Shown here: piece by piece, positions 1-38,802 of the stretch
Numbering within the stretch: the first letter of the stretch is position 1
Layout of the letters: each line of letters starts with the position of its first letter
Assembly: GCA_019358935.1 (NCBI GenBank)
Contig: JAHHIK010000082.1
Location: 1-38,802 of the forward strand
Source: Tolypothrix carrinoi HA7290-LM1
Lineage (GTDB): Bacteria > Cyanobacteriota > Cyanobacteriia > Cyanobacteriales > Nostocaceae
Reading direction: 5' to 3'
Length of the DNA: 38,802 nucleotides
Translations under genes and position numbers: made by a program
The notes under the pieces: model-generated
Databases searched by the model: none
Seen by the model: the letters and a program-made list of their open reading frames with translations, nothing else
Told to the model about the DNA's origin: nothing

Positions 1-102
1 GCTACAGGCTGTTCATTGACACCGCCACCCTTGGCAGGAACAGAGAGCTATTTATTGTTAACCCCCCAAGCAACTCTACTGAACGCATCATCTCAACTCA
101 AG
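1..102. repeat. Terminal direct repeat (assembly overlap), copy 1; indicates a circular replicon of 38,700 bp
   Basis: Bases 1-102 are identical to 38701-38802, and a reading frame continues cleanly across the junction. Confidence 0.95.
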
Positions 103-743
103 ATGTGGGGGAAGTCGTTGATTGGTTGAGAAAACAAGATTTGATGTCCGAACCAACATGAAAACACGCGCGTAACGTTCGTGACCGCAGGCGCGATCGT
201 TCATGCCTGAGCTTCATATAGAAAAAATATGGCTTGCTGTGTTTTTAAATCCATTTTTGCTACCCCTCTTAACAATTAAAATCGAGTGGTTGTCATAAGC
301 AAAAAATAGCTTGACATTCATATTTTAGAAGTATAAAACTTGAAAAAATAAGCAGAACTGAAGTATTTAGTATCGGGTTTTTCTTGGGCATTGGTCTTAT
401 AAAATCTTCTGGATGCTTCTTAAATGCCTTATTTTACTTTTCCAGTCTAAACAAATCTTTTTTACTCAGGGAATTTGTTTAAATAAAAATATTCAATATT
501 AGAAATAATCCAGCGCCACTGGCAGCACTACCGTAAATAATGCTTGAAAGATTGTGGAGCGATGTAGGTACACTATTTCAGCAACTTCAATTACACAATT
601 AGCTGTTGATCCACCCAAGCACGCACCGCCACCCATAATTACAGCAGAGCAACAAGCGTGATGCCGTCCATATTGTGACTGATTCAAGGATTCTGATTTT
701 TAATAGTTGCATAGTTTCCTAATATTAATTGAATATTTGTAAA

Positions 744-962
744 CCTGACTTTTTATTTTGCGTGTCGGTCAGCTAGAGTAGGCAGTGGTCAGGAGCAATT
801 ACTACGGGCATCAGGGCTGACCACACCCCGGAAACGTCCTGACCCTCGCTGCTACGTCATCTGACCGTTGCTGACTGTGCTGACTGACTGGCTGACCGGG
901 CTTGCTGACCTGCTGTTAGGGGCATTTTTTAGGAGGTGGTCAGCGCGGTCAGCAAGGGTCAG
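744..962. repeat. Cluster of CTGACC/CTGACT and GGTCAG hexamers immediately downstream of the ATPase gene (candidate cis-acting protein-binding array)
   Basis: GGTCAG at 767, 787, 938, 947, 957; CTGACC at 817, 839, 861, 892, 905; CTGACT at 745, 871, 880, 884. The last GGTCAG overlaps the ATPase stop codon. Confidence 0.85.
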
Positions 963-2923
963 AATGGCTTGTTAATTATTCTGAAAAACTCCCCGTCCTT
1001 AATTTGCGCCTCACCATCTTTTTGTAGAAAACCAACAATCAAACGCACATCTTCAGCATCACGAGTAACTTTTCGTAATGGCTTTGAGTTGGTACGAGCG
1101 TCACCAAATTTTATCCAGCCTTTTTCTTTGAGTGTTCGGAGTATTTCTAGAGCTTTATTGAAATCAAAGCCGGAACTCTCCTTATGCTCACTATCTTTAA
1201 TTGGCTCCACCTCTGGGGAATTAGATATTTTGTCAGAGTCCAATTTAAAGCTGTTCTCCAAATTCATTACTGTGTCATAATCCACTACTAGCTTTTCTTC
1301 TTTAGTCAGAGGGGTAAACCCAGGTAGGAATTTTCTGTTATCTCGATCAAAGCCTGAATAATTTTCTAACCGTGGCATCGGATACCATTGGTTAGCTCCG
1401 CCAAAGTAAATTGCTCTTTTAATTTCAGACTTCTCACACAATTGTTCAATTTGGGTCGAGTTTAATCGTTTATCGCCAGGAATCATTTGAGCTTTTAGAA
1501 TTCCTTCCGAAGCAGAAACATTACGAGCATCAATTATGAAGATGGGGATAAACATAGTGCGATCGCCGCCGTCCATCCCTAAACCCGAAACATGTGCATT
1601 CTGTGATAATCCCCAAAAGATAATTCCTCTAGAATCACCAGAAGTAGAATAACCAGATAACTTCCGTTTTAGCCAAGTTAAAGGACTGGACATTCCCTTT
1701 TCAACTTTCACAGCACCAAGAGTTTTTAATGTGAGAGTAAGTTCATCAAACACTAAAAGCTTACGACCATGACCACAATCAAAGCGATCGTATTCGTCTA
1801 AGCAGTTAGCCACCCATTCAGCAGCATCATCAGGGGAGGTTGTCATTAAATCTTTTCTGAAAAGTTTGTCAACTCGTCCAGAAAAATAAGCTGTTTCTTT
1901 TGGATCATTTTTGGGGTCGATATAGAAAACGGTGGTATTTGGGTGATATTGTTTGACTGCTTCTAGCGCATTTGTTACAAATATTCCTTTACCACTACCG
2001 GGAACGCCAACGATTAGAGTTAGCTTTAGACTTTGTGCTAACAGTGCTGGTAGGTCTGGTATTTCAGACTTAAACTCTACAACTTCTGTGTTTTTGTCGT
2101 CTACTGGCGAGGCAGGAACATTAATAGCGTTCAGCTTTGTGTTGCTGCCAATTAATTTATTCCCAGATTGAGCCGAAGGATCATAATCCAAAATATTAAA
2201 CTTGGGTAACTCGACAATATTGGGTTTGGGCAGTTCCACAAACCGAGGGGGTAGCGCCTCCTTAATCGCTGTAACTTCCTGAATTCGAGTCCTGGTGTCA
2301 ACCTCAACATTTTGTAGGTGGTCAGTTAACTGTTGTTTCCCTGGCAAAGAACGCCCCTCTAGTTTGCGATACCAGTCCAGCAGCCATCGGTAGGCATAAA
2401 ACCTCTTTCCAGGCTCAATCTGAGTCAAATACTCAACTACAGTTTCAAAAAAGTCGCCGTAGAGGAAACTGTACTCTTGGGCGTCGTGTCTGGGTAAAAA
2501 CTTAATTGTGTGAGCAAAGTGGTCAGTGCGATAATTCTGCCTTGCATCATAATCGCCAGCACGAGCGATCGCATCCAAAAAGTTTCCCCTAACAAACGGT
2601 AATGGTGCAATTTCCTTGGTACGAGCATGGTGATCAACTACAAACCACAACCAGGCTGCACCCCCAATCATTCCACCAATGAGCATAAATGGATTGACAG
2701 CGTAGCAAATAGTACCGACTCCAGCAGCGACTAACCCAAGTACCCGTGCTGCATCCGCCTCATTTTCTGCTATGAGTGCTTGGACTAATAACTGTTCTTT
2801 CCTTTCCCCCATCCACTCGGCTATTTTGCCAGCTTCCAAATAACTTAAATTGGGGTATAGATTGCGTAAGTGTTCAGTTTCACGAGTGGTAATTTTAGGG
2901 ATATTATTGTTAGTAAATTCCAT
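959..2923 (-). CDS. Membrane-anchored P-loop ATPase of the FtsK/HerA/TraB/VirD4 superfamily with a probable C-terminal winged-helix domain
   Basis: 654 aa. Two N-terminal hydrophobic helices (VLGLVAAGVGTICYAV, FMLIGGMIGGAAWLWFVV), Walker A GVPGSGKG, Walker B LLVFDE, FtsK-like motif GDSRGIIFWGLSQN, a linker, then a basic ~60-aa C-terminal domain. Confidence 0.75.
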   Translation of the reverse strand: MEFTNNNIPKITTRETEHLRNLYPNLSYLEAGKIAEWMGERKEQLLVQALIAENEADAARVLGLVAAGVGTICYAVNPFMLIGGMIGGAAWLWFVVDHHARTKEIAPLPFVRGNFLDAIARAGDYDARQNYRTDHFAHTIKFLPRHDAQEYSFLYGDFFETVVEYLTQIEPGKRFYAYRWLLDWYRKLEGRSLPGKQQLTDHLQNVEVDTRTRIQEVTAIKEALPPRFVELPKPNIVELPKFNILDYDPSAQSGNKLIGSNTKLNAINVPASPVDDKNTEVVEFKSEIPDLPALLAQSLKLTLIVGVPGSGKGIFVTNALEAVKQYHPNTTVFYIDPKNDPKETAYFSGRVDKLFRKDLMTTSPDDAAEWVANCLDEYDRFDCGHGRKLLVFDELTLTLKTLGAVKVEKGMSSPLTWLKRKLSGYSTSGDSRGIIFWGLSQNAHVSGLGMDGGDRTMFIPIFIIDARNVSASEGILKAQMIPGDKRLNSTQIEQLCEKSEIKRAIYFGGANQWYPMPRLENYSGFDRDNRKFLPGFTPLTKEEKLVVDYDTVMNLENSFKLDSDKISNSPEVEPIKDSEHKESSGFDFNKALEILRTLKEKGWIKFGDARTNSKPLRKVTRDAEDVRLIVGFLQKDGEAQIKDGEFFRIINKPF

Positions 2924-2996
2924 ATCTAAATCTGAGTCTGTTTTTTCATTTGGGGATGAGCGGCTCCCGGTTTAAAGGGTATCGCCGCTTAATTCT

Positions 2997-3686
2997 TTAA
3001 TCGTTAGTCAGTCGCCAGACAGCAAAACCAATCTCACCTGATAACATCGTGCCTATGTTATAGAGGAAGCAGCACAAAATAATGACTGGTGCAGTGTAAG
3101 CGAAGGGGTTATGAGCAGCAAAAGTTGTCACTAGGTCAAAGACCCAAATTGCTATTGTGATAAACCCGGTCGATGTGCGATCGCGCAATCCAGCAGTCTT
3201 ATAATCCTTCCAAAGTTCTGTTACTAAATCAATCTTGCCGGAAGGCTTGCTCTCCAGTTCATACCCTATGTGGTCTTGTAGTTCCCGTCTGGCTGCATCG
3301 GGGTTCTTTCCCCTCAATGCATATGCCTCAATTACTTGGATACCTACAGCAATTAAGAAAGCAGCATAAAAGAAAGGGTTGAATAGTGCCAAGGGGACAT
3401 TAGCCCAATGCCAAGACGGCTCAAACCAGGGGAAGATTGGACGTTGTTGGAAGACTGTTTGCCATATCGAGTCAGCGCTTATTGCAGCGCCAATGAGAAA
3501 TAATGCACCTCCAACAATAGCCCGACCAGTCCCGCCAGTTGTAACGAATTGGGCGACAATTGCAGCTGCTATTCTGATCGGCATTCCCACAACCAAAACT
3601 ATTATTTTCGCGCAGAAGTCAATAATCTGACCAATAGAGCGCTTTTGTTCTTGTTTTTTCTCGCCTGGTGATGTATTTGAATTCAC
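2997..3686 (-). CDS. Multi-pass membrane protein, function unknown
   Basis: 229 aa with 4-5 hydrophobic segments; AGGAG upstream; co-oriented with the ATPase gene. Confidence 0.8.
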   Translation of the reverse strand: MNSNTSPGEKKQEQKRSIGQIIDFCAKIIVLVVGMPIRIAAAIVAQFVTTGGTGRAIVGGALFLIGAAISADSIWQTVFQQRPIFPWFEPSWHWANVPLALFNPFFYAAFLIAVGIQVIEAYALRGKNPDAARRELQDHIGYELESKPSGKIDLVTELWKDYKTAGLRDRTSTGFITIAIWVFDLVTTFAAHNPFAYTAPVIILCCFLYNIGTMLSGEIGFAVWRLTND

Positions 3687-3707
3687 TATGATTTCTCCTT
3701 TTATTGG

Positions 3708-4133
3708 TTAATTTGGTCTACCATTGCAAGCATCGTGCAGTTTATGCCGCCAGTACCACTGGTTGTCTTCAATGCGTCCTATACAAACCCCTGCCGAGTC
3801 ATAGACATATACAACTTGGTCAGTCCCCCAGCCTGTGGTATCTGGTCTAGGGTCTTGTTTTGGGTTATCCAAATAGCGTCTGATTCGCAGTTTTTGAGTG
3901 TTTGGAGCAATGCCAGTTTTGTACAATTGCTCTGAAGTTTTGGCACGCTCCACAATGCGCGAGCGCTCAAATTGTTCTTGTGTTCGCAAGTTTTCCGCTT
4001 GTAGTTCCATCTCTGCTTTCGCCTTCTGTGCCTTTGCGTAAGTAGCAATTTGGGGTATTAGAGGCAGAATTACTGGCATAGCACAAATAGCGCATCCGGT
4101 TAGCGCTAGATAAATTTGTTTCCGAAACACCAT
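3708..4133 (-). CDS. N-terminally anchored or secreted coiled-coil protein
   Basis: 141 aa; hydrophobic N-terminus (IYLALTGCAICAMPVILPLI), heptad-like AKAQKAKAEMELQAENLR segment, small beta-rich C-terminal domain. Confidence 0.75.
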   Translation of the reverse strand: MVFRKQIYLALTGCAICAMPVILPLIPQIATYAKAQKAKAEMELQAENLRTQEQFERSRIVERAKTSEQLYKTGIAPNTQKLRIRRYLDNPKQDPRPDTTGWGTDQVVYVYDSAGVCIGRIEDNQWYWRHKLHDACNGRPN

Positions 4134-4194
4134 CTGTCCTCAAAGAAGAGTGAAAATCTTTTTGTTTGAGGGTGGGCAGTACCCACCCAGAGAA

Positions 4195-4467
4195 TTACTC
4201 AGGAATTGGCTGAGTTTTGATTTGACTAACTAACGCTTCCAGGAAACTAAGAGCATCCCGCCACGCAACATTTGTATAAACCAATTCAACAAATTGCTCT
4301 AGTTCTGAATCATCTACCTGTTTGTAGTAAGGGTCACTGCCTTCTAAGTTCCGGCAAGTTTCACCCATCTTAGTAGCGATTTGAATTAGTAAATAAAACT
4401 TTTGGGTTTTGGTCAAACGCTCCAATTGACTGCCGTAAGTTTCCGTCATCCAATCGAAAAATGACAT
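4195..4467 (-). CDS. Small helical hypothetical protein (paralog of 4506-4790)
   Basis: 90 aa; AGGAG RBS; aligns by eye with the neighbouring ORF. Confidence 0.75.
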   Translation of the reverse strand: MSFFDWMTETYGSQLERLTKTQKFYLLIQIATKMGETCRNLEGSDPYYKQVDDSELEQFVELVYTNVAWRDALSFLEALVSQIKTQPIPE

Positions 4468-4505
4468 TGTTTTCTCCTTATATTTCTGTTAAGAGTAGTG
4501 AAACT

Positions 4506-4790
4506 TTAGCTATATCTGAGATTAGTTAGGAGGCACTCTATAACGCCCAGAGCATCACTAAAAGACAATTCTTTAACTACTCTGTCGGCTGCCAACTCAG
4601 CATCATCAGAGATATTCTCATCTTGAAATTCGGTAGCTTGCCATAGTTCAGAGGCAATTTGTCCTATCATCCATAACTTCTCGTTAGGTTTAAGATCCTC
4701 GCATCCATTGCCCCAAACTGTTTCCATTTTTTCTAGTAATCCACCGTCTCCAAAGGTGTAATTTGTAAACTTACCAATCGGTTGAGCCAT
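4506..4790 (-). CDS. Small helical hypothetical protein (paralog of 4195-4467)
   Basis: 94 aa; AAGGA RBS; shares ETxxGxxxExL..K..xxxQIA and DALxxxExL patterns with its neighbour. Confidence 0.75.
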   Translation of the reverse strand: MAQPIGKFTNYTFGDGGLLEKMETVWGNGCEDLKPNEKLWMIGQIASELWQATEFQDENISDDAELAADRVVKELSFSDALGVIECLLTNLRYS

Positions 4791-4869
4791 GATAAAATCC
4801 TTAATGTTGTGTTTCTTCGTAATTAGCGGCGGAGATACACCACTGTGATATGAGGCGATCGCTCTCTCC

Positions 4870-5139
4870 TCAAAACAAGCTTTGCTGTATTGCTTCTGTG
4901 GTCATGGTCGCGTGATGCTGGCGATATAGCCGTGGAACCTCGTAGACCATTAGCAACACTTTACTTGTATTGAGTTGGATGTCCGCTGTCTTCCGTTGCC
5001 GTGGCAGTGGGCGAAATAGATACTGCCTGTGCTGAATGCTGTCAGTGTGGTGCATATATTGATAGAGAGTGCCGTCAATGCTGTAAGTTTGGCTCTGACT
5101 AAGTAGCATTACGCAATTGACGAGTTGCAAATCATTCAC
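4870..5139 (-). CDS. Hypothetical protein
   Basis: 89 aa; GTG start preceded by GAG/GGAGG; lies in the leftward operon. Confidence 0.6.
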   Translation of the reverse strand: MNDLQLVNCVMLLSQSQTYSIDGTLYQYMHHTDSIQHRQYLFRPLPRQRKTADIQLNTSKVLLMVYEVPRLYRQHHATMTTEAIQQSLF

Positions 5140-5393
5140 CTCTAAAAGCCTCCAAATTGCCTAGATTGAGCGGAGCGCACTTCTTGCCAAACCTTGCGCT
5201 GTACTTGGGTTGCACGACAGACGCAAGCGTGAAAGAGCGAGCGCTGCACTCTTAGCGCTGCGCCAAAAACAAACTGTACTTGTTTTCGCTTGTCCCTTCC
5301 TTAGTGCCATTCACCGCGCTTGCCTTGGATAATATAGCGACCGCTTTCGGTTAAATCTACGACGTTAAACACGGGTATTCTCCTGATACTTAG

Positions 5394-5663
5394 TCATACT
5401 CCTGTCAGTTCACCGTCAAAATTGGTTTCTTCGATTTCATTAACCTTTGGGGTTAATTCTCCAGGTAAAACTTTTGGTTGAACGGAAGAACATAAACAAC
5501 TAGTTGCTGGTATTACCCAAGTTGTCTGTAAATGTGTTCCGTATCTGGAAACCAGTACATTGAAAAGTTCTGTCAAACTGCCAAGTTTTGTAGCTTTTAA
5601 GAGTTCTTGTCCCCTCTCTAGTGCTTCATCCCTCACAACAATTCGTGCTTGTGCCATAGTCAC
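5394..5663 (-). CDS. Small DNA-binding protein, ParR-like/ribbon-helix-helix adaptor
   Basis: 89 aa; overlaps the parM stop; beta-helix-helix pattern QARIVVRDEALERGQELLKATKLGSLTELFNVLVSRY. Confidence 0.6.
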   Translation of the reverse strand: MTMAQARIVVRDEALERGQELLKATKLGSLTELFNVLVSRYGTHLQTTWVIPATSCLCSSVQPKVLPGELTPKVNEIEETNFDGELTGV

Positions 5664-6667
5664 AGAATCATTCCCTCTATTGAAATTGTTTGAAAGTTTT
5701 CAACGATGCGGAATCGCTTTTTGGTGTCAGTTTCTAACTGTTTCGCTAACGGAGCAGAACCACCGATGATTAGCACTTCGCCAATTTCTTTGAAGTAGTC
5801 TGCCCACCTAACACGTACTTCTGCTCGGATCTCATCAAGCCAAGTGTCTCTACATTTCTCAAATACATTAGAGAAATCAACACCAGACTCTGTTATGTAA
5901 GTTCCGTGAGCGATCGCGTCCATGATTTGGGTTAAATCCAAACTTTCATTCTGGGTGCGTTGCATTGCTGCATTGATTAAGTTGGCTAGTTCGTAAGTAC
6001 CGCGCTTAATCACATCCTGTTTACGCAAAGGTTGCCCAGATGGGGAATACAATCTACCAACTGCTGTGCCGCCCCCCAAATCCAGGATTCCGTTAATCTT
6101 GGAAGTTGGACGCTGGAACTTTCTATGTGTGATTGCATATTTGTAAGCAGGCAGAGTTTCGTCCATCAGTTCCACTTTGCGGATACTGGCAGTCAACCGT
6201 TGTCCGTTGCGGATAAAGTTGAAAGTCCCCTCTAGTCCTTTGAGAATGCTGGCATTATTTGTATTTCTGGAGTCTGGGAGAGCTACCCGCAGCGTTTCAA
6301 CTACGAGCATTGATTTATCTACATCTGGCTCCAGAGCGGCAAACATTAGCTTTTTAGCCAGCTTGATTTTGTCGTAAGCGAATGCTGGTTTACCCTTTTG
6401 GATTTTGGCTTCCACCCCCAACACATAACGCGAAGATACTTGAAAATCTTCGGAAAGCAACTCAATCACGGGAGATTCGGTGTCACCTTCTGGCACGTCC
6501 TCCCAATCTTCAAATTCCTTTAGCACGCTGGGGATAGTAATAGGTTCAGAGTCTGGGTTTATCCATTGGGTAGTTCTGTTGCCTGCGTTTAGAGCTAAAA
6601 CTTTGCGTTTGACAAGTTCTGACTTAACGCAGTTTGTTATGACTGGTTGCGTCAAGGTTGTAGTCAT
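5660..6667 (-). CDS. parM: ParM/StbA-family actin-like ATPase
   Basis: Phosphate-1 LALNAGNRTT, connect-1 MDETLPA, phosphate-2 ILDLGGGT, adenosine motif LIIGGSA; AGGAG RBS before the ATG at 6667. Confidence 0.85.
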   Translation of the reverse strand: MTTTLTQPVITNCVKSELVKRKVLALNAGNRTTQWINPDSEPITIPSVLKEFEDWEDVPEGDTESPVIELLSEDFQVSSRYVLGVEAKIQKGKPAFAYDKIKLAKKLMFAALEPDVDKSMLVVETLRVALPDSRNTNNASILKGLEGTFNFIRNGQRLTASIRKVELMDETLPAYKYAITHRKFQRPTSKINGILDLGGGTAVGRLYSPSGQPLRKQDVIKRGTYELANLINAAMQRTQNESLDLTQIMDAIAHGTYITESGVDFSNVFEKCRDTWLDEIRAEVRVRWADYFKEIGEVLIIGGSAPLAKQLETDTKKRFRIVENFQTISIEGMIL

Positions 6668-6785
6668 ACTTACTCCTATTCTCAAATTATCTTGGTTGGT
6701 GTATTTACAAGGGTTTTAGGCATTTTATAAGGCTTGACAATGCAACTATGGTCTATCTAAAACTTTGACCCAAAGCGTTTTCTAA

Positions 6786-6841
6786 TGCCGTTACTTGCCT
6801 CTACCCGGCTATGGCTGCTAGCATACCTCTAGGTAACGGCA
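6786..6841. promoter_or_regulatory. Inverted repeat in the divergent promoter region (candidate operator)
   Basis: TGCCGTTAC (6786-6794) and GTAACGGCA (6833-6841) lie between parM and the divergent RHH regulator. Confidence 0.4.
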
Positions 6842-6920
6842 AATGTCAACACCCTAGAATAATTTCCTTGAAAAAGGTATAACTGGCGTTAAATAACGTT
6901 AGTTGGAGGCTTTTTTGGGG

Positions 6921-7268
6921 GTGGTAACGAAAAAACCCAAGGTGAGCATTTACCTGCCACCTGAAATTAAAGAAGAGCTAGATAACTGGGCAGAGGAGGA
7001 AAACCGCAGTGTAAGCAATCTGGTGGAGACAATAATTAGAGAAACGATTACCAAGAAACGCAAAAAGCCCAAAACACAATCTCAGGAAACAGAGACAGAT
7101 GAAATTGACGCAGCAGCGCTTTTACAGCTTTTAGCTTCTGGCAAACGTCCAACCGATGGTGAAGTCCTAGTGGTGGCAAACGAGTCAGGAATTGATGAAG
7201 AGGAGCTAAAGAAACTACGCGATCGCTTATTTCCCCAAAGGAAAAAGACAGGTAATGGAGCTACTTAA
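6921..7268 (+). CDS. Arc/CopG-like ribbon-helix-helix transcriptional regulator
   Basis: KPKVSIYLPPEIKEELDNWAEEENRSVSNLVETII is a typical RHH; GGAGG at 6905 favours the GTG start at 6921 (ORF track starts at 6903). Confidence 0.85.
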   Translation: MVTKKPKVSIYLPPEIKEELDNWAEEENRSVSNLVETIIRETITKKRKKPKTQSQETETDEIDAAALLQLLASGKRPTDGEVLVVANESGIDEEELKKLRDRLFPQRKKTGNGAT

Positions 7269-7647
7269 AGTTTTTAATATGGACAGTTACGACTGTTGAA
7301 ATTAGCGTTTATCTGACAAAATACAAGGGTTTTTATCTTAGTTGCGTCTAAAACTGTATTATAGTTATTGTCATCTTATATGACGATACTAGTAATATTA
7401 CAATTCGTTAAAATCCACTCTTTAGAAATCATAAGGTAATGCTTATTACTAACAGCGCTCATACCCCAGGGATGAGCGCCAGAGCCATTTTTTGCCTTAA
7501 TGTTCAGAAAATTTTAATGCAAGTTAGGCTTATTAAAAATGAGCAAAAAGACATGACAAAAAATTGACAATTGATTATGATGCTAAAGAGAGGTAAACTT
7601 TGATATGGCTTAAAGAGGTTGTTTAGACAGAACTAATCTCATAAGCC

Positions 7648-7905
7648 TTGCTCCACTCCATTGGGGTGAAGCCAAAATCAAAGAAAGGATCTCAAATTAC
7701 ACCAACTGTAACTGAGATACTTTGCACCCCTGCCGCCCAGTCAGGCATATCCCAGACTGAACTGCTGGAAAACATTGTCGGACTGCTGGATGAGCCGGAG
7801 GTAGAAAGTAAGCGAGTGTTGCGGAGCGCGAGTGTAAACCTCTCCTCAAATAGGTGGCTACAAACTCATGGCGATGGCGTAAACACCTTGAGGAGTTTCA
7901 ATTAA
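7648..7905 (+). pseudogene. Possible degenerate RHH-type gene
   Basis: PKSKKGSQITPTVTEIL...AAQSGISQTELLENI resembles an RHH; the start is poor and the 3' part runs into hairpins. Confidence 0.3.
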
Positions 7906-8022
7906 ATAAGTTGACTGGAATTGGGGGGACGACAATCCTGACAATTCTCTAGGTCTTACGAAGTTTGGCGACGGAGTAAACCTTGAGAATTTGTTGAAAG
8001 ATTGTTGATGTCCTTGTCGTCC
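7842..8022 (+). promoter_or_regulatory. Two related stem-loops in the leader of the replication gene
   Basis: Hairpin 1 at 7842-7895 (CTCCTCA/TGAGGAG, AGGTG/CACCT). Hairpin 2 at 7943-7991 (AATTCTC/GAGAATT, AGGT/ACCT), closed by GGACGACAA/TTGTCGTCC. Both loops carry TGGCGA. Confidence 0.55.
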
Positions 8023-8156
8023 TGTTTCTATATTAAGGTACGCAAGCGCAAAATCTCAAGTGGGTACACTTGTAGTACTTGCACAAGTAATGCACGATTA
8101 AAACAGGTACGACAACGCTATTCCCCCTTATTCCACAAGAGTTTGAGAAAAAACTA

Positions 8157-11100
8157 TTGGGGGAATTAGTTGTGAAAGAAGCACAAAACAATCAAAAAAA
8201 TTTATCGAACAATCAAAATGTTGTCAGTCACCAAAACAAAATAGTAGTAGAACGACTCAAGACCGATAGAGCGCAAGCTTTGGCACACCTCGAAGCTTTG
8301 GGCTACATGTTGGGCGACAACATTTACATGAGGGCATTTTTCCCAAGTGATGATCCACGCTCAGTAGAGGATAAGGGACGGAAAGCCAACAATTTAGATT
8401 TTAAACAAGTTGAGCAGTGGCAACGGGAAGGACGCGGAATATATTTCGTTGTCAACGGCTCAGGACATCGAAACTCGGATGTCAAATTTTGCCGCGCCAT
8501 CTTCATAGAGCATGACAACCTAGACAAAGAACTTCAACGAAACTTATGGCAGCAGTTAGGATTACCAGAGCCAAGCATCCAGGTTGACACCGGGGGTAAA
8601 TCCATTCACAGCTACTGGGTATTCTCCTTACCCATACCTGTAGAAGATTGGAAGCAATTGCAAACTGATTTACTGGAATTCGCTGATGGCGATCGCGCAA
8701 TCAAAAATCCATCCAGAGTAATGCGACTGGCTGGGGCATGGCACATTAAAGCAGATGGCACGGTTAATCAATCTCAAATAATTAGCAATAGTGGAAAGCG
8801 CTACGGCTATGAGGAATTAAGAGAGATTGTTCCCTTGACTCTTGTATTGTCTGTATCTACACCAGATGCAACCAAAGTACAACCAGATGCAACCAAGGTA
8901 CAACCAGACGCAACCAAAGTGCAACCAGATGCAACCAAGGTACAACCAGATGCAACCGTTGTGCAACCTGGTGCAACCAATTCAAACAAACCAGACTTAA
9001 AAGATTTTCTGGAACGGGAAGTTTACCCGCGTCTTGCGGCAGAACAATTTTATGGGGAGTACACACAATTAACAAAACGGGGCGAAGAATTTCGGGGAGT
9101 GTGTCCTATTCACCAAGGGGCGAACAATCCCACCTCATTCTCTGTGAACCCTGCTTCTTTGCAGTTCCACTGCTACTCTTGTGGGGCAGGCGGGAATCCC
9201 GTTCAATTTCTTTGGCTTCTAGGTGGAAGACAAGGCTCACCACGGGGGAAAGATTTCATTGATGTGGTTCAGCAACTGGCTGAAAAAGCTGGTGTGCCAA
9301 TGCCAAACCCAAATAATAAAAATCCAAACACTCAGCTAGAAGACAATAATGATACCAGCCAAAACATGAGGCGGTCAGCTTGGTCGGCTCCTGTATCCTG
9401 GGAGGGTGAGATTGGATATTGGGTTAAAGGCAAGTCAAAAGAAGAGAATGAGGATTTAATGTGGCAACCAAAATGTAATTTCGATTTTGTAATTGAGCGT
9501 GAGATACAAGATTCTCGCGGTGGGGGATTTGTCGTGCAAGCTAAATTAGCCTGCTCACCATCTCAGCACCGAATAATTATCCGCTCTGAAGATTGCTACT
9601 CTCCAGAAAACTTTGTCAAAGCTATTAAGCGAGGACTTGGCAGAAATGTTACCTGCAATTTATCTAAAAATGAACTGGGTGCATTACTGGCAGTCCGTCA
9701 ATCTGAATATGAGCAAGCACGCGGTGGTAAAGTCTACAAGGCGATTGACCGCTATGGACAACAGGAAGATGGTACTTGGGTTTTTGAGAATGTTCAGTAC
9801 ACCAAAAATGGCGAAGTAACAGATGAATCTAAAACAGGATGGGTATTTACACCAGAGCTAGGGGAAGAAGATAGTATCCCATGCCCTAAACCAGCACCAC
9901 CAAATCCAGAAGCCCTCAAGAAATTAATTGATGCTGCGCGTGTAGTTTTTGGTCCTCAGAATATTCATCAATTTCTACTGGTTGTAGGTTGGGTAGTTGC
10001 AGGGGTGCAGTTCCAACTAATTTACAACACTGAAGGTGCCTTTCCAGAAATAAATCCTTATGGCGATCCTGGCACTGGAAAAACTTTAGCAGCTGAGGCG
10101 GCACTTAGTCTCATCGGAACAAACTGGGCTAGTGACGGGATTATTAGCCGAACATCTCTCTCGGCAATTTACGAACACTTGAAATCTACTGGCTCACTTC
10201 CTTTTATTTGGGATGATCCACCTCGTACTGAAGAGGTGGATGAATTTGCTAAAGTCATCTATAACCTAAAACCGCGAATTGTACGCGGCAACCGCCAAGT
10301 GCCACACAGCCCTATAGGTTACACCAGCAACCATTTAATAGGTGGAGATCAAGATGCTACTTATACCCGAATAGTACGAATTCCATTTGTACTGGATGGG
10401 AACACCGCTGGAGTTCCCGCACTAAAAGCCGCACAAAAAACTGCTTCAGGAGCGCTGCCAGAACTTATTAAATTGGGATATCCCAAAGAAAAAATTGCTG
10501 AAGTAGAACTAGAACTACTTCCACTACTGGAGTTGGCACACCACAGAGTAGCCTGGAATTTAGCGATCGTCACCTACTATGCTGATGCAATTGCACAAAT
10601 GGTAGGTGCAACCGAAAACTGTTTGCAGTGGGTTAAGAACAATTTATGTCCTGTTGAGAATGACTCAGACAATAACGGAAATAGCTTACAAGACTTTATT
10701 ACTAAGGTACAGGCACTACAAGCCGAAGATAAGGTAGGCTCCTGGAACATGAAAGTTGGTGATAGCTACGTTGCTCTCTACGCTGAGTCGGTTTGGGCCG
10801 CAGTAGATAAAACTTTTCACCCTGCAACCTATAACAAGAAAAGCCTTAAGGCGATGGTGGAGAAGGCTGGCGGTAAGGTTGACCAAATTATCACGTTCGA
10901 CGCCAGTAGAGATGAAGTCCTAGCTTACAACAGGGCGCTAATGACCACAGGCGTAGACACTGACGGCAATCCAATTCAGCCAAATCGTCCACGTACTGTT
11001 AGGAAAAAAGCTTGGTTGTTGCCCCTGAACCTATTTAATTTAGGTGCAACCACTTCAACCACTGCAACCGAAGTGCAACCAGAAGCGGTTGCAGTAGAAA

Positions 11101-11300
11101 ATCCTTATGTAGAAAGCAATCTAGACGATTTTGATAGTACTGCAACCACTACAACCAACTTTTTGAGTGAAAAGAAAAAAGAAAAAGAGAATGCTTCAGG
11201 TAACATTGTAATTGATGAAATACAGTCGTCCGTGGGATCTCAAAAAAGTTCGTCTCGCCAAAAACACGGTTGCAGTGGTTGCAGTACCCCGACCCAATGA
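8157..11300 (+). CDS. Plasmid replication protein: RepB/AEP-type primase + CHC2 zinc finger + P-loop helicase-like domain
   Basis: 1047 aa. Primase motifs IFIEHD, TGGKSIHSYW, KNPSRVMRLAG; CPIH...CYSC zinc finger; Walker A GDPGTGKT; Walker B FIWDD. The start may be GTG at 8172. Confidence 0.85.
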   Translation: MGELVVKEAQNNQKNLSNNQNVVSHQNKIVVERLKTDRAQALAHLEALGYMLGDNIYMRAFFPSDDPRSVEDKGRKANNLDFKQVEQWQREGRGIYFVVNGSGHRNSDVKFCRAIFIEHDNLDKELQRNLWQQLGLPEPSIQVDTGGKSIHSYWVFSLPIPVEDWKQLQTDLLEFADGDRAIKNPSRVMRLAGAWHIKADGTVNQSQIISNSGKRYGYEELREIVPLTLVLSVSTPDATKVQPDATKVQPDATKVQPDATKVQPDATVVQPGATNSNKPDLKDFLEREVYPRLAAEQFYGEYTQLTKRGEEFRGVCPIHQGANNPTSFSVNPASLQFHCYSCGAGGNPVQFLWLLGGRQGSPRGKDFIDVVQQLAEKAGVPMPNPNNKNPNTQLEDNNDTSQNMRRSAWSAPVSWEGEIGYWVKGKSKEENEDLMWQPKCNFDFVIEREIQDSRGGGFVVQAKLACSPSQHRIIIRSEDCYSPENFVKAIKRGLGRNVTCNLSKNELGALLAVRQSEYEQARGGKVYKAIDRYGQQEDGTWVFENVQYTKNGEVTDESKTGWVFTPELGEEDSIPCPKPAPPNPEALKKLIDAARVVFGPQNIHQFLLVVGWVVAGVQFQLIYNTEGAFPEINPYGDPGTGKTLAAEAALSLIGTNWASDGIISRTSLSAIYEHLKSTGSLPFIWDDPPRTEEVDEFAKVIYNLKPRIVRGNRQVPHSPIGYTSNHLIGGDQDATYTRIVRIPFVLDGNTAGVPALKAAQKTASGALPELIKLGYPKEKIAEVELELLPLLELAHHRVAWNLAIVTYYADAIAQMVGATENCLQWVKNNLCPVENDSDNNGNSLQDFITKVQALQAEDKVGSWNMKVGDSYVALYAESVWAAVDKTFHPATYNKKSLKAMVEKAGGKVDQIITFDASRDEVLAYNRALMTTGVDTDGNPIQPNRPRTVRKKAWLLPLNLFNLGATTSTTATEVQPEAVAVENPYVESNLDDFDSTATTTTNFLSEKKKEKENASGNIVIDEIQSSVGSQKSSSRQKHGCSGCSTPTQ
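8862..8981 (+). repeat. 21-bp tandem repeat (about 5.7 copies, encoding PDATKVQ) built from TGCAACC/TACAACC units
   Basis: CCAGATGCAACCAARGTRCAA-like units at 8862, 8883, 8904, 8925, 8946 and a partial unit at 8967. Confidence 0.95.
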
Positions 11301-11395
11301 GCCGAATTGCCATATAAATCAAGGTTTTGAGACTGCAACCAACAACGGTTGCACAGGAGTTGCACCTAACAAAAACTTGGTTGCACCTGGTTGTA
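11045..11395. repeat. Iteron-like TGCAACC/GGTTGCA cluster around an A-rich tract; candidate replication origin
   Basis: TGCAACC at 11045, 11063, 11074, 11141, 11334; GGTTGCA at 11087, 11268, 11277, 11347, 11379; A-rich tract at about 11160-11190. Confidence 0.7.
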
Positions 11396-11613
11396 CTTCC
11401 AGAATTAACCCAGAACAACTCCCTATTCCTACTGTTGATCTTGTGGGAATAGGTACTCAAGTATGGGTATTTCGAGTTCCGTTGGGGGAGTGGCTACCAG
11501 GTTTAGTAGAAGAAATTGAGGAACGAAGAAACAAACCCGAACTTTGGGAAGTTCGTTTAACCACTGGGGAATTGTTACCAACCCGGAGTCTGGAACAGCT
11601 TAGGCTGAGGTAA
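11212..11613 (+). CDS. Probable out-of-frame C-terminal segment of the replication protein (small SH3/KOW-like beta domain)
   Basis: Overlaps the rep 3' end in the +1 frame; continues the iteron-coded sequence (VAVVAV); ends in VGIGTQVWV...GLVEEIE...WEVRL. Confidence 0.45.
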   Translation: MMKYSRPWDLKKVRLAKNTVAVVAVPRPNEPNCHINQGFETATNNGCTGVAPNKNLVAPGCTSRINPEQLPIPTVDLVGIGTQVWVFRVPLGEWLPGLVEEIEERRNKPELWEVRLTTGELLPTRSLEQLRLR

Positions 11614-11957
11614 TGCTGAAAGTACTGCGGTCGGGGTAGTAGAACTATATTGGGGGTATCAGTAATATTAGAGTTCGTTGCTACTAGTACCCCAAGTCGG
11701 ATAAGTAACTTTCGAGCAATTGCGGCAATGCAAGTGAGAGCAACCAAAACCCGAACAGTCCGCGCATGAATGAAAAATGTAGGTTAGAGTTACCTACAGG
11801 CTGCTTTTACTATCTTAATTTTTGGAAAATTTTGGGTAGTAAAAGCGATCGCCACCAAAAATCACGCATGAACATCGCTGCTTGAGCGCGTTTCGATGAT
11901 GGCGAAGATGCCTCTAACCATTATCAACCCACGAGTTTTTGGGTCGAACTTAAGCCA

Positions 11958-12122
11958 CTATTGGGGTGGATTTGAAGCTAGTTTTGTGACTTCCTCGACC
12001 GATAAATCAACAGCAGAAGCCACTTCCGAGATGCTGTAGCCCATGCTTAAAAGGCGTGAAGCTGCTTTTAATTTGGTTTGACGTTCCAAGTCTTGGTAAA
12101 TTCGTGTTTCTTCAATTTTCAT
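11958..12122 (-). CDS. Stand-alone small protein homologous to the Rpn C-terminal (antitoxin-like) domain
   Basis: 54 aa MKIEETRIYQDLER...LLSMGYSISEVASAVDLSVEEV parallels LEQTRVYQEAK...LLKTSMTVEQIAQQLNVDAEAV; its ATG is 1 nt after the Rpn stop. Confidence 0.7.
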   Translation of the reverse strand: MKIEETRIYQDLERQTKLKAASRLLSMGYSISEVASAVDLSVEEVTKLASNPPQ

Positions 12123-12123
12123 T

Positions 12124-12921
12124 CTATGTGCTTTGCTGTGCTGCGAGCCGGACAGCTTCTGCATCAACATTAAGCTGTTGAGCAATCTGCTCCACAGTCA
12201 TACTTGTTTTTAGTAACAAAGGCACAGTTACTCTCAACATTTCAGCTTCCCGTTCTTCTCGTCCCTCAGCTTTCGCTTCCTGATAAACCCTTGTTTGCTC
12301 TAAAGTCAGTCCCAGCATAGCTTCCACTTCCTCTCTACTCAACGAAGAAAACTTATAAACGGCAATGGTGGTAATAATATCTAGGATTTCGTTTTTCGGC
12401 AGTGTACCTGTTTCTTCTAATTCTACCCGCTCAATTAATAGACGAGCCTGCTCCGCCATCGTTTCATCCGACGCTAGAGTCAACTGCATTAAATTAATGC
12501 CTATTGGCAGAGTATTGGGATCGCCTAACTCATCGAGATAGATTCGCTGCACTTGGTCGCTGTTGAGAAATAGTCGATGAATTCTCGTATCGCTCGGTTC
12601 ACTAGAGCGATCAGGGAAAATTACCACACAGAACCAATCATCATACTGAAACCGATTCCGGTTCAGATACATCATCGATTCAGTAAAAAACCGGTGGTAG
12701 AGGGCTTCGTCTTTCTGGAATTGAACCTCAGCAAAAAAGATAATTTTAGATGTTGCACCCTCTGGAGGTAAAAACACCCCATCAATGCGAAAAGCGGTTT
12801 CTTTTACTTCAACAGACTCGAATCGATAATTCTGCGCCTCTTGAGGAGGGTCATTAACAAGTTCAAAAAGTAACCCAGGAAAGCGCTTAAATATTTGGTA
12901 ATAAATGGAGTCTCGTTTCAC
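12124..12921 (-). CDS. Rpn-family (DUF2887) PD-(D/E)XK nuclease-like protein
   Basis: 265 aa; MKRDSIYYQIF N-terminus, FRIDGVF and FAEVQFQ catalytic motifs, TRVYQEAKAEGREE tail. Confidence 0.9.
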   Translation of the reverse strand: MKRDSIYYQIFKRFPGLLFELVNDPPQEAQNYRFESVEVKETAFRIDGVFLPPEGATSKIIFFAEVQFQKDEALYHRFFTESMMYLNRNRFQYDDWFCVVIFPDRSSEPSDTRIHRLFLNSDQVQRIYLDELGDPNTLPIGINLMQLTLASDETMAEQARLLIERVELEETGTLPKNEILDIITTIAVYKFSSLSREEVEAMLGLTLEQTRVYQEAKAEGREEREAEMLRVTVPLLLKTSMTVEQIAQQLNVDAEAVRLAAQQST

Positions 12922-13394
12922 TACTTCATCCTTAAATTCGCGAGGTTTTGACTATTTACTCGCTCTTTCAACGGACACTCTACTCTTTTGAGCCAGGTTC
13001 GTCAAAATGACAATAAGTAATGTCCCAGCCCAGTTATATTTCGTTACACATGCGGACTGCATGACTTCTTCTTAAATTGTTACCCGAAGTGCTTGAAAAG
13101 TGTTCTTTGCGTGACGAACTGTTGTTCTAAATTTGTTGTTTGTATGCCTTGAGATTAATTTGATTGTGTTTTGATTGTGTCAGTACATAATTTTGAGTCA
13201 GTACACTCCTGCCATGTCTAATTAACCAACACAATTTAATCAACTTTTTGACATCTACCCGAAACGTAAACGTCACTTTTTTGACAATAGTATTCGCGCT
13301 ATCAACCATCCCCAAAAAGACTATCCACATCAAGTGGCTCTGCTTTACCTTGGATTAAGGCATTTGGTCGCCCCTCTAGTTCTGCCCCCCTTCA

Positions 13395-13898
13395 CTACAA
13401 CCGAAATCCCGCATCCGCTTCTATGTCCGCCAATGCAATGGGGTCGTCCAAGTCTTCTTCCCAAAAACCATCCTCCTCCTCATCCTCCTCATCCCCCTCA
13501 TCCCCCTCATACTGAGCAACGTCAGCCTTTGGGACAGATGGTGGTACAGCCGCAGGTGTGGTCGGTACGCTCTTACTCGCAAGATGTGATGCCATACCAA
13601 CCGTCGGCTCAACTAACACCGATTGTGCCATCCCTTCCATTGAACAGATCCGCCTAATCGTATTAATCTGATTCTCCAAATGTCCAATTGCCCAAAGTGC
13701 AATCGAGTGCAATTCAACTTCATTTGCCCCATTCGCTTTCATTGCCAGTGGCAACCAAAATGCCTTGAGCGTAAATACCACCATCTCGACTATCCCCATG
13801 TCAGAGGGATGCTCACTCAAATAGCGAAATAGCTTCCCAGTCTGGGTCGCTGCACTGCGTTTAATCTGCGGAATCACCTCAAATTCAGTTCGCCCCAT
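13395..13898 (-). CDS. Hypothetical protein with acidic tail, divergent from mobV (possible relaxosome accessory)
   Basis: 167 aa; low-complexity EGDEGDEEDEEED tail; flanks the oriT. Confidence 0.65.
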   Translation of the reverse strand: MGRTEFEVIPQIKRSAATQTGKLFRYLSEHPSDMGIVEMVVFTLKAFWLPLAMKANGANEVELHSIALWAIGHLENQINTIRRICSMEGMAQSVLVEPTVGMASHLASKSVPTTPAAVPPSVPKADVAQYEGDEGDEEDEEEDGFWEEDLDDPIALADIEADAGFRL

Positions 13899-14301
13899 TC
13901 CCTACATCCCCCCGCACCAGCACATACCGAGCTTCTCCTGACCATAAATACGCATTCCCTATCGACTTACTATATTTTTAAAGTAAGGAAATGTATTTAA
14001 TTAAACTATACTACCACTGGGCAAGTAAAGTCATCTCATTTCACCTATTAGTAGGCAAAAGCAATATAAAAGCAACTCAAGGATAGTTATAATCGCCCCA
14101 ACTCCACCGACTGCACCGACCACAGAGTCACCAAAAGTCAAGTTAAATCAACTTATGGCAGTACTGGGTCAAGTTATGACAACAAGGTACTTCACCCTAC
14201 CGTTCCACACTACCCAATGGCTCAAACCCTTCCAGGGTAAGGATTTCGCTCATTGTAGACCCCGATGTGGGACTACCGCAAAGGGTTTTCGGGTAGGGCA
14301 A

Positions 14302-14347
14302 CCACGATTGTGGTGTACTCACTACACTTCTGCGCCCTTGCGGGTGC
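14302..14347. other. MOBV-type origin of transfer (oriT/RSA)
   Basis: The minus strand reads AAGTGTAGTGAGTACAC (14313-14329), close to the pBBR1 RSA core AAGTCTAGTGAGTATAC (recalled from memory). It is flanked by small inverted repeats and lies about 220 bp upstream of mobV. Confidence 0.7.
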
Positions 14348-14549
14348 CTGTGGCATCTCTCGCTATCGCTCGTGACACAGAAGTTGGTTCGCTCTGCGAG
14401 GCATTGTTGGGAATTGTCGCGTGCTGCTGTTGTTGTTGTTATTGTAGTGCTTGCGTTGGGTTGAGTGAAGCTCGCGCACTGTGTAGTTGAGCTGCTCTAT
14501 TGGGAATACTTCATTTAGACAGTGGTGGAGCAACAGTTGGTGGGGAACG

Positions 14550-16448
14550 ATGACAGCATTAGCTATCTTGAGAGTGGAGAAACTGAAAAGTTTTGGTAAT
14601 GTTGGTGGTAGTGAAGCACACACCGCCCGGATTCAGGATACCCCAAATGCTGACCCTCAAAAAAAGGAAACCAACCTGAGACTGATTGGCAACCCACAAG
14701 ACTCGTCTCTCTCTGAACTGGTAAGAGCCAAAATTGAGAAGGAAACCAAACACACGTTAAAAACTGAGAACGGGTCACGCAAACGAAATAAGGATAAGTC
14801 CAACCCCAACTCAAAGAAAATTCGGCTGCGTCCGGATGCGGTATTGTGTTCGGAGATATTCCTCAGTGCTTCCCCTGAATACTTCAGACCCGATGACCCA
14901 TCCTCTTCGGGGGAATGGGATGAGCAATTGATGTGGAATTTCGCCAATGCTTCTACCAATTGGCTACTTGAGAATTATGGTGATAAATGCGTCCGAGCGG
15001 AACTGCATCTGGATGAGGCAACCCCCCACATCCACGCCTATATTGTCCCCGTCAACGACAAAACCAAACTGCTCAGTCATAAAGCTATGTTTGGGGGAAA
15101 TGGTAACGAAGGTAAGATTAAACTCTCCAGGCTCCAGGATAGCTACGCAATAGCACTGGCACATCTTGGTATCGAACGCGGGGTAAAGGGTAGTAAAGCT
15201 ACTCACACCAAGGTTAAAGAATATTATGCGGCAGTCAACTCAGACCCCCTGCTGATGGAATTAGACCGACTGGCACCAAAACAAGGGGAGACAGCACAGC
15301 AACTATTTGAGCGCATTAAGGCAGACCCCCAAATCCAAACCATCAATCATCAACTAGCCGATCGCACTCGTGTAATTGAGTTAGAAAAACGGGCATCACA
15401 GAAGGCGATCGCTTCTGAAAAACTGCGGCAACAACTAGAAAATCGCGTAGCTGAATTGGAATCCGAGAACTTTTATTGGAAAGAGCAAGCCGACCAACTG
15501 CGAGATTTACCCCTAGAAGATGTGGCGTGGCATTTAGGACTAGATAAAGCAGATAAAGCAGGGAATCGTTGGAAGGGGTTAGGACAAGTTATCAATATTA
15601 CTGATTCTAAGTGGTACGACTTTACCGCAGAAAAGGGTGGCGGTGGAGCTATTGATTTGGTGATGCACGTTGCCGGGTGTAACTTTCGGTCTTCGATAGC
15701 CTGGTTGTACGACCGCTTTAATGAAGAGGGGATGCTGCGAGCCACCAGAGCTTACGTACAAACTATCGCTACTAAAATTGTTGCAGAAGAACCTGCACCA
15801 CAGTTTGTGCCACCAACCCCGGATGAATCAAAGTGGCTTGCGGTACAGAATTACTTGACTAAAGCTAGGGGACTACCTGAAAACTTTATCGATGCCCTTC
15901 ATTCCAAGGGATGGATTTATGCTGACGAGCAGCAAAATGCTGTGTTTGTGATGCGATCGCAAGATTACGAAACCACCACTGGCGCGTTTTTGCTTGGGAC
16001 GCGCTTAGAAGATAATTCGTTTATGGGATATGCGCTTGGCACAAAACGGACTCTGGGGTGGTTTTACTTCCACTTGGGTGGTAAACCAACTGATGAAATA
16101 CATTCATGTGTAATTTGTAAGTCTCCTATCGATGCCCTTTCGTGCGCTGCGCTCTCGTGTGCTGCAAATTCTGGTACGCTTCAGACGCGAACAATGTTTT
16201 TAGCGGTGGATAGTCCCAAAAGTCTGCCGTTGGATTTTCTCTCTAAAGTAAGAGCGATTACTGCTGCCTGCGATAACGATGACACAGGACGGGAGACAGC
16301 ACAAGCTATTAAAGAATTACTGCCACAAATAACGGACGTGCAACCACAAGCAATTGATTGGAATGCGGAATTGTTAGAGTATTCGCGGCAAGAAAAGGTG
16401 CGGATGAAGGAAGCAGAAAACAAAAAGAATCGGGGACTGGAACGTTAG
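14550..16448 (+). CDS. mobV: MobV (Mob_Pre) relaxase with C-terminal DUF3991/Toprim-like region
   Basis: AILRVEKLK...EAHTAR N-terminus; HUH motif ELHLDEATPHIHAYIVP; GIERG; coiled coil; SPIDALS and ACDNDDTG Toprim-like motifs. Confidence 0.92.
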   Translation: MTALAILRVEKLKSFGNVGGSEAHTARIQDTPNADPQKKETNLRLIGNPQDSSLSELVRAKIEKETKHTLKTENGSRKRNKDKSNPNSKKIRLRPDAVLCSEIFLSASPEYFRPDDPSSSGEWDEQLMWNFANASTNWLLENYGDKCVRAELHLDEATPHIHAYIVPVNDKTKLLSHKAMFGGNGNEGKIKLSRLQDSYAIALAHLGIERGVKGSKATHTKVKEYYAAVNSDPLLMELDRLAPKQGETAQQLFERIKADPQIQTINHQLADRTRVIELEKRASQKAIASEKLRQQLENRVAELESENFYWKEQADQLRDLPLEDVAWHLGLDKADKAGNRWKGLGQVINITDSKWYDFTAEKGGGGAIDLVMHVAGCNFRSSIAWLYDRFNEEGMLRATRAYVQTIATKIVAEEPAPQFVPPTPDESKWLAVQNYLTKARGLPENFIDALHSKGWIYADEQQNAVFVMRSQDYETTTGAFLLGTRLEDNSFMGYALGTKRTLGWFYFHLGGKPTDEIHSCVICKSPIDALSCAALSCAANSGTLQTRTMFLAVDSPKSLPLDFLSKVRAITAACDNDDTGRETAQAIKELLPQITDVQPQAIDWNAELLEYSRQEKVRMKEAENKKNRGLER

Positions 16449-16620
16449 TAAATTGACGAATAGAAGGGGTACGCTCCTACCCGTGTGTTCCATTACACCT
16501 CAAAGCAACGCCTACCCGAAAATGCTTATATAATCGTTACGAGTTTATATATAGGTTTTTCAGCTTTGAACCGAGTTGGTTGCCCTTGTTGCGAGTTACT
16601 AATTCTCAATGAAAGGAAAT

Positions 16621-17748
16621 TTAAGCTTTTGGGACTTCTTGTTCTTCATCCAAAAGCGTTTTGATTTGATTGAGCAATTTCTCCAACGCTTTCTTTTTCT
16701 TTGGGTTATCCCAGACTTTGGATGAACCGAGTTGTTTGCTTAATTCCTTGTACGCTTGTTTCAACGATGGGGTAGTGTCTGCTTTCTCCTGAGCGAAGAT
16801 ATCTCGTATCAAGAGTTGGATTTCTGTAAGTGATAGATTATCTTTAATTGCTGCAAGCAGTAAAGGAGCGCGTTTGCCCTGATCCTTCACTTTGGCGATC
16901 GCACGCGCTTTGGTGTACTCAATTGACCCTACTTGCAACTCCGCCTTGATATCATCCGGTAAATTGAGTAATGGCAGGCGATTAGTACGGAAGGATTCAG
17001 CAGAAAGCCTACCAAGAGAGGCAAATACGCCTTCTACTACATCATGAACTTCGTAGCTCCTAACGTTATCCGCGCTTGTGTCATCTGAAGAATGGATAAT
17101 ATCATCCTGGTTGAATTTTTCCTTCTTTTCTTCTTGGCGGATAACGTTATCCGCGCTTGTGTCATCTGAAGAATGGATAATATCATCCTGGTTGAATTTT
17201 TCCTTCTTTTCTTCTTGGCGGATAACGTTATCCGCTTGTTTGCGATTAGCCTTGGACATGCGGTTGAGCAGGCTGATTACCTCATCCTGAGTTGAATTGA
17301 GGCGCAGTGCCAGTAACTCCAAAATTCCGATTGTTTCCTCATACGCATTCAAATCTTCGCGCTGGAGGTTTTCGATTAATTGCACCTGCTTAACCGTGTC
17401 GTCGTCCATTTCCTTGATGACGACAGGCACTTCCTCCAACCCAGCCAGAAGAGCTGCTTTGAAACGACGCTCGCCCGCGATGAGTTCGTAAGCTCCAGTA
17501 GCTAGAGGGCGCACGATTAATGGTTCGAGGATGCCTAGTTCTTTAATAGATAGCGAAAGTTCTTCCAACTTTTTGGGGTCGAAATAACGCCTGGGTTGGG
17601 TGGGTGCTAATTTAATTTCCTGGATGGGAATCGTGTTGGTTGATTTGTCAGATGGCGTTGTGGGTTCATCATCATTACCGCCAAACATTAAATCTATTGG
17701 GTTGGCGTGTTTGAGTTTTGCGGTGTAAGCTGCGTCTTTTTTACTCAC
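16621..17748 (-). CDS. parB: ParB/Spo0J partition protein
   Basis: QPRRYFD, GILEPLIVR, IAGERRFKA, ENLQREDL motifs; lies downstream of parA. Confidence 0.95.
   Translation of the reverse strand: MSKKDAAYTAKLKHANPIDLMFGGNDDEPTTPSDKSTNTIPIQEIKLAPTQPRRYFDPKKLEELSLSIKELGILEPLIVRPLATGAYELIAGERRFKAALLAGLEEVPVVIKEMDDDTVKQVQLIENLQREDLNAYEETIGILELLALRLNSTQDEVISLLNRMSKANRKQADNVIRQEEKKEKFNQDDIIHSSDDTSADNVIRQEEKKEKFNQDDIIHSSDDTSADNVRSYEVHDVVEGVFASLGRLSAESFRTNRLPLLNLPDDIKAELQVGSIEYTKARAIAKVKDQGKRAPLLLAAIKDNLSLTEIQLLIRDIFAQEKADTTPSLKQAYKELSKQLGSSKVWDNPKKKKALEKLLNQIKTLLDEEQEVPKA
17061..17235. repeat. 81-bp tandem duplication inside parB carrying parS-like palindromes
   Basis: ADNVIRQEEKKEKFNQDDIIHSSDDTS occurs twice; GCGGATAACGTTATCCGC at 17137 and 17218; partial copy at 17061-17073. 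Confidence 0.9.
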
Positions 17749-17782
17749 AGAACCTCCTAGTAAGTGTGGCAGACCTGTGGGT

Positions 17783-18562
17783 TTAGCCCGACGACTCCAC
17801 TTTTAATTTGTCTAACTCTTTGGCAATCTTGTTTAGGATTTTGACTGCGGGGTGTTTTTTATCATACATTCCCAACGGCATTCTGTGCTCGGAGGCATCC
17901 GCAAAGGCTATAGATTTGGGGATAGGAGGATATATCGTACCAATTTGGGAAAGTTGTTCTTCAACAGCTTGGAGTGTGCGGGTTTCTTGTGCGGTGCGGC
18001 TGTCGAGCATTGTGGGAATAAACCCAGCAATTTGCAGTTCTTTGTTGAGCTTTTTTTTAACCCTGGCGACAGAAGAGAGCAGTAGGTCTGTACCCAGGAA
18101 AGATTTAAATTGACACTGAATAGGTACCAGAATGTGGGTAGCAGCAGTTAGGCTGAGGATACTTAAAATGCCAAGCGACGGGGGACAATCAATGAGGATA
18201 AAGTCGTAATCATCGCGGATGGGAGCGATCGCTTCACTGAGGCGATATTCCCGTGCTGTGGCAGCAGGTAATAAAAGTTCGGCGGCGCTCAAGTTTATGT
18301 TGGTGGGGGCAAGCGCCAAGCCGTGAATTGTTTCCGGATACACGAACAAAGGTTCTTCGTCGATGATGGCGTTGTAGACAGTTTTTTCTAGACTTTCAGG
18401 GTCTACACCCATGAAATTGGTAAGTGATGCTTGCGGGTCCATATCTACTAGTAGGACGCGGTGCTTGTTGGCTGCGAGATGGTAGCCCAGGTTGTGGGTC
18501 AAAGTTGTTTTTGCAACGCCCCCTGACTGGTTGAATAACGTAATGATGCGGGTTTTACTCAC
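17783..18562 (-). CDS. parA: ParA/Soj partition ATPase
   Basis: NQSGGVAKTT deviant Walker A, VDMDPQASLT, YDFILIDCPPSLG. Confidence 0.95.
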   Translation of the reverse strand: MSKTRIITLFNQSGGVAKTTLTHNLGYHLAANKHRVLLVDMDPQASLTNFMGVDPESLEKTVYNAIIDEEPLFVYPETIHGLALAPTNINLSAAELLLPAATAREYRLSEAIAPIRDDYDFILIDCPPSLGILSILSLTAATHILVPIQCQFKSFLGTDLLLSSVARVKKKLNKELQIAGFIPTMLDSRTAQETRTLQAVEEQLSQIGTIYPPIPKSIAFADASEHRMPLGMYDKKHPAVKILNKIAKELDKLKVESSG

Positions 18563-18610
18563 GGTAGTTGGTTGAGAATTTCTTTGTTATTTGGGGATGA
18601 GTCAGATTTG

Positions 18611-18628
18611 GCGGATAACGTTATCCGC
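18611..18628. promoter_or_regulatory. parS-like 18-bp perfect palindrome upstream of parA
   Basis: GCGGATAACGTTATCCGC, identical to the copies inside parB. Confidence 0.8.
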
Positions 18629-18990
18629 TCAAGAGAGAGGATGTAAATGAAGTTCCCAATACAGGTGATTGTAGCTGTGAGTTTGGTGCAATATAAACAA
18701 ATTTTTCAATATTTTTTTACTCGAAGCTTTCAATCTCGTTGTTGGGTTTCGTTTATTTCAAAGCCGAATAGCCGAAGGCATCTGGTAGTCTGTCAACGCC
18801 GTGAATTGAGGAATAAAGTCGTTTGAGTTTAACAGCGCAGAAGCGCTGTAAACTACCAATTCAAAGAGTGCGATTGCGTGGAGCGCAGACACATGAAAGC
18901 TTAAAGCCACTTTTTCGAGGTGATGGGTTTGTTTTCTTTAAGATTCGCTTTCCTCACCACGTAAATAAGAAACATCTTCGGTATCATTTT

Positions 18991-19644
18991 TCATTCATCA
19001 GCATTACGTCTTTTATATCGACGGGTTTCAACAGCAGCACGCAGTACCTTAAGTTTATAAGGGTCGGCATCATGAAGCCACAGCAACTGATATCCTTTAA
19101 GCGTGGCACAATGCTCTTCCAAACATTTTATCCACCCAGAACGATGGGTGATACTCCGCCAGTCATCCAGCAGTCCCCAATCCTCTTCTTGACGAGTTAA
19201 CCGGGCAAATTTTTTATACTGCGGATAGTCAGGAGTAACTAAAGCATCCTTGTAGTGCAGCACAGGTGGGTCATCTTTATCAAAATCCCGATAGCTGACG
19301 TGCAAATCCCGTAGGTCAATTATCATACTGGTTTGCAGGGCTGGATGGGGGTCAGTGTCAAAATCTGGGTAAAAGAGGTAGGAAATTTTCGGGCTTTTAG
19401 TATGGATTTTGATGACATTTGCTTCTTCCATACGTCCAATAGTGCGGCTAGCACATCCTTCATAAAGCCGCAGTAAGGGGTCAAGGTTTTCCAATGCTGA
19501 GATGTGAACCCATAGGGAATTAGCAAACTTTTTACCAACCCTACTTTGGTGACAGAGTTCGACAATGTTTTCTGTATTGCCCAAGCTATAAAGCATTTCC
19601 TCTGCATCAATGCAGGCTTGTTTGTAAGTACCGAACAAGGCTTT
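18991..19644 (-). pseudogene. 3' fragment of a DNA phosphorothioation-associated putative methyltransferase gene, cut at the IS1 boundary
   Basis: LLRLYEGCASRTIG, KISYLFYPDFDTDPHPAL and PPVLHYKD motifs match my recollection of this family's C-terminal half; the N-terminal portion is not in the window. Confidence 0.75.
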
Positions 19645-19668
19645 GGCGTTGCTGAATCAAAATATGAA

Positions 19669-20065
19669 TCATGCGATCGCCTCAAGCTTGCGGGCGCTAC
19701 GCGTCCGCAGCGCCACTGAACCATACTTTAGATAATCTATTACTAATCGAATAGATAGTTTAAGCATTTCTTCGGACTTGGAATAACAAAATGTTTGACG
19801 ATGTAGACGAGCGAGATAATGTCTGAAACGACTATTTTCTCCTTCAACTCTAGTCATGTAAGTTTTACTGACAATATGATCTTCGTCACTGATAAAACAA
19901 GGATAAACTGGGTAACCATCTGTGACATAAAAAAAGACAGCGCCAACAGCTTATAATCTGCCACAAAACCTTAAAAGTCTCGGAACTGCGGTCGCCTAAA
20001 ACCCAGGCTATTACTCCTGGAACATGCTTATTTACTGCTGTCCACAACCAAATTTTGTTTTTTTT
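19669..20065 (-). pseudogene. insB: IS1 InsB portion, reached by the -1 frameshift at A8C but apparently broken by an extra base near 19935
   Basis: KNKIWLWTAV...LGDRS, then a frame change to FYVTDGYPVY...MTRVEGENSRFRHYLARLHR. Confidence 0.7.
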
Positions 20066-20388
20066 GAGCCGATAAAAGTTTGAAGCTCGTCCACTTGCGT
20101 AATTTCAGGTATTTCATCAAATTCTGGTGTGTCTGGTAAGCTATTCCCAACCTCTTTTACCCAATTTATTACAGTCGTATGATGTACTTTTTTAACTCGT
20201 TCTATCGCACGGAAACCAGAACCATTCACATACATCTCCAAACACTCACGTTTAAATTCTTCAGAATAACCTTTCGATTCATAAGAATCAATAAACTGAC
20301 GCCCACATTCAACACATATGTAGTTTTGTTTACCACGTTGCCGACCATTCTTACGAAGGTGGGTTGATGTACATCTTGGACATTGCAT
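20032..20388 (-). CDS. insA: IS1 InsA (zinc ribbon + HTH)
   Basis: MQCPRC...GKQNYICVECGRQF, HTTVINWVK; slippery AAAAAAAAC at GSKK. Confidence 0.9.
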   Translation of the reverse strand: MQCPRCTSTHLRKNGRQRGKQNYICVECGRQFIDSYESKGYSEEFKRECLEMYVNGSGFRAIERVKKVHHTTVINWVKEVGNSLPDTPEFDEIPEITQVDELQTFIGSKKTKFGCGQQ

Positions 20389-20595
20389 AGCGATCGCTCT
20401 AATTCATATTTCTATTCTGCAACGCCGCTTTATATTTGATTTGTTCAGCAGTTTCGCACCGCGAACTAGTCTAAACTCCAATCCCCAACCTACGCAGCTT
20501 TATGTTTTGGTCGCTAACTGAACTGTATTGGTGCATAAGTTGGTTGTTGCACTCGCTATATATGAATAGGGAAACTTTAGCTTTTATAGGCAATA

Positions 20596-22719
20596 ATGAC
20601 TAACCACGTAAACCCAACACAAAACTTTTACGCGTTGCTAATAGGAATTGACAACTATCTGTCGAATCCAAAGTTCGCAAATCTTAAAGGTTGCGTGCGA
20701 GACATTACTCTCGTAGAGGATTATTTGCAAAATGTCCAACAACAAAATACGCCACAGATTTACAAGCTATTAGCTCCTAATCCGGACGCATCTAATCCCA
20801 ATAATACCAACGAACCTTTCCCAACTTACGAGAATATCGTGAAGGCGTTTGACAAAATAACTCAAGAAGCCTCTTCTGGAAGTCAAGTCTACATACATTA
20901 TTCTGGTCATGGGGCATTTGCAACAACCATTTACCCAGAAATCAAGCAAGACCATTTAGATGAGGCGATTGTGCCAATGGATATTGGTGAATCGCAAGGT
21001 CACTATCTACGTGATGTTGAGTTAGCAACCCTTATTAAAAGGATGACAGATAAAGGTTTAATCGTTACGATTGTTTTAGACAGTTGTCATTCAGGAGGTG
21101 CTACACGAGGAGACGACTTTGGCATTCGTGGGCCGGAGGATGGATCTGTTGACGATACACCGCGCTCTCAAGATAGTTTAGTAGCACCCTATGAGCAATT
21201 GATTCACAACTGGCGTTTGTTAACACAAGGAGCAAACACCAACAGGACTTTAGGAAAATGGCTCCCGCAGTCAACAGAAAACAATAGGGAGTATGTTTTA
21301 CTAGCAGCTTGTCGTCCTAGCGAGTCTGCCCATGAATATAATGTTGATGGTAAGCAGAAATACGGAGCGCTCACATACTGGATGATAGACACTCTCAAAA
21401 GTAGCGTTTCAGCTTTAACTTACAAATCACTTTACGATCGCGCTAGTGCCAAAATTCAAAGCAGGTTTCCACAAAAGCAGATACCCATGTTAATAGGGGA
21501 AAGTAACCGTTATGTTTTTGGCAGCGATCGCCTACAACAACAGTACGCAGTCAATGTGCTTGAGATCGTTGAGCAAAATGCAGTACCCAAGCAAGTCCGG
21601 TTGAACGCGGGTTTGGTAAATGGTCTTGGCGTAGGTGCGCTGTTTGCGATTTATCCAGTTGGGGCTACGGACTTCACAAAGAAGGAGGAAATCCTCGCTA
21701 TTGTTGAAGTCAAGCAAGTTAATGCAGCTGATGCATGGGCTGAAGTGAGTGAGAACTTGGGTAGAGGAAAAATCGAAATGGGCGCTCAAGCAGTGATGCG
21801 ATCGGCTCCTATCAATTTAGTTCGAGAAGTTCGTTTATTTAAAAAACAGGCAGGTCAAAAGGACAATGAATTGCCTCCAGAGCTAGTGGATAAGCAAGAT
21901 AAAGCACTACAGGCGGTTGAGGAGGCGATAAAAGAAAGTGGTTGGCTGAAGTTAGTTTCTGATGACAACCAAACAGCTGACTACCAAATTGCTATTAATA
22001 AAGAAGGTGAGTATGAGATTTGTGTTGGAACACCAATTCAAAACCTACGACCACCAATAGAAATTGCAACTGCCGATGCTGCTCTTAAAGTAGTACAACG
22101 TCTAGTTCATCTTGCAAAGTATCAAGCAGTTCGGGAGCTGGACAACCCCTCGTCATCTCTAACAAATGGACTTGAAGTTGAATTACTCATACAAGAAAAC
22201 TGGCAACCAGGAACGCCCTCAAATCCGCAGCCATTTCCCGATCCCAAAAAACCTAAAATAGTATCTGGAGGATATGCGTTATTACGAATTAAGAATGTAT
22301 CGCGCTTGAATCTCAATATTGTCGTACTAGATATAGAGCCAACGTGGGCTATTTCTCAGATAGAAATCTTGGGAATAGCGCAGCAATTTTATCAGTTGCA
22401 GCCACGTGAACTGCTAGAACTTCCGCTCCAATTGGTTGTTCCGGATCGGCATGGTTACCAGAGTGTAGAAGAAGTCCTCAAAGTTTTTGCAATGGTAGGC
22501 GCAGCTGACTTTGGCTGGCTAGAATTACCTTCTCTTGATGAAGAAATCACGAGTAGAGCGGGATCTCGGGGAGGAGACAGTCCACTAGAACAACTTCTTG
22601 CTGCGATCGGATCTGATGTTGATAAGCCACCTACTAGGGAACGTGCTGCAAAAGTTGTTATTGATCCGAATCAGGAATGGACTACAAAACAAGTCACAGT
22701 TAACTTGACAGCACGGTAA
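20596..22719 (+). CDS. Caspase-family (Peptidase C14, meta/orthocaspase-like) protease with C-terminal accessory domains
   Basis: YALLIGIDNY, LKGCVRD, catalytic HYSGHG and LDSCHSG, GALTYWM. Confidence 0.92.
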   Translation: MTNHVNPTQNFYALLIGIDNYLSNPKFANLKGCVRDITLVEDYLQNVQQQNTPQIYKLLAPNPDASNPNNTNEPFPTYENIVKAFDKITQEASSGSQVYIHYSGHGAFATTIYPEIKQDHLDEAIVPMDIGESQGHYLRDVELATLIKRMTDKGLIVTIVLDSCHSGGATRGDDFGIRGPEDGSVDDTPRSQDSLVAPYEQLIHNWRLLTQGANTNRTLGKWLPQSTENNREYVLLAACRPSESAHEYNVDGKQKYGALTYWMIDTLKSSVSALTYKSLYDRASAKIQSRFPQKQIPMLIGESNRYVFGSDRLQQQYAVNVLEIVEQNAVPKQVRLNAGLVNGLGVGALFAIYPVGATDFTKKEEILAIVEVKQVNAADAWAEVSENLGRGKIEMGAQAVMRSAPINLVREVRLFKKQAGQKDNELPPELVDKQDKALQAVEEAIKESGWLKLVSDDNQTADYQIAINKEGEYEICVGTPIQNLRPPIEIATADAALKVVQRLVHLAKYQAVRELDNPSSSLTNGLEVELLIQENWQPGTPSNPQPFPDPKKPKIVSGGYALLRIKNVSRLNLNIVVLDIEPTWAISQIEILGIAQQFYQLQPRELLELPLQLVVPDRHGYQSVEEVLKVFAMVGAADFGWLELPSLDEEITSRAGSRGGDSPLEQLLAAIGSDVDKPPTRERAAKVVIDPNQEWTTKQVTVNLTAR

Positions 22720-23047
22720 GCTAAAAGGCTGATTGGTTGGCATGAAGGTATCCAGGTTGACCAAGTGTTCTTAAGCTGAAGTTCCCCCCAAGCAAAAAGA
22801 GCTAACTCATATCAAGAGCGAGTTTCAACGTTTTTTGAATCGCTCTTACGCTCTTACAAATTGTCAAAGGGTCTTGCGGAGCGAATTTGAGGCGTTGATC
22901 CTCAATTTTTGAGCTTACCATAAATGTGCCTGTGAATGCAGACTTTACATAGGTACGAAATTGGGAAGAAAAAAGTCCAGATTGATTACACAGCATGGCT
23001 TACAATTGTTTATAGTACAAATATACTAGGATAAAACTAAGCACATT

Positions 23048-26000
23048 ATGAACGAACAACGCCAACAAGACTATCAGAATCTGATCGCCCTGCTTAAGTG
23101 CTCCAGTAACGATGAAACTCAAATTTTGAATAACCATTCGGATTTGATTGATCAAGATCTAGTGCAAACGATGCAGCAGGAAGCAGCAATGTTGGCAGAA
23201 GCCGGCGACTCTATTGCTGCTAATCGATTGCAAAGTGTGGCTGCTCAACTTGCTGAGGCAATAAAAGATTACCTAGAGTTCTTGATTATAGTACTGACGA
23301 CTATTTCAGACAGTCACAGCGATCAGAACGTGATATACCCGTTACTAGAAGCAAACCTTGAAAAACTGGATATGCACTTGGCGCAAACTCAAGTTCTAAG
23401 CACATTTGTAAAGGCTAATCTGGCAAATGTGGAGCCGCAAATGGCACAAGTAATGGCAGCAAATATTTTTAGTTTTAGCAGGCTTATTCAAGAGTTTCCT
23501 TTAGGCAACAGAGCTAACAATTTAGAAATTGCTATTGCAGGTTACGATATAGTACAAACGGTTTTTACCCACGATACTTTCCCTGTAGAGCGGGCACAAA
23601 TTTACACCAATCTCGGTATTGCCTACAATAACCGCATCCGTGGAGAAAGTTCAGAGAATTTGGAAGTTGCTATTAAATACTATCATCTAGCATTAGAGGT
23701 ATTCACACGCTCAGGTTTTCCCGGAGAATGGGCGCAGGTTCAAACTAATCTCGCCGTAGTCTACCATGATCGCATCTGTGGAGAAAAAGCAGAAAATTTG
23801 GAAATTGCCATCCAATATTGCAATGAGGTACTTGAGGTATACAAACGCTCTAAGTTTCCCGAACAATGGGCAAGAACTCAACATAATCTTGGTGGTGCCT
23901 ACAATCACCGTATCCGTGGAGAAAGGGCACAGAATTTAGAGCAAGCCATTGCCTGTTATTGTGCCGCATTAGAGGTAAGCACGCGCAGTAGCTTTCCTGA
24001 AGAATGGGCAAGAATTCAAAATGATCTTGGTGTTGCCTACAGCGATCGCATCTGTGGGGAAAGGGCGCAGAATTTAGAGCAAGCCATCGCCTGTTATCGT
24101 GAGGCGTTACAGGTACGCACACGCTCTAGCTTTCCCGAAAAATGGGCAATGACCCAAAATAATCTTGGTCGTGCCTACAGTGATCGCATCCGTGGGGAAA
24201 GCGCACAGAATTTAGAGCAAGCCATTGCCTGTCACTTTGCCGCATTAGAAGTATACACGCCGACAAGCTTTCCTGAAGACTGGGCAAAAACCCAAATGGC
24301 TCTGGGTAATGCTTATAGATTTCGCATTCGTGGAGAAAAGGCAGAGAATTTGGAACTAGCGATTGCTTGCTTGCATAAGGCTTTAATGAAGTATACACCA
24401 TCTAGCTTTCCCCAACAATGGGCATGCGTTCAGCATAATCTTGGTACTACTTATAGATTTCGCATCCGTGGAGAAAGGGCAGAGAATTTGGAACTAGCAA
24501 TTGCTTGCTTTCGTGAGGCGTTACAGGTACGCACACGCTCTAGCTTTCCCGAAGAATGGGCACTGACCCAAAATAATCTCGGCTCAGCTTACAGAGAGCG
24601 CATCCGCAGAGACAGGGCAGAAAATTTGGAGCAAGCCATTAGCTGCTATCGAGCGGCGCTAGAGGTATACAAACGCGATGACTTTCCTAAAGACTGGGCA
24701 GTAACCCAAAGTAATCTCGGTAATTCCTACCTTGAACGTATCTATGGAGAAAGAGCACAGAATTTAGAGCAAGCCATTGAAAGCTATCGTGCAGCGCTAG
24801 AGGTGAACACGCACGATAAGTTTCCTCAAGAGTGGGCAAGAATCCAAAATAGTCTTGGTGCTGCCTACGGCAATCGCATCTGTGGGGAAAGGGCACAGAA
24901 TTTAGAGCAAGCCATTAACTACTATAGTTCAACACTACAAATATACACCCGCAATGGCTTTCCCGAAGAGTGGGCAAGAAGCCAATATAATCTCGGAAAT
25001 GCTTACTATCACCGCGTTTGTGGAGAAAAGTTGGAGAATTTAAAGCAAGCTATTGACTGCTATCACAGGGCATTAGAGGAACACAAACCCTCTCGCTTTC
25101 CTCAAGACCATGCCAAAACATTATTTCAGTTGGGTTTGGCTTATGTCGATGCCGAAAATTTTCAGGATGCACATAACATCTTTCAAGGCGCGATTAACAC
25201 TGTAGAGTCCTTGCGTGGTGAGATAGTTTCTGGTTCTGGAATAGAAGAAGATAAGAAAAAGCTCGCTGAAGAATGGAACCAACTCTATCAAAACATGGTG
25301 GCGGTTTGCCTCAATTTACGCAAGCCCATTGAAGCGATTAAATACGTTGAGCGTAGCAAAACCCGCAATTTAGTAGAATTACTGGCTAATAAAAACCTTT
25401 ACCCCAAACCCGATCTATACCCCAATCCAGATGATTATCAAACAGTTTGTGAGCAACTACACCAATTACGACAAGAAATCCCGGCTATACAGCGACAGAT
25501 AGAAGTAGTGGCTAGAAGTCGGGAATTAGATCAAAGAAATCGTACTGATATGGAGCAGCGATTTCAGCAACAACTGCATGATTTGCAAAAGCAAAGGGCT
25601 AACCTTTTTGAAGAAATCAATCAGATTGATCCCAGTTTTAAATTTACTCAACAGGTCGAACATATAGCCTTTAGCGATATCCAAGGTCTGATAGATGAGG
25701 ACACTGCTATCATTGAGTGGTATATCATTGAAAATCAAATTCTAACCTTTATCGTCACTCGTCACGGTTGGCACCCAACAGTATTACTATCTGCACCGGA
25801 GGACTGGAAAGGTTTGATGGGTTTGGAGTTTTTTCAGTATCTCAACGGCAACCAAAAATATCATTGGTATAATAATACTCAAAAACAATTGAGCAAATTA
25901 GCGGAGATTCTTCATATTGATGAAATTCTGGCACAACTCCCACAAGGGTGCAACCAGTTGATTCTGATTCCCCATCTCTGGTTGCACTTGTTACCCCTTC

Positions 26001-26818
26001 ATGCTTTGCCTTTACCTAAAGAGATAGACAAATGCCTTTTGGATAAATTTGAACGTGGCATCAGTTATGCCCCTAGCTGTCAATTGCTAAAACTTAACCA
26101 AAAGTACCAACAGTCTGAATTGAAAACGCTGTTTGCTGTACAGGACCCTTCTTCTAACCTCAAATACGCTAACTTAGAAGTCGAAACTATCAAATCATTA
26201 TTTGCTTCTACTCACGTGTTAGTTCAACAGCAAGCCACCGAAGCAGCTGTTAAAACTGATAAAAACTTACAATCATCCCACTGTCTGCACTTCGCTTGTC
26301 ACGGCGAGTTCAACATGCGATCGCCCCTAGAATCAGCGCTGTTACTTGCAATAGATGGCGGTTCTGAAGATGGAAAGCTTACCCTAGCAGAAATTTTTGG
26401 ACTGAATCTAACTCATAACCGCCTTGTTACTCTCTCCGCTTGCGAAACAGGTTTGACAGACTCCAGCAGCACCAGCGATGAATACATTAGTTTGCCCAGT
26501 GGCTTTCTGTATGCAGGTAGTTCTAACGTTGTCAGTTCCCTGTGGACAGTTAACGACTTATCAACTGCGATTTTAATGATTAAGTTCTACGAAAATCTAT
26601 ACCAAGGTCTTTCTGTAGCAGTGGCTCTCAATCAAGCGCAACTGTGGTTGCGTGACGCGACAAAAGACCAACTGAAAAATTGGATTGAACAACATCAGTT
26701 GTCCTTAAAGCTACGTAAAGCAATTCCAGTACTTGATAAGCAACTGTTACCAGTAGATAGTGACCAACCTTTTCACGATCCTTTCTACTGGGCTGCTTTT
26801 TGCGCGATCGGTAATTAA
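23048..26818 (+). CDS. TPR-repeat CHAT-domain protease
   Basis: About 12 TPR-like 46-aa repeats; ERSKTRNL linker; CHAT catalytic LHFACHG and LSACETG; terminal PFYWAAF. Confidence 0.95.
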   Translation: MNEQRQQDYQNLIALLKCSSNDETQILNNHSDLIDQDLVQTMQQEAAMLAEAGDSIAANRLQSVAAQLAEAIKDYLEFLIIVLTTISDSHSDQNVIYPLLEANLEKLDMHLAQTQVLSTFVKANLANVEPQMAQVMAANIFSFSRLIQEFPLGNRANNLEIAIAGYDIVQTVFTHDTFPVERAQIYTNLGIAYNNRIRGESSENLEVAIKYYHLALEVFTRSGFPGEWAQVQTNLAVVYHDRICGEKAENLEIAIQYCNEVLEVYKRSKFPEQWARTQHNLGGAYNHRIRGERAQNLEQAIACYCAALEVSTRSSFPEEWARIQNDLGVAYSDRICGERAQNLEQAIACYREALQVRTRSSFPEKWAMTQNNLGRAYSDRIRGESAQNLEQAIACHFAALEVYTPTSFPEDWAKTQMALGNAYRFRIRGEKAENLELAIACLHKALMKYTPSSFPQQWACVQHNLGTTYRFRIRGERAENLELAIACFREALQVRTRSSFPEEWALTQNNLGSAYRERIRRDRAENLEQAISCYRAALEVYKRDDFPKDWAVTQSNLGNSYLERIYGERAQNLEQAIESYRAALEVNTHDKFPQEWARIQNSLGAAYGNRICGERAQNLEQAINYYSSTLQIYTRNGFPEEWARSQYNLGNAYYHRVCGEKLENLKQAIDCYHRALEEHKPSRFPQDHAKTLFQLGLAYVDAENFQDAHNIFQGAINTVESLRGEIVSGSGIEEDKKKLAEEWNQLYQNMVAVCLNLRKPIEAIKYVERSKTRNLVELLANKNLYPKPDLYPNPDDYQTVCEQLHQLRQEIPAIQRQIEVVARSRELDQRNRTDMEQRFQQQLHDLQKQRANLFEEINQIDPSFKFTQQVEHIAFSDIQGLIDEDTAIIEWYIIENQILTFIVTRHGWHPTVLLSAPEDWKGLMGLEFFQYLNGNQKYHWYNNTQKQLSKLAEILHIDEILAQLPQGCNQLILIPHLWLHLLPLHALPLPKEIDKCLLDKFERGISYAPSCQLLKLNQKYQQSELKTLFAVQDPSSNLKYANLEVETIKSLFASTHVLVQQQATEAAVKTDKNLQSSHCLHFACHGEFNMRSPLESALLLAIDGGSEDGKLTLAEIFGLNLTHNRLVTLSACETGLTDSSSTSDEYISLPSGFLYAGSSNVVSSLWTVNDLSTAILMIKFYENLYQGLSVAVALNQAQLWLRDATKDQLKNWIEQHQLSLKLRKAIPVLDKQLLPVDSDQPFHDPFYWAAFCAIGN
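23510..25160 (+). repeat. 138-bp (46-aa) coding repeat array, about 12 units
   Basis: Consensus RAxNLExAIxCYxxALxVxTRxxFPxxWAxxQxxLGxAYxxRIxGE. Confidence 0.9.
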
Positions 26819-27067
26819 AATACTTTTACGTTCTTTCTCTGTTTTCTTTATACTTCACAACCCATGCTTGACAACATATACTTCAAAGCTATAAATCGGG
26901 TTTAAAAACGTCAAAACTTAAGCACGCTAAAGAAGATACCTTTTGTAGTTCATTAGTTCTAAAAATCAAATAGAACAGTAAAAGCGAACTGTACTCTTAA
27001 GCGTATAATCGCTCAACTGTTATAAAAAAATGATTTTGAACCACAATTTGACCGCTTTGAATCATAT

Positions 27068-28516
27068 CCCTCTTCTGTCACTTTCCGGGTAGAATAAATA
27101 GAAGAAAGGAAAGATAAAACTCTACAAGGTAGGTAGAGCAATGGATGTAGAATTACAAATCCTGAAACATTTGGCGAGGGATGCCCAGCCAACAGTGGCA
27201 ATAATAGATGAATATTGTGCAGAGTATAAAGACCTGTTCAAAGAAGTAAGAAATTATGAATGCCTAAAGTATTTACATTTAGGGATAATTTCACCAATAA
27301 AAAGAAAATCACTACCAGAAATAGCCAAATTAGTAAGTATAAACTCGGCACAATCATTACATCATTTTATAGCCAATTCAAATTGGTCAGTCAAGAAACT
27401 GAAGAGCCGAAGATTAAATAAGTTAAAGAGAGTATTAAATGGTGAGTCTATAACTGTAGTAATAGATGAAACGGGAGATAGGAAAAAAGGTAAAAAGACA
27501 GATTACGTAGCCAGACAATATCTAGGAAGCGTAGGAAAAATAGATAATGGAATAGTGACAGTCAATGCTTATGGAGTTTATGAAAATATAACATTTCCAT
27601 TAGGTTTCAAAGTATTTAAACCGAAGGGGACGCTAAAATCAGGAGACAAATATAAAACCAAAATAGAATTAGCCTCAGAAATTATTACGGAATTGATTAA
27701 TAAGGGATTTAGTATTGAACTGGTACTAGCGGATAGTTTATATGGTGAAAGTAGCGAATTCATTAAAAAACTGAATGAATATGAATTAGCTTATGTTGTA
27801 GCAATTAGAAGTAATCATGGAGTCTGGCTGCCAGCGGCGCAGAGCGTTAGAGCTAATAAGTGGTGTAAATTTGAGAGAACATTTAGTAATCAAAAATCAG
27901 AAATCAGATACATTCGAGAAATAGTTTATGGTAAAAGAAGAGCCATAACTTACTGGGAAATAACTACTGACCCAGAAACAATGCCGGAAAATTCTACTTC
28001 ATTCGTCATGACGAATCTTCAAGGGAAGTTGAAGAAAACCTTAGGCGACCTATATGGATTAAGGACATGGGTAGAATATGGATTTCGCCAGTGTAAGCAA
28101 GAATTAGGCTGGACAGATTATCGATTTACTAATTTCCAACATATTGAGAGATGGTGGGAGATTATTTTTTGTGTTTACACCATGATTAGCTTAAATTCTC
28201 TGGCTTTTTTAGCTTTAAAACAAAAGAGTGAAATTACACCACAAATAAAACAAACTAATTATATAGATTTTTCTCATCATCAACAATGGAATCATGGTTC
28301 TGGATGGAAGAATACTTTAAATAATCTGCGGCTAATTGTCCAACCGCTGTTACTATTTTGGTTGGTTTATCCTTGGATAAATATTTTTCCTAATTCCAAT
28401 TTATTCCTAGGGTTCAATCATTTAATTAATGCCATGAATCAATTTAAACCCTTTCATGCCTCTGGATAATTTTACTTGTTTACTATTTTTTCTCTCCGGA
28501 AAGTGACAGAAGAGGG
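27068..28516 (+). mobile_element. IS701-family insertion sequence
   Basis: Perfect 21-bp terminal IRs CCCTCTTCTGTCACTTTCCGG (27068-27088 and 28496-28516). Confidence 0.92.
27141..28469 (+). CDS. IS701-family DDE transposase
   Basis: IDETGDRKKG, VARQYLGSVGKIDNG, LADSLYG, RTWVEYGFRQCKQELG. Confidence 0.93.
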   Translation: MDVELQILKHLARDAQPTVAIIDEYCAEYKDLFKEVRNYECLKYLHLGIISPIKRKSLPEIAKLVSINSAQSLHHFIANSNWSVKKLKSRRLNKLKRVLNGESITVVIDETGDRKKGKKTDYVARQYLGSVGKIDNGIVTVNAYGVYENITFPLGFKVFKPKGTLKSGDKYKTKIELASEIITELINKGFSIELVLADSLYGESSEFIKKLNEYELAYVVAIRSNHGVWLPAAQSVRANKWCKFERTFSNQKSEIRYIREIVYGKRRAITYWEITTDPETMPENSTSFVMTNLQGKLKKTLGDLYGLRTWVEYGFRQCKQELGWTDYRFTNFQHIERWWEIIFCVYTMISLNSLAFLALKQKSEITPQIKQTNYIDFSHHQQWNHGSGWKNTLNNLRLIVQPLLLFWLVYPWINIFPNSNLFLGFNHLINAMNQFKPFHASG

Positions 28517-28898
28517 ATAAAATCACCTTTCCAGCTTTTTAGGTTCCTTGAACTTGCCCATATTGAATCATTAAATAGGGGTGTATTTTTACCTTCCACA
28601 GAGTAAACAACAACAACAAAAGCTTAGTATTTTTCATTTTGTAGAAATTTAAATTAGGACTTTTATATTACAGTTAACAAAGTCTACAAGCTGAGTAGAT
28701 TAGGTGAAGTGTCCTTGTGTTAAATACTCACCTTGGATGGACTCTTGATATGCCTAAGGTAGCTCTAGTGAGTGGCATTCCCAGCTAACTAAATCTTTCA
28801 CCCTCAACTGTGAAAAATTCATGCTTGACGCGTTCAGACTCTTTTTGTAATATAAAAATACTGATGTTACAATAACGGAACTGTAGTCTACTTCCGTC

Positions 28899-30008
28899 AT
28901 GAAGGTTCAGAAAATTCGCACGCCATACAGCGACCGGGTGTCATGGTTAGTGCTTGATGAGGATTATTTGCCCATCGAACCTATCCAAAGATATCTGCGA
29001 TATCTCGAGAGTATTGAACGCTCTCCCAATACAATTCGTGCCTATGCCGGGCATCTCAAACTGTTTTGGGAATTTCTAGCTTCCTCAGGATTTGATTGGA
29101 AAGATATCAGCCTAGATCAACTAGCTGATTTCATTCATTGGTTACGTAAACCTGAGCCAAAAGTCATATCTATTCAGCCTCTAACGGCTAAACGAACTGA
29201 GCGCACCGTTAACACAATTATCTCGGCTGTTTGTAGTTTTTATGACTTCCAGCATCGTCTGGGAAACACACAAGAATTGCCAGTTTATACTCAGCAATTT
29301 ATCTATGGTGGCAGGTCATATAAGCCATTTATGCACCATATTACCAAAGGGAAGCCAGTACAAAGAAACCTCCTTAAACTCAAAGAAACTCGTCAGCGTC
29401 CTTTAACTCTTACAGTGGAACAAGTCAAGCAGCTAATTCAAGCAAGCAAACGGCTGAGAGATAAGTTTTTAATTTGTCTTCTCTATGAGACAGGAATCAG
29501 GATTGGACAGGCTTTAGGGCTTCGTCATGAAGATATTCACTCATGGGATAACCTACTAATCATTACCAAGAGAACTGACAATGCTAACGGTGCTAGAGCT
29601 AAGAATAAAGACCCATTATTAGTTCATGTTTCTAAAGAGTTGATGACTCTTTACTCTGATTACCTGCTCAACGAATATCCAGAAGATAAAGATTCGGACT
29701 ATGTGTTCGTCAATATCTGGGAGGGTCAAATAGGACAACCGATGACTTACTCCACCGTATCTGATTTGTGCCAACGCTTGCAGAAAGTAACAGGTATTAA
29801 ACTGCATCCCCATATGTTCAGGCATACCCACGCGACCGAATTAATTCGCAGCGGTTGGGATATGTCCTATGTGCAAAAACGTCTAGGTCATGTCAATGTG
29901 CAAACGACAGTTAATACCTATGTTCATTTGCAAGATGACGACCTTCAAGCGGCTTATCAAAAATATCTGGAAAAATCGGAATATATAAATGCAACTAGGA
30001 AAGAATGA
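28899..30008 (+). CDS. tnpA: Tyrosine recombinase, Tn554 TnpA-like
   Basis: SPNTIRAYA, YETGIRIGQ, HMFRHTHA, RLGH...TTVNTY. Confidence 0.88.
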   Translation: MKVQKIRTPYSDRVSWLVLDEDYLPIEPIQRYLRYLESIERSPNTIRAYAGHLKLFWEFLASSGFDWKDISLDQLADFIHWLRKPEPKVISIQPLTAKRTERTVNTIISAVCSFYDFQHRLGNTQELPVYTQQFIYGGRSYKPFMHHITKGKPVQRNLLKLKETRQRPLTLTVEQVKQLIQASKRLRDKFLICLLYETGIRIGQALGLRHEDIHSWDNLLIITKRTDNANGARAKNKDPLLVHVSKELMTLYSDYLLNEYPEDKDSDYVFVNIWEGQIGQPMTYSTVSDLCQRLQKVTGIKLHPHMFRHTHATELIRSGWDMSYVQKRLGHVNVQTTVNTYVHLQDDDLQAAYQKYLEKSEYINATRKE

Positions 30009-31446
30009 TCCTATATGCTTTGACGAAATCAGGGATTGTGAGTATGACAAAGACATTTGGGATATTCGTAATTTAGGACTCCCAACACAACCAGCAACGG
30101 GTGACAAGCAGCTTAATTTTACATCCGTTAAACCGTTGTGGCTAAGGCAGGCTGCTAAGTCATATATTCGATACACCTTAGCAACTTTGAGTCCTGGTAC
30201 AGCGCGGGGGCGTCTTAGTGTTCTTAGGCACTTTTCCAGATTTCTTTCTAAGTTCCATCCCTCACTCAGCCCTGAAGCAGTTAACCGTTCATTAATTCTT
30301 GAATATCTAAGTTACTTAATATCTTGTGATTTATCATCTAGTTCCAAAAATCAGGTGATTAGTGGACTGAAATTTTTCTTTGAATTAACTGCTAGGAATC
30401 ATTGGGCAGATATACCAAAAGAACCCTTATTCTTTCGGGAGGATTATCCACAAATCCCAACAAAATGTCCGAGGTATATTCCCCAAGTAGTTATTGACCA
30501 GCTTCAACAGTATTTGGATAGTTTACCCTCAACCTATAAAAGAATGGTACTAGTTTTGTTAGAAACTGGACTACGGATTTCCGAGTTATGCCACCTGAGT
30601 TTTGATTGCCTAAATCAAGACTCTCACGGCGACTGGTGGCTGCAATATTACTCATTTAAGATGAAAAAGTCAGCGCAAAAACCCATTTCTAGAGTCTTAA
30701 TGGGTGTAATTCAAGAACAGCAACAGTACATTCAAGAGAATTTAGGCTCTAGTTACCCTTACTTGTTTTGTGCCAATCAACGCCGAGCTGGTGGTCAAGG
30801 TAGAAGAGTTATAGATGGTTATTTTATTCCTAACTTTAAACCCCCTACTGGTCGAAGTTTTGCTGATGCTCTCAATGCTTTAGCTAGAGAACATGATATC
30901 TGTGACACAAACGGTCAGGTATGGCATTTCCAAACACATCAGTTTCGTCACACAGTTGGCACTCGTATGATCAATAATGGTGTACCACAGCATATTGTGC
31001 AGCGCTACTTGGGACATGAAAGCCCTGAAATGACGATGGTTTATGCCCATATCCATGATTCAACTCTCAAGGAAGAAGTGGCTAAGTTTCATGGGCTAGT
31101 TGTTAACATAGCCGGTCAAGTGGTTGAGTCCATTAATCCTGAATTAGATGCCAGCAATTTGCAGTGGTTCAAACGCAATATTCAAGCCCAAGCATTGTCT
31201 AATGGCTCTTGTGCTTTACCTGCCTTTGTCCAGAAATGCCCTCATGCCAATGCTTGTTTAACTTGTTCTCATTTCCGCACTACTAGAGAACATCTCGACA
31301 GCCACAAAGCCCAGTTAGAACAGACTAAACAAATTATTGAAAAGGCCAAAGCCAATGACTGGCAGCGACAAGTAGAAATGAACTTGCAAGTTAAAACAAA
31401 CCTCGAAAATATCATCTCATCTCTGGAGGCAGACAATGGCAACTAG
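29989..31446 (+). CDS. tnpB: Tyrosine recombinase, Tn554 TnpB-like
   Basis: ETGLRISE, HQFRHT, LGHESPEMTMVY, C-terminal Cys cluster CALP..CPHANACLTC. Confidence 0.88.
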   Translation: MQLGKNDPICFDEIRDCEYDKDIWDIRNLGLPTQPATGDKQLNFTSVKPLWLRQAAKSYIRYTLATLSPGTARGRLSVLRHFSRFLSKFHPSLSPEAVNRSLILEYLSYLISCDLSSSSKNQVISGLKFFFELTARNHWADIPKEPLFFREDYPQIPTKCPRYIPQVVIDQLQQYLDSLPSTYKRMVLVLLETGLRISELCHLSFDCLNQDSHGDWWLQYYSFKMKKSAQKPISRVLMGVIQEQQQYIQENLGSSYPYLFCANQRRAGGQGRRVIDGYFIPNFKPPTGRSFADALNALAREHDICDTNGQVWHFQTHQFRHTVGTRMINNGVPQHIVQRYLGHESPEMTMVYAHIHDSTLKEEVAKFHGLVVNIAGQVVESINPELDASNLQWFKRNIQAQALSNGSCALPAFVQKCPHANACLTCSHFRTTREHLDSHKAQLEQTKQIIEKAKANDWQRQVEMNLQVKTNLENIISSLEADNGN

Positions 31447-32368
31447 AGGTAGTGCTGATGGTCTACGGAATGCTGCACAACAAAAAAGCCAAGACGCATT
31501 GGAACGCACCAATAAAGCTATTTCAATGCTGGTCAAAAAAGGTCAGACAATTAATTTTCATACAGTAGCTAAAGCAGCTGGAGTATCAGTTGCCTACTTC
31601 TACAAAGATGATTCAATTAAACAACGCATTGCTCAATTAAGGAATCAGCAGTCTCCTATCAAACAACTGTCGCCAAAGACAACAGCATCTGATGATTCTA
31701 GAAAAGCAATTATTACAACTTTGAAAGAACGTTTAAAGAAGTTAGAAGCTGAGAACAGGGGGTTAAGGCAGCAAATTGAATTATCTTATGGTAGGACACT
31801 TTATGCTGATGAACAAGCAGAAAAATTTAAGCAAGAAGCAGAAGCTATTAGGACAGAAAATGCTGCTTTAAAAAAGCAGTTAGAAAACGAATTTCAAGAG
31901 TTTAAACAAGCTAGAGGTCAAGCAAAAACCAAGGTTAAAGCTATGCCAAACAGCAGTAAAAAAGTTACTTATTCATCTATAAGTAATAAAATTCAGGCTG
32001 AGTTAGATGCACTAGGTATTAAAATGAGTTCAACTCTAGCCAAAATCATTACTACAACGGCAGAAGCAGAGGTGCTGTTTGCTATTGATGCCCTTAAAGC
32101 AGCGTTATTACACGGGAATATTCGCAATCCATCTGGTTTTTTAGTAGAGGCTATAAGAAACACCTGGACTCCTAATCAAGAATACGAAAAACAGTTAGAG
32201 ATGGTTGCTTTCAACGAGTGGTATCCCATAGCTCAGTCACTTGGATTAGTTGTTGCTGCTACTCAGTTGGATGGAATGCAGTACGTTCTTACCCAAAAGC
32301 AAGAGTGGATTCCTTTTGAGCAAATGCTTCTTGACTATCCTCTGAAGAAACTTCAAGAAATGACATAA
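31436..32368 (+). CDS. tnpC: TnpC-like (DUF6262-type) protein with C-terminal extension
   Basis: INFHTVAKAAGVSVAYFY HTH, long coiled coil, IRNPSGFLVEAI tail. Confidence 0.75.
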   Translation: MATRGSADGLRNAAQQKSQDALERTNKAISMLVKKGQTINFHTVAKAAGVSVAYFYKDDSIKQRIAQLRNQQSPIKQLSPKTTASDDSRKAIITTLKERLKKLEAENRGLRQQIELSYGRTLYADEQAEKFKQEAEAIRTENAALKKQLENEFQEFKQARGQAKTKVKAMPNSSKKVTYSSISNKIQAELDALGIKMSSTLAKIITTTAEAEVLFAIDALKAALLHGNIRNPSGFLVEAIRNTWTPNQEYEKQLEMVAFNEWYPIAQSLGLVVAATQLDGMQYVLTQKQEWIPFEQMLLDYPLKKLQEMT

Positions 32369-32717
32369 CCAAGTTTCATTACTTCAATCACTTTATAAAT
32401 CTTCGAGACTATTTATTCTATTAGGTAAGTTCACACTTTGTAGAAACCATTAACAGCGTTAGAACTCTTTCTAGCAAAGCCTTTTGTTGTTGTTAGCTAT
32501 AGATAGCAATCATTTTTAGTGATGTTTTCATAATCAACCGACATCAAAGCCACGGTTTGGAAACAAAGTTAAATCAATGGTTTTGACCAGATGCGTTACA
32601 AAAGTTTACAACGTGTCCCCTGAATGCACGTATCCCGGCTGTACCCCAAAGGGAGCTTGCGTCTCTCTCTGGCAAAACAGGACAGGGAACTGGTATTATT
32701 TACCCACGAGGATAGTT

Positions 32718-32767
32718 GCGGGTTATTTTCGACAAGCTCGCTGCGCTCACCGTCGAAAATAACCCGC
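32718..32767. other. Perfect 16-bp stem hairpin with a CTCGCTGCGCTC loop
   Basis: GCGGGTTATTTTCGAC (32718-32733) pairs with GTCGAAAATAACCCGC (32752-32767). Confidence 0.8.
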
Positions 32768-33108
32768 TTAAGGCTTGTGTTTCACCAAAGAGCCACTTCG
32801 TGGATCAGGGGGTTGAAACTATTAATCTCTCGTGGTTGTAAGCGGCGTTACGGGCAAGTAAGGTAATTAGGGATCTTAATACTTAATGTTCCTTTTTTAC
32901 TGTAGCCGATTATAGGGGCAAATCCAGGGACATTTTAATTTTGATGTATCGTAGCCTGACAAAATCAAGCCCCTTACACCGCATTCATAAGGGGCTATTT
33001 TATCAGCTAACATATTTGGGTACCCAGATATCTACACATTTACAAATTCAAATTAAATGTGTACCCAGGTAGCGATATGATACTTCCATCTCAAATAAAG
33101 GGGAGATT

Positions 33109-33711
33109 ATGCCAATCGTCTCTCTAAGCTCATTTAAAGGCGGGGTTGCCAAAACAACTTCGGCTATCTGCCTTGCCTCGCTGTTTTGTGAGGATGGCAC
33201 AACCTTAGTTATCGACGCTGACCCAAATCGTTCAGCAACAACTTGGGCAAGACCAGGGGGATTACCATTTCAGGTGTGCGGGGAGAAAAAAGCAGCGAAA
33301 CTAATGCGATCACAATCGTTCGACTTCATCATCTTTGACACACCAGCTAGACCCAATGATGTGGAAGTTGAGGAACTGGCGAGGGGTTGCGACCTGCTCA
33401 TTGTTCCAACTCCACCAGACCTATTGAGCATGGACGCAATGGCGCTCATGGCGAAATCCTTACCAGAGGATACCAATTGGAGAGTGCTGCTAACGATGGT
33501 TCCACCACCACCACAGAAGGACGGGCTTGAAGCGATGGAAGCACTCAAGACTCAGGGATATCCAGTCTTCAGTCGAGGGATTCGGTTTTACAAAGCTTAT
33601 AAGGATGCAGTAACGTCGGGGGTTCCTGTTTATAAGGTTCGAGGAGGGAAGGTAGCATGGCGGGATTGGACAGAAATAAAAAACGAAGTGATTCAAGCAA
33701 TCCAAGGGTGA
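33109..33711 (+). CDS. parA: Short (type Ib, ParF-like) ParA ATPase
   Basis: 200 aa; FKGGVAKTT, IDADPNRSA, IFDTPA. Confidence 0.92.
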   Translation: MPIVSLSSFKGGVAKTTSAICLASLFCEDGTTLVIDADPNRSATTWARPGGLPFQVCGEKKAAKLMRSQSFDFIIFDTPARPNDVEVEELARGCDLLIVPTPPDLLSMDAMALMAKSLPEDTNWRVLLTMVPPPPQKDGLEAMEALKTQGYPVFSRGIRFYKAYKDAVTSGVPVYKVRGGKVAWRDWTEIKNEVIQAIQG

Positions 33712-34103
33712 GCCGATTCAGCGAGGTTCTGGGAGCGGCACATGAAAGCACCCACAAAGCTGGATACCCAGAAACCCAGCCATCTGAACAATCTGAGTTA
33801 GAGCCTGCACCAGAAAGCCGTCAAAAACCTGGGTACTCAAACAGCCAACCATCCGCACAGCCGAAGGAGAAATTAGCCAAGCGTGAGAATCCGGACTACA
33901 CCCAAACCACCTTTCGCATCCCCAAAAAACTGAGCAGGCAGATTAACCGAGCGTTGATGGATTTGGCAGATTCGGGGGTAGAGATGGATCGGAGCGATTT
34001 GCTAGAAGAATTGGCAGGTGCATTTATCCGAAAAGCTGATGAAGTCGGAGTAGTATCCGCTTTGTCGCAATTCAAAAACCTGGGTACCCAGATGGATGAG
34101 TAG
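33708..34103 (+). CDS. ParG-like centromere-binding protein (disordered N-terminus + RHH)
   Basis: GTG start overlaps the parA TGA; KRENPDYTQTTFRIPKKL...DRSDLLEEL; TACCCAG repeats in and around the operon. Confidence 0.75.
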   Translation: MSRFSEVLGAAHESTHKAGYPETQPSEQSELEPAPESRQKPGYSNSQPSAQPKEKLAKRENPDYTQTTFRIPKKLSRQINRALMDLADSGVEMDRSDLLEELAGAFIRKADEVGVVSALSQFKNLGTQMDE

Positions 34104-34177
34104 CTTGGTAGCACTCGCTTCAAGATCGGGAAATGTATGAAAATAAATAGTAAGGCTTACGCTGTTACTAGCAACCT

Positions 34178-35122
34178 TTACGCGGCTTCATCAGACGCTT
34201 CTTCCTTGGGTTTAAGTTCAAAAACCTTGATGCCTGCCTCTAACACCTCAAATCCATCTTCGGTCAACTTGCCAAGTTTTCCAGAAATACTTCCAGCATA
34301 CTTTGGATAAGTTGCAGCAGCTGAACACGCTTTTTTATATGACTTAGCATTAAGCAGAGTAACAAACTTATTGCCGTTTTCATCCGATAAAGTTACGAGT
34401 ACCTTTTTGTCAGGGGCTGGATCTGCTGTCGGGATTTCATTAAATTTGAGAGTGATTTCCGAGCGCACGAGTGTCACCTTATTTTTGCTGCTGAAAGTTG
34501 GTTTATCTACTTGAGGCTTGGGCTTGAAACTGTCGTAACCTAGTTTATCACCTGGTTTATCATTAGGCTTATCACTAATTTTTTCTACGACAGTAGCGTT
34601 AACTAATTTTAGGATATTACCTTCACGGATACATTCCAAATCCCAAAACTTTTTTACCCCATCATTAGGCAGTGTTCCTTTTATTCCCAAGTAAAAAATT
34701 TTATCTTTATTCGCATTCCGCTGTATTCTTACTAAGATGCTATCATCCAAAACAGCCACTAGATTACCACGAATAGAAAAAAAATTATCAACGTCTAAAT
34801 TATCCTTACGGTATTTAGTCAGTTGTAGCATCAATGCGTTGCCTTGTTCCTTATTGGTTCTGGGGTACGCATGAAACAACAACTCATCCTGAATTACATC
34901 GGGTGTAATATGAGTCAAGCTGTTTTCATTTGGTGCGATAACTGCCTCAATAACGCCTGAGTTGGTCGCCAGAATTCCTTTATTGAAATCCTGCGCGCTG
35001 GGATAGTATCTCCCCCTCACAACCCCTACTGCGCGATACTGATATGCATTCTTCTTATTCAAAGGTGGGAACAGGCGACCTGACATTAGTTTTGGATCAA
35101 TCAACCTATCAATTTTACACAA
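34178..35122 (-). CDS. Conserved-looking hypothetical protein (beta-rich domains joined by a K/P/D linker)
   Basis: 314 aa; QYRAVGVVRGRY and EITLKFNEIP...ISGKLG segments recall a family seen beside integrases on cyanobacterial plasmids; function not assignable. Confidence 0.7.
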   Translation of the reverse strand: MCKIDRLIDPKLMSGRLFPPLNKKNAYQYRAVGVVRGRYYPSAQDFNKGILATNSGVIEAVIAPNENSLTHITPDVIQDELLFHAYPRTNKEQGNALMLQLTKYRKDNLDVDNFFSIRGNLVAVLDDSILVRIQRNANKDKIFYLGIKGTLPNDGVKKFWDLECIREGNILKLVNATVVEKISDKPNDKPGDKLGYDSFKPKPQVDKPTFSSKNKVTLVRSEITLKFNEIPTADPAPDKKVLVTLSDENGNKFVTLLNAKSYKKACSAAATYPKYAGSISGKLGKLTEDGFEVLEAGIKVFELKPKEEASDEAA

Positions 35123-35208
35123 TCAATCTTAGGTGTTAAGCGAAGAGAATCGACTTATCACCCACGCATTACCGCGCTTGGAATGCGACCTGACTGGAAG
35201 AGCGAACA

Positions 35209-36177
35209 TCAAACCAAATCCGCTAGAACGCTACTCACCTTTAACTGGTGTTGCTGTCGATTGTCGTCGTAAATCATCAACGTCTCCAACTTGCTGTGCC
35301 GACTCAGTTTCTGCACCTCCCGCACGCTTTGCCCCGCATCCAACGCCGCTGTAATGGAACTATGCCTGATTCTGTGAGGACTTAACGGCTTAGTAATATT
35401 CGCCTTTTTTGCCCGTGTTCTCACCATTTTGGCGATACCAGCATCAGTGAGGGGATGCCCTGGTGTGTTGAGGTCGAGTGCTATAAACAAAGCATCTTTG
35501 GTTGATGCCAACCCCCTAAATGCCAGCCAGTAGCAAATTGCATCCCTAGTTTTGGGTGTCAGGTCGATTGTTTCGCGCTGGCTACCGCGTCCCTTACCCA
35601 AGACCAGCAGTTTGCTATTTTGACGGTCAAAATCTCCCATAGTTAAGGATGCAATCTCCCCCCGACGGAGTGCATTATCCCAAAGCAAGCGCAGTAGGGC
35701 ATAGTCCCTCACCCCCTTAGCTGTCGAGCGATCGCAAGTCCAAAGTATTTGCTTAAACTCTTGGGGAGTAACACCGCTGGTATCCCGGTACTTAATCACC
35801 GTCTCACCCTTAATATCCTCCAAGGTGTAACTACACACCCCCAACACCCTACCCTTATGCACCAGCGCCCTCAGCGCCGACAGCCGCCGATTAACCGTTG
35901 CCTCAGATAACCCCTGCTTTATCATCGTTGCTTTGTACCGTACCACCCACTCTAACGCCTGTGCCTGGGGTAGCGCTAAAAAACGCACAACGTACTCCGC
36001 AGTAGAATCCACCCCAAACATAGTTAAGAAAAAATGCTTAACATCCCGGTCATAAGCCCTACGAGTGGATTGACTGCGTTTCTCGGACAACAGCATCGCC
36101 AAAACATCAGGCGCTTGCCCCCAAGAAACCACTGGGGGTAAAGTCTCATTGCTTACTTTTACAATACGACCAGCCAT
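35209..36177 (-). CDS. XerC/D-like tyrosine recombinase (probable multimer resolvase)
   Basis: ATVNRRLSALR, NALRRGEI, GKG, PHRIRHS, SRHSKLETLMIY. Confidence 0.92.
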   Translation of the reverse strand: MAGRIVKVSNETLPPVVSWGQAPDVLAMLLSEKRSQSTRRAYDRDVKHFFLTMFGVDSTAEYVVRFLALPQAQALEWVVRYKATMIKQGLSEATVNRRLSALRALVHKGRVLGVCSYTLEDIKGETVIKYRDTSGVTPQEFKQILWTCDRSTAKGVRDYALLRLLWDNALRRGEIASLTMGDFDRQNSKLLVLGKGRGSQRETIDLTPKTRDAICYWLAFRGLASTKDALFIALDLNTPGHPLTDAGIAKMVRTRAKKANITKPLSPHRIRHSSITAALDAGQSVREVQKLSRHSKLETLMIYDDNRQQHQLKVSSVLADLV

Positions 36178-36185
36178 AGAAGGTA

Positions 36186-36213
36186 GGTGACGATAATAGG
36201 TATTTACGTAACC
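36186..36213. other. dif-like 11-6-11 recombination site upstream of the recombinase
   Basis: GGTGACGATAA-TAGGTA-TTTACGTAACC with imperfect inverted arms. Confidence 0.6.
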
Positions 36214-36285
36214 TTATACCTCACTCGGGGGTCACGCATTAAATAAAATTGCTTGCAAGTTATTTCTGGGATAAAACGACTGGAA

Positions 36286-37626
36286 TTGAGGGGGCGACAA
36301 GAATCGTCAAAGTATTACAGGTAAAGGGAATCAGGTAACAGACCCTCTCAAAAAAAGGTATCTTATTGACAATACTGTGCGGTTATTAAGTAGCTAGATA
36401 TGGGGGACATTTTGATGATAAAAAATAATGGTCTCGTCAAATTAACAAGACCACAGAAATAAATGTTACCCTCATTCTATCAACCAATCCTGGAAAAGTA
36501 CCTGAGCGATACACAATTAATTACCTTAAAAATGCTGGTATGGTTGCTACAAAGTCAGAAGCAAGTCAGAATTGAAAGATTAGCCGCTACCCTACCTTTA
36601 CCAATACAACAAAATAGCCGTCGTCGTCACTTACAAAGATTTCTCAAGTCGAATGCGTTGAGTGTAGTGCTACTATGGTTTCCCATGATTAAAGAAATCT
36701 TATCACGTCTATTCAAACCCAAATTACAATTGATTATTGCCCTGGATAGAACGAGCGTGGAAAGATAATAATATTTTGATGGTAAGCGTCATTTATCAAA
36801 AAAGGGCATTGCCAATATTTTGGTGTTTACTTGAGAAAGATGGTTGCAGTAATCTACAAGAACAACAAAAAGTATTACGCCCGGTAATTCGGCTGTTAAA
36901 GCATTATCAATTAGTCGTGATTGGCGATAGAGAATTTCATGGTATTGAATTAGCCAGTTGGTTACACCGTCAAGGGTTGAAGTTTGTCTTTCGACAAAAA
37001 AAAGATACTACTTTTCGAGAAAAAAGACAAAAATTTCAGCCACTCAGTACGATACCAATTTCTCCCGGTGACCAAAAATTTTATACTCAGGTCAATCTCA
37101 CACAAAATAAAGGTTTTGCTCGTTACAATTTAGCGGTTTATTGGAAACGTAAATATCGTGGGAAACAAGAGAAAGAGCCTTGGTATTTATCAACTAATCT
37201 CACAGATGTATCAACGGCGGTCAAAATATATGGTCAACGCTTTGGGATTGAGGCTATGTTTAAAGATTGTAAAACTGGGGGTTACAATTTAGAGGGTTCT
37301 CAGGCGAATCCTGATAGGCTTGTCCGCCTAATTTTATTGATTGCTATGGCAATGACCTCTGCATGGTTACAAGGACAAAAAACTCAATTGAAAAGACAAC
37401 AATCTTATGTTTGTCGTCCAAGTGATCTGAAAAGAACTAGGAAAAGACATAGTGCTTTTTGGATAGGTTTATACGGATGCAATTGGATAATTTCTCTGAA
37501 CGGGTGTCAGGAGTTGGTTCTGGAAATGATGGCTTCTGTTCGCAATAAGCTGCCATTTTATCAACGGGGTTTGATGGCTATGATGCTTATACAGCAACCT
37601 CTTTAACTTCTTTGTCGCCCCCTCAA
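36286..37626 (+). mobile_element. IS4-family insertion sequence
   Basis: Terminal IRs TTGAGGGGGCGACAA / TTGTCGCCCCCTCAA; flanking direct repeat CGACTGGAA (9 bp, up to 13 bp depending on the boundary). Confidence 0.92.
36463..37606 (+). pseudogene. IS4-family transposase split by a frameshift near 36755
   Basis: IIALDRT in one frame continues as WKDNNILM in the next; GDREF and RFGIEAMFKDCK DDE motifs. Confidence 0.85.
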
Positions 37627-38091
37627 CGACTGGAATTTTCGCCCCCTTTTGGGATTAAGAGACTGAAAGGAAGCGATCGGTTCTGACCTTGCATCCCTGA
37701 TATCTGTAAGCACAAAAAAGGCTACGTAATAACCCATAGTGTCTAGTAGCCATCATCAGCTTTGTGGGGAGCATTTTGCCGAGCAATTGAGGAGTGCTGT
37801 AGCCCCTTTGACGTTGCATTCCGACTGGGAACCCCGTTTGTTTTACGACTGTCAAACTAGGTTAGACAAGCCGATTTTTTGCCCTTTGGGGAAAAATTGC
37901 CGAAAATCGCTCTAAAACTGTCTATTGGTAAATCCGTACCCAAAACTAATTTCAAAGGGCTTATAGGCAGAAGTGGGGTGTTTTTTAATGTTTCTCTTGT
38001 AAACGTTTGTCTAACACTGTATTACAATGATGAGAGTGGGCAAGAACGCTCAAGTCCTGTTGTCTAACACTCGTTATACAAAGTCAAACGT

Positions 38092-38370
38092 ATGACAAAA
38101 CCATTGGCAATTCGCTGTCCGGATGATTTGATAGCCCAAATTGAAGCAATGATGGAGTCCACAGGGCAAGATAAAACAACGGTGGTTGTCACCCTGCTCA
38201 AACGGGGGCTGGGGATAGAGTCAGAAGATGCTGCCCCCGATCTAGAGGCTCTAGCCAAAGCGTATGACGAATCGTTAGACGCAGTTAGACAAGAGATGAC
38301 AATAGCGTTAAACAGTGTCAGACAGGAGTTAGACGCGCTGCGGGGAAAGTCGAAAGCCTCGGTCAATTAG
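38092..38370 (+). CDS. RHH/CopG-like DNA-binding protein (short product; probable -1 frameshift extension)
   Basis: KPLAIRCPDDLIAQIEAMMESTGQDKTTVVVTLLKRGL RHH followed by a coiled coil ending LRGKSKASVN. Confidence 0.85.
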   Translation: MTKPLAIRCPDDLIAQIEAMMESTGQDKTTVVVTLLKRGLGIESEDAAPDLEALAKAYDESLDAVRQEMTIALNSVRQELDALRGKSKASVN

Positions 38371-38802
38371 ACGAAAAGAGGCAAGTTGAGTCCTCTGCGG
38401 CACTCTTGGGCGTTTTGAAATTAGACGGACCAAAGCAACCTGACTTAGAGGCGATCCGATCGCGCGTTCTTTCTCGTTGGCGTGTTGCGAAGGGTCCAGA
38501 AAAGAAAGAGCGCATAGCCTTGGCTCTGGATGCTTTCATTGCTGAGTTAGCCGCTTCCACACCGGAGTCAAAACCCGCATCAAGAGCCCCAGACGGAACT
38601 GCTGCCCCACTGGTGGATGAGGCAACCAAAAAGCTAGAGTCCAAGCACTACACCAAAGCCGAGTACTACGACGAACTACGGCAGATTACGGAGCGCTGCG
38701 GCTACAGGCTGTTCATTGACACCGCCACCCTTGGCAGGAACAGAGAGCTATTTATTGTTAACCCCCCAAGCAACTCTACTGAACGCATCATCTCAACTCA
38801 AG
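38343..38802 (+). CDS. -1 frame extension (about 170 codons) of the RHH gene, continuing across the circular junction to TGA at 159-161
   Basis: Open from G_GGA_AAG: VESLGQLDEK...PDLEAIRSRVLSRW...ALALDAFIAEL...VGEVVDWLRKQDLMSEPT*; no ATG until the last few codons. Confidence 0.7.
38701..38802. repeat. Terminal direct repeat, copy 2
   Basis: Identical to bases 1-102. Confidence 0.95.

Follow-up and report, generated by a model that had tools for sequence, protein, structure and literature searches.

A probable −1 ribosomal frameshift in a plasmid-borne RHH gene of Tolypothrix and the family of putative recoding cassettes to which it belongs

One gene on a plasmid of the cyanobacterium Tolypothrix carrinoi HA7290-LM1 probably encodes both a short and a long protein, with the long one reached by a programmed −1 ribosomal frameshift. 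The gene lies near the end of the stretch of DNA analysed here (the window; 38,802 nucleotides, contig JAHHIK010000082.1), and its signal belongs to a cassette found in many relatives. For this family as a whole, −1 frameshifting is very likely, and an active shift in the window copy is likely. A first-pass annotation had proposed two isoforms of unequal length with a common DNA-binding head, made by means of a −1 shift; this is still the best reading, and the comparative evidence for it is strong. The anatomy of the sequence, its conservation and covariation, the register of the frames, purifying selection on the −1 frame and the ribbon-helix-helix (RHH) fold of the head are established here, and from them we infer the shift, its rate and its function.

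In the proposed mechanism, the gene would be expressed from one transcription unit, and most ribosomes would stay in the 0 frame to the stop codon TAG at 38368-38370, yielding a 92-aa protein. Some ribosomes would pause at a stem-loop positioned 6 nt beyond the heptamer G_GGA_AAG, where tRNA-Gly and tRNA-Lys would re-pair one base back (on GGG and AAA), and translation would continue in the −1 frame. In the product of the shifted ribosomes, a protein of 256 aa, the same head would precede two further domains, the first a helix-loop-helix and the second a small alpha/beta fold. Dimers that pair a short with a long chain would then bring in the tail domain in a low, set fraction. The same cassette would serve several unrelated DNA-binding heads on plasmids and mobile DNA, in this family and in one more family of the order.

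The split gene and its shift signal

The 0-frame ORF (38092..38370, + strand) starts with ATG at 38092 and encodes the RHH head and a coiled coil, i.e., the putative short isoform. The −1 frame is open from 38289, so that the two frames overlap at 38289-38370, and it continues across the junction of the circular molecule to TGA at 159-161. Its 170 residues after the shift, the first 151 of them encoded by 38349..38802 and the end past the junction by 103..161 (both + strand), give a predicted long form of 256 aa in total. The first-pass annotation had described this frame as running for about 170 codons with no early ATG, and indeed its sole Met is located five residues before its end. The TTG codon that had been placed at 38398 is in fact CGG; reading in the −1 frame, one first meets TTG at 38406 and then at 38415, both ahead of the tail domain. 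The circular junction was also correctly placed inside the long ORF: bases 1-102 repeat 38701-38802 as a terminal overlap, which means that the window is a whole contig closing as a 38,700-bp circle. The junction sits within a 152-nt repeat (38676..38802, on to 127, + strand) that the window has in common with contig C62 of the same genome. Whichever exit of this repeat is taken, the −1 frame is not interrupted, and the predicted proteins are the same up to their last few residues.

The slippery heptamer G_GGA_AAG (38343..38349, + strand) is in frame with the ORF starting at 38092, as had been claimed, and forms Gly-Lys codons 85-86. Among 6464 ORFs of the same genome (ATG start, 100 aa or more), only 42 have an in-frame G_GGR_RAR within the last 7 codon positions. 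In E. coli G_GGA_AAG is one of the three most efficient heptamers (PMC4066793, in part), and stimulatory hairpins usually begin 5-8 nt downstream (PMC4066793 and PMC5009743, in part). Here, the heptamer is followed by a 6-nt spacer (38350..38355, +), conserved in length and variable in sequence, with helices of at least 8 bp in the family peaking at offset +6. The stem-loop that had been noted beyond it is present at 38356..38382 (+) with a GCCTC/GAGGC stem and a short inner stem, although it is weak in this copy and represents a degenerate version of the 9-bp family stem. The 0-frame stop is located in its loop region. On 39 nt, the hairpin has a predicted energy of −8.9 kcal/mol (z −2.46; 4/200 shuffles equally good), while in longer windows it is not significant (z −0.26 on 71 nt and +0.57 on 101 nt). 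The stem has 5 uninterrupted pairs and −7.4 kcal/mol, ranking 128th in energy among 133 family sites, most relatives having 9-11 uninterrupted pairs. In this lineage, moreover, the usual in-stem stop is replaced by a sense codon.

Upstream of the heptamer, at a distance of 14 nt, an SD-like AGGAG is present (38324..38328, +) and is kept in a close relative. This part of the first-pass annotation stands; the element is, however, not a feature of the family, since an SD-like 5-mer ending 9-14 nt upstream of the heptamer occurs in only 12/133 sites, and an SD as a family-wide stimulator was rejected on these grounds. In this copy, the motif may partly compensate for the weakened stem. The host genome has two tRNA-Lys(CUU) genes, and tRNA-Lys(CUU) is expected to reduce slipping on AAG relative to E. 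coli. The degenerate stem raises the possibility that the long form makes up a small share here, and it is probably rarer in this copy than in relatives.

The head (residues 1-42; 38092..38217, +) is modeled with a pLDDT of 86.6 as an RHH DNA-binding domain. The top Foldseek rows are CopG (probability 0.98 but E 0.07), the top VIA rows are RHH proteins (Z 6.3, rmsd 2.5, 43 aligned), and Pfam RHH_1 gives E 0.017, which is under the cut-off. The model and the fold matches agree with the strand-helix-helix of approximately 45 residues that is typical of the RHH (CopG/Arc/MetJ) superfamily, and the modest E-values and Z are attributed to the shortness of the domain. A long helix or coiled coil (residues 51-86; 38242..38349, +, from the structure model) leads into the shift site. 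The tail beyond the site carries a conserved 40-aa helix-loop-helix domain without a Pfam family (38436..38555, +; alignment A2), for which the tail model has helices at 33-43 and 53-70. A second tail domain (38595..38802, on to 158, +), with two helices, three strands and a helix, is present in only some relatives. Nothing in Pfam reached the cut-off for head or tail, and Foldseek searches of PDB and BFVD with the tail model (pLDDT 72) gave no match at E 0.001. In VIA, its best Z is 5.4, with dsRBD-like chains next, and this is not distinguishable from a common arrangement; in the ESM Atlas, the best scores for the tail and for an in-frame fusion (P0077) are 0.82 and serve as leads only.

Five TGTCTAAC-like repeats upstream of the RHH gene (37850..38080) are candidate operator sites, and five more copies lie on the − strand within the coding region for the coiled coil (38274..38335). 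Ten of the 40 TGTCTAAC-like matches in the window cluster in 486 bp that cover the promoter region and part of the gene (37850-38335). Many relatives have an enriched short motif of their own, and together with the clustered repeats this fits an autoregulated protein that binds specific sites. The likeliest function of the protein is autoregulated, site-specific DNA binding, with the TGTCTAAC repeats that surround its promoter as targets. The shift would add an interaction module or a second binding module to a fixed share of the chains.

That the gene is truly split is shown by several independent sequences. The first-pass annotation had called for a check of reads and homologs, and both came out in favor of the split. 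The same arrangement is present in two of 30 relatives searched (G150 and G226, same genus, 94-96% DNA identity), and split, heptamer and −1 frame are kept in these and further relatives. Contigs from four sequencing runs have no indel in 37975-38580 in 4/4 cases; one run, possibly the source itself, is identical to the window over 37700-38705, and the three other metagenome runs span the stretch in one piece, with only 3-nt in-frame gaps beyond 38580. In the 90% protein cluster, 11/11 members are 92 aa long, end at the same stop and carry Gly-Lys at the site. The existence of in-frame fusions of similar heads with the same tail (31/112 sites; see below) speaks for a sequencing or assembly indel, or for the recent decay of such a fusion into a pseudogene, but this explanation is scarcely credible, and the independent sequences just described have already refuted it. 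In three species the −1 frame remains open, and a pN/pS of 0.27-0.35 among them places it under purifying selection. Over tail codons 8-75 the ratio is 0.28-0.33, on few changes (11-13), and in four other pairs it is 0.22-0.40; one 34-codon segment has 1.28, on 5 changes.

A cassette conserved across heads and tails

A 41-position profile of the helix-loop-helix tail domain, built from alignment A2, gave 546 matches in 227/389 genomes of the cyanobacterial family and was found in 3/355 genomes outside it. The best-scoring 110 of the 546 matches together with earlier loci constitute 112 distinct sites. Classified by frame alone, they comprise 48 splits in −1, 2 splits in +1, 31 in-frame sites, 4 mixed sites and 27 others. 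A single subfamily of 33, which differs in its loop, accounts for many members of the in-frame and other classes. With two mixed cases added by hand, 50 −1 splits were obtained: 42 carry G_GGR_RAR (GGGAAAG 20, GGGAAAA 14, GGGGGAG 4 and GGGGGAA 4), 6 another x_xxA_AAR, and 2, both from the in-frame subfamily, no heptamer.

A perfect helix of at least 8 bp begins at +6 in 32/48 sites, or in 18/30 when one site per head cluster is counted, as compared with a mean of 0.5 and a maximum of 3 in shuffles and with 86/1662 internal heptamers genome-wide. In a MAFFT alignment of 26 sites, 7/9 stem pairs change on both sides, and G-U pairs are tolerated as in RNA. Paired cells make up 95.8% of the stem (0/500 shuffles as high; slid controls 28-49%), the structure having been defined from the same, non-independent sequences on which it was counted. 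The covariation count retains all sequences of alignment A4, including the mis-cut L036 and the misaligned L001 and L075. The family cassette consists of a slippery heptamer, 6 nt and a covarying stem of 9 bp, inside which the 0-frame stop usually falls.

The heads of the −1 splits comprise an RHH-like group (27), an unrelated group (18) and five singletons. Three RHH heads (L037, L038 and L040) have a GIY-YIG domain between two RHH-like segments. One locus found through its head alone (L036) has the same cassette with a diverged tail of approximately 48 aa, and another (L016) is split with a heptamer and without a stem. The signal of L018 looks as if it was built independently, as it combines A_AAA_AAC with an unrelated 9-bp stem at the same 6-nt distance and the same tail domain. 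In-frame fusions with an RHH-like head account for 16/150 representatives, and 7 more have the other type of head (by eye). Two of them (P0047 and P0042) continue in frame through the predicted junction of L016 and L114. That such fusions occur for both head types and cross the predicted junction suggests that the long form is a natural protein architecture. They lack the motif but do not refute the shift, since dozens of split copies beside them keep it. A word search for longer in-frame relatives of the 92-aa protein found none, which is weak evidence.

The RNA signal itself leads to the same family. A covariance model was built from 23 sites with the lineage of the window left out. In the 8-Mb genome of the host, it ranked 38341-38384 first (E 0.0175), as it did in the window, and at E 0.05 it matched 74/151 family genomes. 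In a sample of the phylum, 4/5 genomes of one more family of the order have convincing cassettes; weak matches elsewhere do not look real. At L260-L263, L270 and L271, which belong to this other family, the cassette leads to a different two-helix tail domain. Among 83 distinct hits in 83 loci unused for training, 79 place the heptamer in frame with an upstream ATG ORF of at least 55 aa. Downstream, the −1 frame stays open for a median of 32 codons and closes within 6 in 0/83, whereas the +1 frame stays open for a median of 5 and closes within 6 in 43/83; the model itself partly encodes the presence of a nearby 0-frame stop and of the first −1 codons, but neither the upstream ORF nor the length of the tail. 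In most of these genes the conserved tail is short, at approximately 30 aa, and its mismatches beyond the stem distribute as 31/18/51% over the −1-frame codon positions (61 sites, 182 non-independent pairs).

The heptamers of these loci are GGGGGAA (55), GGGAAAA (13), AAAAAAA (6), GGGGGAG (4), GGGAAAG (3) and others (2). This switching among slippery types indicates that slipperiness is kept rather than the amino acid. GGGGGAA is the common five-two motif in SEA-PHAGES data, with G:U re-pairing (PMC10885494, in part). The cassette stands behind unrelated heads and ahead of different tails, and named carriers include pDU1 of Nostoc PCC 7524, pNPUN02 of N. punctiforme and a plasmid of Aulosira laxa. 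Three cassette-bearing RHH genes with different heptamers lie within about 3 kb at L230 (G013:C55:96184-99160), and two, again with different heptamers, within about 1.2 kb at L191. An Rfam scan of 6 loci at E up to 1 returned 11 matches, none at the gathering score and none to a frameshift family.

Alternative readings and known recoding systems

Other readings of the split gene are all unlikely. It is quite unlikely that the family shifts while the cassette has decayed in this lineage, leaving almost only the 92-aa protein and a tail that is being lost. The reduction of the stem to 5 pairs, the sense codon in place of the in-stem stop and the tRNA-Lys(CUU) of the host agree with such decay, and decayed copies exist: L042 and L044 keep heptamer and stop and have lost the tail, and a head-less fragment resides on C62. 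Opposed to this are the open −1 frame in three species, the restriction to in-frame 3-nt gaps in three further metagenomes and the purifying selection described above. Decidedly unlikely as well is the existence of two genes, where the tail would be started at TTG 38406 or 38415 by coupling or reinitiation, with the hairpin controlling the start. TTG codons do precede the domain in the −1 frame, at least one ATG, GTG or TTG is available there in 35/48 split loci, and annotation pipelines call such ORFs. But 34/48 tails have no ATG before the domain and 13/48 have neither ATG, GTG nor TTG; TTG 38406 is lost in L005, neither TTG has an SD ahead of it, and it is the heptamer and the 6-nt spacing, not the start positions, that are conserved. 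Coupling would, in addition, leave the 48 −1 versus 2 +1 splits and the switching of heptamers unexplained.

RNA polymerase slippage, adding one extra G or A in the run, would give access to the −1 frame at the level of the transcript, and the sites are indeed runs of G and A (A7 in 6/83 of the hits found through the RNA). It is nevertheless very improbable: most runs are merely 3-5 nt long, the heptamers are kept in ribosomal register, and the conserved stem lies downstream and is untranscribed while the polymerase sits on the run, while known structure-aided polymerase slippage relies on an upstream nascent stem (PMC5009743, in part). We consider it hardly more credible that the motif is a DNA site, or a hairpin for RNA stability or processing, with the open −1 frame as a by-product. 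The stem is nearly symmetric, the model scores both strands, and heads and tails have apparently been exchanged at the cassette. Against this stand the coding-type periodicity and the purifying selection of the −1 frame past the stem, the tolerance of G-U pairs, and the strict frame register of the heptamer; moreover, a terminator scan found no U-tract terminator at the cassette site.

Most of the bacterial −1 frameshifts that have been proven belong to IS transposases or phage genes, and only a few lie elsewhere. In the IS3 family, OrfA is a short DNA-binding protein and OrfAB a longer fusion. The gene discussed here would likewise encode a short DNA-binding protein and a longer fusion with a common N-terminus, and its signal resembles those of IS911 and IS3 in having X_XXZ_ZZN, a 3′ hairpin 5-8 nt on and an optional upstream SD (PMC4066793 and PMC5009743, in part). 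Unlike in IS3-family elements, the tail is not a DDE transposase (no Pfam match) and comprises just 30-200 aa, a small domain (RHH or a different one) serves as the head, the neighbors vary, and the 0-frame stop is usually inside the stem. The phage tail assembly chaperones G/GT use the same heptamers, and their long form extends the short one. Lambda G/GT has exactly G_GGA_AAG, and so does HCTV-5 g-t (the latter according to part of PMC5009743). Unlike these phage genes, the gene is located on a plasmid with a relaxase, ParAB and integrases, without tail genes among the 32 ORFs scanned with Pfam, and it has a strongly covarying 3′ stem at a fixed distance. In its predicted mode of action, the cassette is comparable to the IS3 and phage G/GT signals, yet it belongs to neither type.

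In dnaX and csoS2, frameshifting shortens the product. This is also the case for copA (PMC5009743, in part), while the shift considered here extends it. E. coli dnaX, copA and the carboxysome gene csoS2 are comparable in having a simple 3′ stem-loop, a −1 shift and two isoforms per gene (PMC5009743, in part); they are, however, single gene families, whereas the cassette stands behind at least two unrelated head families and ahead of several tails. CopG/Arc/Mnt RHH repressors resemble the short protein in head fold, small size, plasmid location and short repeats around their own promoter. It differs from them in the long coiled coil after the RHH domain, the recoded C-terminal extension and an RHH_1 score under the Pfam cut-off. 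No description of the cassette was found in literature listings and the openings of abstracts. The main text of PMC3711429 contains no mention of Nostoc or CopG, and neither part of its supplement nor part of PMC10272220 describes the cassette.

Significance and plasmid context

The data point to a large and easily tested frameshift family in small DNA-binding regulators. Within a single cyanobacterial family, the RNA model has hits in 74/151 genomes, and both covariation and frame register equal those of IS elements in clarity. Annotation omits or mis-starts the long isoforms, e.g., WP_011666306.1 (pDU1), NPUN_RS35390 (pNPUN02) and NIES50_73390/73380. Common Anabaena shuttle vectors are based on the pDU1 replicon; the shift would therefore be testable in a standard laboratory host and may affect vector behavior. 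The natural series of heptamers behind one stem also provides a ready set for measuring the rules of frameshifting in cyanobacteria.

A more speculative and rather doubtful proposal is that the cassette is a portable recoding joint, where regulators on the mobile DNA of heterocyst-forming and related cyanobacteria swap heads and tails. It would then act as a translational switch for the amount and make-up of the regulator, with an ssrA-like signal on the short form and a shift rate that responds to stress-induced tRNA arrays. The short form ends in Ala-Ala in 66/133 sites, the first Ala being due to the GCC of the stem; as the stem forces an Ala ending on the short form, this end might mark it for proteolysis in the manner of ssrA, a signal absent from the long form. 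The genome of the host has tRNA arrays on G000:C183 and C42 (22 and 5 genes). These hold the sole tRNA-Glu genes found by ARAGORN, tRNA-Glu(CUC) included, and one tRNA-Lys(CUU).

Relatives of the RHH gene are located on named Nostocales plasmids. A Pfam scan of 32 other ORFs in the window identified a Mob_Pre relaxase, ParA/ParB, integrases and IS transposases. Tyrosine recombinase genes are close to the RHH gene in the window, on pDU1 and on two named plasmids. Given how variable the neighbors of cassette genes are, a role in resolution is no more than a lead; no Pfam family is common to the 50 ORFs flanking family loci. One conserved unnamed gene is situated divergently (head to head) upstream in 46 of the loci found through the RNA, e.g., L163 of the short-tail subfamily; the window copy is without it. 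A scan for sigma-70 promoters and terminators gave nothing above chance.

Several further observations concern the plasmid itself. A 67-bp site with an 8-bp inverted repeat (37835-37901) recurs on other replicons with different flanks and is a candidate resolution site or operator. On C62 (G000:C62:36092-36312, L002), and also at L010, a copy of this segment is fused directly to a copy of 38676 onward. The C62 derivative lacks head and cassette and adjoins a tyrosine recombinase gene. Between an integrase (35209-36177) and the RHH gene, the window carries a pair of DDE transposase fragments (36463-37606). At 28899-32368, two tandem tyrosine recombinase genes and a DUF6262 gene overlap and resemble a three-gene recombinase transposon. 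At 20596-26818, a caspase-domain gene precedes one for a TPR-CHAT protease, and the latter contains long repeats. Three partition-like loci reside on this one plasmid, an actin-like gene (5660-6685; weak Pfam match), ParA/ParB (16621-18562) and a short ParA (33109-33711), and the parB gene contains an exact 94-nt repeat at an 81-nt offset.
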